Source of the DNA: Bdellovibrionales bacterium
Lineage (GTDB): Bacteria; Bdellovibrionota; Bdellovibrionia; Bdellovibrionales; UBA1609
Direction of reading: 5' to 3'
Length of the DNA stretch: 64,000 bases
NCBI GenBank assembly: GCA_041690295.1
Contig: JAWLHR010000010.1
Coordinates: 1 to 64,000, forward strand
Positions 1-64,000 of the stretch are shown in pieces (the stretch's first letter is position 1; each line of letters opens with the position of its first letter). Under the pieces are notes generated by a model that did no database searches, was not told the origin of the DNA, and was given only the letters and a program-made list of their open reading frames with translations. The position numbers were made by a program, and so were the translations under genes.

Positions 1-228
1 GCAGGGGTGAAAGGTGGCATAAGAAAAGTATCTAGAGCAGCTAACGCAATAAAATCTTCGCACTCTTTTTCCGTCGGAGGTTCGGCGGAAAAATCCGGCC
101 TTTAGAATGCGCATCCGCCGATCGGACATGTCTGGGGATGAGTTACAATAAGGGCAGCTTGGTCGCATGCCCGGTGGTTAAGGGCAAAATTCTCGCCATT
201 ATTTTCTGCAGGCTAGTGGGGCAGTTCT
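1..228 (-). mobile_element. Partial second copy of the IS1-like element (left end plus first ~56 transposase codons, runs off window)
   Basis: Reverse complement matches 37185-37412 with 8 differences in 228 nt (counted by eye). The terminal IR tgcaggctagtggggcagttct lies at 207-228. Confidence 0.92.
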
Positions 229-1534
229 AAAAGGTAACGGAGGTGCCTAGGTGGAACTCATCCTCTTCATCCGAGCGCGCGCTCTTTTTAAACGCGTAAT
301 CCGCTTTGAAAACCCAATTGGGAATGGGGAAGTAACTCAGTCCGAATGTGATTTGCGTCTTGTGGAGTGAATCATCGCGGAGCAAACCTTCCGGCACACG
401 GTCATGCAGATCCAGGACCGAGCGTCGCGCGAAAAGCCAGAGATGATGGTTTTCCGGGTGGTCGGCATAAATCCGAGCGGCGATATGAACCGAATGGCCT
501 TTCGCGCTTTCGCCCATGACCGTGGTATTCATGATCGAGATTGAGTCCGCGTCGACCAGTCGTGCGTTGGCGAATTGGGCGAAAAACTCGAATTGCGGTT
601 GGGCGAGGCGGATGTGAAATTCGCCGATGCCGAAGCTGCCGCGCCGGTAAGCGGCGATTCTTTGCCCGGATTGACCGAAAGCGAGCGATCCACCAAGCGT
701 CACCATTTCCCAGTGCAGATTCGCGCGAGTCACGGTCATTAGATCTTCGGACGGCGCTTTCTGGCCGTGACTACGTCCGCCGTTTAAGAAAGTTTCTCCC
801 TTAAAACCCTGCGCGTTCAATGAATTGAACACGCCCAACGCGAAATTGCCGTTTGGTTGCTCACGCCAAAATGTGATCCCGTTTTCATGCCATTGATCCG
901 GGATCAGTTCACGTTCCAGTTCCGGACGAAGGACACCGAAATAGGTCACGGATTCATTTCGCGTGTTGGTCCATCCGATGGGAACAAGCTGGTGACCGAT
1001 ACGTAACCCTTGTGAATGATGATTGTCGTGAAGCCAGTCCACATAAGCGCTCAAGATCACGGCCTGGCCCTTGCGGAGCGCAACCGTGTCACTGCTCTCC
1101 GCTCCGCCATCTTCCACTAAGAACTGCGAGTTGAAGATCACTCGCGGGTGAAGGCGGGCGCCGACTGTGGGTGATACCCGTCCGATGGTGGTTTTATTCT
1201 GCCGGGGGGTCGTACCATCCATCCCGTGAAGTTCAGAGAAGCTGAGCAGGTCCGCGCTTAAGCCCCAGGAACTCGTCTCGTCGGTGAAATAAATTTTCGA
1301 AGCGGACGGTCCGAGTCCGCTTAAAACTTGATTCGTGCGCGCGGGACTCCATTGCATCTGCCAGGGTTTTTGTGAGGACTTTAATTCAGAAAGTGATTGC
1401 TCAAGCGCTTGAACGCGCGTTTCCAGTTCCGGCGGAGGAGCGGGTGTAGGCGGAGAAGCGGGAGTGGGCTCGGGATTGCCCAAAGCGGGTATCGCCAGGA
1501 TCCACAACAAAGCCGCAATAAGCCATTTCCCCAT
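227..1534 (-). CDS. Outer-membrane beta-barrel/porin-like protein
   Basis: Signal peptide, Pro-rich linker, short coiled coil (LETRVQALEQSLSELK), amphipathic beta strands and a C-terminal Phe (FHLGTSVTF). Confidence 0.7.
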   Translation of the reverse strand: MGKWLIAALLWILAIPALGNPEPTPASPPTPAPPPELETRVQALEQSLSELKSSQKPWQMQWSPARTNQVLSGLGPSASKIYFTDETSSWGLSADLLSFSELHGMDGTTPRQNKTTIGRVSPTVGARLHPRVIFNSQFLVEDGGAESSDTVALRKGQAVILSAYVDWLHDNHHSQGLRIGHQLVPIGWTNTRNESVTYFGVLRPELERELIPDQWHENGITFWREQPNGNFALGVFNSLNAQGFKGETFLNGGRSHGQKAPSEDLMTVTRANLHWEMVTLGGSLAFGQSGQRIAAYRRGSFGIGEFHIRLAQPQFEFFAQFANARLVDADSISIMNTTVMGESAKGHSVHIAARIYADHPENHHLWLFARRSVLDLHDRVPEGLLRDDSLHKTQITFGLSYFPIPNWVFKADYAFKKSARSDEEDEFHLGTSVTF

Positions 1535-1571
1535 AGCCTTAATGGTAATGGCGTTATCAACTTTATGTCAT

Positions 1572-1826
1572 CTATGGACGACGACGTCGAGACGAGGGGC
1601 GGGGATCATCGGGAAACTGACCGGTGGTCAGATAGGTTTCAAGCATCTTTCGTAAGACCGGTTGGCAGCTTCCTCCGCAGGGCCCGACTCCGGCCATGGT
1701 AGAGTCGAAAATTTTGCCTAGACTGTGGCAACCGCGCTCGATGGCGGCTTCAATTTCGGCTTGCGAAATGGCGTTGCAATAACAAATAAGGCGTCTGGAT
1801 TTATCGTTTTTGACCGGCAATGCCAT
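1572..1826 (-). CDS. BFD-like [2Fe-2S]-binding protein
   Basis: ICYCNAI...GPCGGSC Cys pattern. Start uncertain; ATG 1826 chosen. Confidence 0.8.
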   Translation of the reverse strand: MALPVKNDKSRRLICYCNAISQAEIEAAIERGCHSLGKIFDSTMAGVGPCGGSCQPVLRKMLETYLTTGQFPDDPRPSSRRRRP

Positions 1827-2835
1827 CCGATGAATCAAGGCGGTGGAGGAGCATTTGCACGACCTTCTTTTTGATGTCGCTGTATTCGCCCCGGATATAC
1901 GCGCCGGCCGCGAACATATGGCCGCCGCCCTGGAAATGTTCGGCGATCCCGAGCACCTCCAGCCGGCCCTTGCTCCTCAGCGAGAGTTTGTATTCGTTTT
2001 TGCCGTCCTCACGAAAGACCGCGGCGGCCTGTAGCGAGTTCACGTTCATGATCATATCGATCAAGTCGCGCGAGTCATCCATGTCCATGCTGTGATCGGC
2101 TAAGTCTTTCGCGTAAAGTTTTAAGATGGCCAGTCGTCCACCGCCATGAAACTCGATCTGACCCAGAACCTTTGAAAGAAAAGCCACCTTGTTGATCGTG
2201 TGGGTCGAGAACAGGTGACGATGGATTTCTTCGGCGTTGTTGATGTGCAAAAGAAGCTCGGCCGCGATCAAATGAGAGTTGACCGAATTTTTAACGAAGC
2301 GGAAAAGTTGCGTGTCGAAAGTGATGCTCGTGTAAAGCGCCTGGGCGATCATTTCGTCAAAGCGGATGCCCAGGCCTTTTAATATAAAATAAGAGATCTC
2401 CCCGGTACTGGCCGCGCGGGTTTCGATGTAGGATCCGGCGGTGGGTTCCGGCCCCTGATTGAGGACAGGGTGGTGGTCCACGAAAAGGATCTCGCGGCAG
2501 GTTTTCTCAAGCTCAGGGAAAAGCGGCTCCACCAGGCGCCGGTCATTGGTGTCGAAAATCAGGCATAAATCGATATTGTCGAGTGGCGTATGGGGGCCCT
2601 CGAAGGTCTCCACATGCCGCTCAGGTTCAAGAAACTGGTATTTTTTAGGGACCGCGTCCACGAGCAGGACGCGCACTCTTTTACCGGTTTTGCGCAGGCC
2701 GTGATAAAGCGCCAAAAGCGCTCCCAGGCCGTCGCCGTCGCACTGTTTATGGGTGGTTAAAAGCAAGGTCTGCGCCGCTGAAATTCGACGTACGAGAGAA
2801 TCCACGTTCAGAGCTGATAGACTTGGCGTTCCCAT
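1801..2835 (-). CDS. DHH/DHHA1 phosphoesterase (NrnA-like oligoribonuclease/PAP phosphatase)
   Basis: THKQCDGDG, FDT, VDHH, SLRS and GGGHMFAAG motifs. Confidence 0.9.
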   Translation of the reverse strand: MGTPSLSALNVDSLVRRISAAQTLLLTTHKQCDGDGLGALLALYHGLRKTGKRVRVLLVDAVPKKYQFLEPERHVETFEGPHTPLDNIDLCLIFDTNDRRLVEPLFPELEKTCREILFVDHHPVLNQGPEPTAGSYIETRAASTGEISYFILKGLGIRFDEMIAQALYTSITFDTQLFRFVKNSVNSHLIAAELLLHINNAEEIHRHLFSTHTINKVAFLSKVLGQIEFHGGGRLAILKLYAKDLADHSMDMDDSRDLIDMIMNVNSLQAAAVFREDGKNEYKLSLRSKGRLEVLGIAEHFQGGGHMFAAGAYIRGEYSDIKKKVVQMLLHRLDSSDGIAGQKR

Positions 2836-2849
2836 ATTTTTACCTATTT

Positions 2850-2877
2850 TAATCGGCCTTTAGCGTTCCGGGCTCGA
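2850..2877 (-). promoter_or_regulatory. Putative sigma28/FliA-type promoter for the DHH gene
   Basis: Minus strand TCGAG-N15-GCCGATTA, 14 nt upstream of the ATG. Confidence 0.4.
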
Positions 2878-2891
2878 GAGAAATGTTTCGG

Positions 2892-2919
2892 TTGACTGCG
2901 TCAAATTTTTCACTAGAAT
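2892..2919 (+). promoter_or_regulatory. Putative sigma70 promoter of greA
   Basis: TTGACT-N16-TAGAAT, followed by an AGGAG RBS at 2932-2936. Confidence 0.6.
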
Positions 2920-2942
2920 GCCGTGCTTTTTAGGAGAAGATC

Positions 2943-3419
2943 ATGACGGAGCGACAACCCATGACTTTGGCCGGGAAGGCCAAACTTGAAGCTGAATTAA
3001 AGAACCTGATCCAAGTCGAACGCCCTGCCGTGATCCGTGCGATAGAAGAAGCTCGTGGCCACGGTGATATTAGCGAGAATGCGGATTATGACGCCGCGAA
3101 GGACCGCCAGGCTTTGATCGAGGGCCGGATCGCGGAGATCCAGGCCAAGCTCGCCAATGCGGAAGTCGTGGATCCATCCAAACTTCAGTCAAACACCATC
3201 ATTTTCGGCGCCACCGTGGAGCTTCAGGACCTGGAAAATGACGAGAAGGTCAAATATCAAATCGTCGGCGAGGATGAGTCGGACGTGAAAATGGGCAAGA
3301 TTTCGGTGTTCTCCCCCATCGCCCGCTCGCTGATCGGCAAGAAAAAAGGCGATATTATTGAGTTTCGCAGCCCGAAAGGCGAAAAGGAATACGAGGTTCT
3401 GAACTTCTATTTCGAATAA
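2943..3419 (+). CDS. greA: Transcription elongation factor GreA
   Basis: ARGHGDISENADYDAAK, YQIVGEDE and ISVFSPIARSLIGK motifs. Confidence 0.97.
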   Translation: MTERQPMTLAGKAKLEAELKNLIQVERPAVIRAIEEARGHGDISENADYDAAKDRQALIEGRIAEIQAKLANAEVVDPSKLQSNTIIFGATVELQDLENDEKVKYQIVGEDESDVKMGKISVFSPIARSLIGKKKGDIIEFRSPKGEKEYEVLNFYFE

Positions 3420-3440
3420 ACCAGACCTCCATGGAGGCAC

Positions 3441-5384
3441 ATGCGCATTCTTCGCGGCAAGTCCAACCTGGAAGTTTCTTCGCATGGGTTCGCGCTCTTT
3501 GTTTTCGGTTTAATTCTGGCGACGTTTATCGGTGGTGCGGTTCGCACGCTTTTAAGTTCGAACCGCATCCATGAGCGGATCGTAAGGGAACTCGCCCGCG
3601 CCTTTCCCGGACATGAAATCAAAATCGGTGAAACTGAAGTTTTACTCTCACGGGGCATTTGGCCGGGATTCGGTGTTCAGATTTCAGACCTGACTCTGCG
3701 AAAAGAGGCCTGCGGAAAGCTGGGTTTTGAACTCAAAGTCCCCAGCGTGATATTGCCCATCAATGTCTTTAGTTTCAAAGATGGTCACTTACGGCTGGGG
3801 AAAGTCGAGTTAATTTCCGCGCACGTTCATTTGGATAATAAAGAATGTCCGGACGAACCCGTCGCCGAATCTCCCGCCCAAATGCAACCCGCGCCGACGA
3901 TGGCGCAAGCGGCGGCGCCGATCATGGCGCTTCCCGCGCTGACATGGCAGGAACTTCGGCGGTTTATCGACGGCGTCGCGCTTTATGATTTCACCCTCAC
4001 CTACGAGCAGGATCCCACTTGGCGTCTGATTTTCGACTCCGCGCGGTTTCGCTTTGGTCGTGAGCTGCGGATCAACGCCTTGGTCAAAGCCATCAAAACT
4101 TTGCCCTTCGGAACCATTGAACATGGCTTGGATATCAGGGGTCGTGGTGAAGGATCGCTTCTCGAATGGAATGTGACTTCGGATTTCAAGGAAGGGCGGA
4201 TTCATTGGCGGGGCCAATGGGACATGAGTTCACAGTCGGCCGCTTCTTCGGTGGAAATTTCCCAATTGCCGATCAAGGATGTCCTTAACGAGCTTTATCA
4301 AATGGATATCATTGACCGCGAGGTTCAGATCCGGGCCAGCTGGCTGAGTTGCGGCGGACAATGGGAAGGTTCGCTTTTAAAACTTTCGGAAAATCCGGTG
4401 CGACTCTCCGATTGCAAAATCGAAGGCGCCTATGGCGGCATCCATCTGGAAGAGGCCGACTTGTATCCTTTCGAACAAAGTCCGTTTAAGGTGCCGGCGG
4501 AGTTCCGTATCAAAGGATTGAAGCTTCAACCCTTGGTTGAAGCGCTCAATCGCAAGGTTCTTCCCACGGTGATCGCGAAGCTCGGCAGTTGGTCGGGGCA
4601 AGTTCGCTTCATGAATAAAAACGTGTGGAGCGTCGATGGCTTGCTGGAAAGCATGGAAGTGGTCTTTTCCAATCAAAGTGTGCGGGGCAAACAACTGATT
4701 CGAAAGATCCGAACAAAGGTGGAAAAGGTCGAGGGATTGATCGCCGCCCGATTGGATCAGGTCCAGATCGTGAACGGCGAATTTGACGGCGCTTTGGAAT
4801 TCCAGCTTGCGGATGATTGGCGAAGTGGATCATTCACTTCCAATATCAATAATCTCCGTTTCAGCCCACCCGTTGAGGATTTGTTGATCGGCGGTGGTTG
4901 GAGCGCCTTGAAGGTGCAAGGCCAAGGCCGGCTGAACGGCGGCGAACTCAGTGAATGGAAAGGTACGATTGAAATTCCCGAACTTCATGGCAGCGGTTGG
5001 GCTGGCGAGGATCTGGTGGTTGAAGGAAAATATGTACCCGGGCTATTTCAAATCAACGCCCGCATGAGTCAGGTTCGAATGACACCGGCATCGAAATATT
5101 TCCCCGTCATTCGCGAACGTACCGGAATTGATTCGGATTCACTGCGATGGCAGCAGCTGCGTTCAAAAGTCGAGATCCGGAATAACGGCGGAGACATTCT
5201 TTCTCTGACCGCCATTGAAGCGGGTTCGGGAAAACCTTGGCAGGCCCGCGGGACTTGGCAGAGGGACCGGGAACTCCTCGCCTCGGTCAACGGCATGGTG
5301 GATGGGCGATCACGCCTCTTCGCGATTCGTATCGAAAAGGGCTTAATGACCATGGATGAACAACCGCCCACGGCCGCACATTAA
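3441..5384 (+). CDS. Membrane-anchored beta-rich periplasmic protein (AsmA-like)
   Basis: N-terminal TM helix followed by a long beta-strand-rich region; GGAGG RBS. Confidence 0.55.
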   Translation: MRILRGKSNLEVSSHGFALFVFGLILATFIGGAVRTLLSSNRIHERIVRELARAFPGHEIKIGETEVLLSRGIWPGFGVQISDLTLRKEACGKLGFELKVPSVILPINVFSFKDGHLRLGKVELISAHVHLDNKECPDEPVAESPAQMQPAPTMAQAAAPIMALPALTWQELRRFIDGVALYDFTLTYEQDPTWRLIFDSARFRFGRELRINALVKAIKTLPFGTIEHGLDIRGRGEGSLLEWNVTSDFKEGRIHWRGQWDMSSQSAASSVEISQLPIKDVLNELYQMDIIDREVQIRASWLSCGGQWEGSLLKLSENPVRLSDCKIEGAYGGIHLEEADLYPFEQSPFKVPAEFRIKGLKLQPLVEALNRKVLPTVIAKLGSWSGQVRFMNKNVWSVDGLLESMEVVFSNQSVRGKQLIRKIRTKVEKVEGLIAARLDQVQIVNGEFDGALEFQLADDWRSGSFTSNINNLRFSPPVEDLLIGGGWSALKVQGQGRLNGGELSEWKGTIEIPELHGSGWAGEDLVVEGKYVPGLFQINARMSQVRMTPASKYFPVIRERTGIDSDSLRWQQLRSKVEIRNNGGDILSLTAIEAGSGKPWQARGTWQRDRELLASVNGMVDGRSRLFAIRIEKGLMTMDEQPPTAAH

Positions 5385-5478
5385 GTCTCACATTTACGCT
5401 TCATCTTATTAAGTATTGGGACCAAGGGGGCGAATGGCTGATCGGTTCTCGCGAATTCTTTCACGGGTTTCACGGTGA

Positions 5479-5778
5479 TCACTCGCAATTCAGGATCAGA
5501 TTCACGCTTCTGAACTGGTATCCGGGAATAACACGGATGCATTTTCCTTGAAGGGGAATCAGCGAAAGTCCAAGGGGAACATGGGCTCCGGTTAAAATCA
5601 GCTGGCGTTGATCGGTGAAGTTGATGGTCACCTGGCGGCTATCCACTTCGTCGGAAATGACCCCGACACTTTGAATGGTGACCGGTTGGGAGTCGCCGTA
5701 ATGCCAACCGCCGCCGCGGAACTCGACCGCGGCGAATGAGGGAATTGAAAAAAACAGGGCCATGATCAGATTGTTCAT
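5479..5778 (-). CDS. Small secreted hypothetical protein
   Basis: Signal-like MNNLIMALFFSIPSFA; starts just after the stop of the upstream OMP gene. Confidence 0.55.
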   Translation of the reverse strand: MNNLIMALFFSIPSFAAVEFRGGGWHYGDSQPVTIQSVGVISDEVDSRQVTINFTDQRQLILTGAHVPLGLSLIPLQGKCIRVIPGYQFRSVNLILNCE

Positions 5779-5780
5779 GG

Positions 5781-6329
5781 CTAAAACCAATAAATGAAAT
5801 TCGCGCCGAACGTGGAAAAGTTCTCCATGTGTTTGGCGAATTCGCCGAGTCCGCGTTCGTAGTACACGTCAAACCCGATCATATCTTGAAAAAGAAAATT
5901 GACTCCCAAATGGAGCAAGGGAATCAGTTTATCAACGTCGGTTTCCATGGTGATCCCCGCGGGAACGTCGACGTCTTCCGCAGTATTGAAGGCGAAAACC
6001 ATACCGCCGAACAGGCCCACCATTTCGTTGACATTAAATTGAACGAGCGCAGGGACGTCCAAATAGCTCAAATTCACTTCGATCGTCCGGCCCAATAATT
6101 TCACATCGAAATTTCTCGGGGCGTAAAGCAAACCGCTGCGGAACTTGAATCCGTCCGCAAGTTCGAAAGCCACAAGGGCGCCCAGTTTGTAATTGAGTTT
6201 GCCGTCGACGGAAACGCCGGGAATATTGCTATCGGCCGTTGTTTGATTAAATCCGATGCTTCCACCGAACTCCTGGGCCAGGGCCGGAGAGCAAATCAAT
6301 AGAGTGAAGACCAATAAGAGATTTCGCAT
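5781..6329 (-). CDS. Small outer-membrane beta-barrel (porin-family) protein
   Basis: Signal peptide, LSYLDVPALVQF and YYERGL strands, terminal aromatic YWF. Confidence 0.8.
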   Translation of the reverse strand: MRNLLLVFTLLICSPALAQEFGGSIGFNQTTADSNIPGVSVDGKLNYKLGALVAFELADGFKFRSGLLYAPRNFDVKLLGRTIEVNLSYLDVPALVQFNVNEMVGLFGGMVFAFNTAEDVDVPAGITMETDVDKLIPLLHLGVNFLFQDMIGFDVYYERGLGEFAKHMENFSTFGANFIYWF

Positions 6330-6384
6330 GTTGACCTCCGAGATGACAGCGGCGGTATTTCCGCCGACATCCGGAAATCATAGC

Positions 6385-6816
6385 TTAGTAGTCTTCGAGA
6401 TCAAACTCTTTTAGAGGCGGAATCTGGCGCCCTTTTTTGATGGCTTGCTCGACAGCCCGCCGTTGCTGCACTTCGCAAAGCCGCGCCAATTCCAATTTTC
6501 TCGCGCGCTCTTTTTGGGATTTTTCCCATTCAATGCGGAGCGCTTCCTCGCGCGCGTGATCCTTTTTGATAGCTCGATAAGCCTTACGCGCTTCATTCAA
6601 TCGTTGTTCGTGTCTCTGTCGTTCGGCTTTGACCAGTGGAACTCCCTTTTCCAATTCGCGCAGACGCTCCTCGCGTTCATATTGCACACGGAAAAAGTCA
6701 TCATACCGTTGATTGACTTTTTCCACGCGGGCGGCCGCCTCCGGTCCGCTCAAATCACAAGTGAGCGCATGGGTAAAAGGTGCAAACAGCCAAATAAAAA
6801 CCAGCAATGCTTTCAT
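6385..6816 (-). CDS. Secreted coiled-coil hypothetical protein
   Basis: Signal MKALLVFIWLFAPFTHA; charged helical body. Confidence 0.65.
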   Translation of the reverse strand: MKALLVFIWLFAPFTHALTCDLSGPEAAARVEKVNQRYDDFFRVQYEREERLRELEKGVPLVKAERQRHEQRLNEARKAYRAIKKDHAREEALRIEWEKSQKERARKLELARLCEVQQRRAVEQAIKKGRQIPPLKEFDLEDY

Positions 6817-6887
6817 ACTCTTGATCTTATATGAGTATTTGCTAAAACTTGAGCCGGATTCGACCAAGGTCTGAAGAAAGGGACGCG

Positions 6888-7913
6888 ATGGATTACCTAA
6901 TGGAACTGGGCGTGTTTACAGGCAAGTCCGTGGTGGTTGTATTGGCCGTAAGCCTGATTTTGATCTTGTTCTTCGGACTGTTGATGCGAGCCCGTTCCGC
7001 GAAACCTCTATTGGACGTCGAGGATCTTAATAAAAAATTCGATCGGATGTCCCGGGCCCTCAAATCTCAGGTACTGACGGGCAAGAACCTGAAGCAGGAA
7101 TTAAAACTCGAAAAGAAGCGAGCCAAGGAACGTGAGAAGCAAGCGCCGGAGCAAAAGCGCATTTTCGTGCTGGAGTTTACGGGCGACATCCGTGGCACCC
7201 ACGTGGACCGCCTGCGGGATGAAATCACCACGGTCCTCACCATCGCCCGGCCCGGAACGGATGAGGTCGTGGTTAAACTGGAAAGTCCGGGTGGAATGGC
7301 TCATGTCTACGGATTGGGCGCGACTCAGTTGATGCGCATCCGCGATGCGGGTTTGCAGCTCACCATCTGCGTGGACAAAGTGGCCGCCAGCGGCGGTTAC
7401 ATGATGGCCTGCACGGGACATCGCATTTTGGCGTCACCTTTCGCCATTGTCGGCTCCATCGGTGTGGTCGCGCAGGTTCCCAATTTTCACCGGCTTTTGA
7501 AACGTCATGACGTGGACTTCGAGGAAATCACGGCGGGCGAATTCAAACGCACGGTTTCCCTCTTCGGCGAGATCACGGAAAAAGGTCGCGCGAAATTTTT
7601 GGAACAGATCGAGGACACTCATTTGCTCTTCAAGATGTTCGTTAAAGAATGCCGGCCGACTTTGGATTTGGACCGTGTGGCCACTGGAGAGTATTGGTTC
7701 GGCCGACGGGCCAAGGAACTGAATTTGGTTGATGAATTGGTCAGCAGTGATGATTACTTGTTCCGCCAGAGGGATTCGGCCCGCATCTTCAAAGTGGAGC
7801 TGCATGGACGCAAGAAGCTGTCGGAGCGATTGGCGGAAAACGTCGCGAGAATCGGCGAAAACATCGCGGATCGGGTTTTCACACGAATTCGCGAATCATC
7901 CCTTTGGTCTTGA
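6888..7913 (+). CDS. sohB: S49 peptidase SohB
   Basis: N-terminal TM, LESPGG, DKVAASGGYMMAC, GSIGVVAQVPNFHRLLK and VATGEYWFG motifs. Confidence 0.93.
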   Translation: MDYLMELGVFTGKSVVVVLAVSLILILFFGLLMRARSAKPLLDVEDLNKKFDRMSRALKSQVLTGKNLKQELKLEKKRAKEREKQAPEQKRIFVLEFTGDIRGTHVDRLRDEITTVLTIARPGTDEVVVKLESPGGMAHVYGLGATQLMRIRDAGLQLTICVDKVAASGGYMMACTGHRILASPFAIVGSIGVVAQVPNFHRLLKRHDVDFEEITAGEFKRTVSLFGEITEKGRAKFLEQIEDTHLLFKMFVKECRPTLDLDRVATGEYWFGRRAKELNLVDELVSSDDYLFRQRDSARIFKVELHGRKKLSERLAENVARIGENIADRVFTRIRESSLWS

Positions 7914-7918
7914 GAACC

Positions 7919-8626
7919 TTAACTCTTTAACAAACTGTTGATCGGTAAATCAGTCAGGGTTGAGAGCCGGCGCAAAAATCGAAACACCAAGACACCGGAA
8001 AAAATCATAAGTGGTCCGGCGATCACCACGAACCCCATCCAAGTCATGCGGGCGATTTGTTCGTTCAAAATGCGTTCGCGGGCGGCGTTTTCGAGTCCCG
8101 GATCAATATCCGCGAAAATCCAATAGGCGATCAGAAAATTCAGTATGGCCGAAATTAAAAATGAAAATGAGAACCAAAGGGTGGTGCGCTGGAGAAGACG
8201 GGTGAATTCCTCAGTTCGTCCGCGATCATTCAACCGTTCTTCAACCAAATCGATATTTAAAACCTGGGGATTGTAAAAGAACATCTTCGCGGCGGGATTC
8301 TTGGTCCACCGGGAGAAAAGCACCATCAAACCCAAAATTAAAGGAAGGCTGGCTTCCTTCAGGGCGAACCAAATGCCTTCAAGTTTCATCAAGGCGAATC
8401 CGCCGGTCAGGAGAATGTTCACCACGCCCAGTAATGAAACATAATTTTTGTGTCCTCGGCGAATGTAGTCGTGGATTCCGTAGCCCAGGGGCAAAGCCAA
8501 GGCGATCACTAAAAGAGTTTTGGGATCAAGGTATTGATCGCCTTTGTTAAGCACGACCACCGGCAGGATGATGTTGATTAAAATATTAAGAAAAGGGTTT
8601 TCCGGTGGCGCATTTCGTTTCGGCAT
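7919..8626 (-). CDS. VC0807-family multi-pass membrane protein
   Basis: NILINIILPVVVL and WFALKEASLP motifs; several TM helices. Confidence 0.7.
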   Translation of the reverse strand: MPKRNAPPENPFLNILINIILPVVVLNKGDQYLDPKTLLVIALALPLGYGIHDYIRRGHKNYVSLLGVVNILLTGGFALMKLEGIWFALKEASLPLILGLMVLFSRWTKNPAAKMFFYNPQVLNIDLVEERLNDRGRTEEFTRLLQRTTLWFSFSFLISAILNFLIAYWIFADIDPGLENAARERILNEQIARMTWMGFVVIAGPLMIFSGVLVFRFLRRLSTLTDLPINSLLKS

Positions 8627-8732
8627 CGCTAAAGGTCTTGCTCGCTCGTTAATTTTGTTGTGGTTCGAGAATTGCCCGAGATTATAATAAGATATAATTC
8701 AGTCAACTGAGGTGTGGCATCCATGGGGTTTA

Positions 8733-9125
8733 ATGACGATCAACGTTGAGCTCTTTCTTTTTCTGCTGATTCTTTACCAGGTTAAGCATTTTTTGGCGGA
8801 TTACGTTTTCCAAAATGTATGGATGCTGCAGAAGGCAAGGCCGGGATGGGATTTCGTATTGCCTTTGAGCATCCACTCGGGAATTCATGGGTTCCTTACA
8901 CTTCTCGTTGCCCTTTATGTGAATCCGGCCCTTTGGTGGCTCGCCATACTGGACACTGTCACTCATTTTGTAATGGATCGCATCAAAGCCGGCCCCAGGT
9001 ATTTAGGACGGTTTTCTGATATGCGCAGTAAGTCATACTGGGTTTCATTCGGCTTCGATCAAATGGTTCATCATTTGACCCATATTTATATCTGTTGGGC
9101 TTTAGTGGTCAGTGTGGCCGGGTGA
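8733..9125 (+). CDS. DUF3307-family membrane protein
   Basis: KHFLADYVFQ, HSGIHG, HFVMD and GFDQMVH His pattern. Confidence 0.8.
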   Translation: MTINVELFLFLLILYQVKHFLADYVFQNVWMLQKARPGWDFVLPLSIHSGIHGFLTLLVALYVNPALWWLAILDTVTHFVMDRIKAGPRYLGRFSDMRSKSYWVSFGFDQMVHHLTHIYICWALVVSVAG

Positions 9126-10718
9126 CGTCCTGATCGCCGTTTGAAGCGATCGCAGAATTTGGTCGCGTAACGAACTGAAGCCATCCGTGAAATCAGGAAC
9201 CTGTAAATCATAGTAGTCATCAGGCGCGATGCCGAATTCTTCAATCATCCGTCCATCGGCGCGCAGGACGATGCCATCGGGAAGTTGGATGTGGTGAATT
9301 CCCAAGGCGTTGGGAAAGCTGATGTCACGGATCAAACCGCCGGCCCCGGCCGTGGGGGTGCCAAACAGGCGGGCGCGATGGTTGTCCTTGAGAACGGCCG
9401 CGAAACTGTCCGAGGCCGACCATGACAAAGAGTCGGTGATTAACAAAATCGGTTTTGTGTAATGAACCGCGTTCGGATAAGGCGTGATGGTCCGAACCCC
9501 AATGCCGAAAAACGGTGGAGAGATTTTTTCGCCGCGGTTCCAGGAGTCGATCAGGTGTTGGGATTCTTCCACCTTGGCGTTCACAAATTCACGATCCACC
9601 GGATAACCGGGAGCGTAGCCGCCGAAAAATCGCCGGGCGCTCTCATCATCCGTCACCAAGGCGGCCAAATCCAAAATGAGGTTCGCGCGACGAATGACTT
9701 CAAGGGATAATTTCTGTTGATAAAGCAGCGGCTGCATCGGCTGGTCTGTTAAAAGCGACAGCAGGGCGTACATGTAAGGCACTTGTCCGCCGGTGTTGCT
9801 GGCGATGTCGATCACAATGGCTTCGCAGGAACTTTGAAAGAGCGCCATCCATCTTTTGAAATCCTCAACCGCGCGAAAGGGATTGCTTACATTAAAGGTG
9901 CCGATTCGGATGTAGCCGTAAAGGCGGCCTTCAACCCGGAACGTGTAAGCGAAAAACGTATCATCCCACGGCGCCATCAGCTCGATATCGCCGAGTTGGG
10001 GAACATAACTGAATTTGGCGTTCAGATTCCATGGGCTGAAACCAGAGCGTACGGTTGGTGATGGCTTAAGCTTTTCTTCGAAATACCGCCACTGGATCGG
10101 CACATTGGTGACGGATCCGTCGGCTTCACGCAAACCAAGAGTGAACGTGCCCTTGGGAATCGGCATGCCCCGGTAACCTTGCCGCACGGTGAGTCGGAGT
10201 TCAGCAAGGCGTTGGGCGGCCATTTTATTTCGGCGCCCATTCCAATCCACAAGGTGAGCGACTTCTTCATCGATCGGCCGCGAGTTGAACGTGACAACCT
10301 CACGACCCACCTGAACCCGCGGATCCAAATCCTGAGAGGATTCGACATGAACGATGAAGTAGCGTCTTTGACCATTGCCTCCGTCCGCGCTGCGGATGGT
10401 GAACGGGAGTTCGGCCCGCTCCGTTGATTCAATCGCCAGTTCCATATGGTGGTCGTGGGCGGACTCCAACAACCCGTAGAGGTCGCGGCGGAACATGAAA
10501 GGATCCGTATAGTCTCCGGCATCGATTCGGGCGCGTATTCGCGCCAGGCGATGATCCACGTCCCATTGGCGATTTTCTTTTTTCCAGTCGAAGAACGCGT
10601 AATTGAGGTCAAATGCGGCACGCACGTTTTCCAAAGTGAGTCGCAGTTGGTCGGCGCTCACAGCGCTCGCGGAATTCGGACCAAGAATGAACGCGACTAG
10701 AATTAGAAAGATTTTCAC
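9102..10718 (-). CDS. Secreted S41-family peptidase with PDZ-like domain (CPAF-like)
   Basis: Signal peptide; HDHH, GYIRIGTF, IDIASNTGG, WSASDSFAAVLKDN, GTPTAGAGG and IEEFGIAPD motifs. Confidence 0.85.
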   Translation of the reverse strand: MKIFLILVAFILGPNSASAVSADQLRLTLENVRAAFDLNYAFFDWKKENRQWDVDHRLARIRARIDAGDYTDPFMFRRDLYGLLESAHDHHMELAIESTERAELPFTIRSADGGNGQRRYFIVHVESSQDLDPRVQVGREVVTFNSRPIDEEVAHLVDWNGRRNKMAAQRLAELRLTVRQGYRGMPIPKGTFTLGLREADGSVTNVPIQWRYFEEKLKPSPTVRSGFSPWNLNAKFSYVPQLGDIELMAPWDDTFFAYTFRVEGRLYGYIRIGTFNVSNPFRAVEDFKRWMALFQSSCEAIVIDIASNTGGQVPYMYALLSLLTDQPMQPLLYQQKLSLEVIRRANLILDLAALVTDDESARRFFGGYAPGYPVDREFVNAKVEESQHLIDSWNRGEKISPPFFGIGVRTITPYPNAVHYTKPILLITDSLSWSASDSFAAVLKDNHRARLFGTPTAGAGGLIRDISFPNALGIHHIQLPDGIVLRADGRMIEEFGIAPDDYYDLQVPDFTDGFSSLRDQILRSLQTAIRTSPGHTDH

Positions 10719-10733
10719 GTGCGGACCTCACAT

Positions 10734-10768
10734 AAAAAGATGGAGAGGTCGTCGGACCTCTCCATCTC
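10734..10768 (-). terminator. Rho-independent terminator of the repeat-peptide gene
   Basis: Perfect 13-bp stem agatggagaggtc/gacctctccatct with a 4-nt loop, followed by a U-run on the minus strand. Confidence 0.8.
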
Positions 10769-10793
10769 AGATTCTCAAATTAACAACTCAAGC

Positions 10794-11225
10794 TTAGTTC
10801 TTGGGAACGAAAGCTTGGCAAGCCCACTCGGGATAGTGCTTCAAGCACTCATCCATGGTGGCGAAGTTTTTCGGAACGAAGGCTTTGCAAGCCCAATCCG
10901 GGTAGTGCTTCAAGCACTCTTGCTCGTTCGAAAAGCTTTTCGGCACGAAAGCTTGGCAAGCCCACTCGGGATAGTGATTCAAACACTCGTCCATGGTGGC
11001 GAAGTTTTTCGGCACGAAAGCTTGGCAGGCCCAAGCCGGATAGTGCTTCAAGCATTCATCCACGGTGGCGAAATTTTTCGGCACGAAAGCTTGACAAGCC
11101 CAAGCCGGATAGTGCTTCAGACATTCATCGAAAGTCGAAAAATTCTGCGGCACCACTTTGTCCGAATCTGAAGCGAAAGCGCTGGAAGCGAAAAGACATA
11201 GCATTACGGAAATGATAAACTTCAT
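10794..11225 (-). CDS. Secreted tandem-repeat Cys-rich peptide (5 x 23 aa)
   Basis: Signal MKFIISVMLCLFASSAFA, GGAGG RBS, five units of consensus VPKNFATxDECLKHYPxWACQAF. Confidence 0.88.
   Translation of the reverse strand: MKFIISVMLCLFASSAFASDSDKVVPQNFSTFDECLKHYPAWACQAFVPKNFATVDECLKHYPAWACQAFVPKNFATMDECLNHYPEWACQAFVPKSFSNEQECLKHYPDWACKAFVPKNFATMDECLKHYPEWACQAFVPKN
10797..11153 (-). repeat. 69-bp coding tandem repeat, ~5.2 copies
   Basis: Units such as cgaaagcttggcaagcccactcgggatagtg recur every 69 nt, in frame. Confidence 0.92.
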
Positions 11226-11449
11226 TAGAACCTCCCCTAGAAGTTTTGTTTCTAAATGTTTTGCTTTTACGTTTTACTAACGTAAAGCGGTTTTTGTTCA
11301 GACCTAAATCTATCGGCAAAGATTTCACTTTTATACATCGTTTCAAAAATTAATTCGTGTGATTCGTTCAAAACTCGGTGCGACATCGAATTAAACTGCG
11401 TAACTTTTAAGCACTTGATGCGACTTAATGATTCAAGTAGTTAACCCCA

Positions 11450-12265
11450 ATGCCTGAACTTCCCGAGGTTGAAAATGTAAGGATCAGTCTTGAGCGCTTG
11501 GGAGCGATCGGGCAGGAATTCGCCGACATTGAACTCTTGAGCCCGCGACTCAGAACACCTTTGAAAAAGCAGGTAAAAACCAAATTGCCGGGTCAAACTG
11601 TCCTCGGAATCCGTCGGCGGGCGAAATATCTCATGTTCGAAACTGAGAAATTCGTTGTTCTCAATCATTTGGGAATGACGGGATCGTGGCGAAAAGTGAA
11701 TTCCGAAAAAGATTTGATCAAACATGATCATGTGATCGTTACATTTCGATCCGGTTTACGCTTGGCTTTCAATGATCCGCGCCGTTTCGGTTTGTTTGAA
11801 CTCATTGAAAAACAAAATTTGGCCAATGCTTTTAAATCCCTGGGTGTTGAACCTCTCAGTGAGGAGTTCACCGGGGATTTTCTTTTTCGCCTGACGCGCG
11901 GACTTAAGGCCCCGATCAAAAATTTCATTATGGATCAGCGACGGATCGTCGGTGTCGGCAACATTTACGCCTCCGAGGCGCTTTACCGGGCGCGGGTGAA
12001 ACCCACTCGTCGCGCCGGAAAAATTAAATTGGTTGAGTGTGAGAATCTGGTCCGCGCGATTCGTGATGTTTTAACCGAAGCCATCGCCGCCGGTGGTTCC
12101 ACGATTCGTGATTATCGCGATTCCAATGGCGACACCGGCCGTTTTCAACAACGCTTTCTAGTTTATGATAAAAGCGGCGAGCCATGCACCAGTTGCCGGA
12201 CGCCCATTCGCTCTAAAATGATCGGTGGGCGAAATACCTATTGGTGCCCCAAGTGCCAGCATTGA
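11450..12265 (+). CDS. mutM: Formamidopyrimidine-DNA glycosylase
   Basis: MPELPEVE, HLGMTG, GVGNIYASE and a C-terminal zinc finger (CTSC...CPKCQ). Confidence 0.97.
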   Translation: MPELPEVENVRISLERLGAIGQEFADIELLSPRLRTPLKKQVKTKLPGQTVLGIRRRAKYLMFETEKFVVLNHLGMTGSWRKVNSEKDLIKHDHVIVTFRSGLRLAFNDPRRFGLFELIEKQNLANAFKSLGVEPLSEEFTGDFLFRLTRGLKAPIKNFIMDQRRIVGVGNIYASEALYRARVKPTRRAGKIKLVECENLVRAIRDVLTEAIAAGGSTIRDYRDSNGDTGRFQQRFLVYDKSGEPCTSCRTPIRSKMIGGRNTYWCPKCQH

Positions 12266-13386
12266 TTCTTCTGATTTACCTCAGTCTTTTTATTTTCAGC
12301 CTGCTTGAAAACACGCGCGGCCCTCTTTATCCGGATATTCTCACCGCCTTTGGCGTGACGTCCGGATTAGGAAGTTTGTTCTTCGCCGTGACCTCGCTCT
12401 TCGCGTTTGTGGGAAGCTACATGGGTCATAAATTTCTCAAACGCCGCTCAAGCGCGAACTTGCTGATTTTGTCGTCCCTTTTGTTCGGTTTTGGATTTGG
12501 GGCGATGGCGGTGGCTCCCCAGTTTTTTTGGCTGATCATCGCCAGTGCGGTTTTTGGTTTCGGATTGGGAAGTTTGAATTTCGCGCAAAATTACGCCTTG
12601 ATCGAGGTCGCGCCCGAACACCTCCGGCGCCGGTTGTTGAATGGCCTTCATAGCATGTATGGCCTGGCGGCGCTTCTTTCGCCCATCGCCGTTTCCGTTA
12701 TGAGGTGGAATGGTTTGGATTGGCGACGGACCATGATGGTTCTTTCCCTGATTCCGTTTCTTTGGGTGGTTCGCGCCTGGCCGGTGTTCAGAAAGCGAAG
12801 AGTCGCGCTTAAGGCCGCGAAGCCGGAGACGGGAGAACTTAAGAATTTCATGGCGGTGTTCGTCTATGCCCTCATGGTGGCCGGCTACTTGTGGGGTGAA
12901 ATCGCTGTGACGACACGCATAGTGTATTGGTTGCGAGTCGATCATGGATATTCGCCCGATGAAGCGAATTTTCTCATGAGCGCTTTTTGCGGATTATTTT
13001 TATTCGGCCGATTGATCTTTTCCTTTGTGCCTTTTTCCCATTGGAGCAATTGGGATTTGTTGCGCTATTCCGCGATCTCGTCCTCGATTTTGATGATCGC
13101 GGGGCTTTCAATTCATCCTTACTTCATGGTGATCTCGGGACTGGCCATGGCGCCTTTTTATCCAGTGGCCATGGATCAAGCGAGTCAGAGCTTTTCGCGG
13201 CAGAGTTCGCAGGCGCTGGGCTTCATTATCGGGTTTGGATCTTTTAGCGTTGTTCTTATGCATGTGACCTTGGGGCAGATCGCTGACTATTGGTCATTAA
13301 CGCGGGCGCTTTTCCTCTGTGCGCTGGCTCTTTTCCTCGTTTTCGCCGGCCTTCAGATCCGCTCCTCGAAACGGCGTTCAGTTTGA
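12253..13386 (+). CDS. MFS transporter
   Basis: About 12 hydrophobic helices; LNGLHSMYGLAALLSP. Start approximate. Confidence 0.8.
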   Translation: MPALILLIYLSLFIFSLLENTRGPLYPDILTAFGVTSGLGSLFFAVTSLFAFVGSYMGHKFLKRRSSANLLILSSLLFGFGFGAMAVAPQFFWLIIASAVFGFGLGSLNFAQNYALIEVAPEHLRRRLLNGLHSMYGLAALLSPIAVSVMRWNGLDWRRTMMVLSLIPFLWVVRAWPVFRKRRVALKAAKPETGELKNFMAVFVYALMVAGYLWGEIAVTTRIVYWLRVDHGYSPDEANFLMSAFCGLFLFGRLIFSFVPFSHWSNWDLLRYSAISSSILMIAGLSIHPYFMVISGLAMAPFYPVAMDQASQSFSRQSSQALGFIIGFGSFSVVLMHVTLGQIADYWSLTRALFLCALALFLVFAGLQIRSSKRRSV

Positions 13387-13411
13387 CACTCCATGGCCTG
13401 ATTTCTATCAT
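13383..13411 (+). promoter_or_regulatory. Putative sigma70 promoter
   Basis: TTGACA-N17-TATCAT, 9 nt before ATG 13421. Confidence 0.65.
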
Positions 13412-13420
13412 ACGGGCTCG

Positions 13421-15319
13421 ATGATCCCGTCATTTTTCAAGATCGGTCTTCAGCGGATCGGCCTTCTTTTGATTGTTTATTTCTTTTGTCGTCTCTTGTT
13501 CTTGGTTTGGAACTGGCCGCAGTATTCAATGTTCCAGGTCGGCGATCTGCTTCGCGCTTTTGTCCACGGCGTTCGTTTCGATCTTTCGGCGATTCTTTTG
13601 ACCAACTCGGTTTTGCTCCTGTTATGGATTCTTCCCGCGCAGGTTTGGCGCTGGAAATGGTTTCAGCGACTGGAACTTGCGCTTTTCGGGATTATCAATT
13701 TCATTTGCATCGGCTCGAATTTTGTTGATGCGGAATTCGTGCAATTCATCGGCAAGCGATCGTCCTATGACATCCTTTTGATCCGGCAGGATCTCCAGCA
13801 ACAGGGTTTCAGCGTGATCTCCACGTATTGGTATTTCCTGCTGGCTTTGACATTGGTGGTGGCGGTTGTCCTTTGGCTTTCGCCGAAGTTCAAGAATTTG
13901 CGTGAACCTCAGGGGCTCGCGCGCCAACTGGGTTGGCGGTTGCTCGTGATCGGACTGATCGTGACCGGAGCCCGGGGCGGTTACCAGTTCAAACCGCTGC
14001 ATCCCATGCACGCTTACTTTTCTAAACATCATCAGTTGGGCCTTTTGGTTTTGAATACGCCGTTCAATGTGATCCGGAGCAAGCCGAGGGGGAGAATCGA
14101 GTCGCAAAGATTTTTCGCCAGCGATAAAGAAGCGGTCGATCATCTCCGGCAAATGACGGAACTGAGCCGTCCACCGCTTAAGCTTTTGCCCAAGGCCAAT
14201 GTGGTGGTGATCATCGTGGAAAGCTTGGCCACTGAGTTCGTGGGGGCGGCCAATCCTTATGACGGATATACGCCGTTTCTGGATGAGCTGGCCAAGGAAT
14301 CTTTCTTTTTTAAATTCAATCTGGCCAATGCCAGGCGATCGATTGAAGGTTTGCCCGCCGTGATTTGTGGAATTCCGGCGATCATGAGCGAACCGGTGAT
14401 CACTTCCGATTTTAGTAATAATCGCTTCGATTGTCTGCCCCGCATTTTGGACCGCGAGGGCTATTCGACTCATTTTCTCCATGGCGCCCATAACGGTTCC
14501 ATGCACTTCGATACGTTTTCACGGATCGCGGGGTTTGAAAATTTCGTGGGCCTCGATGAATACCCCAAGGATAATCCCGAGGATCTGGATCCTTATTGGG
14601 GCGTGCTGGATGAGCCCATGTTGCAATATGCGATCCGCTTATTGGATCAGGAGAAGGATCCCGCTCTGATAAGTGTCTTCACCTTAAGCTCCCATCATCC
14701 CTATTACATTCCGCCTCAGCACCGGGGGAAGTTTCCCAAAGGTCCGTTGGAGATCCATGAAAGTATCGGTTACGCCGATTACGCCATTCGTGAGTTTTTC
14801 CGGGTGGCGAAAACCAAGCCGTGGTTCAACAATACGATCTTCGTCATAACAGGTGACCACACGCAGAAATTCTTTCACCAGGAATACAATTGGTTGCTCG
14901 GCGCTTATCGGGTGCCGCTGTTCATTTACGCCCCTGGCTTAAAGTCTTCTCAGGTCACATATGATCCAGATCGTATCACCCAGCACATTGATATTGTTCC
15001 CAGCATCCTGGATCTGCTGGGCGTGACGGTGGAAGATCGGCTGCTCGTGGGCCAGAGTGTGTTTGACACGGCGAAACCCGGTCGGGCCTATTGTTTTGCG
15101 TCGCCGCTTTATTGGTATGTCGACGATCATCTCTATCTCCATATGGATCGCGCGGGTGGAGTGATCGACATCCAATCCAACAAGAACGGTATTAACGTCT
15201 CGCCCGATCCGGTGGATCAGGAAAAACAAGAAAGTGCGTTGAAAAACCTGAAATCCGTGGTTCATTATCTAAATGAGGGTTTGATTCGCAATAAGTTGCA
15301 TGACTGGAGGAAGGAATAA
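13421..15319 (+). CDS. LTA-synthase family/sulfatase-like membrane enzyme
   Basis: Five N-terminal TMs; NVVVIIVES, TPFLDEL, TLSSHHPY, ITGDH and QHIDIVPSILD motifs. Confidence 0.9.
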   Translation: MIPSFFKIGLQRIGLLLIVYFFCRLLFLVWNWPQYSMFQVGDLLRAFVHGVRFDLSAILLTNSVLLLLWILPAQVWRWKWFQRLELALFGIINFICIGSNFVDAEFVQFIGKRSSYDILLIRQDLQQQGFSVISTYWYFLLALTLVVAVVLWLSPKFKNLREPQGLARQLGWRLLVIGLIVTGARGGYQFKPLHPMHAYFSKHHQLGLLVLNTPFNVIRSKPRGRIESQRFFASDKEAVDHLRQMTELSRPPLKLLPKANVVVIIVESLATEFVGAANPYDGYTPFLDELAKESFFFKFNLANARRSIEGLPAVICGIPAIMSEPVITSDFSNNRFDCLPRILDREGYSTHFLHGAHNGSMHFDTFSRIAGFENFVGLDEYPKDNPEDLDPYWGVLDEPMLQYAIRLLDQEKDPALISVFTLSSHHPYYIPPQHRGKFPKGPLEIHESIGYADYAIREFFRVAKTKPWFNNTIFVITGDHTQKFFHQEYNWLLGAYRVPLFIYAPGLKSSQVTYDPDRITQHIDIVPSILDLLGVTVEDRLLVGQSVFDTAKPGRAYCFASPLYWYVDDHLYLHMDRAGGVIDIQSNKNGINVSPDPVDQEKQESALKNLKSVVHYLNEGLIRNKLHDWRKE

Positions 15320-17010
15320 TGAAAGCGACGGAGTTCTTCCAAGAAGGTCCGGAAATTAAAAACACGTTCACCAGTCATCGATGGCTCAAGGCTTATTTAA
15401 AAAATCGCATCCCCCCTGAGTATTGGCCGGAAATCGAGGCGGATTTAACCCGGCTTGGTGAAAACTGCGCGGGGATGTATTTGACTCTCGCCCGCCAGGC
15501 CGAGCGGGAAAAACCCGTGCATGTGCCCTATGATCCGTGGGGAAAACGGATCGATGAGATCCGGGTCTCATCGGCCTGGGTGGAGTTGCAGAATATTTCG
15601 GCGCGTGAGGGGATGATTCATATCGGCTACAAACGCGCGCAAAAAGAATTTTCCAGGCTTTATCAGTTCGCTAAACTTTATTTATTTCATCCGTCCAGCG
15701 CGTTCTTCACTTGCCCCTTGGCGATGGCCGATGGCGCGGCCCGTGTTTTGGAACTCAACGGCGGCTCGGATGCGACATTAAAAGAAGCGTTTCAGCATCT
15801 CACCACCAATGAGCCGGAAAACTTTTGGACTTCGGGACAATGGATGACCGAAAGGTCCGGCGGAAGCGATGTGAGCGGCACGGAAACGGTGGCGCGGGTT
15901 GAGAACGGTCAGATCCGTCTTTATGGAACGAAATGGTTCACGTCGGCCACCACTTCGCAAATGGCTTTGGCTTTGGCCCGTTATGAAGACTCGCCGCCCG
16001 GTTCACGGGGACTGAGCTTGTTTTACGTGCCGACGTATTTATCCGGCAAATTCAACAACATTCAGATTTTGCGGTTGAAGGATAAATTGGGCACTTGGGC
16101 GTTGCCCACGGCGGAGTTGCAGCTTCAGGGTTCATTGGCTTATCCCGTGGGCGAGCGTGACCAGGGGGTGAAGACGGTGGCGACCATGCTTAACATCACC
16201 CGGCTTTACAATTCCGTTTGCTCGGTGGGGCAGATGGCGCGCGCCTTGGATCAACTGCGGGATTATTCGGAAAAGCGCAAAGTCTTCAGCCGCCCGCTCG
16301 TGGACCAAGTGCTCCATCATCTCACTTTCGGCCGCGAAGATATGAAATCGCTGGCCGGCTTTCTGTTGACGATGGAACTGGTGTACTTACTAGGCCGTGA
16401 AGAATGCGGTGTGGCCACCGCTGAAGAGCAAGATCTGCTGCGGTTGATGACCCCGATTTGTAAACTCTTTACCGCACGTGTGAGCTTGCAAACGGCGTCC
16501 GAGGTGGTCGAAGGATTCGGCGGCGCGGGATACATCGAAGACACCGGAGTTCCCGTGCATCTTCGGGATTCCCAGGTGTTTTCAATTTGGGAAGGCGCCA
16601 CCAATGTTTTGAGTTTGGATCTGATTCGTGTGGTGCAGAAAACGCCGGCTTTGTCGTCGCTGAAAAACAACGTTCGCGAACGAATTAAAAATGTAAAATC
16701 CCGAGAGCTTCAGGACACGCTTAAGAAAGTTTCGGCGCGTTGGAATGAATTGGAGCGATATCTCGGACAGTGGGCGGAGTCGGCCCCCGAAATGCAAGCG
16801 GCGAACTCGCGCGATGTGGCCTTTCATTTGGCTTGGAATTATTCGGTGGCCTTGCTTTTGAGTTGGGCTGATCGTGAGACAGGCGCGAACCAAAAGACAC
16901 TCAACCTTTGGCTGGCCGAAATGGAGTCAGGCATTGAAGTTCCGCGGATGAGAACACCTGAAGAGTGTCAAAACTCCCGACAAGCCTTCACCGCACGACT
17001 AAATATTTGA
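15319..17010 (+). CDS. Acyl-CoA dehydrogenase family protein (AidB-like)
   Basis: CPLAMADGA, GQWMTERSGGSDV, RLKDKLGT and IWEGATNVLSLD motifs. Confidence 0.92.
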   Translation: MKATEFFQEGPEIKNTFTSHRWLKAYLKNRIPPEYWPEIEADLTRLGENCAGMYLTLARQAEREKPVHVPYDPWGKRIDEIRVSSAWVELQNISAREGMIHIGYKRAQKEFSRLYQFAKLYLFHPSSAFFTCPLAMADGAARVLELNGGSDATLKEAFQHLTTNEPENFWTSGQWMTERSGGSDVSGTETVARVENGQIRLYGTKWFTSATTSQMALALARYEDSPPGSRGLSLFYVPTYLSGKFNNIQILRLKDKLGTWALPTAELQLQGSLAYPVGERDQGVKTVATMLNITRLYNSVCSVGQMARALDQLRDYSEKRKVFSRPLVDQVLHHLTFGREDMKSLAGFLLTMELVYLLGREECGVATAEEQDLLRLMTPICKLFTARVSLQTASEVVEGFGGAGYIEDTGVPVHLRDSQVFSIWEGATNVLSLDLIRVVQKTPALSSLKNNVRERIKNVKSRELQDTLKKVSARWNELERYLGQWAESAPEMQAANSRDVAFHLAWNYSVALLLSWADRETGANQKTLNLWLAEMESGIEVPRMRTPEECQNSRQAFTARLNI

Positions 17011-17039
17011 CGCTCAGGACTTCATGAGCGTCAAAGTTG

Positions 17040-17231
17040 TTACTGCATCTTGTGATCTTTGACCCGGGCCAGGACCTGGCAGTTCGGGCAAGAGGCCTCT
17101 TCGCGCAGGCTGTAATCTTCAATATAAGTTTCAACCCGGATGCAGAGTTCGGAGCCGCACAAAGGACAGGTGTTTTGTATTTCGATGAAAGTCTGGCGGC
17201 GTGTTTCGATTTCGGTTTTTTCACGTTTCAT
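17040..17231 (-). CDS. Small zinc-ribbon protein
   Basis: CPLC...CPNC; GAGGGG RBS before ATG 17231. Confidence 0.65.
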   Translation of the reverse strand: MKREKTEIETRRQTFIEIQNTCPLCGSELCIRVETYIEDYSLREEASCPNCQVLARVKDHKMQ

Positions 17232-17364
17232 TCTGTATTCCCCTCGGTGTCGTGGAGCCATACCAATGCAACCCTCGCGCCGTACGGGCATAAGTATTGC
17301 TCTTTAAGTCAGCCTTAGGCCGGGATGGTCATGATGACGATCCGGCATCGATTGGGTGACGTGA

Positions 17365-17814
17365 ATGGTCGCTTGGATTGTAAGTTTTGTATTCCTGGTT
17401 ACCGTAGTCTGGCCGGTCGGCCTTTCGGCATCCACGGCAAAAACTTTGGATTTCACCTTGACCAAAAAACATTTCGAAATTTGCGGCCGCAATCTCGTGC
17501 GCAAGGCGCAGACGTTGACTTACACGTGCGCGATCGAAATTCCGCGGAAAAAAGGTCAAATCGGTGGCGCCATTGCATCGCCCACGACCTTGACCACGGT
17601 GTTCGGCGGGCAAAAGCGCGAAGTGCGTCTGGAGTTGAGCGAGGATTCAAAGTATTTGCTTTTGACCACGGCCTTTGATTCCACCGGCGTCGATTTTGAA
17701 GTCTCGAAATTCAATGACGATTTTTTCGCCGTTTACGCCCAGGTGGCGCAAATCGTGATGAGCGAGGCGTTGAGAAATCACACCGTCAAATTCTCCGTGA
17801 AGACCTCACGCTAA
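17365..17814 (+). CDS. Secreted/membrane hypothetical protein
   Basis: Hydrophobic N-terminus; fills the gap between flanking genes. Confidence 0.6.
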   Translation: MVAWIVSFVFLVTVVWPVGLSASTAKTLDFTLTKKHFEICGRNLVRKAQTLTYTCAIEIPRKKGQIGGAIASPTTLTTVFGGQKREVRLELSEDSKYLLLTTAFDSTGVDFEVSKFNDDFFAVYAQVAQIVMSEALRNHTVKFSVKTSR

Positions 17815-18668
17815 TTGTATCCGGGCGTTTTTGATTCGTAGAAAAACCAAGCCAATCCGAGAAATAATGTGTAATTGAGTTCGCTGCGGAAAAGAGGGCT
17901 TGCGCGATTGGCGGCTCCCGCATGGGAAACCAATCCGAAACCGCCGGATATAAAATAATCCGACCATTCGTAGGTCACGCCGTTCGTCCACCAAGTGCCG
18001 AGATAGCCGGGACCGGCTTCATAGGCCTCGCGTCCGGGGCGCGCGTCTTTGGGTTTCACCGTATAAAAATAGTCCTGATATTCTTTGGAGCCGTATTCAA
18101 GCGTCAGCTTGGTGAAGAACGAAAGTTCGTCGACCAGAAATCTTTTGTGCTCAAAGGAAACTCCGGGGCCGATCACGAACCCGGCGCCTTCATACTTTTG
18201 AAAATCTGTGGTGAAGGCCGCGCGGGTCACGAGATAAACGCGCAAAAGTTGTCCGCGGCGATTGATAATGCGGGCGTAAAAGCGAGGGCCGAATTCTCCC
18301 ATCCAGTCGAGGTCATCCATTCCTTCGCGGGCCCGATTCTCGCTGGATTTGGTGGGAAAGGTGCCTGATCCGCTGACATCGACGGCGAAGACCGGATCCT
18401 CGTGGAGCCGCGCCCGGGCGCCGTCATCGCGATCAGAGCGAAAGATTTTTCCGTGATAGTAAAACACGGGAAAAATCAATTGCCGTGAGCGTGACTGATC
18501 CGAGGCGGGATAGTCGGGCACATAGCCTGTTCCTCCGGCGATCCCGAGTTCAAGCAGCGGTCGCCGCCGCACCTCAACGGAAGTCGTCGAAGTCCCATCG
18601 GGAGCATCAGAGGCGAGCGCGGGGAACATCACAGCGATGAGGGCCAGAACAGCGAACCACTTTTGCAT
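17811..18668 (-). CDS. MipA/OmpV-family outer-membrane protein
   Basis: Signal peptide; PDYPASD, REGMDDLD, YQDYFYTV and NRASPLF motifs. Confidence 0.85.
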   Translation of the reverse strand: MQKWFAVLALIAVMFPALASDAPDGTSTTSVEVRRRPLLELGIAGGTGYVPDYPASDQSRSRQLIFPVFYYHGKIFRSDRDDGARARLHEDPVFAVDVSGSGTFPTKSSENRAREGMDDLDWMGEFGPRFYARIINRRGQLLRVYLVTRAAFTTDFQKYEGAGFVIGPGVSFEHKRFLVDELSFFTKLTLEYGSKEYQDYFYTVKPKDARPGREAYEAGPGYLGTWWTNGVTYEWSDYFISGGFGLVSHAGAANRASPLFRSELNYTLFLGLAWFFYESKTPGYN

Positions 18669-18723
18669 AAAGGCCAGATTCTGCTTCAGACTTTCCCGTG
18701 AGGCAAAGATCTTCGCGTCATCC

Positions 18724-19539
18724 TTAAGGAAACGGAATCAGATAGGTGCCAAGCTGCACGACCCTGTCCGCCTCGGTTTCGTCCTGCACCCAGCCGATGA
18801 TTTCATCCTGAAACTGCCGGATTCGCCTTCGAAGTTCCGGTATCTTCGCGCTCTGTATGGGTATATTGAGTACACCCAGCTCTTGATCTGAGGGTGAGAG
18901 CTTTTCCAGATTCGCCGCCCAGGACTTCAGCGTGTCGGCGTGAAATTCTCTAAGAAGGGCCGCCTGCATGCGCTGATCATCGGTGTCAAGAACCGGGTCG
19001 ACGGGCTTAAGTCCCTCATCCGAGTTGGCGAGAAACCCGGTTCGGGTGAGAAGTTCAATGGCATTGGCGGCTTCCGTTGGCGAGATCAAACCGTCCAATT
19101 TTTCACTGATCCAGTCGGGATCGCTTTTCGCGTTTTTAAGTAAAAACAACTCGCGGACCAGGAGATAAAACCACCGCCCGAAAATTTCTTTCTGGGCGGC
19201 GGGGATATCCTTGCTCATCATTTTTTTTAGCGCCACCAAACGCTGGCGTTCGGCTTCGTTGATTTCCTGCTGGTTTCGGGCCCCGGCTTTTTTGACGAGG
19301 GCGACAAAATAATCCCGCTCACCGGCCGACATTTTTAATTTCGCTGAGATGAGAAGGGCGGTGTCCGGCGCGAGATTGCGCCGGCCATCGAGAATCATTT
19401 GCAGATAATTGGGGCTTTTGAATCCCACCAAATCAGCGAACCGGCGGAAGGAAAACCGCCGGTTCACTTTCTTTTTGGCTTCGAAATAAGCGCGCAGAAT
19501 CTCGCGATAGTCCGTCATACGGGCGATCGCTATTTCCAT
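18724..19539 (-). CDS. TIGR02147/DUF4423-type HTH protein
   Basis: DYREILRAYF..KK..NRRFSFRRFA..GFKSPNYL..ILDGRRNL, W.YLLVREL, FH and V.QL..YL.P motifs. Confidence 0.85.
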   Translation of the reverse strand: MEIAIARMTDYREILRAYFEAKKKVNRRFSFRRFADLVGFKSPNYLQMILDGRRNLAPDTALLISAKLKMSAGERDYFVALVKKAGARNQQEINEAERQRLVALKKMMSKDIPAAQKEIFGRWFYLLVRELFLLKNAKSDPDWISEKLDGLISPTEAANAIELLTRTGFLANSDEGLKPVDPVLDTDDQRMQAALLREFHADTLKSWAANLEKLSPSDQELGVLNIPIQSAKIPELRRRIRQFQDEIIGWVQDETEADRVVQLGTYLIPFP

Positions 19540-20027
19540 GAGCACACTCCTTCGAACAAGGTGAGATCATTCGCCATTTGCATGACATCGGCTTCCCGCT
19601 CGAGGGGGGCGGTAAAGATGGCACCCCGGCCGTCACCCCAACTCAGGATGTAGGTGATGGCGGTATCGGAGTCCTTCTTGAACGCTTCCACGCAAGGTTC
19701 CTTGTGGTTCAGACGTGTCCAACCATTCTCCTCGAACGTTTCTCGGAATTCGGCGCGATCGGTTCGGCCCACCCATTGGGGCTGTTCGTTTTCGAGCAGC
19801 ATGAATAGCACAAAAAACTCGCGAACCCTGCCGTGGCCGAACATTCGGGCCTGCATACGAACGCTGCCGTTCTCGAAAATTCTGACACTTGAGAAGTGGG
19901 CGGGTTTGGCGGTCTGAAATCCGATATCATCATTCGAAAGAGTTCCAGTTCCAACGCGGGAGACCGGCCAAGCCGGCGTCAGCCAAAAATGGCTGACGAC
20001 GAGGGTTACGAATATTTTTTTAATCAT
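19530..20027 (-). CDS. Secreted hypothetical protein
   Basis: Signal-like N-terminus; overlaps both neighbours. Confidence 0.65.
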   Translation of the reverse strand: MIKKIFVTLVVSHFWLTPAWPVSRVGTGTLSNDDIGFQTAKPAHFSSVRIFENGSVRMQARMFGHGRVREFFVLFMLLENEQPQWVGRTDRAEFRETFEENGWTRLNHKEPCVEAFKKDSDTAITYILSWGDGRGAIFTAPLEREADVMQMANDLTLFEGVCSWK

Positions 20028-20758
20028 GGCTGATCGATGATCTCGGTTAAAGCTTGGAAAAACTCGCCTTCGATGGGAGTACAGGTGATGTCTCCGCTTC
20101 CGTCATCGGTTGGTTCACATATGGATTCCAATCCATCCATGTTGACACCTTTGATGATCGAAGTCTGATTAAGGTCGCGGCTAATGGACACCGCGGATGC
20201 CGACTTGAAGGTTCCATTGGAATTGGCGCTCAAGAAGAGCCAGGAGACTTTCTGATCGACCCTCGGCTCATCCGGGAATATGCGTCCCTTGATGAGAGCG
20301 ATATCGCCGCCGACCCCAACGGTGGCCGGCGTACCGTTGATTGTTGTTTCACAATCGGTTGAGGGCAGAGGTCCGTTGATGGGGCCGACGGGCGCATCCC
20401 GAAGATCGTAAACCGGAACCATCAGTTGCACGAGACAGACTGGCTCATCCATCACTGAGTAGGATCCGTCATCATGCTGCTTGAAGACGACTTTAGTGAT
20501 ATTCGCCTTCACACGCGCATGACGGATCGGTTCATGTGGGGTGGGCAGGACGGGTTCGGAGCCGTTCTCAAACACCTGGCCCGTGTGCGGGAGCCGATGG
20601 TACGAACCGGACAAGATCGGTTGGCCGGCTTCCATCTTGAGCGAACGGAAAAATTGTTGAAATTCCGTTTTTGACATTTTTCTGGGTTTAGCACCTGTTC
20701 CCTCGGCGTGAGCGTACAAACCTAAGGCCAGAGACAAAATTAAAATCAATGTTTTCAT
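20024..20758 (-). CDS. Secreted hypothetical protein (4 Cys)
   Basis: Signal MKTLILILSLALGLYAHA; AAGGA RBS. Confidence 0.75.
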   Translation of the reverse strand: MKTLILILSLALGLYAHAEGTGAKPRKMSKTEFQQFFRSLKMEAGQPILSGSYHRLPHTGQVFENGSEPVLPTPHEPIRHARVKANITKVVFKQHDDGSYSVMDEPVCLVQLMVPVYDLRDAPVGPINGPLPSTDCETTINGTPATVGVGGDIALIKGRIFPDEPRVDQKVSWLFLSANSNGTFKSASAVSISRDLNQTSIIKGVNMDGLESICEPTDDGSGDITCTPIEGEFFQALTEIIDQP

Positions 20759-20916
20759 GGTGTTGTTCCTTTCTTCGTCTGTCTAAAAATTTTCAGTTTC
20801 CGCTGCAGCTGTTTAAAGGATCGGGTGGATGTGAGGGAACGTCAATGGGGCTTGTCTTCATTTTGAAGACTCGTTGTATTCAGTCCAGTTTCGCAGAGTT
20901 TCATTGAGACAACGTT

Positions 20917-22278
20917 TTACCGGCCGCGGTGTCGAGCGGCGGTGCGAGTTCGGGGCGGGCGCAAACGAGCGGAAGCCAATGGCCGAAACGCATGATCATA
21001 AACATAGCGGGCGATTCGGGCTCCGGCTCGAAGTCCTTCGGTTTTGTCGAACTCCCAGTGAATCCCGAGGTAAATTCGGCTTTGGCCGGCTTCCTCGGCG
21101 GCGGCACGAAAACTTTTGAAATGTCTGGGCGCCAGGGGGCGAACGCGTCCCATGGAATCCCGAGTCCGTCCATTGAGTTCGTCGGACACGAATGTAAATG
21201 GGATTTTGTCAGTCCCATAAAAGAGTTCCATCATGTGAAAGAACGCTCCCGCGAAGCTCGCGTGTCCCGAAGGGTAGGACGGAAAGTTCGGCGTGAAGTT
21301 TGGTCCCACGCGGTTGGAAAGAGGCGCGCCAAGCGGTGTCCAATTCGGATCCGCGAGGGCTCGAATCGCCACAATCGGACGCCAGTAAGCGTAAAAGTAT
21401 TTGGATTCCCAAGTTTGAATCGTGACATCGGCCATGGCCACATTGATGAGCGCGAACAACCTGGCGTTGGCGACAAAATCGTTTTTCATTTTTTGAGCGA
21501 TCACATGGGCGATCTGATTGAACATCCGCGACGGCGCGCCGATTCCCGGCGTTCCATCATAGGCCCAGTAAAGGCCGATCAATGTGTGCTCCGGAGAGCG
21601 TTGAGTGGGCGTGCTCGTGCCGTCTCCACCTAAACTCATCAATTCATGATAGGTCCGATGAAAGCGAGGGCTTTCCCGGCGTTCCGGTGGCGGTGATCTG
21701 AACATGACCGCACTGGGAATGGTGAAGGGTCTCACCTGACCCCAATTGGGATCGCCATAGCCTTGATCCGGATTGGTGGGATCAACGAGGTGAACTCCTG
21801 GGAGTGGGACCGGTCGGTAATCCGCCTTTATTTCGGAACCGTCTCCGCGCCGGAGCGAAAGAATCGCCTGACCCACGCTCGTGCCCAACGCCAGGCCAGC
21901 GGCCTTGGACGGCCCTTCCGGGATCGTGGCCATGTAGGCTTGAAAGAAGCGGACGATTTCATTTCTATGTTGAGGGTAAAGATCGGAAAGTGTGGTGTAG
22001 GCCGCGGCACTCACGGCCGCCGGGACGGAGGCTCCCGGAGCTTGTCCCGAGACCGCGTAGGGTGTGAAGCCGCCGACAATGGAGTTGACCGTGTCGAAGA
22101 TCGCGACGTGAACGATGGCGAACGCGCGCGAGGATTTCGCGGGGCCTTCTTGATCGGGATTTTGAAGGCTGTGATCAATGGCATTAATACTGAGGAGAAG
22201 TGAATTCCAGGCCAAGACCGGATCAGCGTGAACTTGCAAATGGGTGATGGCGAACACAACCAATAACCAGCTTCGCAA
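20917..22278 (-). CDS. Secreted vanadium-dependent haloperoxidase-like protein (PAP2 superfamily)
   Basis: KYFYAYWRP, PSYPSGHA and SRIYLGIHW motifs; signal peptide; GAGGAG RBS before the TTG start. Confidence 0.88.
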   Translation of the reverse strand: MRSWLLVVFAITHLQVHADPVLAWNSLLLSINAIDHSLQNPDQEGPAKSSRAFAIVHVAIFDTVNSIVGGFTPYAVSGQAPGASVPAAVSAAAYTTLSDLYPQHRNEIVRFFQAYMATIPEGPSKAAGLALGTSVGQAILSLRRGDGSEIKADYRPVPLPGVHLVDPTNPDQGYGDPNWGQVRPFTIPSAVMFRSPPPERRESPRFHRTYHELMSLGGDGTSTPTQRSPEHTLIGLYWAYDGTPGIGAPSRMFNQIAHVIAQKMKNDFVANARLFALINVAMADVTIQTWESKYFYAYWRPIVAIRALADPNWTPLGAPLSNRVGPNFTPNFPSYPSGHASFAGAFFHMMELFYGTDKIPFTFVSDELNGRTRDSMGRVRPLAPRHFKSFRAAAEEAGQSRIYLGIHWEFDKTEGLRAGARIARYVYDHAFRPLASARLRPPRTRTAARHRGR

Positions 22279-22404
22279 AACAACTCCTCAGCCTGCCCGC
22301 TTGAAGGGCAAAAGCAATGAGGTGCCGGCTAACACCTCGCTTCAAAGACTTCAAATTGATTTTGGAATTGTAAAAAGTAGCTGAATTTATGCGGGCCGAG
22401 CGTC

Positions 22405-22443
22405 CGACGAAGGCTCAAAGCCGATCGCCGGACGGCTTCGTCG
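22405..22443 (-). terminator. Hairpin immediately downstream of rpsD
   Basis: cgacgaag...cttcgtcg stem, with an alternative aagccg/cggctt stem; no clear U-tract. Confidence 0.3.
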
Positions 22444-22447
22444 ATTC

Positions 22448-23083
22448 TTAAGCCTTACGAGCGGCGTAGTACTCAGTGAACAAGCTCGCATCGAAAGCGA
22501 ACGGCACGTGCTCGGTGCCGGGGATCGCCTGAACAATGCCGACTTCAGAGTCGTTTTCCGTTTCTTTACGGAGATAGTCGGGCACTTCCAAACGGGGAGC
22601 TTTCACGGCTTGTAAATAAATCTGATTGTTACGACCTTTTTCGGTCAAAGCGATTTTCATTCCTTGACGGCAAACGAAAGAACCAACGGTCACTTTCTTG
22701 CCATCAACAGTGACATGGCCGTGGCTGACCATCTGACGGGCGGAACGGATGCTGGGCGCGAAACCCAAACGGAAAACCAAATTGTCCAAACGGCATTCCA
22801 AAAGACCCATCAGTTTGTTCACCCAGTTATGGGCTGAACCGCGCTTGGAGTTACGAATGAAGCGGCGTAATTGCTCTTCACGCAATCCATAGTGAGCGCG
22901 AATTTTTTGTTTTTCCTCAAGGCGAAGCGCATAGTCCGAATACTTGCGGCGCTTGTTGCCGTTTTCTCCCGGCGGATAAGGACGACGTTCCAGAGCTCCC
23001 GGTTTTCCGAGGCCGGGCAGTTCCGTACCTAAGCGACGTTGAATTTTAAAACGAGCGGCTTTACCGACTTTGGCCTTAGACAT
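22448..23083 (-). CDS. rpsD: 30S ribosomal protein S4
   Basis: PYPPG, SDYALRLEEKQK, LECRLDNLVFRLGFA and ARQMVSHGHV motifs. Confidence 0.95.
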   Translation of the reverse strand: MSKAKVGKAARFKIQRRLGTELPGLGKPGALERRPYPPGENGNKRRKYSDYALRLEEKQKIRAHYGLREEQLRRFIRNSKRGSAHNWVNKLMGLLECRLDNLVFRLGFAPSIRSARQMVSHGHVTVDGKKVTVGSFVCRQGMKIALTEKGRNNQIYLQAVKAPRLEVPDYLRKETENDSEVGIVQAIPGTEHVPFAFDASLFTEYYAARKA

Positions 23084-23144
23084 ATTGCGTTTAACCTCAA
23101 TTTCTTTAAAGAACTCGAAGTCATAGCAAGTGTCAAAAGCAACA

Positions 23145-25961
23145 TCAAGGCGTTTTCAATGATATGGGGCTCAATGAGCCAAGGCCGATGGCCATAAAGG
23201 TGGTAAATCCCCCGCCATAATCCTCATTTAACCCATAGTAGAGCCCCAAAGTCAGGGCCAGGGGAAGGTGGTAACCGGCGGTGGTGTTGAGGCGAAACTC
23301 GGTCCCCGTGCCTGAGTAAAATTCCCCCAGGCGGCTGCGCACATAGCCGCGCCGCGCAGGAACATAGCCGCCCCCATCCACAGCCACTGTGTCGAAGAAC
23401 AGAGCCATCTCAAAATCCCGTAAAAACAAGGGAAATGTGCCGAAGCCCCGCTCCAGGTCACGGGCCGGAAGAACCCATTCCAGGTTGCCGTTGACGAGCT
23501 TTCGGCCCACGAAATTGCCCGACGGATATCCCCTGAGGAGGAAGCTGGAATTGGCCAAATTCACCAGATAATTGCCTCCCACCGTGCGATCACCCAAGTC
23601 CACAGTGGCCCCCATGGGGAGATCGGGGCTGAGGGCCGCCCGGGTGGTCAGGCCCAGGCGGTGGCGGCCCATCGAGGTGACGACGGCCACGTGGGCATAA
23701 CTTCGCCCGTAGGCGAGATAGCCCTCCTGCTCCAGGAATTGCTGATGGTGAGCTTCAAGGTGCCAGCGCCAGACATCGCGATGGGGAGAATCCAAATTCG
23801 AGTAGCTTAAGCCCGCTTGGGGCCCCAATCGCCGATAGTCGGTCACGCTGCCTTCGGTGTCACTCCACAATCCGCCAAGCGTCCAATGGGAATACCGACT
23901 GCCCAGATTTCCGCCGAAATTTAAAAATGCATCCTGCGATTCAATCAAACGGCCGCTCGCGCCGAGGTAGGTGACGAACTGACTGTAGCCGGCGCCGATG
24001 GAGACGGGAAAAGAGCGGTTGAGAAAACCGCCGCCGTAGCTGAGTTTGTTGGTGATCGAATCATAGGAAAGACCCAGATCAAATTGATTACGGCCGATGG
24101 GATCGCGGGTGGAGGTGGTGCCTTGAACGATCAGTCCGCCCTCAGTGGGGTAAAACCAAGGGATCCAATACCGGGGCCACATGTAGGTGATGGGGTAAAA
24201 TCCCTTATCTTCGGTTTCCACCGACCGAACTTGCGATTTTGGCGCGGATTCAATCGCGGGTTTTTCGATCGTGGGCGGACGGGTGGTGGCGAGTGGAATG
24301 GCTTTCAGGCGTTTTCCATCGCCGGTGAGTTCCGAATAATAAATTTGGTTTGAGTGCGGATCGTAATCGGCGTCGTGAATTAAAGTCAGGGTGTTCGATA
24401 CCGGTGTGGCCTGATCGGCGCTCACTTTATAAACGTTTCTCACGCCGGTTCCCGCATCCGTCACAAGCAGGCCCGCGGGCGTGCGCCTTAAAGCTTGAGC
24501 TTGTTTCAATTGCCGGTTCCAAAGCGAAAGCTTTTTGGTTTGAAGATCGAAAACGTAAATTTTCTCCTCGCCGTTCACTCGCCCGCTGAACAAAACTTTA
24601 TCGTCCGATAAAAACTCCGGGCCGGAGATCCGGCGATCGACACTTCCATTGACGAGCCGCCGGATTTTTCTTGTGTTGAGATCCATGAGATTCAAATGGG
24701 TTTTGCCGGCGTTGTTTTGCACGAAAGCCAATTTTCGCCGATCCGGCGAGACGGCCGGATCCTGGGCCCGAAGCCCGCGGGTGAGGCGCTCATTTTTCCC
24801 ATTGCGAAGGTCATAGAGAAAAAGATCACGATAAGAGTGATAAGGTTCGCTCATGTCGGTTTGGTCATAAACAAACCGATCATCATCAAGCCAGGTGAAG
24901 CGCAAGGTGCCGACGGTTTTAAAAAGCCGAATGGGCTTTAGCTCCCTAAAAGATTGTTCGGGTTTTTCCCGGGTGCGAACGTACGCTGAACTTCCTTTAT
25001 CAACCAAACCGAGCGCGTACACCAGTCGGTTTCCGGAAGGGCTGATGGCGAACGCGCCGAGTTCGCCATCGCCATCGAGCACCGCGGTGGATTCCGGCGG
25101 ATTCGACCGGCGGATGGATTCCGATTGCTTTTCCGCCAAAGCCGCCACGCGATCGACGGATTGTTTTAAAAGTTCGGAAGCCGAGCCGCCCGCATGTTCG
25201 CGCATGGGCGCGTTTAACAAAAAGGGAAGCCGACGTGAGAAGCTTTGATTTAATTTGTAAATCGATTCGTCACCCTTTGTGCGATGGACATGATCCCACC
25301 ACCAGGCGCCGTAAAGATAAGGTTTGGCGCCAAAGGGAAATCGTCTGCCTTCCGCCTCATTGATCGTGGCGATGTCATCGGTCTTGAAGCGATCACTCAA
25401 CCAGAACGCGCGCGCCATGGCTTGCATGTCGGTGGACCGCAAGCGTCCATGGGATGAATAGCGTGTTTCCAAATCCACCGCCAGCCCTTCCAGATACCAT
25501 CGGGGAAGAACCGCGTTGGGTCTGACGACGCCACCGAAAATCCATTTGAAAGGCGTGTAAAAGCCATGGGCGGGATAAATATTCAGTATGTGGGCGTATT
25601 CATGCAGCATGAGTTCCAGCGGCCAATCACCATACTCGTCAATACTGTCAAAAGCGGTGGGTTGAACGGGATAGATCACGATATGCGGGTAGGGGAGAAA
25701 GTCCGCAAGCCCGTTCGTCCAATCCGTATCGTCCTGCAAAACGATGATGGTCCGTTTCGGTCCTTCCCTGAAAAGGGGGAACAAGAGATCATGGGCTTGC
25801 TCGGCCGCCAGGAGATAGCGCTTCGCCAGGTCCTTCTGCCCTTCCCGGTAAATCATTTCGAAATGGGGGCTGAGCAAAACCCGGTACTTCCACCGGGGAT
25901 CAATGGCTGAACTTTGCGTCGACGAAAATATAAGAGTGATGAGCAGAAACCACTTCTTCAT
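23145..25961 (-). CDS. Omp85/BamA-like protein with N-terminal HEXXH metallopeptidase and TolB-like beta-propeller
   Basis: Signal MKKWFLLITLIFSSTQSSA (ATGA-coupled to the upstream gene), HEYAH...EGLA, DPAVSPD repeats, LLRGY barrel-loop motif. Confidence 0.8.
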   Translation of the reverse strand: MKKWFLLITLIFSSTQSSAIDPRWKYRVLLSPHFEMIYREGQKDLAKRYLLAAEQAHDLLFPLFREGPKRTIIVLQDDTDWTNGLADFLPYPHIVIYPVQPTAFDSIDEYGDWPLELMLHEYAHILNIYPAHGFYTPFKWIFGGVVRPNAVLPRWYLEGLAVDLETRYSSHGRLRSTDMQAMARAFWLSDRFKTDDIATINEAEGRRFPFGAKPYLYGAWWWDHVHRTKGDESIYKLNQSFSRRLPFLLNAPMREHAGGSASELLKQSVDRVAALAEKQSESIRRSNPPESTAVLDGDGELGAFAISPSGNRLVYALGLVDKGSSAYVRTREKPEQSFRELKPIRLFKTVGTLRFTWLDDDRFVYDQTDMSEPYHSYRDLFLYDLRNGKNERLTRGLRAQDPAVSPDRRKLAFVQNNAGKTHLNLMDLNTRKIRRLVNGSVDRRISGPEFLSDDKVLFSGRVNGEEKIYVFDLQTKKLSLWNRQLKQAQALRRTPAGLLVTDAGTGVRNVYKVSADQATPVSNTLTLIHDADYDPHSNQIYYSELTGDGKRLKAIPLATTRPPTIEKPAIESAPKSQVRSVETEDKGFYPITYMWPRYWIPWFYPTEGGLIVQGTTSTRDPIGRNQFDLGLSYDSITNKLSYGGGFLNRSFPVSIGAGYSQFVTYLGASGRLIESQDAFLNFGGNLGSRYSHWTLGGLWSDTEGSVTDYRRLGPQAGLSYSNLDSPHRDVWRWHLEAHHQQFLEQEGYLAYGRSYAHVAVVTSMGRHRLGLTTRAALSPDLPMGATVDLGDRTVGGNYLVNLANSSFLLRGYPSGNFVGRKLVNGNLEWVLPARDLERGFGTFPLFLRDFEMALFFDTVAVDGGGYVPARRGYVRSRLGEFYSGTGTEFRLNTTAGYHLPLALTLGLYYGLNEDYGGGFTTFMAIGLGSLSPISLKTP

Positions 25962-27208
25962 CTGGATACCCGCTGTGTCCGTTGACTCACTGATAAGAAC
26001 CATCCGCCCGTGACGAAAAAGAAGGTGAGAACAAGAATGCCGAGCCTTGAACTGCCGGTCCACTGGCCCACCAACCCCACGAAGAGAGGTCCCAAGATCG
26101 ACGAAAATTTTCCGACCATGTTGAAGAATCCGAAGTACTGCGCGGATTCCTCGGGAGGCACCAAGCGTCCGTAAAAACTCCGGCTGAGGGATTGAATTCC
26201 GCCCTGAACGATGCCGATCATCGCCGCCAAAATAAAAAATTCCGTCGAGGAATCGAGAGAGTAGGCGAGAATGGTGACCGCCAAATAGGTGATCAGACAA
26301 ATCCAGATGCCGCGGACCGGGCCGATTTTATCTCCCAGATACCCGAAGGCGATCGCCGAAGGAAAACCAACGAACTGAACCATCAAAATGGCCTTGATGA
26401 GATCACCGGCTTCAAGGCCGATGGCCAACCCATAGTCGACGGCGAGTTTCACGATCGTGTTCACGCCATCGATATAAAAGAAATAACCGAGCAGGAAAAA
26501 TAGAAGGGCTTTTTCCTTGCGCGCGCTTAAGAGGTGCTCATGAAGAGACGAAAAGCCGCGCGAGATCGCTTTCAACCATGGTATTTTCCGGCTGGTCCTC
26601 ATCTCGGGGACGAATAGGAAGAGCGGCAGGGAAAAAACCAACCACCACACACCCACGGTGAAAAACGACGCTTTGATGCCGTTGGCGCCGTACTTGAAAT
26701 ACATCCAAACGTTAACCGCCAAGAGCAATCCGCCGCCAAGGTAACCGAGGCTGTAACCCAACGCCGAAACTTTATCCAACTCTTTGGGGTTGGTGATTTG
26801 AACCAACAAAGCATCGTAAAAGGTCAGCGCCGCGGTGAAACCGAAAACGCCCAAGGAATAAAGCCAGGCGGCTTGCAGCCATTCACCCTTATTGACAAAG
26901 GCGAGGCCCACACTGCTCAGCGCGCCGAGAAGGGTGAAGAATCCCAGAAGTTTTTTACGAAAGGAGCCTTCATCGGCGATCGCGCCGAAAACCGGTGAGG
27001 AGATGGCCAGTAAAAAACTGGCCAGAGAATTGGAGTAGGCGAGAATGGACGTGCTCTCGGTGGCGGAAAGATCACCGGCCCAATATTTTTTGAAGAACAA
27101 AGGGAAAAACGCCGCCATCACCGTCGTGGTGAAGGCGGAATTGGCCCAGTCGTAAAGAGCCCAACTTAAAATTCGCCGGCGCTTCTCTAACCTTTTTTTT
27201 GCCGGCAC
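25958..27208 (-). CDS. MFS transporter (ATG22/UMF1-like)
   Basis: WALYDWANSAF, GYSLGYLGG and QSLSRSFY motifs. Confidence 0.9.
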   Translation of the reverse strand: MPAKKRLEKRRRILSWALYDWANSAFTTTVMAAFFPLFFKKYWAGDLSATESTSILAYSNSLASFLLAISSPVFGAIADEGSFRKKLLGFFTLLGALSSVGLAFVNKGEWLQAAWLYSLGVFGFTAALTFYDALLVQITNPKELDKVSALGYSLGYLGGGLLLAVNVWMYFKYGANGIKASFFTVGVWWLVFSLPLFLFVPEMRTSRKIPWLKAISRGFSSLHEHLLSARKEKALLFFLLGYFFYIDGVNTIVKLAVDYGLAIGLEAGDLIKAILMVQFVGFPSAIAFGYLGDKIGPVRGIWICLITYLAVTILAYSLDSSTEFFILAAMIGIVQGGIQSLSRSFYGRLVPPEESAQYFGFFNMVGKFSSILGPLFVGLVGQWTGSSRLGILVLTFFFVTGGWFLSVSQRTQRVSR

Positions 27209-28293
27209 CAGTTCCTCCAGAAATCAATGGCCGTTTGTCGCGTTTCCGGTGGATCGCTGGTCTTGAATTTGGGGGCTTTGGGATTGTTCAATCGAAGCAC
27301 GATTCCGGCATCGTCGCGTAGGTCATCATCCGTCGATTCCTCGATGATTCGAGCCATGACACAAACCGTGGAAGCGGCGGGCTTGGACTTCAGCCGCTTG
27401 ATGGCCAGGCTTCGAATGGCTTTGCTTTCTTTCTCATCGAGCAGGAGCTTGTGATACATGATCCGCAGATTTTGCGACCAGACACCTTCAACTTGACTCA
27501 ATAGGGCCATTTTCTCATCAGGATCCTCGGTGGCCAGAATTTCGCGCGCGTTTTCCGCGTACCGGTCCTCGAGGACCGATGAGTCGAAATCCCGCCAAAA
27601 GCTCCAGTCATCCGAAGCGATCAGCCACTGGGCGCCGGGCTTTTTCAAAGCCCACATCACACTAGTGACCTTGTAAAATTCAAAAGTTTGGCCGCCGGAC
27701 TGAACAATCAGCTTGGGTTTGTCTTTGGCGATACCCGATTGAACGCGCAAGCGAATATCGAACCGGACCAGCGAGTCCTGGAACCGCCGGATGAAGTCCC
27801 AATCCATCATTTTTTCCGGATCTTCGCTTTCCCATTCCTCACCGCGCCGGCGAAGATCCAGGATTTTATTTCCCTGGCGGAACACCTGGAGCCGCGATTG
27901 AAGTTTGATCCCGTCACGCTTGTCACCGATCAGAAACTCGCGGTGGAGCGGAAAATAATAAAGACCGTCGCCGCTCACCATGGCGCACATTTTTCCGTCG
28001 GTGATCACGCCCTCGTCGACATAAACCATGCGGGTGCGGTTGCCATCTTTCACGGTCAACTCCGGTGAACCGCTCAGACTCGGACAGGTTTCCCCCAGGG
28101 TTTTTGATAAAAGCGGCAGCAACTCTTTGACGGAATTCATGTCCGCTTTCTTTCCAGCCACCGTGCCCCGGGAACCGCTGATCACGAGATCGAATTTATC
28201 AAGTTTGCTGATGAAGGTGATTTGACGTTGGGCTTCGGCGGCGTGAAACCAGAGCAGACCGAAAACCAGTAAGCAATACCAGGTGGATTTCAT
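27187..28293 (-). CDS. Secreted hypothetical protein with C-terminal HEAT-like helices
   Basis: Signal peptide; helical C-terminus ending in W..W. Confidence 0.65.
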   Translation of the reverse strand: MKSTWYCLLVFGLLWFHAAEAQRQITFISKLDKFDLVISGSRGTVAGKKADMNSVKELLPLLSKTLGETCPSLSGSPELTVKDGNRTRMVYVDEGVITDGKMCAMVSGDGLYYFPLHREFLIGDKRDGIKLQSRLQVFRQGNKILDLRRRGEEWESEDPEKMMDWDFIRRFQDSLVRFDIRLRVQSGIAKDKPKLIVQSGGQTFEFYKVTSVMWALKKPGAQWLIASDDWSFWRDFDSSVLEDRYAENAREILATEDPDEKMALLSQVEGVWSQNLRIMYHKLLLDEKESKAIRSLAIKRLKSKPAASTVCVMARIIEESTDDDLRDDAGIVLRLNNPKAPKFKTSDPPETRQTAIDFWRNWCRQKKG

Positions 28294-28317
28294 CAACGAT
28301 CCTCCCCCTATGAAATC

Positions 28318-29001
28318 TTAATTTTTATTCTTAGGCGGAATCGTGAAAAGGTCCACAATATGATTTTCAACTTTGCGCTTTTCGTCAGAATCCAGAAGGG
28401 ATTTCTTGTAGACTTGCTCCTGGAGATGATCCATGCGCATCTGACTGGTGAAGCAGCCAAACAGAAGGCTCGCCAGAGTGAAGGGGTCCTTCTCCCGATC
28501 CAAGTATCCGGCTTTTTGCCCGTGGCTGATGAAGTTCACGATGGCCGCATGGATTTGCAGATAGCTGTCGCGGAAAATGTCCTGCGCCGGTGAGTGCTGG
28601 CGGTCGTACTCGCGAATGAGAATCAGGCCGGTGTCGCGGTCCTCAAGAAAGAGCTGGAAAAGTTCGTCAATGAACATGCGCAGGCGAAGTTTGTATTCGG
28701 TGACATCGTTGGCGGGTAGCAGCACCCGCTTGGTCATTTGCAAGCTGGTCCGGGCGATCTCCTCGATGCAGGCCCGATAAAGCCCTTCCTTGCTGGAAAA
28801 ATAGTAACTGATCAATGAGGAGTTCAGTCCCGCTTCCTGGGCGATGTCGCGAATGGAGCACCCGCTCAATCCGCGGCGGGCGAATAAATGTCGGGCCGCC
28901 GAAAGTAGGAGCTTTTGCGCGGAAGCGTCGCGTTCAGATGCATTGGCCGCCAGGCGAAGCCGACCCGGACCGTTTTGTTTCTTTCTGGAGCGCGCCTTCA
29001 T
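28318..29001 (-). CDS. TetR/AcrR-family regulator
   Basis: LFARRGLSGCSIRDIAQEAGLNSSLISYYFSSKEGLY helix-turn-helix. Confidence 0.93.
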   Translation of the reverse strand: MKARSRKKQNGPGRLRLAANASERDASAQKLLLSAARHLFARRGLSGCSIRDIAQEAGLNSSLISYYFSSKEGLYRACIEEIARTSLQMTKRVLLPANDVTEYKLRLRMFIDELFQLFLEDRDTGLILIREYDRQHSPAQDIFRDSYLQIHAAIVNFISHGQKAGYLDREKDPFTLASLLFGCFTSQMRMDHLQEQVYKKSLLDSDEKRKVENHIVDLFTIPPKNKN

Positions 29002-29013
29002 CTATTTTCATTA

Positions 29014-29054
29014 TTAATCAGTTGATTAAAAATTTCAATCAATTGATTGAAATT
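29014..29054. promoter_or_regulatory. Two tandem palindromic operators between the divergent TetR gene and fadE
   Basis: ttaatcagttgattaa (29014-29029) and the perfect 24-bp palindrome aatttcaatcaattgattgaaatt (29031-29054). Confidence 0.75.
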
Positions 29055-29099
29055 GATCGGAACGAAGCGTAGACTATAGATATACAGCGGAGGTGTATC

Positions 29100-31634
29100 A
29101 TGGCGGAACTCCCCATGAGCGGTTGGTTGCTTGCCGACTCGTTATTCATCGGTGGTTTGATCGGTACCATCTTGGCCTTTGTTTTCGCGGCCTATTTCGG
29201 CTGGCCACTCTACGTATGGACAGTCTTTGCTCTGGTGGCCATGTGGGGCTACGGCGCGCCTTTAGGGGCCATGATCGCCGTCCTCGCCGTGGCGATGGTT
29301 TTCTTGATTCCGCCTTTGCGCGCGGGACTGGTCTCCTCCGTCGTGATGAAAACCATGAAGGCGTTGCGCCTGATTCCAAAAATCTCAGCCACTGAACGGG
29401 TCGCCCTGGAAGCCGGTGTGGTGTGGATGGAGGCCGAGCTGTTCTCCGGTCACCCCGATTTCAAAAAAATGTTGAATCAGCCGTATTCGAAACTGACTCC
29501 GGAAGAGCAAAGCTTCCTGGACAACGAAGTTCAGGAGCTCTGTGCGATGTGCGACGACTATAAAATGTATCGCACCAAGATCATGCCGCCGGAAGTTTTT
29601 GAATTCATTCGGCGCAAGGGATTCTTGGGCATGATCATCCCCAAGGAATATGGCGGAAAAGGTTTTTCCCATGCGGCACACAGTGCCGTGATTCAAAAAA
29701 TTTCCTCGCGCTCGATCGCGCTGGCCATTTATGTGATGGTGCCGAACTCGTTGGGGCCCGCTGAATTGATCAATCGTTACGGCACCGACGCGCAGAAAAA
29801 GCGGTTTCTCCCGCGTCTGGCCAACGGTGATGAAATTCCCTGTTTCGGTTTGACCGAACCCACGGCGGGAAGTGATGCCGGATCGATCACTTCCGAAGGC
29901 GTTTTGTTCCGCGGCGACGACGGCCGGATTATGATTCGGCTGAATTGGCGCAAACGCTGGATCACTTTGGCGGCGATCTCCACTTTAATTGGTCTGGCTT
30001 TCCGCTTGCGCGACCCGGAAAATCTTTTGGGCCGGGGCGAGGACTTGGGGATCACTTGCGGGCTCATTCCGTCCAATCTTCCCGGTGTCGTGGTTGGACG
30101 CCGGCATGATCCCCTTGGCATTGCTTTCCACAATTGTCCGACCGAAGGCCACGACGTGGTGGTGAACGCGGAAGAAGCCATCATCGGCGGAATCAACGGT
30201 GCCGGCCAAGGTTGGCAGATGTTGATGGAATGTTTGGGCGCGGGACGGGGAATCTCGTTGCCCGGTCAGGCCGCCGGTGGAACCAAACTTTGTGCCCGTG
30301 TGGCGAGCAATCACGCCGCCATTCGTAAGCAGTTCGGATTACCGATTGGTAAATTCGAAGGTGTTGAGGAACCGTTGGCCCGTATCGCCGGTGGGGCGTA
30401 CATGGTCGAGGCCATGCGCAATTACGTCTTAAGCGCGCTCGACCAGCACATTTTCCCGCCGGTCGTGACCGCGATCGCCAAATACAATGCCACGGAAATC
30501 GGCCGGGCGGTGATGAACGATGCCATGGATGTGCTCGGCGGCGCCGGCATTTCGATGGGCCCGAGAAATCTTCTCGCCACGACGTACATCGGTCTTCCCA
30601 TCGGGATCACCGTTGAAGGGGCGAACATTCTCACCCGAACTCTGATGATTTTCGGTCAGGGCGCTTTGCGCGCTCACCCCTATGCCTTTAAAGAAGTGAA
30701 CGCGGTGGAAAAAGGTGATCTGCGCGCGTTCGATGCGGCTTTCTGGGGTCATATCGGACACATCGTGCGAAACCTGGTTCGCGCCATTGTTTTAAGCGTG
30801 ACCCGAGCGCGGTTGGTGCGCACTCCGGTCAGCGGGCCATCTCATCGTTACTTGCAAAAGCTGAGCTGGGTGTCCGCTTCCTTCGCCATCATGGCGGATA
30901 TCTCCATGGGTCTTTTGGGTGGAAAACTTAAAGTGAAGGAGAAGTTGACCGGCCGTTTCGCGGATGTTTTGTCGTGGATGTTCATCGCCACTTCGGTCAT
31001 CAAGCGCTATGAAGAAGAGGGGCGGCGTAAGGAAGACAAGATCTTCCTCGATTACTCGATGGCGGTGGCTTTCCAAAAAATCCAGGACGCCTTTGACGGC
31101 ATCTTCGGCAACATGGATGTGCCTGGTCTCTATTGGTTCTTCAAAGGTCCGCTTCGCTGGTGGTCACGCCTGAATTTTGTCGGGCTCGCGCCGACGGACC
31201 GGCTCACCCACCGGATCGCTTCCGCGCTCTTATACAATGAGGAACAGCGCGATCGAGTCACCCAAGGAATTTTCTTCCCCGTGAAAGAGGGCGAATCATT
31301 GGTTCGTCTGGAGCGGACTTACCAAACGATCCGCGCGGCCGAAGCCGTGGACAAGAAAATCCGCGCCGCCGTGCTCGCCAAGCAGTTGAATAAAAAATCG
31401 AAGACCTTGCTCGACGACGCTCTGAAAGCGGGAGTGATCACCGCGGACGAGCGGGAATTGATGGCCAAGGCCGAGCGCGAGCGATGGGACGCCATTCAAG
31501 TCGACGATTACAGCCAAGAGGAATATCTCGCGGGGGAAGCGCCCAAGTACAGTTCGCCAAGCTCCGGCGCCGGCGGACCGGGAACTTCTTCACGCACGGC
31601 CGGATACCCGGTGTCGGCTTCACAAAAAGCTTAG
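29100..31634 (+). CDS. fadE: Long-chain acyl-CoA dehydrogenase FadE
   Basis: N-terminal TMs; MVPNSLGPAEL, CFGLTEPTAGSDAGS and ITVEGANILTRTLMIFGQGALRAHPY motifs. Confidence 0.95.
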   Translation: MAELPMSGWLLADSLFIGGLIGTILAFVFAAYFGWPLYVWTVFALVAMWGYGAPLGAMIAVLAVAMVFLIPPLRAGLVSSVVMKTMKALRLIPKISATERVALEAGVVWMEAELFSGHPDFKKMLNQPYSKLTPEEQSFLDNEVQELCAMCDDYKMYRTKIMPPEVFEFIRRKGFLGMIIPKEYGGKGFSHAAHSAVIQKISSRSIALAIYVMVPNSLGPAELINRYGTDAQKKRFLPRLANGDEIPCFGLTEPTAGSDAGSITSEGVLFRGDDGRIMIRLNWRKRWITLAAISTLIGLAFRLRDPENLLGRGEDLGITCGLIPSNLPGVVVGRRHDPLGIAFHNCPTEGHDVVVNAEEAIIGGINGAGQGWQMLMECLGAGRGISLPGQAAGGTKLCARVASNHAAIRKQFGLPIGKFEGVEEPLARIAGGAYMVEAMRNYVLSALDQHIFPPVVTAIAKYNATEIGRAVMNDAMDVLGGAGISMGPRNLLATTYIGLPIGITVEGANILTRTLMIFGQGALRAHPYAFKEVNAVEKGDLRAFDAAFWGHIGHIVRNLVRAIVLSVTRARLVRTPVSGPSHRYLQKLSWVSASFAIMADISMGLLGGKLKVKEKLTGRFADVLSWMFIATSVIKRYEEEGRRKEDKIFLDYSMAVAFQKIQDAFDGIFGNMDVPGLYWFFKGPLRWWSRLNFVGLAPTDRLTHRIASALLYNEEQRDRVTQGIFFPVKEGESLVRLERTYQTIRAAEAVDKKIRAAVLAKQLNKKSKTLLDDALKAGVITADERELMAKAERERWDAIQVDDYSQEEYLAGEAPKYSSPSSGAGGPGTSSRTAGYPVSASQKA

Positions 31635-31639
31635 AGACG

Positions 31640-32059
31640 TTAATTCGAGGGCGTGACTTTTTGACCGCGCCCTCTTTTTTTGCCTTTGGTGTAAAACTCA
31701 CCCTCGACGATTTTGAAGCGCAGTTTGCCCGACTTTGAACTTCCAAAAGCCGGATTGTCCCTGGGCGGTGGCGGCGGCGGAGGAGGCTGCTGCTGTTGCG
31801 GCATGATTTGTTGTGTGGGTGTTCCCGCGCCCGGAGGAGTAGGTGGCGGCGGTGGTGGAGAAAAATTCTCATCGCCGAGTTCCTCATCTTCAATCTCATC
31901 ATACTCCGGTGGTTCCATCGGCGGAGGCGCGAAACGATAATCGCCTTCCTGCTGTTGGGCCGGGACGCGCGCGGGGCGGCCCCGTCGCTTACGATAGCGC
32001 TGGGCTGAAGCCTCAAAGACGAATGATATCAAAATGAGACAGACAATTATGGCGCGCAT
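31640..32059 (-). CDS. Secreted proline-rich low-complexity protein
   Basis: Signal peptide; acidic tract and poly-Pro/Gln runs. Confidence 0.65.
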   Translation of the reverse strand: MRAIIVCLILISFVFEASAQRYRKRRGRPARVPAQQQEGDYRFAPPPMEPPEYDEIEDEELGDENFSPPPPPPTPPGAGTPTQQIMPQQQQPPPPPPPPRDNPAFGSSKSGKLRFKIVEGEFYTKGKKRGRGQKVTPSN

Positions 32060-32088
32060 GTTTCATCCTCGCATTTTTAACAAAAAAA

Positions 32089-33882
32089 ATGAACCCGACG
32101 CCTCGGACTTTGGACCAAAACGAGTCCAGTCAATATCACGCGGATATGTATATGGTACGAAAAGACGGTATGAGCACCGCTCCGAAGCTTTCGGCCATTG
32201 GCTCCGATCATGGGCAAATTGTGTCCCTGTTAAAGAGCTTTCATATTTTGTCCTCTCTGCCGGACCAGATGATCAACCATCTGGCGCAAGCGGCGAGAGT
32301 CATTGAACTTCCTCAGGACTCGGAGCTTCTGGCGCAAAACCAATCCAATGAACATCTTTACTTCCTCATCGAGGGAAAACTTGGAGTGTACGTGGATGGC
32401 GGACGGGTATCGACGTTGCAAAACTCCGGGGATCTCGTCGGTGAAATGAGCGTGATCACCAACAAGCCGTCGAGCGCCACGATTATTTCCGAAACGGACG
32501 CCAAGCTGGTTCGTATCGATTCCCAGGTCTTCACTAAAGTGCAGGGCCCCGACAGGGAGCTTTATCTTTACACTCTTTACCGGATTTATGCGACGGTACT
32601 CGCTGAAAAACTCGCGGCGACGAATCAGAAAGCCAAAAGGTTCGAGGAACTTTCGCACAATCTCGAAAAGAAAGTGGAAGAACGCACGCAGAAACTGGAG
32701 CAGCAAAACGCCGAGCTCTTGGCGTCGAAGAACAAGATGGAAGAACTTTTGAACGCCAGGACGGTGGTTCTTCGTAAACTCAATGAACTCAATGAAAATC
32801 AACTGGTGCCGCTGAAAAATTACCTCGATGAATTCCGGCGCCAGCATCCGGACGATGTCTCGGCCGATCAACTGCGCAAGTCACTGTTCGAGGCGCAGGC
32901 GCTCATCGCTCCGATCGCCGAGCAGTACTCCTCCGAGCAAATCATTCAGAGCAAACGGGTGTTACTCGCCGACACCAATAAAAAACAGCAAGTCATCGCC
33001 AAAATGGCGCTTGGCGGAACCGGCGTGATTCTGGATATGGTGTCAACGGTGGAAGAAGGCGCGGCGAAGCTAAGCGAGTGCGATTACGATCTGATCGTAT
33101 TTGATCCGCCCAACATCGAACTCGCCAATCTCGCCAACCAAAAGAACATCCAAACCGTTTTGATGACCTCCGATCAAGTGCCGAATTATCTTCCGGCCTT
33201 GAAAAAACTGTCCGTGATTCCCGCCGTGGTCTCGCGCAATGATGTGGATCGTACGTTCACGGTGAAGAACATCGTCACCACCGTCACCAAGATTTTGTCG
33301 CGCGACATTTTCGGCATCGAAAAATATCTGAGTTGGGGCGTGGACGTGCAGACCTTGCCCGTGGTTTCAAGCAAACAGCGCGCTGAGGTCACCGCTCAGG
33401 TGATTCAATATTTCGAGAAGCTGGGAGTTCGTCGCGCCAATCGTGACCGCATTGCCACGGTTCTCGAAGAAATGCTGATGAACGCGATTTACGATGCGCC
33501 CGTCGATCATGAAGGCAAACCCATCTACAATCATCTGTCCCGGACAGTGGAACTCACCTTGAAGCCCGAACAGCAAGGTATTGTGCGCTTCGCGACGGAC
33601 GGAATGCTGATTGGTGTTTCGGTTCGTGACCCGTTCGGCAGTTTCAACGGATCGACGCTGCTTCGTTACCTTGAGGCCAATTACGCCGGAAGCGCCCAAG
33701 ATTTAAATGCCAAAGAAGGTAAGGGTGGGGCCGGCCGCGGCCTTCATCAAATCGTTGAAAACTCGGACCTTGTGGTCTTTAACATCGAGCCCAAAAAGCG
33801 AACCGAGGTGATCGCCCTTTTCAACGTGGAAGTGAAAGAAAAGATCGACCACACGCCCTCATTTCACCTTTTCGTCGCCTAG
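32089..33882 (+). CDS. Cyclic-nucleotide-binding signalling protein (cNMP, coiled coil, degenerate receiver, HATPase-like)
   Basis: GDLVGEMS in the cNMP domain; EEMLMNAIYDA, VRDPFGS and GAGRGL in an anti-sigma-like ATPase fold. Confidence 0.75.
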   Translation: MNPTPRTLDQNESSQYHADMYMVRKDGMSTAPKLSAIGSDHGQIVSLLKSFHILSSLPDQMINHLAQAARVIELPQDSELLAQNQSNEHLYFLIEGKLGVYVDGGRVSTLQNSGDLVGEMSVITNKPSSATIISETDAKLVRIDSQVFTKVQGPDRELYLYTLYRIYATVLAEKLAATNQKAKRFEELSHNLEKKVEERTQKLEQQNAELLASKNKMEELLNARTVVLRKLNELNENQLVPLKNYLDEFRRQHPDDVSADQLRKSLFEAQALIAPIAEQYSSEQIIQSKRVLLADTNKKQQVIAKMALGGTGVILDMVSTVEEGAAKLSECDYDLIVFDPPNIELANLANQKNIQTVLMTSDQVPNYLPALKKLSVIPAVVSRNDVDRTFTVKNIVTTVTKILSRDIFGIEKYLSWGVDVQTLPVVSSKQRAEVTAQVIQYFEKLGVRRANRDRIATVLEEMLMNAIYDAPVDHEGKPIYNHLSRTVELTLKPEQQGIVRFATDGMLIGVSVRDPFGSFNGSTLLRYLEANYAGSAQDLNAKEGKGGAGRGLHQIVENSDLVVFNIEPKKRTEVIALFNVEVKEKIDHTPSFHLFVA

Positions 33883-33994
33883 GCTTTCCGTTTTCTATTT
33901 CTAAGTATTTGGAATTACGAGGTTATTTTTCATTTGCGCAAACCCGCCACGGAATGTTAAGTACTTGGATTCCTTAAAAACGTGAGATGAGAGT

Positions 33995-34240
33995 ATGAAA
34001 AAAGACCTTCACCCTGAATTCCGTCCGGTAGTTTTCAAAGACGTTTCCTGTGACTGGGAACTTTTGACCATGTCCACCATCAAAGCCAAAGAAACCATCA
34101 AGTGGCAGGATGGAAACGAATATCCCTTGGTGAAGATCGATATCTCCAGCGCCAGCCATCCGTTTTACACTGGAAAACAGCGTTTGATCGACGCTGAAGG
34201 CCGGGCTGAGAAGTTCCGCAAGAAATACGGCAAAAAATAA
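33995..34240 (+). CDS. rpmE2: 50S ribosomal protein L31 type B
   Basis: [16 protein letters not shown]...[14 protein letters not shown]; no CxxC motifs. Confidence 0.95.
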
Positions 34241-35092
34241 TTGAGCTCCGGCGCCCTTTATATTCTGGCCTCGGTCACCTGCTTTTCGCTGGTGAATCTG
34301 TTGGTGAAGTGGCTGTCCCATCTGCCATTCGAGCAACTGGTTTTCTGGCGCGGGCTTCTGTGCCTTTGGTTTTCTTACCTCATCTTGAAAGCCAAAAAGA
34401 TTCCCGTTTGGGGAAACAACAAGAAGATGCTCATCTTCAGGGGTGTGGCGGGAACTTTCGCTCTCTGTTTTTATTTCTATAGTCTTCAGAACATGCCGCT
34501 GGCTTCGGCGGTCACCATCCAGTACCTGGCGCCGATTTTCACCGTGGTGATCGCCGGCACCTTCTTCGGCGAGAAGGTGGAAGCCAGGCATTGGTTGAGC
34601 GCTCTCGTGGGATTCGCGGGCGTGTGGGTGATTCAAGGTTTTGATAATCGGGTGAGTGCCTTTGACGCCACAATGGGTGTCATGGGCGCCATATCGTCCG
34701 CGCTGGCGTACAACTCCGTTCGCAATCTGAAGGATACGGATAACGAGTGGGTGGTGATCTTTTACTTTCCGTTGATCGCGTCCATTGTGACGGCGCCGTT
34801 CGCGATTCGATCCTGGGTTTGGCCGACCGGTTGGGATTGGGCCGGTATTTTGGCGCTTGGTCTTCTTGTGCAGATCGCGCAACTCTTTCTGACCCGCGGT
34901 TTTTCTCGCGATAAGGCCAGCCGGGTGGCTTCCGTGAATTATGTGGGAGTGGTTTTAGCCGTGATCTACGGATTTTTGTTCTTTGATGAGAGTTTGTCGT
35001 TGGCGATGGTGACTGGAATCGGGCTGATTTTAGTGAGCGTGGGATTGTCGGCTCGTCGGAAAATAAAACGGGTTCAGGAAAGCCGCGGTTAA
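34241..35092 (+). CDS. DMT/EamA-family transporter
   Basis: About 10 TM helices; MPLASAVTIQYLAPIF and FFGEKV motifs. Confidence 0.9.
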   Translation: MSSGALYILASVTCFSLVNLLVKWLSHLPFEQLVFWRGLLCLWFSYLILKAKKIPVWGNNKKMLIFRGVAGTFALCFYFYSLQNMPLASAVTIQYLAPIFTVVIAGTFFGEKVEARHWLSALVGFAGVWVIQGFDNRVSAFDATMGVMGAISSALAYNSVRNLKDTDNEWVVIFYFPLIASIVTAPFAIRSWVWPTGWDWAGILALGLLVQIAQLFLTRGFSRDKASRVASVNYVGVVLAVIYGFLFFDESLSLAMVTGIGLILVSVGLSARRKIKRVQESRG

Positions 35093-35115
35093 ACACCGCC
35101 CGACCGGGCGGTGTT
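35092..35115. terminator. Hairpin between convergent genes
   Basis: aacaccgccc-gacc-gggcggtgtt, a 10-bp stem. Confidence 0.6.
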
Positions 35116-35120
35116 CGCCA

Positions 35121-36137
35121 TTAGAAGGGGAGATAGGCCACCCAAATTTTGGTTCCCGCTTTGGGAGGATAGCTGAAGGTGATGGTTTGGCCTTCAACCG
35201 TCCATTGCAAGTTGGGATCGAACGGGATCATTTTCAACTGGATGGTGCTCGGATTCGGCATGACTTTCAAGGTGATCGATTTCACCGCTTCACGAACACG
35301 GTTACCGATGCTGGCGAGCGTGGGGCCGTAGTCATCGTCACAGATACTGCCCGTCAAACCCTGAGTTAACAGGGCGAGCGCGCTCGCGTAGGTCCCGTAG
35401 TTACCGCCGTTGGCTTGTTGCCGGTTGTAGCAAGTCGAATCTCCGGGTTTAATCACGATCCCGAACGCCGTAAAAGTTTTATTAACTCCAAAAGCGGATT
35501 TGACCGTGTTCACCACATCCGTGGCGCTCGTGCCCGATCCGGTGCTGCGTTCGTCCTCGTCGGAAAGAATAATCGTGGCCAGATCCGCGCCATCGCGGAA
35601 GAATCCCGCGTTGTCGCCATTGCGTTTGGAAATGGCCAGGGTGATCGCTTCAAGGGGACGTTCATCAGCCGAGGGGCAATCAGTGTCCTTACAGTTCACG
35701 AGTTCATCCCGCACGACCGTGTTGGCGAAGACTTGGGCGTAGTTCGGAGTCGCAGCGGTCAGGATTTTTCCTGAAGCGCCTTTGAGCGGCAAGAGAGATC
35801 CTTTGACTCCGTGTTGGCCGTCACTGACGTCGGTGGTGGTAAAACCAATTTGCCAGTCGATTTTGGCGATCATGCTGAGAAAGCTGTTGAGCGCCGGTGC
35901 CAGTTTCATTTGCTCATCGAGCATTGAACGGGAGTTGTCGACGACAAATAATATGTCGACTTTGGCGCGGGTGTCTTGATCGCTGAATCCGAACGTTTCA
36001 AGGATTCCGCCGGGAGGCGCCTCCAATCCTTGATTGAAATTTGGATCCGGCGTGAACGCCACATCCGAACATGCGGTCGCCCATACCGCCGTACTTAGCA
36101 GCATTCCTCTAAAAATTGGTTTGATAAACGTTTTCAT
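35121..36137 (-). CDS. vWA-domain lipoprotein
   Basis: Lipobox-like ATAC; DILFVVDNSRSM (MIDAS), IILSDEDE and GSIC..DY motifs. Confidence 0.82.
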   Translation of the reverse strand: MKTFIKPIFRGMLLSTAVWATACSDVAFTPDPNFNQGLEAPPGGILETFGFSDQDTRAKVDILFVVDNSRSMLDEQMKLAPALNSFLSMIAKIDWQIGFTTTDVSDGQHGVKGSLLPLKGASGKILTAATPNYAQVFANTVVRDELVNCKDTDCPSADERPLEAITLAISKRNGDNAGFFRDGADLATIILSDEDERSTGSGTSATDVVNTVKSAFGVNKTFTAFGIVIKPGDSTCYNRQQANGGNYGTYASALALLTQGLTGSICDDDYGPTLASIGNRVREAVKSITLKVMPNPSTIQLKMIPFDPNLQWTVEGQTITFSYPPKAGTKIWVAYLPF

Positions 36138-36168
36138 AAACGCCCACCTTTTCTTTACAGGCAGGTGT

Positions 36169-36184
36169 CGCAAGTTCCAGGCCC
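36169..36184 (-). promoter_or_regulatory. Possible sigma54 promoter for the vWA lipoprotein gene
   Basis: GGGCCTGGAACTTGCG fits GG-N10-GC with TTGC. Confidence 0.35.
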
Positions 36185-36540
36185 CGAACTGGACTCGATC
36201 TAGGTCCTAATGATGCGCGGCAAGTTTTTGAAATCAGTGATCGTTCTAATTTTGATTCGGATTTCGAATTTAATGAATTTTGATTAGTGATTGATAATCG
36301 CAAACTGGTGCTGCGATTTTCAAAAAAATTTGGCGCACAACTTTTCGACGGAATTTGTTTTTTCCCATCGCGGTTGGATCCACCTTCTTGTTTTTTTGAC
36401 AAAATTTTTTGCAAAAAGGCTTTTCATATATAAGTCGGAGCGCTGAACGGGTTTGCCGGAAGATCAAGATTGTTTGGACTTTGATCGAGATTGTCGACGG
36501 AATCTTTGTTTTCGCCCGCGAATGACCGATCCATTTTGAG

Positions 36541-37185
36541 ATGACATTCCGATGGGTACACATGCTATTGCCGATCGCCGTGGCTTGGCCGTTGGGGGCG
36601 TCCGGCGTGAAATCCAGTGATTCGCTTGTGTTCACCGCGCCTTTACGAATCCGGTATTACACCCGCGCTTCGAGTTTTCACGTCGAATTCGCCTGGCGCT
36701 ATGAATCCTTTAAAACGGCCCGTCCCGATGAGGAATTTGTTTTGGAGTTTTCGCCGGACGCGAATTTTCAAAAAATCGTCATGCGCGAGTTTCTCATCGG
36801 CGGAAACTCCATGTCCGTTCCCGTAAGCGCGCCCCAGTCCCTCTATTATCGGCTTCGGGACAAATCGGGAAACTACAGCGCGATCAAACGGCTTGAAGTG
36901 GTTTCGCCGACCGCGCCGGAAATTCTGTCCGTGGATCGCGGCTCCAACGCCTCGGTGAAGCTCCAATTGGCTCCCCCCGGCGTTTACGTTAAACATCAAA
37001 TTCAAATCGCCACGAATCCTGAGTTTTCAAATCCCGTTTTTGATCGCCACTCCACGGTGCCCCAAGTTTTCGCCGAGCTAAAGCCCGGCCGGTATTTCGT
37101 GAGAGCCCGAAATGTGATTGAGATCGATCACGCGCTCAGTGATTGGGGACGGCCCCGAATGATCGCCGTCCCTCCCAATCCCTAA
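36541..37185 (+). CDS. Exported protein with two FN3/Ig-like domains
   Basis: Repeated LEFSPDANF/IQIATNPEF and YYRLR/YFVRAR..SDW patterns. Confidence 0.6.
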   Translation: MTFRWVHMLLPIAVAWPLGASGVKSSDSLVFTAPLRIRYYTRASSFHVEFAWRYESFKTARPDEEFVLEFSPDANFQKIVMREFLIGGNSMSVPVSAPQSLYYRLRDKSGNYSAIKRLEVVSPTAPEILSVDRGSNASVKLQLAPPGVYVKHQIQIATNPEFSNPVFDRHSTVPQVFAELKPGRYFVRARNVIEIDHALSDWGRPRMIAVPPNP

Positions 37186-38153
37186 GAACTGCCCCACTAG
37201 CCTGCAGAAAATAATGGCGAGAATTTTGCCCTTAACCACCGGGCATGCGACCAAGCTGCCCCTATTGTAACTCATCCCCAGACATGTCCGATCGCCGGAT
37301 GCGTATTCTGAAAGCCGGATTTTTCCGCCGAACCTCCGACGGAAAAAGAGTGCGAAGATTTTATTGCGTTAGCTGCTCTAGATACTTTTCCCGTGCCACC
37401 TTTCACCCCTGCTTTAGGCAAAAAAAGCGCCACCTCAATCACCGCATCAACAAACTTTTAGCTTCAAGCGTTTCCCAGCGCCGAATCGCAAAACTGCTTC
37501 ACATTTCCCGAACCACGGTTGAACGAAAGTTTCTTTTTCTGGGCCAAAAAGCAGTGCATGAACTTGAACATCAAAACAAATCCAGTCCCCTGGCCACTGT
37601 TGTTGAATTTGATGAGCTTGAAACCTTCGAGCACACAAAGTGTAAACCGCTTTCCGTTCCGCTAGCCGTTGAATCAAAAACCAGAAGAATCTTAGGCTTC
37701 CAAGTGGCCCAGATGCCGGCCAAAGGAAAGCTCGCCCGTATCTCACGTAAAAAATATGGACCAAGACCAGACTTCAGGCCAAAAGCATTGAGTGATCTTT
37801 GTGAGAGTTTAAAGCCACTCACCACACCCGATGTGCAATTCAAATCCGATCAAAATCCAATGTATCCGGAAATCTTAAGACGTCACTTTCCTTTAAACCC
37901 ACACGAGCGCTTTAAAGGGCAAAGAGGTTCGATTGTCGGACAGGGGGAGTTAAAGAAGATCCGATTTGATCCGCTTTTTAGCTTGAATCACACGTGTGCG
38001 ATGCTTCGAGCCAATATCAATAGGCTAGTGCGGAAGACTTGGTGCACAACGAAAGTTCCGCATAGATTGCGCCTCCATCTCGCCATCTATGCGGTTTATC
38101 ACAATAATATGATTCGGGCTGGGCCTTCAGGTGCAGGCTAGTGGGGCAGTTCT
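37185..38153 (+). mobile_element. Complete ~969-bp IS1-like insertion sequence with 22-bp perfect terminal IRs
   Basis: IRL agaactgccccactagcctgca (37185-37206) and IRR tgcaggctagtggggcagttct (38132-38153); a second copy lies at 1-228. Confidence 0.92.
37245..38141 (+). CDS. IS1-like transposase (Zn ribbon, HTH, DDE-type domain) in a single ORF
   Basis: CPYC...CVSC, SQRRIAKLLHISRTTV, FDELETF, KSD and RLVRKTWCTTK motifs; the stop codon lies inside IRR. Confidence 0.88.
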   Translation: MRPSCPYCNSSPDMSDRRMRILKAGFFRRTSDGKRVRRFYCVSCSRYFSRATFHPCFRQKKRHLNHRINKLLASSVSQRRIAKLLHISRTTVERKFLFLGQKAVHELEHQNKSSPLATVVEFDELETFEHTKCKPLSVPLAVESKTRRILGFQVAQMPAKGKLARISRKKYGPRPDFRPKALSDLCESLKPLTTPDVQFKSDQNPMYPEILRRHFPLNPHERFKGQRGSIVGQGELKKIRFDPLFSLNHTCAMLRANINRLVRKTWCTTKVPHRLRLHLAIYAVYHNNMIRAGPSGAG

Positions 38154-39096
38154 AGGTTTTCAATCGTTCCACGGCTTCGATGAGTTTGGTGAGGATTCCC
38201 GGTTCCTTGGCGGAATGGCCGGCATCCGGAACAATGTGCAACCGGCTTTCGGGCCACGCCCTGTGAAGGTCCCAGGCGTTTTCAACCGGACAGACGACGT
38301 CATACCGGCCGTGGATGATTTCGCAAGGGATGTGACGGATTTTATGAATGTCCTCAAGGATCTGGTTGTCGTTTCGCATCCAAATGCCATTGATGAAGTA
38401 GTGACATTCGATACGGGCGAAGGCCTCGGCGAAATGATCTTCGCCGCTATGGCGAATCATCTCGAGATCGGGAATCAGGCGTGAGGTGGCACCCTCCCAG
38501 GTCGACCAGGCCTTGGCGGCTTGGATGCGAATATCGCGGTTTTCGCTCGTGAGCCGTTTGTAATACGCCGAAACGAAATCCCCGCGCTCGTTCTCGGGAA
38601 TTGGTTTTACGTATTCCTCCCACACGTCCGGATATATGCGACTGGCGCCACTTTGGTAAAACCATTGAATTTCCTTCCTCCGGCACAGGAATATCCCGCG
38701 CAGTACGAGCGCGCTGACCCGCTCGGGATAGGTTTCGGCATAAAGAAGCGAAAGCGTGCTTCCCCAACTTCCGCCGAACACGATCCACTTTTCAATTTTA
38801 AGGTGTTGGCGCAATTTTTCAATATCGTGAATCAGATCCCAGGTCGTGTTTTCTCTCAGCTCCGCATGGGGTGTGCTTTTCCCGCAACCGCGCTGGTCGA
38901 AGAGCACCACACGAAAATATTTCGGATCGAAGTAACGGCGGTGAGAAGGTTCAATGCCGCCACCTGGACCGCCGTGAATGAAAAGCGCCGGCTTGCCGTT
39001 GGGATTGCCGACTTCTTCGTAATATATATCATGAAGATCAGAGACTTTAAGGCGTCCGGTGCTGAACGGTTCCGTTTCCGGGTAAGCTGAATACAT
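38152..39096 (-). CDS. pip: Proline iminopeptidase
   Basis: HGGPGGG, FDQRGCGKS, GGSWGS, GRYDVVCP and AGHSA motifs. Confidence 0.95.
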   Translation of the reverse strand: MYSAYPETEPFSTGRLKVSDLHDIYYEEVGNPNGKPALFIHGGPGGGIEPSHRRYFDPKYFRVVLFDQRGCGKSTPHAELRENTTWDLIHDIEKLRQHLKIEKWIVFGGSWGSTLSLLYAETYPERVSALVLRGIFLCRRKEIQWFYQSGASRIYPDVWEEYVKPIPENERGDFVSAYYKRLTSENRDIRIQAAKAWSTWEGATSRLIPDLEMIRHSGEDHFAEAFARIECHYFINGIWMRNDNQILEDIHKIRHIPCEIIHGRYDVVCPVENAWDLHRAWPESRLHIVPDAGHSAKEPGILTKLIEAVERLKT

Positions 39097-39106
39097 AATT
39101 TTCTCC

Positions 39107-40381
39107 TTAGCGTTCCAAAATGGCGGTAACACCCATACCACCGCCGGTGCAAATTGAAATCAATCCGCGACCCGAACCTTTTTCGTTCAAGATCTTGGCC
39201 AGTGACGCCACGATGCGGGCGCCGGTGGCGGCGAACGGGTGTCCTAGCGCCACGGAACCGCCTTTCACATTCAATTTTGAGCGGTCGATGGAGCCCAAAG
39301 CGTCGGCCAAACCCAGACGGTTCACGCAGAAATCCCGGCTTTCCCACGCTTTGAGCGTGCAAAGCACTTGGGCCGCGAAAGCTTCGTGAATTTCATAAAA
39401 ATCAAAATCCTGGAGTTTCAATCCCGCGCGATTCAACATCCGGGGAACGGCATAGGCCGGAGCCATCAACAATCCTTCGGCCTTGGTGAATTCCACGGCC
39501 GCCGTTTCGCTCCCTTTGAGGTAGGCGAGGATCGGCCATCCTTGTTTTTTGGCGTACTCTTCTGAAGCTAAAAGAACACAGGCGGCGCCGTCGGAAAGCG
39601 CCGAACTGTTACCCGCGGTCAAGGTTCCGCTTCCGCTGAAATCAAAGGCCGGCTTCAACTTGGCCATCTTTTCCAAAGAGGTGTCGCCACGAACATTATT
39701 GTCCTGTTTCAGCTTGGCGAACTCGATCACCAGATCCGAATAAAATCCGTCAGCCCAGGCCTTTGCGGCTTTCTGATGGCTTTCAAGCGCCAGTTGATCC
39801 TGTTCCTCGCGGGTGAGTTTCCAGTCCTTGGCCATCTTTTCACAGGACTGCCCCATGCTGAGGCCGGTGCGCGGTTCGACCACACCGGGAGTGAGCGGCT
39901 TGAGGTCTCCTGGACGAAGGTTGAGGAATTGCTTGATCCGCCCCGAAAGGGTTTTCTCCCGGTTCGCGGCCAGCATGATGCGGTTGAACTGGCGCGAGAA
40001 GACAAAGGGCAAATCGCTATTAGAGTCCACTCCGCCGGCGATGCCGGCGTCGATTTGTCCAAGGGCGATTTTGTTGGCCACGGTGATGGTGGCTTGAAGG
40101 CTTGTTCCGCAGGCTTGCACCAGATCGTACGCCGGTGTTTCCGCCGCCAAGCCTGAACCTAAAGTGCATTCGCGCGCAAAATTCCAATCGGATGAATGTT
40201 TAATGACCGCCCCAAGCGCCACTTCACCGAGTTTCTTGCCTTTTAAATTGTATTTCTCAACCAAAGCTTTAAGGCAGGCGACCATTAAATCCTGGTTCGT
40301 ATAACCCATGTAATTGGTGAATGAACGCGCGAAGGGAACGCGCTTTCCGCCGATAATGGCGACTCGATGCATTGGTGTCAT
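39107..40381 (-). CDS. Acetyl-CoA C-acyltransferase (thiolase, FadI/FadA2-like)
   Basis: QACGT, HEAFAAQ, GHPFAATG and CTGGGMG motifs. Confidence 0.93.
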   Translation of the reverse strand: MTPMHRVAIIGGKRVPFARSFTNYMGYTNQDLMVACLKALVEKYNLKGKKLGEVALGAVIKHSSDWNFARECTLGSGLAAETPAYDLVQACGTSLQATITVANKIALGQIDAGIAGGVDSNSDLPFVFSRQFNRIMLAANREKTLSGRIKQFLNLRPGDLKPLTPGVVEPRTGLSMGQSCEKMAKDWKLTREEQDQLALESHQKAAKAWADGFYSDLVIEFAKLKQDNNVRGDTSLEKMAKLKPAFDFSGSGTLTAGNSSALSDGAACVLLASEEYAKKQGWPILAYLKGSETAAVEFTKAEGLLMAPAYAVPRMLNRAGLKLQDFDFYEIHEAFAAQVLCTLKAWESRDFCVNRLGLADALGSIDRSKLNVKGGSVALGHPFAATGARIVASLAKILNEKGSGRGLISICTGGGMGVTAILER

Positions 40382-40465
40382 ATGTAAAAACCTCCGCCAA
40401 TCACGGAAGTTTCGCCTAACAGGATCACCTTTACAAGGTTTGGTGCGGGACCGTAAGCTTGAGGG

Positions 40466-42016
40466 ATGAAAACCGCTGAAGAGTTCCTACGCCAGAAGCA
40501 TTTGTTCCAACTCGGTGACCTTCCCACGGAAACTCCCCATCCGAAAACCCTGCGACTTTCCGATTGGGCCAAGAATGATTTGGATCAGGCGTTGGCCACG
40601 CTTCGAAGAGTGGATTTGGAAGCGATCGAAAAGATCGCGCGTATGAAAGCCGAACTGACAAGTTTGTTCCATGCGGTCGATGATACCTTGTCCTCGGGAA
40701 ATAAAGTGTATTTAGTCGGCTGCGGCGCCACGGGCCGCCTGTCCTTGTCGCTCGAGTACCTTTGGCGGGAAGCGTACCCGGACAAGGCCGATCAGGTCTG
40801 TGGCTTCATGGCCGGTGGCGATGTGGCGCTAGTGCACTCATTGGAAGGTTTCGAGGATTTTCCGGAATACGGCGCGCGCCATCTCATGGAGTTGGGATTC
40901 AGCGAAAATGATTTATTGATCGGATCCACCGAAGGCGGTGAGACACCTTATGTGATCGGCGCGGTCGAAAAGGCCACCGAGGTTTCAAAACGGCGCCCGC
41001 TTTTTCTTTACTGCAACACCACCCGGATTCTCATCGACAAAGTGGAACGCTCACGCCGGGTTTTAACCAATCCCGCGATCGCGTCCTATTGTCTGGAGAC
41101 CGGTCCCATGGCGTTGACCGGTAGCACGCGCATGCAGGCGAGCACGGTACTGATGTTGGTGATAGGCTTGGCTTTGGAATTCCGGCGCGATGTGGATGGG
41201 GCCTTCAAGGCGTTGGACGCGTGGTTGGACTTCCTGCGGAACGCGCAAGTGCAGCGGTTGCGTGACTTTATCGCTCTTGAGGCCACGATTTATCATTCGG
41301 GGCATAACACGCTTTACGTCACTGATGAATTCGCCATTACGGTGTTCACCGATACCACGGAACGCGCGCCCACGTTTAATTTACAGCCGTTCAACAATCC
41401 CGTTTATCCGGCGGCGCAAAACTCACTGACTTACATTTGTATAAAGGCGAAAACCGCCGAAGAGGGTTGGCGGGCTTTGCTCAATCGGGATCCGCGACCC
41501 ATTCACTGGCCGGAAACGCATGTGAAAGCCACACGCGAATATTTGTTCAGTTTTGATTTCGGCATCGGCGCCCGCGAGTTCCGTGAACGTTCGATTCCCG
41601 ATCGCGTGCACCATGAGTTCCGGATTGAACGGGATGGCCGCGACTTGGTGTTTGAATTGGCTGAATTGAAAGAAAAGTTTCCCGTGCCGGGAACTTCGAA
41701 ATTGTTTGATCACCTGACCTTGAAGCTTTGGTTGAATATCCATTCCACACTGGTGATGGGTCGCCTTGGCCGGTTCGAAGGGAATTTGATGACCTGGGTT
41801 TATCCGTCGAACGGCAAACTCATTGACCGGGCCGCCCGGTATTCGCAAATCCTCATGCGGCAGGCCGGTCTTCCCGAGGCGTCCTATGACGACATCGTTC
41901 GCGCCCAGTTCGCCGCCAAACAGGATTTAAAATCCAATGAATCGATCGTCCATAAAACGATCAAGGTGCTGACGTCCGGTCATGCCCAGGGTCCGGTGGC
42001 CCAGGCGCCGCTCTGA
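40466..42016 (+). CDS. SIS-domain protein (MurQ/glucokinase-regulator-like)
   Basis: LPTETPHP, GCGATGRLS, GGETPYVIG, TGSTRMQAST and SNGKLIDRA motifs. Confidence 0.8.
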   Translation: MKTAEEFLRQKHLFQLGDLPTETPHPKTLRLSDWAKNDLDQALATLRRVDLEAIEKIARMKAELTSLFHAVDDTLSSGNKVYLVGCGATGRLSLSLEYLWREAYPDKADQVCGFMAGGDVALVHSLEGFEDFPEYGARHLMELGFSENDLLIGSTEGGETPYVIGAVEKATEVSKRRPLFLYCNTTRILIDKVERSRRVLTNPAIASYCLETGPMALTGSTRMQASTVLMLVIGLALEFRRDVDGAFKALDAWLDFLRNAQVQRLRDFIALEATIYHSGHNTLYVTDEFAITVFTDTTERAPTFNLQPFNNPVYPAAQNSLTYICIKAKTAEEGWRALLNRDPRPIHWPETHVKATREYLFSFDFGIGAREFRERSIPDRVHHEFRIERDGRDLVFELAELKEKFPVPGTSKLFDHLTLKLWLNIHSTLVMGRLGRFEGNLMTWVYPSNGKLIDRAARYSQILMRQAGLPEASYDDIVRAQFAAKQDLKSNESIVHKTIKVLTSGHAQGPVAQAPL

Positions 42017-42022
42017 CCGAAA

Positions 42023-42448
42023 TCACCGCGGCTTCGGGAAAGAAACGATATAACGAAAAACTCGATCCCCCGCCGAGTAATGAGAAGCTTTAAAAGTCTC
42101 GATCTTTTCAGCTATGCACGAGATCAAGCGTCCTGAGTTCATTGAACCGAACACGTCGGCCGTGACGTTGCGGAACCGACCTTCTTTGTCCACTGAGAAA
42201 TAGAAGATGGCCTGAACTCTCCCGGTCTCTTTTTCGTAACAGGCATCGAGTTTTTCCTGATGAGAGGAAACGACGCCAATAACTTCCTCTTCGCGCGCTC
42301 TGTCCCCATTTTCGACCAGGTGCCCGGTCATTTGAAGGATTTTGAGATCATCAAAGTAGTCACCATTGAAGTGGTAGGCTCCGATCTCGGCCAACGCGAG
42401 AGAGGGCAGGAATAATAAAATATACATCCATGTAAAAACCGTTTTCAC
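42023..42448 (-). CDS. Secreted hypothetical protein (AgmX/PglI C-terminal-like)
   Basis: Signal peptide; LDACYE...GRV...LISCI pattern; GGAGAG RBS before the GTG. Confidence 0.55.
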   Translation of the reverse strand: MKTVFTWMYILLFLPSLALAEIGAYHFNGDYFDDLKILQMTGHLVENGDRAREEEVIGVVSSHQEKLDACYEKETGRVQAIFYFSVDKEGRFRNVTADVFGSMNSGRLISCIAEKIETFKASHYSAGDRVFRYIVSFPKPR

Positions 42449-42545
42449 TTTTCGCTCTCCTCCGGCTCTCTGTTTCAAAAATCACGTTTGACAGTTCAGT
42501 TTCCATGCCAGAGGAGCGACCAATCGGATTGTTTGGTGGGGTGGT

Positions 42546-44114
42546 TTACCGCGCGAACTCGACCGCTTGGGTTTCCCGCACGACGGTGACTTTGATCAGG
42601 CCTGGGTAGTTGAGCTCTTGCTCAATTTTCTGCGCGATTTGCTTTGAGAGTTGCAGGGCTTTGTGATCGTCCACTCTTTGGCCGTCGACCAGGACGCGGA
42701 CTTCGCGACCGGCGCTCAAGATGTAGGTGGCCACGACGCCTTCAAAACCGCTGCCGATTTTTTCGAGGTCGGCCATTTTCTGCGTGTACGAATCCATGGT
42801 CGAGCGCCGCGCTCCGGGCCGCGCGCCAGAAAGCGCGTCCGCGGCGATCGTTAAAAACGCGAGATCCGTGCTCGGCGTTTCATCATAGTGGTGCGCGCGG
42901 ACGGCATGAACGATCTCGGGCCGCTCACCGTGTTTTTCGATGAAGTCGGCGCCGATCACGGCGTGACCGCCTTCGCGGGAGTGATCCATGGCTTTGCCGA
43001 TATCATGTAAAAGACCCGCGCGCCGGCCATCGGGGATGTTCTGGCCGAGCTCCGCGCTCAGCAGCCCACAGAGCCAGCCCACTTCCGCCACATGGAAGTA
43101 CTGGTTTTGAGCGAATGAATAACGATAGCGAAGGGCGCCCAACATCGATCGCACATCTTCGTGAAGATCATGAATCTTCAACTCCTTGGCGATGCGATTG
43201 CCATCGGTGAGAATTTTTTTGAACAGCGCTTTTTTGCAGCGGTCGTGAATGTCATCGATGATTTTTTCGTTCAGTTGGCGCTGCTTGGATGCGGCCTCCA
43301 GAACGGCGCGCCCCAATTCGCGGCGGACCGGATCGAATCCCATGATCGTGGCGCTCTGGTAGGTCTCGTTGTAAACGATGTCCACGCCGCAAAGCTTTTC
43401 GATTTTTTTGACGAAGACGTTGTCCGGTCCGTAGGTGCGCTTTTTATGTTCCTCGGACTCAAAGTTCACGTTGCCGATTCCGCGCTCGGGACAATAGGGG
43501 CGCGCGAAACGGTTCAGCGCGATGTGAATGATTTTTTTCGCGTCCCGCTCGGCATTGAGTTGCATTTCATGTTCCAGGTCCTGGGCGGTGCGGGTGGCGT
43601 GGGTGCGAACTTCTTGTTCGAACTGATTTTGAATTTGTTTTTTCAGTTCGGCCTCGTCCACCGAGGACCGTTGGCGGGCTTCCGCCAATAACCGCTTTTG
43701 AATTTCCGCGGCTTTGTTGCGAAGCTGATTCACGCGGTTTTCGAAATTACGAACGCGTTGCCATTTGGAGTTCAAGGCTTGCGCGCGGCGATTGAGCGCC
43801 TGCTCACGCGTGCTGACCATATCGCGGAATTTCAATTCCTTTTCCGCGATCTCGTCTTCGCGGTCTTCATTCCTGAGGACCAGTTTGCGCGTTTCCCGTT
43901 CAAATCGCTCGTAAGCGCTTTCGCGATAATCCTCGATTTGAAGCTTAAGTTCTTCCTCTTGCGCTTCCACATCCTTTTTCGCGCTTTCGATCATTTCGGC
44001 GGCTTCTCTTGAAGCCCATCTCAGTTCGCGACGCCGGTTGAGCCAGAGCACGAGACCCATGATGAGCCCGCCGGCCAAGAGTCCAGATGTGAATGAAAAA
44101 ATGGGCATATCCAT
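42546..44114 (-). CDS. rny: Ribonuclease Y-like protein
   Basis: TM anchor and coiled coil; FDPVRRE, GLLHDIGKA, ADALSGARPGARR and AGREVRV motifs. Confidence 0.9.
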   Translation of the reverse strand: MDMPIFSFTSGLLAGGLIMGLVLWLNRRRELRWASREAAEMIESAKKDVEAQEEELKLQIEDYRESAYERFERETRKLVLRNEDREDEIAEKELKFRDMVSTREQALNRRAQALNSKWQRVRNFENRVNQLRNKAAEIQKRLLAEARQRSSVDEAELKKQIQNQFEQEVRTHATRTAQDLEHEMQLNAERDAKKIIHIALNRFARPYCPERGIGNVNFESEEHKKRTYGPDNVFVKKIEKLCGVDIVYNETYQSATIMGFDPVRRELGRAVLEAASKQRQLNEKIIDDIHDRCKKALFKKILTDGNRIAKELKIHDLHEDVRSMLGALRYRYSFAQNQYFHVAEVGWLCGLLSAELGQNIPDGRRAGLLHDIGKAMDHSREGGHAVIGADFIEKHGERPEIVHAVRAHHYDETPSTDLAFLTIAADALSGARPGARRSTMDSYTQKMADLEKIGSGFEGVVATYILSAGREVRVLVDGQRVDDHKALQLSKQIAQKIEQELNYPGLIKVTVVRETQAVEFAR

Positions 44115-44176
44115 CAGCGCTCCAAGCTATCACCTTGCGGGCCCTTTCAGAATCTACGCCGGATAGCGTCAATCAC

Positions 44177-44204
44177 TCAAATCGAAGGGTGGGTGTGCCG
44201 ATAG
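44177..44204 (+). promoter_or_regulatory. Putative sigma28/FliA promoter
   Basis: TCAAA-N15-GCCGATAG upstream of 44230. Confidence 0.55.
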
Positions 44205-44229
44205 AAAAAGGCGAGGGTTTAAAGATTCC

Positions 44230-45381
44230 ATGGAGAACACGAAGAAGCTCAAAAGAGGGGAAGTTCTCTTTAAAGAAGGGGAAACTCCCACCGCCATCTA
44301 TCTGATTCAGCAGGGTAAGATCGCTTTAATGCATGAGCGTTCCGGAAAAAACCTGGAAGTCGCCGTGCTTGGGCCTTCGCAGGTGCTCGGGGAGCACGCT
44401 CTTTTTTCCAGCATGGCCAAACATGAGTACCGGGCCGAGGCGCTTCAGGAGACCAAGGTTTTGGAAGTGCCGATCGAGATCATGAAGCAGCAGTTTGAAA
44501 AGTGCCCGCCGGGAATCAAGCTCATGGTGAAGAGCGCGAGCGATGAAGTGAAGGCCATGCGCAAGCAGGCCAAAATGGCCAAAATGGAAACGGAAAAGGC
44601 GGCCTGCCCGCAAGGTTTGATTCACCGGATCTTCACCGAAATCCATTTGATCGCCCGACACATCGGCAAAAAATCTCCGGACAATCCAAATGAAATCAAA
44701 GTGGCGTGGAACGCTTTGAAGCTTTACGCCAGCCGCTTCTTCGGTGAATCACCGCCGCGCCTTCGCGGGGTCATGGATCTTCTCGCCAAGCTGAAGTACG
44801 CCGAACTGGTGATGGGTAAACCGGAAGACAGTGAAGGCGAAGAAGACCTGATCGACGTGAAGTTCTTAAATGTGCAGCTCTTCGAGGATTTCGCCGAGTT
44901 TTTTCAATATCACCTCTTTAAGGGCAGCCGCGCCGAAGCCATTTTCGTGGATCCACTGGCTTTGAAGGTGGCCAAGGCTTTCGCCGAGCTCTCCGAAGGC
45001 GCCGAGGTGGATCATAAAGGCGCCTCGAAGCTGGAATGGTCCCAGGTGCTCGCGGAATGCAAATCCAAATACCGGATCGATCTTAAAAACACGCACCTGG
45101 ACGCGCTTGAGAAAAAAGGGTTGTTCGTCAAACGGCAGAGTTTCGATGACGGCCGCTTACAACTTTCCTTTGACCGCAACGAGTTCGTGCGAATGGCCGA
45201 GTTCTGGTCGATCATTCATGAAATCGACAAGTGGAATGAGAAGGGCTTCGTCGATATGAATGAAAAAGAGGAAGTCGTGGCCGGCGACGGAAACTCCTGT
45301 CCGCAATGTCAGGGTCCGATCGCGGAAACCCACAAGTTCTGCCCGAACTGCGGCGCGAAGATCGAAACAGCGGCCGCTTAA
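44230..45381 (+). CDS. cNMP-binding (Crp-like) protein with C-terminal zinc ribbon
   Basis: LFKEGE..IYLIQQG and VLGEHAL motifs; CPQC...FCPNCG. Confidence 0.8.
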   Translation: MENTKKLKRGEVLFKEGETPTAIYLIQQGKIALMHERSGKNLEVAVLGPSQVLGEHALFSSMAKHEYRAEALQETKVLEVPIEIMKQQFEKCPPGIKLMVKSASDEVKAMRKQAKMAKMETEKAACPQGLIHRIFTEIHLIARHIGKKSPDNPNEIKVAWNALKLYASRFFGESPPRLRGVMDLLAKLKYAELVMGKPEDSEGEEDLIDVKFLNVQLFEDFAEFFQYHLFKGSRAEAIFVDPLALKVAKAFAELSEGAEVDHKGASKLEWSQVLAECKSKYRIDLKNTHLDALEKKGLFVKRQSFDDGRLQLSFDRNEFVRMAEFWSIIHEIDKWNEKGFVDMNEKEEVVAGDGNSCPQCQGPIAETHKFCPNCGAKIETAAA

Positions 45382-45388
45382 AGCGCGC

Positions 45389-47440
45389 TCACTCTTTGTG
45401 CTTCTGTTGAGCGTAGTTTTCCCGGATCCAAGTGCGCGCGTACTTCAAAAACGCGTCGTTGATCCCGAAGTAAGTGGCGTAAACCAGATAACCGCCATCG
45501 GGGTGTTCTTTGCAGTGATAGACCCTGGCGGCCAAACACTGGTTCGGGGCGTTGTCGTAAATCGACTTGCGCAGATAAAACGTGGAGCCGGGAACGAGTT
45601 TTTGCGGACTGCGAATGGTCGCCCCGAATTCGCTGAGCGCTTCCAGCTCCAGCTTTTTCGCCACGTGAACCGATAAGTTCGGCTGGCTCCAACCCAGATT
45701 GTTGAAGGTGTAAAGGGTGTTCTTGTTCGGCAGGATTTCCGAGAGAAAATAAAGCATCTGCCTTGAATCCACCGGTTTGATGAACATTCCCAGAATGTCC
45801 GGAGCGTTCATCCACTTGTCCAAATCGCGGGGTTCCTGATCGGCGATGATCAGGAACTTCAGTTGCTCCGGATTTTTCACGAGATTCAATTTGAACGCGC
45901 GGGCGCGAAGGTTTTCCACCCAAGTGTTCGGATCCTCCGATACGAAACTCATGTTCACGATCATCAGATCCAACGTGGGATTGGTGTCCTCTTGGGTCAC
46001 CTGTTCAACAATATCACCCAATCCCGCTGGCAGTAGTTCAACGGTGACGATATGGTCGGCGCTGCTCTTATAGGCCTTCATTTTCACGGCGCGACCGACG
46101 TTCGAACTGTCTTGCATGATCAGAAGTTTTTCCATCACGCGCCCCTCGCTGGCGAGGTTGATGGATTCTTCCACGAGCAGCCGGGACGATTGATCCTGCA
46201 AGAGGGAAAGATAGCCTTCCGGCGAACTGAAGATCGCGGAAGCTTGGTGGCCGAGAAAGAGGTCGGTTTCATTGGGGCCCGGGTCCACGCTCAAGCATTT
46301 AAGATCTTCCACCGCGATCGATAAAGACAAAGGACTGTTATAGAAGTCCGCCTCTTCCGTGGGTTTGGGCGGATCGGATTTATTCAAGCTTCCGGCGGGG
46401 CTGAAGTACTTGTACAGAAAAATCGAGTACGAGGTTTCACCGATGATATGCAACCGGTCCATTTCTTTGGTGAGTTGCTGGCCGAGAGGGATGATGGCCG
46501 ATTCTTCCGGATCGATGATGGCCAAGTTGAATTCCGCTTGTTCCTCGGGCGACAAAAACAAATTGGTTGGATCAAAGCGCACCACTTCACGGTCTTCATT
46601 CTTCAAGCTTTGGTAACGGGGCGCCTTCGAGAGCTGGCGGCGGATCTGGGTAAGGGCGCTTTTGGAAAGACCGAAAAAGCCGAAGTAAACGATGTACTGG
46701 CCCGGATAATCAGGGTGGGGATCGGAACGAATCACCTTGCCGCGAAGCTCGAGACGATTTTTATCGCCGGGCAGTTGAACGTAGAATTTGGCCGGAAGCC
46801 CGCGCACGAGGGGAACCGGATTGCGAATCCCCATGGCCACATCGCTTAGGCGGTCCAGTTTGGCGATTTTGGAAATTTCAATCTGGTGTTTGACTTCCTG
46901 ATTGAAGAGATAGCTTGGCGTGGCCAGGCTCGGCAGGGCGAGAAGGATCTCCATTTTTTGCAAAAAGATGAGCCGGTCCAAGGGGAGATAAATGAGATCG
47001 TCCAGCGCCGGATGAAGCAGATCCAGCTTGTTGATGCCGTCGTCTTCGTACTTCAGAAGAACCCAGCGCTGTTGGCCGTTTTCCGGCCAGTGTTTGTATT
47101 TTTTCAAATTCGTCCGGACTTTATCGATCCAGGCCGCGGGTTTTTCTTTCACCGAGTCCAGGGCGAAGATGACCATGTGAACGTCTCTAAATAAGCGCAG
47201 TTCGATTTCTTCCGGGCCACTTGGCTCGGGGGGCTTGCTCCCTTCGGGCGGTGGCGCGGCGTTAGGATCGCCTGGCTCCGGCTCGGATTTCTTTGTGGGA
47301 TCCTTGAAATAAAGGGCCTCGAATTCTTCGACCCGACTGAATGTGGCGAAACGAAGATCTCCCGTGTCGAGCTCGTTCAAATATTGCTCGATTTGTCGGC
47401 GAACCCGATCGTCTTTAACGACGGCCACGACATTTGGCAC
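45389..47440 (-). CDS. Multidomain protein with degenerate receiver and PilZ-like modules
   Basis: Two similar halves (DDLIYLPLD/GMFIKPVD; LDRLSDVAM/LEALSEFGA; HPDYPGQYIVYFGFFG/HPDGGYLVYATYFG). Confidence 0.55.
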   Translation of the reverse strand: MPNVVAVVKDDRVRRQIEQYLNELDTGDLRFATFSRVEEFEALYFKDPTKKSEPEPGDPNAAPPPEGSKPPEPSGPEEIELRLFRDVHMVIFALDSVKEKPAAWIDKVRTNLKKYKHWPENGQQRWVLLKYEDDGINKLDLLHPALDDLIYLPLDRLIFLQKMEILLALPSLATPSYLFNQEVKHQIEISKIAKLDRLSDVAMGIRNPVPLVRGLPAKFYVQLPGDKNRLELRGKVIRSDPHPDYPGQYIVYFGFFGLSKSALTQIRRQLSKAPRYQSLKNEDREVVRFDPTNLFLSPEEQAEFNLAIIDPEESAIIPLGQQLTKEMDRLHIIGETSYSIFLYKYFSPAGSLNKSDPPKPTEEADFYNSPLSLSIAVEDLKCLSVDPGPNETDLFLGHQASAIFSSPEGYLSLLQDQSSRLLVEESINLASEGRVMEKLLIMQDSSNVGRAVKMKAYKSSADHIVTVELLPAGLGDIVEQVTQEDTNPTLDLMIVNMSFVSEDPNTWVENLRARAFKLNLVKNPEQLKFLIIADQEPRDLDKWMNAPDILGMFIKPVDSRQMLYFLSEILPNKNTLYTFNNLGWSQPNLSVHVAKKLELEALSEFGATIRSPQKLVPGSTFYLRKSIYDNAPNQCLAARVYHCKEHPDGGYLVYATYFGINDAFLKYARTWIRENYAQQKHKE

Positions 47441-47498
47441 CGAAGACCTCTTCTATATATGACCCCAATTTTAATTACACGTCATATCACGAGGCGCT

Positions 47499-48092
47499 TC
47501 AAGGGTAGAGTCGGCGGAAGGTCCAGGTGTGATCGGATTTTTCGAACTCGAATCGATCGTGCAAACGTCCAGGTTGCGCGATCCAAAACTCAATGGATTT
47601 TGGTTTGATGAGATAACCACCCCAATGGTCAGGGCAAGGGATCTCTTGACCGGCGAAATTCTTTTCCGCCTCGCTCGCGAGCTTTTCCAACTCTTCTCTT
47701 GAACCCACGACTTCAGATTGCTGGGAAACGTATTGGCTGATCTGGCTTTCACGCGGCCGACTTTTCCAATAGGCGCGGGATTGCTCCGCCGGGACTTTTT
47801 CAACCCGACCCGTGATGCGGATTTGTCGGCCCAGCTGATCCCAATAAAAAACCGCGCTGCAGTGGGGATTGCGGTCGAGTTCGCGGCCTTTGCGGCTCAA
47901 GTAGTTCGTGTAAAAAACAAACCCCTCTTCCGACCAGGATTTGCAGAGCACGATTCGGTTCTGAACACCGCCGTCCAGCGCGACGGTGGCCAAGGCCATG
48001 GCCGTCGCCTCGCGAATTCCCGGATGGGTGGCCGCCTCGTGGAGCCAGCGAGAGAACAGCTCAATGGGGTTTGTACGCGCCGAGATTTCCAT
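47499..48092 (-). CDS. pdxH: Pyridoxamine 5'-phosphate oxidase
   Basis: RIVLCK, FYTNYLSRKG, SRPRESQ and IEFW....RLHDR motifs. Confidence 0.95.
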   Translation of the reverse strand: MEISARTNPIELFSRWLHEAATHPGIREATAMALATVALDGGVQNRIVLCKSWSEEGFVFYTNYLSRKGRELDRNPHCSAVFYWDQLGRQIRITGRVEKVPAEQSRAYWKSRPRESQISQYVSQQSEVVGSREELEKLASEAEKNFAGQEIPCPDHWGGYLIKPKSIEFWIAQPGRLHDRFEFEKSDHTWTFRRLYP

Positions 48093-48146
48093 TGGCTCAT
48101 AGATGGCAGTTTGGTTAACTAATGTCATCCATTGGGAGGATGAGCC

Positions 48147-48428
48147 ATGAGCACAAATAACGATCGGCAGGTTCTGGTTAAATTCATCGATCAAATCCGC
48201 TGGTTGTATGAACCTGAATTTGGAGACTTTAAGCGCAAAGTGGGGCTCTATATCGAGCGCCTCGAAGAGTCCGACCCCGCCTTCAAGCAGGGGCGGGCCC
48301 GAAAGATCCTCGATTCCATGAGAACGATCGCGGTTTATGATCCCAACGGGGACATTGAATCCACGCGGCAAAAAATACTGGAACTCGCTTCCGAGCTCGC
48401 GGATGTCAAAGACAGCCAAACGCACTGA
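48147..48428 (+). CDS. Small hypothetical protein
   Basis: GGAGG RBS; overlaps the start of the ROK gene. Confidence 0.6.
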   Translation: MSTNNDRQVLVKFIDQIRWLYEPEFGDFKRKVGLYIERLEESDPAFKQGRARKILDSMRTIAVYDPNGDIESTRQKILELASELADVKDSQTH

Positions 48429-49368
48429 CGTTTATCTTTGTTTCGATCTCGGTGGGACCAAACTGAAAGCGGCCTTGGTCAATTCCAACGGCCGCATCCT
48501 CGCCGATGCCGTCGCCCCGATCGTTCAGGAAGACGGTTACGAGGGACTACTGGAGCTTTTCTCAATCCTCGCCTCACAACTTCCGAAGTCGCCCGCGTAC
48601 AAAGTGGTTTCGGTGGCGTCGGCGGGACCACTACATCCCGAGCAAGGGATCTTGCTTGATCCCACCAATTTTTTTACCGGCAATAAATCGTGGGGCGTGC
48701 TGCCGCTCGTGAAATCCCTTAAGAAGATCTTCAAAAAACCAGTACTTCTTGAAAACGATGCCGCCGCCGCGGTTCTGGGTGAAATGTGGCGCGGCGGTCA
48801 TGGTCGCACCAAGAACCTTGTGGCCATGACCCTGGGAACCGGCGTGGGCATCGGTGTGATCGCCAACGGACAACTGGTTCGCGCGGGCCGCGGACTTCAT
48901 CCTGAAGCTAGTCACATTCCCATCAACAGCGAAAACAAGGAGTACCCTTGTGGGTGCGGCAATAACGGCTGTATCGAAGCGTACCTGGGCGGAAACCATT
49001 TTGCCCGGCGCCTGGGACGCCTTAAAGGGCGGGCTCTCACGGGCTTGGAGAGCGTGGCTTTGGCTAAGCAAGGTGATGTGTGGGTGCAGGAAGCTTTTAG
49101 GGAATACGGCCGCCATCTGGCCCTGGCGGTGCGCACATTAAGTGTTCTTTTCGCCCCTGAAATCGTGGTTCTCTCGGGCGGTTTCTCCCATGCTTCGCAG
49201 CTTTTTCTCGATGAATGCCGGGCCCATCTGCCCACGATCATGGAACGCTATCGTGACGGGATTGATTTAGTTCCCGAAGTGAAAGTTTCCAAACTGCAAA
49301 GTGACGCGGGAATTTTGGGAGCGGCCTATATCGCCACTCAAATGAAGAAGCCGCGGCGGACGGCATAA
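48403..49368 (+). CDS. ROK-family sugar kinase
   Basis: DLGGTK, LENDA, TLGTGVG and CGCGNNGCIEAY motifs. Confidence 0.92.
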   Translation: MSKTAKRTDVYLCFDLGGTKLKAALVNSNGRILADAVAPIVQEDGYEGLLELFSILASQLPKSPAYKVVSVASAGPLHPEQGILLDPTNFFTGNKSWGVLPLVKSLKKIFKKPVLLENDAAAAVLGEMWRGGHGRTKNLVAMTLGTGVGIGVIANGQLVRAGRGLHPEASHIPINSENKEYPCGCGNNGCIEAYLGGNHFARRLGRLKGRALTGLESVALAKQGDVWVQEAFREYGRHLALAVRTLSVLFAPEIVVLSGGFSHASQLFLDECRAHLPTIMERYRDGIDLVPEVKVSKLQSDAGILGAAYIATQMKKPRRTA

Positions 49369-49400
49369 AAAAAGGAACGCTGTTTGGCGTTCCTTTTTTT
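49367..49400. terminator. Bidirectional rho-independent terminator
   Basis: aaaaaaaggaacgc-tgtttg-gcgttccttttttt between convergent genes. Confidence 0.88.
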
Positions 49401-49425
49401 AATCCATTCTCGGATCAGAGGGAGA

Positions 49426-50238
49426 TTAGAGGTTGCACTCTTTAGCCAGGTGTAAACGGCTTTGGATGTACTCCTGAAGTCGGGTCGGAGTCATCGTTCC
49501 GTCCGAAGCTTTCACCACGCGGCCCGTGGACGGGTCGGTGACTTCGTCGTTCGCCAAAGCGGCGGCCAAGCATTCAGCGCCCACTTTTTCGCGCTCAGCT
49601 TGGGGCAAATTCTTCGCACCAGCTTTGAATTCGCAAACCTGCATTTCAATGGCATTCACTTGCGCCTGAACGCCCATTTTCTCGAGGTTCTTACCGGCGG
49701 CACAGGAACCGAGAGTCACGTAACCGGCTTGGCGCGCGGAAAGGATATCATCGTAAGAAGGATAAACGCGGATTCCGGATTTTTGAAAACGCTCGGTCAA
49801 GCGGCGGGCGATTTCTTCGTCTTTGTCGTTGATGCCGCAAGTTTGACCATTCAACGCTTCATCGACCGCGGAACGAGTGGTGGTATCTTTCACCACCGCG
49901 GCCAACTGAATCATTTGACCTTTGGGAGCGAAAATCGATTTGGCGAGTTGTTCGTTTTGCGATTTGGCTTGAATCGAGTTGCCGGCGACATAGCCGCTGT
50001 TGAACTTGTTCACCAAGCTCAACAAGGCCGCTTGTTCAGCGCCACTCAGTTTGGCCATGGCGGCATTCAAATCGGCGGCCGTCATACTGGAAACACCCAA
50101 GGTTTGTTGCAAGAACTGCTGGCCCATACGTGTGGTCGCCAATTTCTCCAGCTGCGCTTGAGCGGCTTGAGCGAACGCTTGCGACTGAACGGCCAGTGCG
50201 ATGAATCCGCAGACTGCCAACTTCATAAATGCCTTCAT
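49426..50238 (-). CDS. Secreted Ala/Gln-rich helical hypothetical protein
   Basis: Signal MKAFMKLAVCGFIALAVQSQAFA; GGAAGG RBS; 5 Cys in the mature part. Confidence 0.8.
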   Translation of the reverse strand: MKAFMKLAVCGFIALAVQSQAFAQAAQAQLEKLATTRMGQQFLQQTLGVSSMTAADLNAAMAKLSGAEQAALLSLVNKFNSGYVAGNSIQAKSQNEQLAKSIFAPKGQMIQLAAVVKDTTTRSAVDEALNGQTCGINDKDEEIARRLTERFQKSGIRVYPSYDDILSARQAGYVTLGSCAAGKNLEKMGVQAQVNAIEMQVCEFKAGAKNLPQAEREKVGAECLAAALANDEVTDPSTGRVVKASDGTMTPTRLQEYIQSRLHLAKECNL

Positions 50239-50529
50239 TTTTGCCTTCCTTCCTTAATCCCTCTAAGGTTTGCGCTACAGCTAGCGTAATGTAATGCCAC
50301 TGGTCAAACCCGAATTTTTAAAAAAAATTCAATACCTTGTTAAAACTCCAAAACCAACATTCGCGGGCGGAAATCCGTTTTCGACCTGCGCATTTTTTAG
50401 CCCAAATATATGCAAAGACGTGACCACGGTCCTCGATTCTCCCGTCTCGTAAATTTTCGCTTTTAAAAACCTGTTCGGCGCACTCCTTGTCACTTTTTTT
50501 CGCGAATGTGTCATTTTTGGGCGAACTCA

Positions 50530-51723
50530 CTAAAACGTAATCTGTCCGGTGTTTGGGTCGCGGCACTCATAAATCGGTGAAATCAGCATCGTCGAGTCGG
50601 GGATGAGGTCGCAGCGCGGGCGTTCGGCTCGGTAAATCAGAACCTCTAAATCGCTCCAGTAGGCCTTTTTCGCCTTGGCAAGTAAGCGATCCGCGGCGGC
50701 CTTGGCCTGCACGTTCGCGGGAAAGTTGTTCCGTAAAAACAAACTGGCTCCGAGCCACACGGCGGCGGCACCCTGGCAGTATTCGCCGCGGTTAAACCGA
50801 CCCAAGATGCTGGAAGTTTGGCCCGAGAAAAAGGCGCTCACGTCTTCGAGGCACTTGGGGCTGGATCGCGGGGCATTTTGCCCGCTTTCCCTCAGGTACA
50901 ACTCAAAATCGTAAAAATATCCCAGCCGTTCACTGGCGCGATAAAACTCTTCGACTAGAATATCCCGGCCCACGCCTTCCGCGTTCTTCAGTTGCGCTTT
51001 GATCGTGGTTAAACGTTGAGTCAGTTCCAAGTTCCGAGCCTGCCACATCCCATACTCCATCGCCTCCGAGGCCCCCCAAGCCGCGACGCCAATCAGTAGG
51101 ACCTGTTTCAGCAGGCGCGAGGCGGATTGCAGTCTCGTCGCGGTGAGATCAAGGAACGACTTGGTCGAAGCCAGAGCCGCCACCAAACCGCCGCCCACGC
51201 CGGCCAGAGTGGCGTAGGCCTTTTGGCGCTCCTGATAAAGCGCCTCGGAGAGTTCACGATCACTCGAGGCCAACCCACTTAAAATCTCGTAGGGACCTGC
51301 GGGAATCCGGTTCGGAGAGGGCGGGAGGATCTCATTGTATAAGCGGATTTCCTCGCGCATCCGTTCATAACTCTGCAACAGGTTCAAACTGGCGATGGAA
51401 TAGGCCAACTGGGCGCGATTGAAACTGCGCTTCAATCGGCTCAGCTTAATGGGGTCAAGGTACTTGGACACCCACATGGTTTGACAGGTGTTCAAGGCAT
51501 AGCGGGCCGCTTCAGGGTAAGTGTTCCAGTAATAACCCAATTCACGAATGGAGGTCTCGTAATCTTTGGTGGGCCAGGTGGCGAAGATTCTCTCACAAAG
51601 TTGATAGGCGCCGGCCGCCCGCTCGAGTTCCTGAGCGCCTTCGAACTTCTGCACGAAGTCCAGCGCTTCGCTGGCCTGCGCGGAAAACCCGATCAAGCTG
51701 AAACAAAGAATCAGAAACTTCAC
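50530..51723 (-). CDS. Secreted helical protein with hydrophobic hairpin (operon gene 5)
   Basis: GTG start overlapping the upstream TGA, AAGGAG RBS, signal MKFLILCFSLIGFSAQA, two internal hydrophobic helices. Confidence 0.8.
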   Translation of the reverse strand: MKFLILCFSLIGFSAQASEALDFVQKFEGAQELERAAGAYQLCERIFATWPTKDYETSIRELGYYWNTYPEAARYALNTCQTMWVSKYLDPIKLSRLKRSFNRAQLAYSIASLNLLQSYERMREEIRLYNEILPPSPNRIPAGPYEILSGLASSDRELSEALYQERQKAYATLAGVGGGLVAALASTKSFLDLTATRLQSASRLLKQVLLIGVAAWGASEAMEYGMWQARNLELTQRLTTIKAQLKNAEGVGRDILVEEFYRASERLGYFYDFELYLRESGQNAPRSSPKCLEDVSAFFSGQTSSILGRFNRGEYCQGAAAVWLGASLFLRNNFPANVQAKAAADRLLAKAKKAYWSDLEVLIYRAERPRCDLIPDSTMLISPIYECRDPNTGQITF

Positions 51724-52796
51724 GGTTTCTCCTTGATCTCGGCTTCGGTGGGTTCGCCAAAAGTGAGCGTAAGGTAACTTTCCAATTTCTCCAACTCTTG
51801 GTTCAAGTGAAGCATCGACATTTGTCGGCAACGGCCGTCGCGGCTGGTCTCGGCTTCACTCAATGCTTTTCTAAAATCCCGCCAGTTTTCCGATTGGGGG
51901 AATTGCTCCAGCACCTCGGCGAATAATCGGTCTTGCACGTCGAGGTTTTCCAGGCGGGGCCACTGCTCGGAAAGACCCTGAGCTTCAGCGCGAATTCTTC
52001 GGATCTCGGTCAGCATCGGGCCATACTCTTTTTCCAATTGGTCGGAATCATTCATCAGGGATTCGAATTTTTCCTGGATCGTCAGGGCCTGATAGGAAAG
52101 ATCGCAAGCGAGTTGCGCCTGAACCACCATCAACACAGTCGCGGGGTTGATCCGGTAGGTGGAGTTGGATTTCAGAACGTATTCGATGTAACCGCCAAGG
52201 GCGCCAAGACCGAGGCTTCCGCCGACAATCCAAGTGGTCGGACTGGTGGCGACACGATAACCGAGACTCGCAAAGCGGCCTTTTTGATTCAGAGTCAATT
52301 CGCGTTGACGGATCTGCCGCAAGAATTCCGCGGTGCTTTGACTGCGAGCGAAGATGAATTTCCAGCCGATCGCCCCCGCCAGCATCAACCATGCGCCGTA
52401 GGAATAAGCCCCTCGGATCACGTACTGCAGCGGTCCGTTCTGAAGCATTTTCGAGGCTTCGAAATCAGCGGCCAATTCCACTCCGAGCGTGTCCGCCAGC
52501 GATTTGATCGCGGCCCGATCCTCGGGTTGGTTCACATATTTGTCCATCATGTGGAACAAAAATAAATTGAACTCGTCGGGGCGGAGAGTGGCGAGTTGCA
52601 TGACAACCGCTTTGGCCAAAAATTCGTTACGGCCGACCGTGGACCAGGGGCTGTCCGACGGTAAACGGCGAACGTGACCGATGTAATCATCGAGAAGCTT
52701 GGCGGACCTTTCAAGCGGTTGTTGGGCGTTCACGCTAAAACTGGTTAAGGACAAGATCAAAGCCAAACCATGGATCAGAAGTTTCTTATAAATCAT
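51720..52796 (-). CDS. Secreted helical protein with hydrophobic hairpin (operon gene 4)
   Basis: ATGA coupling, AAGGAGG RBS, signal ending SVNA, hydrophobic YGAWLMLAGAIGWKFIF and WIVGGSLGLGALGGYIEYVL. Confidence 0.82.
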   Translation of the reverse strand: MIYKKLLIHGLALILSLTSFSVNAQQPLERSAKLLDDYIGHVRRLPSDSPWSTVGRNEFLAKAVVMQLATLRPDEFNLFLFHMMDKYVNQPEDRAAIKSLADTLGVELAADFEASKMLQNGPLQYVIRGAYSYGAWLMLAGAIGWKFIFARSQSTAEFLRQIRQRELTLNQKGRFASLGYRVATSPTTWIVGGSLGLGALGGYIEYVLKSNSTYRINPATVLMVVQAQLACDLSYQALTIQEKFESLMNDSDQLEKEYGPMLTEIRRIRAEAQGLSEQWPRLENLDVQDRLFAEVLEQFPQSENWRDFRKALSEAETSRDGRCRQMSMLHLNQELEKLESYLTLTFGEPTEAEIKEKP

Positions 52797-55700
52797 GGCG
52801 TGACCTCCTTAACCAACATGCGACGGAGTTGTTCGATTCGGTTCGCCGCCAGTTCGGGATGTTTTTCAATGTCCTGCATGATCCGGCGAGTGAGGGCGGC
52901 GATTTTATTTCCGGTCGTCGTGGTGCCGTAAAACTTGTCCATTTCTTTGAGGAACCAATGGCGAAGTTGATCGTCAAAGTGTTTGAAATTCAGATTCACT
53001 TGGTACTGGGACGTTTGACCGGTGGAATGCCAGACGCGTTCATAAAAAGATTTGAGCAGCGGACTTTTATCCATCTTGGTCCAAATCGGTGACAGCGACT
53101 GATACATATTGAAAATGGAATTTTTCAATTCGAGATATTCATAAGTGGCAATCTGTCCATTGGCATATTGCGCTTCAAGACGACCGAGAGTGTCGGCCAA
53201 GAGATCAGGGTTTTTGGCGGATGAGGGTGTAAGCCCCAATTTTTTATACGCCTCTTGGAATCGGGCATCGAACTTGGCCCATTTGCGGGCCTCTTTCCAC
53301 ACCATTCGCTCTATGCGGAAATAGGATTGCCGCGCGTAATGCGTGACCAATTCCGCCACGCGAGGGTCCTTTTGACTGCGCGCGATCCGCAAGCTTTCCC
53401 GATAAGCTTCACCCAGCGACTGCTCACCCATCGAGGCGCCTTCGCGTAGGTTTAATGTTCTCAGATCCTCGCGCAGACGGGAAAGTTCCCGTTGACCTAA
53501 TCCCTGCAAGCGTTCACCCACAACGCGGTTAAGCATGTGAAAGCCGCCGAAGATCACCGCCAGCAAGGCCACCTGACTGACGGCTTGGAAGCGGGCGTAG
53601 TTGCGGATTTGCGTCTGGCGCGTGACATCGGAATGGAGAGCCACGCAGGGCCCGGACGCATTACATGAGAAGTAATTTCTCAAAGTCTCCACGCGTTTCG
53701 CATCGGTGACGAAGCCGCGATAAGCGGGCTCACCCACACCGATGAAAATGGAGCCCCAAATGAGAGGCGTCAGGCGCGAAAGATTAATGCCGAAGATCGG
53801 AGATAAAGTTTTACTGACCATGTCCGCGGCTTTGGCCACCGGCATGAAGCGCATTCCGAAAATCTGAGCCAGATAAAAGGTGGCCAGAATCAGCATGGCG
53901 TTACCGGACCAGTTGTAAAACTGCCGCCACTCGTTTTCCCAGAATCCCGGTAAGAGCAGTTCCTGGCGAATCTTTTCGTAATACCCTTTGGCCGAACTGA
54001 ACGAGGAAAGAACCAGAGCCAGCTGTGACGTACGGCCGATGATTGTTTTTAATTCCTCGTCCATGCCATCAACGGGGTTGCGGCTGTTTTCAATTTTGCG
54101 CACATATTGATCGAGACGGATCAAATTCTTTTCCGCCTGACGGGCGGCCGCGGTGATTTGCGGATCCACCAAAGCCGAAATGTCGCCGGTTTCCGGTTGT
54201 TCGGCCAACACCTGCCAAAGAGGTTGTCCTGACACTTCAAATCCGAGGATCGGCGCTCCCGCGAAGAGATCATTCTTCAACGCGTCCTGATAGGTGCGTA
54301 ACTCGGACCCGATGAAGTTGGAAAACCACCGGTCACGCAAACCCAGTTGTTCGGCCGTCGGAGACTTTTTCTGTTCTTCGGACAGTTTTTCGTAAACGTT
54401 AAACTTAAGGATTTCACCGATTGAGAGAAGATCGGAAACATCTTTTTTGCGGATGTCGGCGTTTTGACTCAGGGCCTGTAGATATTCCTGAGCGATAATT
54501 CCATTGAGTTTTGTCGGTGCGAACCGGATTTCTCCCTTGATGGAAATCAGTTCGTCGATATCGAGTCCATTCATTTTGGGCAACTCATAGGCCTCAAGAA
54601 TCGTGAGTAGCGCGGACTTATAGGTGGAATATCCGTCTTGATAGGTTTGCGCTTGGCCGATTTGGGCAAGGACGTTTTGGGCCATCGCTGACGGCGCCAA
54701 GGCTTCGATCTCGGGCTGCTTGGCGGCGAGAAGAGTTTGCAAACGAATTTCTTTGGTGGCGAAATCCTTGAGCTCGCGGGCCTCATGGCGCAGATGGTTG
54801 TGAAAATCCAGGCGCTGTTTTTTCCGCATCTCAGCGCGTGTAACGCTGGCCGCGCGGCTGACGGCCGCCTGTAAGGATGGGAGCTTCGTGAGTTCATCGG
54901 CGAAATTCTTCGCGGCCTCATCGAGGATCTGTTCCAACTGAGCGCGATAGTTCGAAGTCAGGTCATGCATCGGCCCGACGAAGATCAACCAGCGCAAGGA
55001 AAGCCGTTTGGCGAAGTAAAGATGGCGATGTAACTCGCGAGCGGGGTCGCGAATATCCCAAAGCCGGAGAACTCCGTTCAAGGCCGCCAGGAAGGCTTGG
55101 GCTTCGTCCTTGCGAATGCCTTCGAGATTGATCCCTTCCATCTGGCCGCCGGTCATCTGGTAATAGCGGCGCCAAAAATCTTCATTGAGCACGAATCCCG
55201 AGCCCGCGCCTTCGAGTTCCTTGAGTCCGTTTTTCACCGCTTCTTCGAGAATGGCTTTTTGCTCCTTCAACTGCTGATTGAGGCTCACCCGGTTCATCAG
55301 GTCCCGCTTCACCTTGAAGCTGGGGAAACGGAGTTTCCAAGAAAGCTCCGGTTCGGGCATGTGATCCGCCTCGCGGCTTAACTCATTGGTGATATAGGCG
55401 GCCTCATACAAACGGTGGGCGGCGAAATGGGTGGCGAAGAGAACCGTGTTTTTGGTGTTGATTTGAGTGAGGAATCTCTGGCGTTCGGCGCGTTCGATAA
55501 AATCCGGATTCACTTCGAACTTCAATAATTGGCGGCCGTTTTGATCCTCAAGGCGGGTGCGCATGGGAAAATTGAGAGTGAGGCCGCTTTCCGTGTCGCC
55601 GTTTGAAGCCAAAGCCGTGAGCGAGGCGGTTTCAAAAAATTTAAGTTGGTCCAGGTGATCCAACGGGATCTGAATGGAATAACGGGTGTCCCATTCTTCG

Positions 55701-56104
55701 GGCAGCAGGGGTTGGCCGAGATAAACATTGAGCCCCTCATAGCGAGTGACGGCGTCGTAAAACGCCTTGATCTCACCGAGAGCGAAAAGTTCCTTGTCCG
55801 GATCGCGAATGGCGGTGAGTCGCGCCGGAAAGGTTTGGGAAATGCCACGATGAAGTTCGCCGAGTCGGGCTTCAATGGCCTGCAACTCGCTTCGGTTCGG
55901 TAAACCGAATCGGGCCAGTTGCGGAACATTCGGATAATAAGCCCGGTCAATCAATCGTTCGATATCGATGATCAAGTTCGTGGCGCGCGATAGAGCGCTT
56001 TCCTCTTCCGCGCCGTTGGTTTGCGCGTGAACCGGAGCGGGGAGAATCGTCAGCGGCGCAAACGTCAAACTCCAGCTTAAGGCGAAGCAAAGGAGACGCT
56101 TCAT
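52793..56104 (-). CDS. Large (1103 aa) secreted helical protein with C-terminal hydrophobic segments (operon gene 3)
   Basis: ATGA coupling, AAGGAG RBS, signal ending PVHA, about 3 hydrophobic helices in the last third. Confidence 0.85.
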   Translation of the reverse strand: MKRLLCFALSWSLTFAPLTILPAPVHAQTNGAEEESALSRATNLIIDIERLIDRAYYPNVPQLARFGLPNRSELQAIEARLGELHRGISQTFPARLTAIRDPDKELFALGEIKAFYDAVTRYEGLNVYLGQPLLPEEWDTRYSIQIPLDHLDQLKFFETASLTALASNGDTESGLTLNFPMRTRLEDQNGRQLLKFEVNPDFIERAERQRFLTQINTKNTVLFATHFAAHRLYEAAYITNELSREADHMPEPELSWKLRFPSFKVKRDLMNRVSLNQQLKEQKAILEEAVKNGLKELEGAGSGFVLNEDFWRRYYQMTGGQMEGINLEGIRKDEAQAFLAALNGVLRLWDIRDPARELHRHLYFAKRLSLRWLIFVGPMHDLTSNYRAQLEQILDEAAKNFADELTKLPSLQAAVSRAASVTRAEMRKKQRLDFHNHLRHEARELKDFATKEIRLQTLLAAKQPEIEALAPSAMAQNVLAQIGQAQTYQDGYSTYKSALLTILEAYELPKMNGLDIDELISIKGEIRFAPTKLNGIIAQEYLQALSQNADIRKKDVSDLLSIGEILKFNVYEKLSEEQKKSPTAEQLGLRDRWFSNFIGSELRTYQDALKNDLFAGAPILGFEVSGQPLWQVLAEQPETGDISALVDPQITAAARQAEKNLIRLDQYVRKIENSRNPVDGMDEELKTIIGRTSQLALVLSSFSSAKGYYEKIRQELLLPGFWENEWRQFYNWSGNAMLILATFYLAQIFGMRFMPVAKAADMVSKTLSPIFGINLSRLTPLIWGSIFIGVGEPAYRGFVTDAKRVETLRNYFSCNASGPCVALHSDVTRQTQIRNYARFQAVSQVALLAVIFGGFHMLNRVVGERLQGLGQRELSRLREDLRTLNLREGASMGEQSLGEAYRESLRIARSQKDPRVAELVTHYARQSYFRIERMVWKEARKWAKFDARFQEAYKKLGLTPSSAKNPDLLADTLGRLEAQYANGQIATYEYLELKNSIFNMYQSLSPIWTKMDKSPLLKSFYERVWHSTGQTSQYQVNLNFKHFDDQLRHWFLKEMDKFYGTTTTGNKIAALTRRIMQDIEKHPELAANRIEQLRRMLVKEVTP

Positions 56105-57957
56105 TGTCCATCTCCTTCCATCGCCAAACGGCCGAAGAGCGCGAGCGCGATTTGATGCTCGTTAATGCCCATGGTGTAGACGTGATCAAAAAAGGATCTC
56201 GCGCCAAGCTGAATGGCTTTTTGTTGCTCTTCGGAGTCGAAATGCATTCCGTATTGGTCACGGATCTCCGGGTGAAGTGCCGCGTACTGAATGGACAAAA
56301 CGTCGCGGGCGGTTTCCGCCACCTCGATCTCCGTCTTTAAGAGTGAAGCGAGCGGGGCGGGGAACTGTAAATTCACGTCATTGCGAAGCGAGGTTAAATG
56401 ATCGATGTCCCGATTGTAAAACCCGAGGACTTGACCGGACATTTGCGCGAGAACGCTTTTCCCCTCATTGATAATGGCTTTGGCTTTTTCGAGCTTGCGG
56501 AGTTGTGTTTCATGGGGGATTTCGCAATTCGAAGAGCGGCAGAATTTTTCTCGCGCGGATTTGAGAGTTAAGATTTCCCCATTTTCGTTGACGGTCAAAG
56601 CGTCGCGGAATTCGGATTTTTGAATCACATGGCGGATCAGTTCCACCGTGGTTTCGGCGTCATCGACCTTCTGGCTCAGCTCGAAATATTTTTCCACCGC
56701 CACGTTCGCCCAGTTTTCGCGGTTCTTACGTAACATGGGAAGAATTCGGCGGAAACGGGTTTCCCACGGAGTTCTGTAACCGGGTTGAAAACGACGATCC
56801 AAGCTGAAGGCTTGCGCGGTGACACCGAGGTGATAATCCGTGATGGCGTGGGATTGCGAAGCCATCCACGCGCGCGCGTTCTGAATCAATTCGGTTAAGC
56901 GGGCGCCGATTTCAAGATCGGGAAAATAAATCGACGCGTAGGAAATTCCCGCGCCGAAAGCGGTGGCGACGAAGAGACTCGCCGCCCAGATCGAAACGCT
57001 TGAAAGTCCCGCGGCGGTCGCGGCGGCCGCACCCGCCGAACTTCCGACGTTCATCGCGGCGATCAACAAACCTAAATTCACGATCAACTCGCCACGGGCC
57101 ACACCAAAGCGCCAGCCATTGTAAAGCCAGGTGTTGCGAAGCTCGGGGTCAACCAGAAGAATATTTCGCATGTTCTGAAAGATTTCCGCCGCGAGCCGGC
57201 CTTCCTCCGTCTGTTTGAATGCGTGCCATTCACCGCTCAGCCATTTCTCAACCGCGCGACCGAAAAGCCCATGGGCCATTTCGAGCCGTGTTTTATTGAT
57301 CGCGCCGTTTTGAAGAGCGGCCACATTGGCCGCTTGAGTCCAAAGTTGGCCGGTCATGATGAAACCACCGACCATGAGGAACGAGGCGGCCATGGTGCCG
57401 ATCGTTTGAATCAACACCGCCCGTGAGGGATTGGACTTGAGCAAAAAGTTGAGCGCCTGCAGGGCCGTGAACTGGGTGCCGATGCGAACGGCGGCTCCGC
57501 CCGCGACACCAATCCAAAACTCTCCGGAACATAAGATTTCTTTGTGCACGCTGGCCGGGCCCTGGCAAAAAAGATCCTCGGCGGCCTTCATCGTGTGCTT
57601 TTTCACATTTTCATATTCAAGCTTTTGACCGGCGAGCAGCTCTTCTTTTTCGATACGATCACGGGCGAGCTGGGCGGCCGCGGCCATGTACATGATGATC
57701 GCGCCTTGGAGGACATCGTAGACCAGAGTGAATCCGGCCTCGCGGCCGACGGAGGCCAAAACTTTCGCCGCTTTTTCACTTAAGGCGCGTGAATTCCCGC
57801 CATATCGGGTGAGGACGACGGTGTTCGCCAAAGCGCCATTTTGCAGGCGTAAAACATCCTGAGGGGTGACCCGGCGGGCGGCGGACGAGTGCGCCAGAGT
57901 CGGCTGGGCCGCCAGGAGCGCACTCATGATAAAACTAATCGCCGCTTTCCACGCCAT
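56101..57957 (-). CDS. Secreted protein with multiple Ala/Gly-rich hydrophobic segments (operon gene 2)
   Basis: Signal ending PTLA; a ~55-aa hydrophobic tract plus three more segments; 12 nt after the ATPase stop. Confidence 0.85.
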   Translation of the reverse strand: MAWKAAISFIMSALLAAQPTLAHSSAARRVTPQDVLRLQNGALANTVVLTRYGGNSRALSEKAAKVLASVGREAGFTLVYDVLQGAIIMYMAAAAQLARDRIEKEELLAGQKLEYENVKKHTMKAAEDLFCQGPASVHKEILCSGEFWIGVAGGAAVRIGTQFTALQALNFLLKSNPSRAVLIQTIGTMAASFLMVGGFIMTGQLWTQAANVAALQNGAINKTRLEMAHGLFGRAVEKWLSGEWHAFKQTEEGRLAAEIFQNMRNILLVDPELRNTWLYNGWRFGVARGELIVNLGLLIAAMNVGSSAGAAAATAAGLSSVSIWAASLFVATAFGAGISYASIYFPDLEIGARLTELIQNARAWMASQSHAITDYHLGVTAQAFSLDRRFQPGYRTPWETRFRRILPMLRKNRENWANVAVEKYFELSQKVDDAETTVELIRHVIQKSEFRDALTVNENGEILTLKSAREKFCRSSNCEIPHETQLRKLEKAKAIINEGKSVLAQMSGQVLGFYNRDIDHLTSLRNDVNLQFPAPLASLLKTEIEVAETARDVLSIQYAALHPEIRDQYGMHFDSEEQQKAIQLGARSFFDHVYTMGINEHQIALALFGRLAMEGDGQ

Positions 57958-57969
57958 CGCGACTCCGTA

Positions 57970-60534
57970 TTACCTGCGACCGCGGCGGATCACGCGAGCC
58001 GTGGCGTTACGAACCATGATATCCGGATCAAACTTCCTGAAGTAACGGGGGCGCGTTTCCGGAGTGAGTTCTTGTCCGCGTTGGGCGAGACGGTTTCGAA
58101 TCTGGTTGAGCCGGTCGTCACGCCACTTATCGCCTTCACTCACGGCGCGGGCGTAGATCTTGTTATCGGCGATCACGAAATCAAAGCGTCCGTCTTTGAA
58201 GTCCACCAGCACGACATCGCCGGATTTGAATTTACGGCTGACCGCCAGGTAATCCACGGGCGCCCGGATCTGTCCTTTAATTGTATTCACGATTCTTCGC
58301 GCGCCTTCGGTGGGACTGTAGGCCCGTTTCAACGCTTCCACCGCGGACTCGGAAAGCACGAGACGAACGCCGTCGATGAGTCGCAGTTCGCGCGCGTAAG
58401 CCTTGATTTGATCGTGGACGATTTGTTCGACCACTTCGGGCGTGTGATTGTTGGTGGTCATGATGTCGTTGAAGCGCGCGACCTCGGCCTCGCTCCACAT
58501 CGCGCGAAGCTCGGCTTTGACGGCTTCATTGCGCAGCTCGTGCAAAGGCAGATTTTCGATTCGGGAAACCAGTCCCGGCGCGTGTTCGGTGAAAAACTGG
58601 ATCAGTTCGGCGCGATTCATTTGCGTGAAACGCTCACCCGCGTTGGTGGTGAAGATCATGATACAGTCGTCGAACATGACCGTTCGGCCTTGGCCGTCGG
58701 TCAATCGCGCATCGTCCATGAGTCCCATCAACGCCCTCATCACGTTGGGATGGGCTTTTTCGATTTCGTCGAAAAGGATCACGCGGAACGGCCGCTCGCG
58801 CACGGGCTCGGTGAGTTCGCCGCCGGCTTCATAACCGACATAGCCGGGAGGCGCCCCGATGAGGCGATCCACGGAGTGCGCGGATTGATAGATGTTCATG
58901 TCGAAGCGGAGCATGTCTTTTTCAGCGATTCCCAAAGTTTTCGCCAATTGTTTGGCGAATTCCGTTTTACCCGTACCGGTACGGCCGGCCAAAAGAGCGA
59001 CCCAGATGGGCTTTCGCTTGGGTTCCTCGCCATGGAGTCGGGCCAAGGCTTCCTGACGGCGGCGGTTCTCGCGATAGGAGGCGAGAGCCAGAGCGGCCCG
59101 GTCGATAATGTGGTCCTGATTGCGAATGACGGTTTTGATCTGGTCGATGTTTTTGACCGCTTCTTCAATGTTCACGGCCAGGGCGGAAACGGGGATTTTA
59201 AGAATATCAGCGGCCACCAGTTGAATTTGTTTGGGGCCGACCATGGTCGGCGGCTTTTCGGCCTGCACGGATTCAAGTTGCACAAGCTTCAGCTCGCGAA
59301 TTCTCTCGTTGAGCTTGACGATCATTTCTTTTTCGAAGGTGGTGTCGGGCCGGTTCAAAATTCCGCGGCCTTGTTCTTTAGCCTGACGGATTTGCTCAAC
59401 TTCGGCGAGTTGCATTTCGAGAGTGGTGATCTCCCGGGCCGTGTCGGCAACCGGCGTTTGCAGTTCGCCGAGCCGTTGTTGCAATTTGGTGGCTTCCGCT
59501 TGCAATTCCGCGAGACGGCGGCTTTGTTCCGCGTTTCGCTGGATCTGCAAATCCTCGGCGATGGAGGCCATTTCCGCTTCCACCTGGGAGAGCTGGGTTT
59601 TTAGTTTCGCGGCTTCGGTGCCGTCTTGTTGTTCCGCCCGCACGCGTTGCCCGGCCTGGCGAACGAGGGTCTCGGCGAAATCAAAAGGGGAATTCGCCTT
59701 GTAACGGATCGCGAGTCGCGCGGCCTCGGTCAGCGACGCATCGGAAACGTGAATGCCCAGCTGGCGGCGAAGATCGGGCTTGATCCGGCGCAAGTGGGTG
59801 ATCACCGCATCGTAGGTGGCGGATTTAATTTCCACCGTGGTGACGCGTTCATAGATCACTTTGTTATTGAAGAAGTTTTGCGCGTGGGTTTGCGCATCCA
59901 TCTCGAGAATCATCGGCAGCTGACGGCCGCCGGCGATGGCCTCGATCAAAGCGCCGACCGGGCGGAGTTGCTCGAACGCGCCCTGGGCGAGATAGCCGGT
60001 GTTTTCGACGTAAAGAATCACCTGACCGGTGGTGGTGTTGCGAGCGGTCTGCTCCAGATGGAGGATCACGCTCTTGAGCATGCGTGTTTGATCTTCCTTG
60101 CTGCGCAACTCGAAAAACTTATCCATCTTCAGGCGGTAAACGGGATTTTGCGGGTTTTGGAGGATGTACTGGTGAACCAAAGTCGTCTTACCCGATTTGG
60201 GATCGCCGACCACAAGAGCCGTTCGGGCTTTCTCGTCCAGCGCCAACTGCAGTTGCACAAGCTCGGTTTCGCGTCCAATGGCGGGTTGGATTCGTCCCTC
60301 TTCCGCTTGGCGGAGCACCCGGTGGGTCATGTTTTCCACGTAATCTTCAGCGCCGGCCAATATTCCGGCATCCGTCAGCGTTCCCGGTGGCTGGTTGGCG
60401 GGCCGGCTGGCCCCTGTCTGAGTGGGCGGCTGAGCCCCAACCTCAAAAGACAAAAAGCTAAGCAGAAGTGCCGAGAATAGGACCGCAACGAACCCGATTC
60501 GAACCCAGGATCGAAACCAAGCGAGATTCATCAT
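57970..60534 (-). CDS. ClpB/Hsp100-like AAA+ ATPase with N-terminal signal peptide/anchor (operon gene 1)
   Basis: PAIGRE, GDPKSGKT, coiled-coil middle domain, GRTGTGKT, GAPPGYVGYE, ILFDEIEKAH, RLTDGQGRTV and GARR motifs; GGAGG RBS. Confidence 0.92.
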   Translation of the reverse strand: MMNLAWFRSWVRIGFVAVLFSALLLSFLSFEVGAQPPTQTGASRPANQPPGTLTDAGILAGAEDYVENMTHRVLRQAEEGRIQPAIGRETELVQLQLALDEKARTALVVGDPKSGKTTLVHQYILQNPQNPVYRLKMDKFFELRSKEDQTRMLKSVILHLEQTARNTTTGQVILYVENTGYLAQGAFEQLRPVGALIEAIAGGRQLPMILEMDAQTHAQNFFNNKVIYERVTTVEIKSATYDAVITHLRRIKPDLRRQLGIHVSDASLTEAARLAIRYKANSPFDFAETLVRQAGQRVRAEQQDGTEAAKLKTQLSQVEAEMASIAEDLQIQRNAEQSRRLAELQAEATKLQQRLGELQTPVADTAREITTLEMQLAEVEQIRQAKEQGRGILNRPDTTFEKEMIVKLNERIRELKLVQLESVQAEKPPTMVGPKQIQLVAADILKIPVSALAVNIEEAVKNIDQIKTVIRNQDHIIDRAALALASYRENRRRQEALARLHGEEPKRKPIWVALLAGRTGTGKTEFAKQLAKTLGIAEKDMLRFDMNIYQSAHSVDRLIGAPPGYVGYEAGGELTEPVRERPFRVILFDEIEKAHPNVMRALMGLMDDARLTDGQGRTVMFDDCIMIFTTNAGERFTQMNRAELIQFFTEHAPGLVSRIENLPLHELRNEAVKAELRAMWSEAEVARFNDIMTTNNHTPEVVEQIVHDQIKAYARELRLIDGVRLVLSESAVEALKRAYSPTEGARRIVNTIKGQIRAPVDYLAVSRKFKSGDVVLVDFKDGRFDFVIADNKIYARAVSEGDKWRDDRLNQIRNRLAQRGQELTPETRPRYFRKFDPDIMVRNATARVIRRGRR

Positions 60535-60561
60535 ATGTATGCCTCCAAAGGCTTTGCTGGG

Positions 60562-60577
60562 AGCGAATGGTATGCCA
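60562..60577 (-). promoter_or_regulatory. Putative sigma54 promoter of the ATPase operon
   Basis: TGGCATACCATTCGCT fits GG-N10-GC, with 2 mismatches to TGGCAC-N5-TTGCW. Confidence 0.5.
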
Positions 60578-60679
60578 TGCGAAAAAGGAGGTTAACCCAT
60601 TGAAATTACGGAAAGAGCAACGCCATCGGCGCGCGCCGTGGACAATTTTTGTTACAGCCGGGTAAATACTTCAGATGGG

Positions 60680-61021
60680 CTATCCCGGCGGCCAGGTCAT
60701 TTGCCGGCCACCGAGCACATGCACATGAATGTGCGGCACCGTTTGTCCGCCCTGGGGGCCGATGTTGATCACCAACCGGTAGCCGTCCTCGGAAATCCCA
60801 TGCTGGCGGGCGACCTCGGCGGCGACCCAGAGCAGGTGCCCCAGTATCGGTTTATCCTCCGGCGTGGCGTCCGCCACGGAGGGAATTTCTTTTTTCGGTA
60901 TCACCAGAAAATGTTTCGGCGCCTGCGGTTGAATGTCGACGAGTACGAAACAAAGATCGTCTTGATGGACGATCGTTCCTTGAAGTTCCCCGTTTAGAAT
61001 CCTGGTGAAAAGACTCGCCAT
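60680..61021 (-). CDS. Histidine-triad nucleotide-binding protein (HinT-like)
   Basis: DIQPQAPKHFLVIPK and GQTVPHIHVHVLGGR motifs. Confidence 0.95.
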   Translation of the reverse strand: MASLFTRILNGELQGTIVHQDDLCFVLVDIQPQAPKHFLVIPKKEIPSVADATPEDKPILGHLLWVAAEVARQHGISEDGYRLVINIGPQGGQTVPHIHVHVLGGRQMTWPPG

Positions 61022-61030
61022 TAGAACTCC

Positions 61031-62677
61031 CTACATCTGTTTGTAATCGGGACCGCTGCCGCCTTCGCGTGGCGTCCAGCGCGGGCCGAGCACATCCGTG
61101 GCTTTGCAGTCGATGCAGTTTGGTGCGTTCACCACGAGCTTATCGCCCTGTCTTTCATACACCCCCGCGGGGCAAACATGGGAGTAAAATTCCGCCAACT
61201 CACCGCTGATGTCCTGGCCGACGATCAAATGCTGGGGAATATCATCGCGCGTTTTATTGCTCGAGAGATAAACCGCATCCACTTTGCTCAAGCCCACTTT
61301 TTCCGTGGGGAAATCCGGTTCAGCGAATTCTTTGGCCTCTTTCGCGTCTTCTTCGACGAATTGATCACCGCCCGGGAAAGCGCCACCGGTGAGAGTCATG
61401 AGCGCCGCTTTCACGCCGCCGGCGTAAAAACCGCTTTTAAAGGCCTGGCGCATATTGCGAACCTTTTTCAAATCACTCCACACGAAACTCTCTTTGAGCT
61501 CCGTATCGAACGAACTCAGCATGTTTTTGCCGGTGTCTCCCGCTTTGAGAGCTTTGAAAATGGCTCGGGCGGCGAGAATTCCCGACATCATCGCATAGTG
61601 GATGCCTTTTAAAGCGGGAACATTAACCAGTCCCACGGCGTCGCCGATCATGACCAAACCGTCGCCGACGAAGGATTTCGGTAATGAATGGATGCCGCCT
61701 TCCGGAATGGTTTTCGCGCCCCATTCGATACATTGTCCGCCTTCGAGCAAGGGAGCGAAAAACGGATGTAGCTTCATGTGTTGCAGAAGTAGGTGCACAT
61801 CCAAGCGCGGATTTTTGTAATCGAGTCCCGCCACAAGGCCGATGGCCAATTGATCATCCGCCATGGGATACATGAAGCTTCCGCCGAAACAATCCTTGGG
61901 CAACGGCCAACCCAGCGTGTGCGCGATGAAGTCCGGGGCCTTTTTAACTTTCCAAATTTCCTTAACTCCCAGGGCGAAAATCTGCGCCGATGGTCCGCGA
62001 AGATTCTGCCATTCAACGTAGGATTGCGCCAAAGGACTTCGCGTTCCATCGGAGAGCACCACCACTTGAGCCGCGATGTCCGTGGCCGGCATGGCATTCG
62101 GCCCGGGAGTTCCATCGCGCTTCAGGCCGGCCGGTGTGGTTCGAACACCCACCACACGTTGATTTTCCGTGAGTAAGGAATCAACGGGAAAGCCGGTCAT
62201 GATGTTGACGCCAAGTTCTTCAGCTTTTTGTCCCAGCCAGCGCACCACTTCACAAAGTGAAGCGATGTAAAAGCCGTGATTTTTCATCGTCGGCGGCGTC
62301 GGCATGGGAATGGCCGAAGATTTGGTGAGATATAAAACCTTTTCGCCTTGAACGGGCCGGCGAAACGGGAAATCCGAATCTTTCAAGTCAGGAAACAGCG
62401 CGCGTAATGATACGGGATTTATCACCGCTCCTGAAAGCGAATGGCCGCCAAGCGCCGAGGCCTTTTCCAGAACTCCGATTTCGATCTGAAGTTGACCATC
62501 CTCTTTGACAAGCTTGGCCAACTCAATCGCGCCGGCCAAGCCGGCAGGGCCCGCGCCCACGAAAACCACATCGAAAGGAACGACGTCGTCACCTTCGGGC
62601 TTATGTTCAATGATGAATTTTGATTTTTCCAAAGCCGGCTGAAACCGAGCCGGTATCAATTGATTCGAGCTAGGCAT
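61031..62677 (-). CDS. Electron-transfer flavoprotein:ubiquinone oxidoreductase
   Basis: GAGPAG, GHSLSGA, GAKTIPEGG, KGIHYAM and CPAGVYE...NCIDCK motifs. Confidence 0.93.
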   Translation of the reverse strand: MPSSNQLIPARFQPALEKSKFIIEHKPEGDDVVPFDVVFVGAGPAGLAGAIELAKLVKEDGQLQIEIGVLEKASALGGHSLSGAVINPVSLRALFPDLKDSDFPFRRPVQGEKVLYLTKSSAIPMPTPPTMKNHGFYIASLCEVVRWLGQKAEELGVNIMTGFPVDSLLTENQRVVGVRTTPAGLKRDGTPGPNAMPATDIAAQVVVLSDGTRSPLAQSYVEWQNLRGPSAQIFALGVKEIWKVKKAPDFIAHTLGWPLPKDCFGGSFMYPMADDQLAIGLVAGLDYKNPRLDVHLLLQHMKLHPFFAPLLEGGQCIEWGAKTIPEGGIHSLPKSFVGDGLVMIGDAVGLVNVPALKGIHYAMMSGILAARAIFKALKAGDTGKNMLSSFDTELKESFVWSDLKKVRNMRQAFKSGFYAGGVKAALMTLTGGAFPGGDQFVEEDAKEAKEFAEPDFPTEKVGLSKVDAVYLSSNKTRDDIPQHLIVGQDISGELAEFYSHVCPAGVYERQGDKLVVNAPNCIDCKATDVLGPRWTPREGGSGPDYKQM

Positions 62678-62723
62678 GAGACACCTTAGATTGACCTCCG
62701 GCGCCGAATCAAGCGAAACTCAA

Positions 62724-63140
62724 ATGAGCGTGGCACTGTTTCAGTTCAACAACCGAACCATTCCATACAAAATCACCCTGGCGCCGTTTGGGTTTGACTT
62801 GGTTTTGCTCCAAGGTTCCCAGCATACGGCGGATTTCTGGCTGCCCGTGCTTAAAGATTTCGAAAAAGAGCCGACCGCCGGTGGACGACTACTCACCTGT
62901 GACTGGGCCAACCCGGATGTGGAGGAAACGCGCCTGGCCGGCGATTTTTTGCGCCTCATGCAAACATTGGGAATGTCGGCGGCCCGCGTTGTAGCCTTTG
63001 ATGATGCTGTTGAAATGGTGGCGACGGCGCAACGTTTAGCGCCGGGACTGTTTGAGCGGACTTTGTTTTTTCCGCAGGGCGGGCCACAGGGCGATGAATT
63101 GAATCGAGCCGTGCGCCAACTTTGTGAACTGCCCCAATAG
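62724..63140 (+). CDS. Short degenerate alpha/beta-hydrolase-fold protein
   Basis: LVLLQG..FW, LLTCDW, LAGDFLRLMQTLG and VVAFDDA track the hydrolase fold. Confidence 0.5.
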   Translation: MSVALFQFNNRTIPYKITLAPFGFDLVLLQGSQHTADFWLPVLKDFEKEPTAGGRLLTCDWANPDVEETRLAGDFLRLMQTLGMSAARVVAFDDAVEMVATAQRLAPGLFERTLFFPQGGPQGDELNRAVRQLCELPQ

Positions 63141-63162
63141 CGTTGTGCGCCAAGTCTATCGC

Positions 63163-64000
63163 TCAATCGAGTAGGAAATCGGCCAAATTCACCTTCTGTC
63201 TCATCACATCGCTGTAGCCAAGATCCACCAGAGCATTGAGATATCCGGGATCAAAAGCCAAGTAGGACAAAATCTCCGCCGTTTCCTTTAAGCTTCCAAG
63301 TCCCGAAAGTAAGAATCGCAGCATATGTGGTAACCCTTCCACTTTTTCTTCCGCGATTTCCGAAAGGAGTTGGCTGGGATGGATATGCACAATGCCGAGC
63401 GGCCGGAACTGATGATCCTTTCCGGCCAGAGATAGGTTCTCATTGATGATTCTCACGCGCTCGATATCGACTTCGATGGCGTCCATGAAAATGGCGTTGA
63501 TGACCACGGACAAAACCCGGCCCAGCGTGGGTTTGATGATGGAATTGTCATCCAGTTGTTGCTCGCGAATCTTGCGCACGCCCAAGACAACCAGTTTGGA
63601 CGCGCCCACGCGGCGGGCGGGGGAAAGCGGCGCCGTGTTTCGCAAACAGCCATCGCCGTAGTGTCTGGCGCCGATCGGCCACGGGGGAAAGAAAATCGGA
63701 ATACTGGCCGAGGCCATCACATGATCAAGAGTGATTTTCGACCGCACTCCCACCCGTTGCACTCTCCGCCACTCCCTCAAATGGGGCGCGCCGGTGAAAA
63801 AGGTGACGCCCAATGAAGTGGAATAATCCAAGGCGGTGATACAGAGTGAGTTCAGATTTTTGGTTTGAACATGATATTCGATCCGGTCAAAGTGGATGTG
63901 CTCCGCGAGCAAGTCGCGAAGCGGTTCGACGTTCAAAAGTCCCATCTTGCTCGGTCGCAGCCGCTCGGAAACACCACCCAGTGAAACTCCACGCAAGAGA
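63163..64000 (-). CDS. Patatin-like phospholipase (5' end outside window)
   Basis: HVMASASIPIFFP and YGDGCLRNTAPLSPA motifs. Confidence 0.88.
   Translation of the reverse strand, partial: LLRGVSLGGVSERLRPSKMGLLNVEPLRDLLAEHIHFDRIEYHVQTKNLNSLCITALDYSTSLGVTFFTGAPHLREWRRVQRVGVRSKITLDHVMASASIPIFFPPWPIGARHYGDGCLRNTAPLSPARRVGASKLVVLGVRKIREQQLDDNSIIKPTLGRVLSVVINAIFMDAIEVDIERVRIINENLSLAGKDHQFRPLGIVHIHPSQLLSEIAEEKVEGLPHMLRFLLSGLGSLKETAEILSYLAFDPGYLNALVDLGYSDVMRQKVNLADFLLD

Follow-up and report, generated by a model that had tools for sequence, protein, structure and literature searches.

A ClpB-derived protein with a Sec-type leader in the place of Clp_N, encoded at the head of an operon of leader-bearing orphans in a Bdellovibrionales bacterium

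Bacterial Clp motors require ATP and for that reason are regarded as cytoplasmic; a ClpB-type motor that begins with an export leader is therefore surprising. We asked whether gene A, which lies in a 64,000-nucleotide stretch of DNA from a Bdellovibrionales bacterium (hereafter, the window), encodes such a protein, and where its product would find ATP. The features of the gene are listed below.

57970..60534, minus strand: gene A, ClpB-derived AAA+ protein (P0001), 854 aa
60542..60546, minus strand: ribosome binding site (RBS) GGAGG, 7 nt 5' of M1
60433..60534, minus strand: Sec-type signal peptide, residues 1-34 (n-region +2, h-region 13-30, V-G-A/Q)
60349..60432, minus strand: Pro/Gln/Thr-rich linker, approximately residues 35-62, at the position of Clp_N
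59635..60348, minus strand: NBD1, approximately residues 63-300; Walker A retained, Walker B with EN for DE
59245..59634, minus strand: ClpB-type middle coiled coil, approximately residues 301-430; canonical ELxYG motif lost
58180..59172, minus strand: NBD2, approximately residues 455-785; Walker A, GYVG pore loop, Walker B DE, N631, R687 and R746 intact
58489..58638, minus strand: NBD2 exit-face insert, approximately residues 633-682, at the ClpP-docking-loop position of ClpA/ClpC; no IGF-like motif
57973..58179, minus strand: C-terminal extension, 69 aa; basic tail with net charge +5 in the last 10 residues

Leader and motor architecture of gene A

Positions 60433-60534 correspond exactly to codons M1 to A34 of gene A. 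The n-region (residues 1-12) has a net charge of +2, contributed by R8 and R12, residues 13-30 form a single run of 18 uncharged hydrophobic residues, and V32-G33-A34/Q35 agrees with the -3/-1 rule for signal peptidase I; the basic n-region, h-region of about 18 residues and V-G-A site of the original prediction were thus all recovered. We scored the leader by eye and with a heuristic of our own (basic n-region, hydrophobic core, small residues at -3 and -1, no lipobox Cys, no twin Arg), and it has the character of a Sec/signal peptidase I substrate. The start had been assigned on the strength of the GGAGG, and that assignment stands, given that a comparable GGAGG at normal spacing precedes no other in-frame ATG, GTG or TTG through codon 100. 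A start farther downstream was rejected; the hydrophobic segment lies 3' of the RBS-supported M1. No second hydrophobic segment was found in the mature protein.

Pfam assigned AAA, AAA_2, AAA_lid_9 and ClpB_D2-small to gene A, with no Clp_N match at E≤0.01. The match to the ClpB model does not begin until residue 66, which bears out the earlier description of a Pro/Gln linker that runs straight into NBD1 without Clp_N. On these sequence criteria, we consider it confirmed that gene A is ClpB-derived and that its Sec-type leader, M1-A34, stands where Clp_N would be, as first proposed. Cleavage of the leader is predicted from its motifs and from conservation.

To place gene A in a family, we searched 41 related genomes and then 109 of the family, which gave 14 genomic members and one database protein; word-based protein searches returned mostly canonical Clp proteins and gained one close member, P0178. 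Our heuristic is strict, including an AxA rule and a hydrophobicity threshold of 2.0, and was passed by 12 of the 15 members. The misses were G249, whose start is unresolved, G041, which fails the strict AxA rule, and P0178, which at a hydrophobicity of 1.99 falls just short of the threshold. None of 26 canonical ClpB rows (22 distinct) passed, nor did more than 17 of 5000 shuffles of the gene A protein, while the background among genome ORFs of at least 300 aa was 190 of 1362. With G249 trimmed to a guessed start for these counts, an n-region charge of +1 to +3 followed by an uncharged run of 16 to 31 residues occurs in all 15 members. The basic-then-hydrophobic leader is therefore kept in all of the homologues examined, although its sequence drifts.

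Beyond the Walker B change, the pore loop and arginine-finger region of gene A NBD1 are degenerate, and this ring is probably hydrolysis-dead. The middle coiled coil aligns with the ClpB middle domain, in which the ELxYG motif has a role in DnaK binding. Across the family, the Walker B DE of NBD1 is lost in 8 of 15 members, whereas Walker A, Walker B DE and the arginine finger of NBD2 are intact in 13. The two members with a broken NBD2, G041 and G077, both retain Walker A and DE in NBD1; every member has at least one ring with intact Walker motifs, and none has lost both. The pore-loop Tyr of NBD2 is absent in three members.

The exit side of the motor also differs from that of ClpB. The exit-face segment measures 63-85 aa in 13 of 15 members compared to 42 in the ClpB of the same genome, and 14 of 15 have a C-terminal extension of 55-72 aa compared to 3 in that ClpB (the extension of G011 may be cut by a contig end). 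A basic tail (net charge of at least +3) is present in 10 of 15 members, compared to 12.6% of 356 leader-bearing ORFs and none of the 26 ClpB rows. By analogy with ClpB and ClpA structures, insert and extension would both map to the exit side of the ring. Overall identity within the family falls to about 20%, and NBD2 identity is 30-58% among the closest five relatives compared to 77-81% for three ClpB rows. In an NBD2 tree, the 15 leader-bearing proteins occupy one side of a branch with support of only 83/84 and long branches, so that a single origin is possible.

The operon and its genome

Gene A is followed by five further genes on the same strand. Genes A to E abut or overlap, and all six products have leaders.

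56101..57957, minus strand: gene B, 618 aa, all-helical orphan with a leader and three Gly/Ala-rich helices of moderate hydrophobicity
52793..56104, minus strand: gene C, 1103 aa, orphan with a leader and two internal hydrophobic segments
51720..52796, minus strand: gene D, 358 aa, orphan with a leader and two invariant Cys
50530..51723, minus strand: gene E, 397 aa (GTG start codon), orphan with a leader and six invariant Cys
49426..50238, minus strand: gene F, 270 aa, Ala-rich orphan with a leader and Cys residues

Gene B lies directly 3' of gene A in 12 of the 14 genomes with an intact gene A 5' end, and in two more in which that end is cut. The exceptions are G011, cut by contig ends, and G018, where no recognised B follows gene A. 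The order A-B-C-D-E is kept in G004, G007, G016 and G002 and partly in G005 and G008; gene F is probably part of the unit, as G016 and G007 have a homologue in the corresponding position. Upstream of gene A, most relatives share the HIT-family and ETF-quinone oxidoreductase genes found at 60680-62677 (minus) in the window. A second operon type, A-B-X, occurs in G013, G009, G077, G249 and G041; X is a protein of approximately 800-1160 aa (cut by a contig end in G249), usually followed by a small leader-bearing gene. The X proteins are homologous to one another, and no homology between C and X was detected. Neither B to F nor X, the type II large protein, has a family in Pfam or NCBIfam. A scan for promoters and terminators gave results at chance level.

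Gene B is more widespread than the operon. Among 20 distant B loci examined, 16 have no gene A upstream (four of these are cut by contig ends), which indicates that B is not an obligate partner. In G007, G006 and G005, B paralogues without gene A pair with a conserved leader-bearing orphan of 536-547 aa (L086:8118-11236, L087:8684-11852 and L090:5138-8301). A B profile matched 234 representatives. Within the genus, 10 of 17 relatives carry B; across the order, 27 of 301 genomes carry it and 10 of 301 carry C. This patchiness argues against the operon being a core predation machine; at the level of the phylum, B was found in 25 of 301 genomes, many weakly.

The invariant Cys of D and E (over five rows each) are expected in an oxidising compartment, and the hydrophobic segments of B and C score a moderate 1.55-1.65 on the Kyte-Doolittle scale. 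The divergence of A correlates with that of B (Spearman 0.90 on 10 pairs), as expected from shared descent alone. Fold models of B from 8 and 77 rows reached pLDDT 63.5 and 83.8, respectively, the latter all-helical. Foldseek returned no match to either model at E≤0.001, and VIA-align, in a comparison that hardly reached the N-terminal half, found at best (Z of about 10) generic helical bundles, among them syntaxin Habc with an rmsd of 4.0 over 153 residues. With respect to an EXP2-like pore fold among the partners, B, the one that was folded, thus matched generic bundles. PDB sequence searches with B or C found nothing meaningful, and ESM Atlas matches were all under 0.9. A complex prediction combining residues 430-854 of gene A, half of that protein, with residues 48-618 of B gave no answer (score 0.00).

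The same genome encodes a canonical ClpB and a canonical ClpA separate from gene A, together with a single DnaK and a single ClpP, both without a leader. It also encodes a second leader-bearing Clp protein of 1285 aa (locus L127, G000:C8:28151-32008, minus), in which NBD1 and two NBD2-type modules, three AAA+ modules in all, precede a C-terminal HExxH M41 protease; its sequence predicts a self-contained exported ATP-dependent protease. In this Clp-M41 family, 24 of 29 proteins pass the leader heuristic compared to none of 91 other matches, and nine further Clp-like proteins of other architectures in relatives begin, by eye, with leader-like segments. Taken together with gene A, these architectures suggest that predicted Clp export is recurrent in the lineage. 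Among loci L026, L027 and L029-L035 are proteins of 543-676 aa with a single NBD2, and three-module proteins, some of which have M41. In the small genomes of genera g37 and g3, the best Clp match often falls in frames of only about 700-790 aa, which are possibly ClpB without its N-domain.

Other leader-bearing or secretion-related genes were also noted. Locus L128 (G000:C4:99478-101475, minus) encodes a leader-bearing protein of 666 aa with a Dynamin_N GTPase match above the cut-off. The genome has four secretins, one of which lies 7 kb from a GspK-like gene on C7; a Tad-secretin N-domain model had no match. The type VI secretion (T6SS) sheath protein VipB had no match in this 99.9% complete genome, and the E. 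coli control was positive. A search for an ATP/ADP translocase was uninformative, given that its controls had no match. Of 447 leader-bearing ORFs, 9 carry the motif C-[ES]-x-[IALV]-L immediately after the leader and 8 carry it at the very C-terminus, whereas only 4 of 9045 internal windows contain it (example regions in G000 are C8:26971-42810 and C26:2017-19964), and most Clp-M41 family members end in a similar Cys motif. It is possibly a sorting tag. The idea that the operon is a general exporter of proteins with a terminal Cys motif was unsupported; gene A has no such motif. Elsewhere in the window, a 298-aa ORF at 37245-38141 (plus) has a zinc-ribbon start and resembles an IS1-type transposase by eye, and a similar fragment lies in region L016:6173-6838.

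The four named operon loci belong to uncultured Pseudobdellovibrionaceae/Bdellovibrionales. A predatory lifestyle of the source organism, itself uncultured, is inferred from relatives in the order, given the predation-related gene clusters described across uncultured Bdellovibrionales in the accessible part of PMC10469934.

Where the motor would work

The leader, the loss of Clp_N, one intact ring, the rebuilt exit face and the conserved operon are all present in the sequence, and the likeliest reading of them is an enzyme that would run on prey ATP. Specifically, we favor, as a tentative account with a little less than an even chance, an exported threading motor that docks on its operon partners and is fuelled by prey ATP in the manner of HSP101 in PTEX. 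Gene A would be a ClpB paralogue re-routed through Sec, with the leader very probably cleaved after A34. Judging from its motifs, the mature protein would most likely be an ATP-driven ring motor in which ring 2 pulls and ring 1 serves as a passive tier. Because Clp_N and the DnaK-responsive motif of the middle domain have been lost, it would no longer be a DnaK-dependent disaggregase. The rebuilt exit face would plausibly, and with somewhat better than even prospects, dock on co-exported operon products with membrane-inserting helices, B being the first of them. We consider it evenly balanced whether the assembled machine would then thread or remodel proteins at a membrane outside the predator cytoplasm, drawing on prey ATP and staying unassembled until it meets that ATP. 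Clp rings need nucleotide to assemble. The machine would act like Plasmodium HSP101 on EXP2/PTEX150. In its fullest form, which is unlikely, A to F would be a bacterial counterpart of PTEX, an undescribed second-stage secretion or extraction system in which a Sec-exported ClpB ring sits on a new-fold pore in the prey inner membrane and threads proteins with prey ATP. The reference list of PMC13689555 includes a title on a B. bacteriovorus ATP transport system.

Several other accounts of the same features have to be weighed. The motor could stay in the producer's own periplasm, using low or local ATP as an assembly or quality-control factor for the B-E complex, a doubtful option but one to be taken seriously. 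Micromolar ATP is low for Clp motors, which counts against it, as does the genome's lack of a leader-bearing DnaK or ClpP, and the rapid divergence and patchy distribution of the family suit a prey-facing role better than housekeeping. On the other hand, a Sec leader by itself delivers only as far as the periplasm, and gene A lacks the terminal Cys motif found on some other leader-bearing proteins here. The premise that the periplasm lacks ATP also proved too absolute: the level in E. coli is low but not nil, at about 24 uM per 10^10 cells according to the available portion of a review (PMC7432876). Alternatively, gene A could be a free soluble effector that unfolds or disassembles prey proteins alone in the prey cytoplasm, with B-E as its delivery device or as separate effectors. 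B does occur without A, and the sister leader-bearing Clp has its own M41 protease; with the leader-bearing dynamin-like GTPase, the genome appears to export several NTP-dependent enzymes. We nevertheless regard this account as distinctly unlikely, since the loss of Clp_N and of the middle-domain motif takes away the usual substrate-entry controls, an exit face rebuilt in a conserved manner points to a dedicated partner, and gene A has no IGF-like loop with which to engage prey ClpP.

The two remaining accounts concern whether the protein leaves the membrane and whether it is still a motor. The 18-residue core of gene A could span a membrane as an uncleaved anchor, either N-in/C-out, giving a motor at the periplasmic face, or N-out/C-in, giving a tethered cytoplasmic motor that feeds B-E into export. 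The latter, raised in the original prediction as an alternative, would solve the ATP problem. The positive-inside rule is established, and by it the charge pattern of these leaders is N-in/C-out: all 15 members have positive charge ahead of the run, and in 12 of them the 15 residues that follow it are neutral or negative, whereas a C-in anchor would show the reverse. This pattern and the single hydrophobic segment make a cytoplasm-facing anchor unlikely. AxA-type sites in 13 of 15 members, and short cores with polar or Pro-containing c-regions in several, also speak against an anchor, and overall we find an uncleaved one quite improbable. Finally, the protein could be an ATP-independent relic, a periplasmic holdase or scaffold with decaying ATPase sites. 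The lost Walker B DE of NBD1, the two broken NBD2 rings and the long branches fit such decay; but no member has lost both rings, despite the low overall identity within the family, and a relic seems highly improbable.

The preferred account, an exported motor that docks on its partners and runs on prey ATP, would matter for how these predators handle protein. To our knowledge, the passage of proteins into or out of the prey cytoplasm by Bdellovibrio-type predators is little understood, and the operon is a concrete, testable candidate for such traffic across the prey cytoplasm boundary that has possibly converged on the malaria PTEX. A family that bears leaders, is catalytically conserved and belongs to a multi-gene exported module would imply ATP-driven protein remodelling outside the producing cell. 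Our full-text search of the literature found no report of exported bacterial Clp proteins, although secretome tables in supplements could list such proteins, and the accessible parts of PMC3239186, PMC12546842 and PMC11495043 make no mention of them. Sequence comparison indicates that the gene A family is a real variant of the Clp family inside an undescribed exported module.

Comparison with known Clp systems

Gene A has the tandem AAA+ modules and the AAA_2-type NBD2 with ClpB_D2-small of class I Hsp100/Clp proteins. Its best family and PDB matches are to ClpB/Hsp104 (TIGR03346; PDB 1qvr), with which it shares the order of NBD1, middle coiled coil and NBD2. The coiled coil is long in both, but that of gene A is without ELxYG. 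The TIGR03346 match covers residues 66-786, from profile position 156, and scores 250.7 bits, below the cut-off of 1232.1. ClpB has Clp_N where gene A has its leader, and two intact rings where gene A combines an NBD1 Walker B of EN with an intact NBD2; the exit-face insert and the basic C-terminal extension are gene A's own. The canonical ClpB label was therefore rejected for the missed cut-off, the missing Clp_N and the degenerate NBD1. ClpA and ClpC dock ClpP through an IGF/L loop in NBD2 that is absent from gene A, and that label was rejected; the pattern is found in 2 of 15 family members compared to 7 of 8 ClpA/ClpC rows. ClpV/TssH is a specialised Clp paralogue tied to a single secretion machine, as gene A would be, but ClpV is cytoplasmic whereas gene A bears a leader. 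Gene A scores 218.7 bits against the ClpV model TIGR03345 (cut-off 885) and lies on a separate branch of the NBD2 tree, and the ClpV label was also rejected, given this score and a genome without a T6SS sheath match.

A parallel in routing and docking would be Plasmodium HSP101/ClpB2, the motor of PTEX (PDB 6e10, 6e11), which the gene A family profile matched with E 3e-144. As far as the available text of PMC7355975 and PMC10433460 goes, HSP101 is a ClpB-type motor whose signal peptide takes it into the secretory pathway and whose C-terminal domains dock on EXP2/PTEX150, partners without homologues; unlike gene A, it has kept its N-terminal domain, and both of its rings are active. No homology was detected between B-E and either EXP2 or PTEX150. 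Because the gene A family is bacterial, it and HSP101 are likely independent in origin, and their likeness would be one of analogy only. Torsin and human CLPB/SKD3 are Clp-NBD2-related AAA+ proteins that a targeting peptide takes out of the cytosol, each with a single AAA+ ring and working in eukaryotic compartments that contain ATP. The Torsin Pfam model matches the sister Clp-M41 protein and not gene A. Gene A would likewise be routed by a leader, but it has two AAA+ modules compared to their one.
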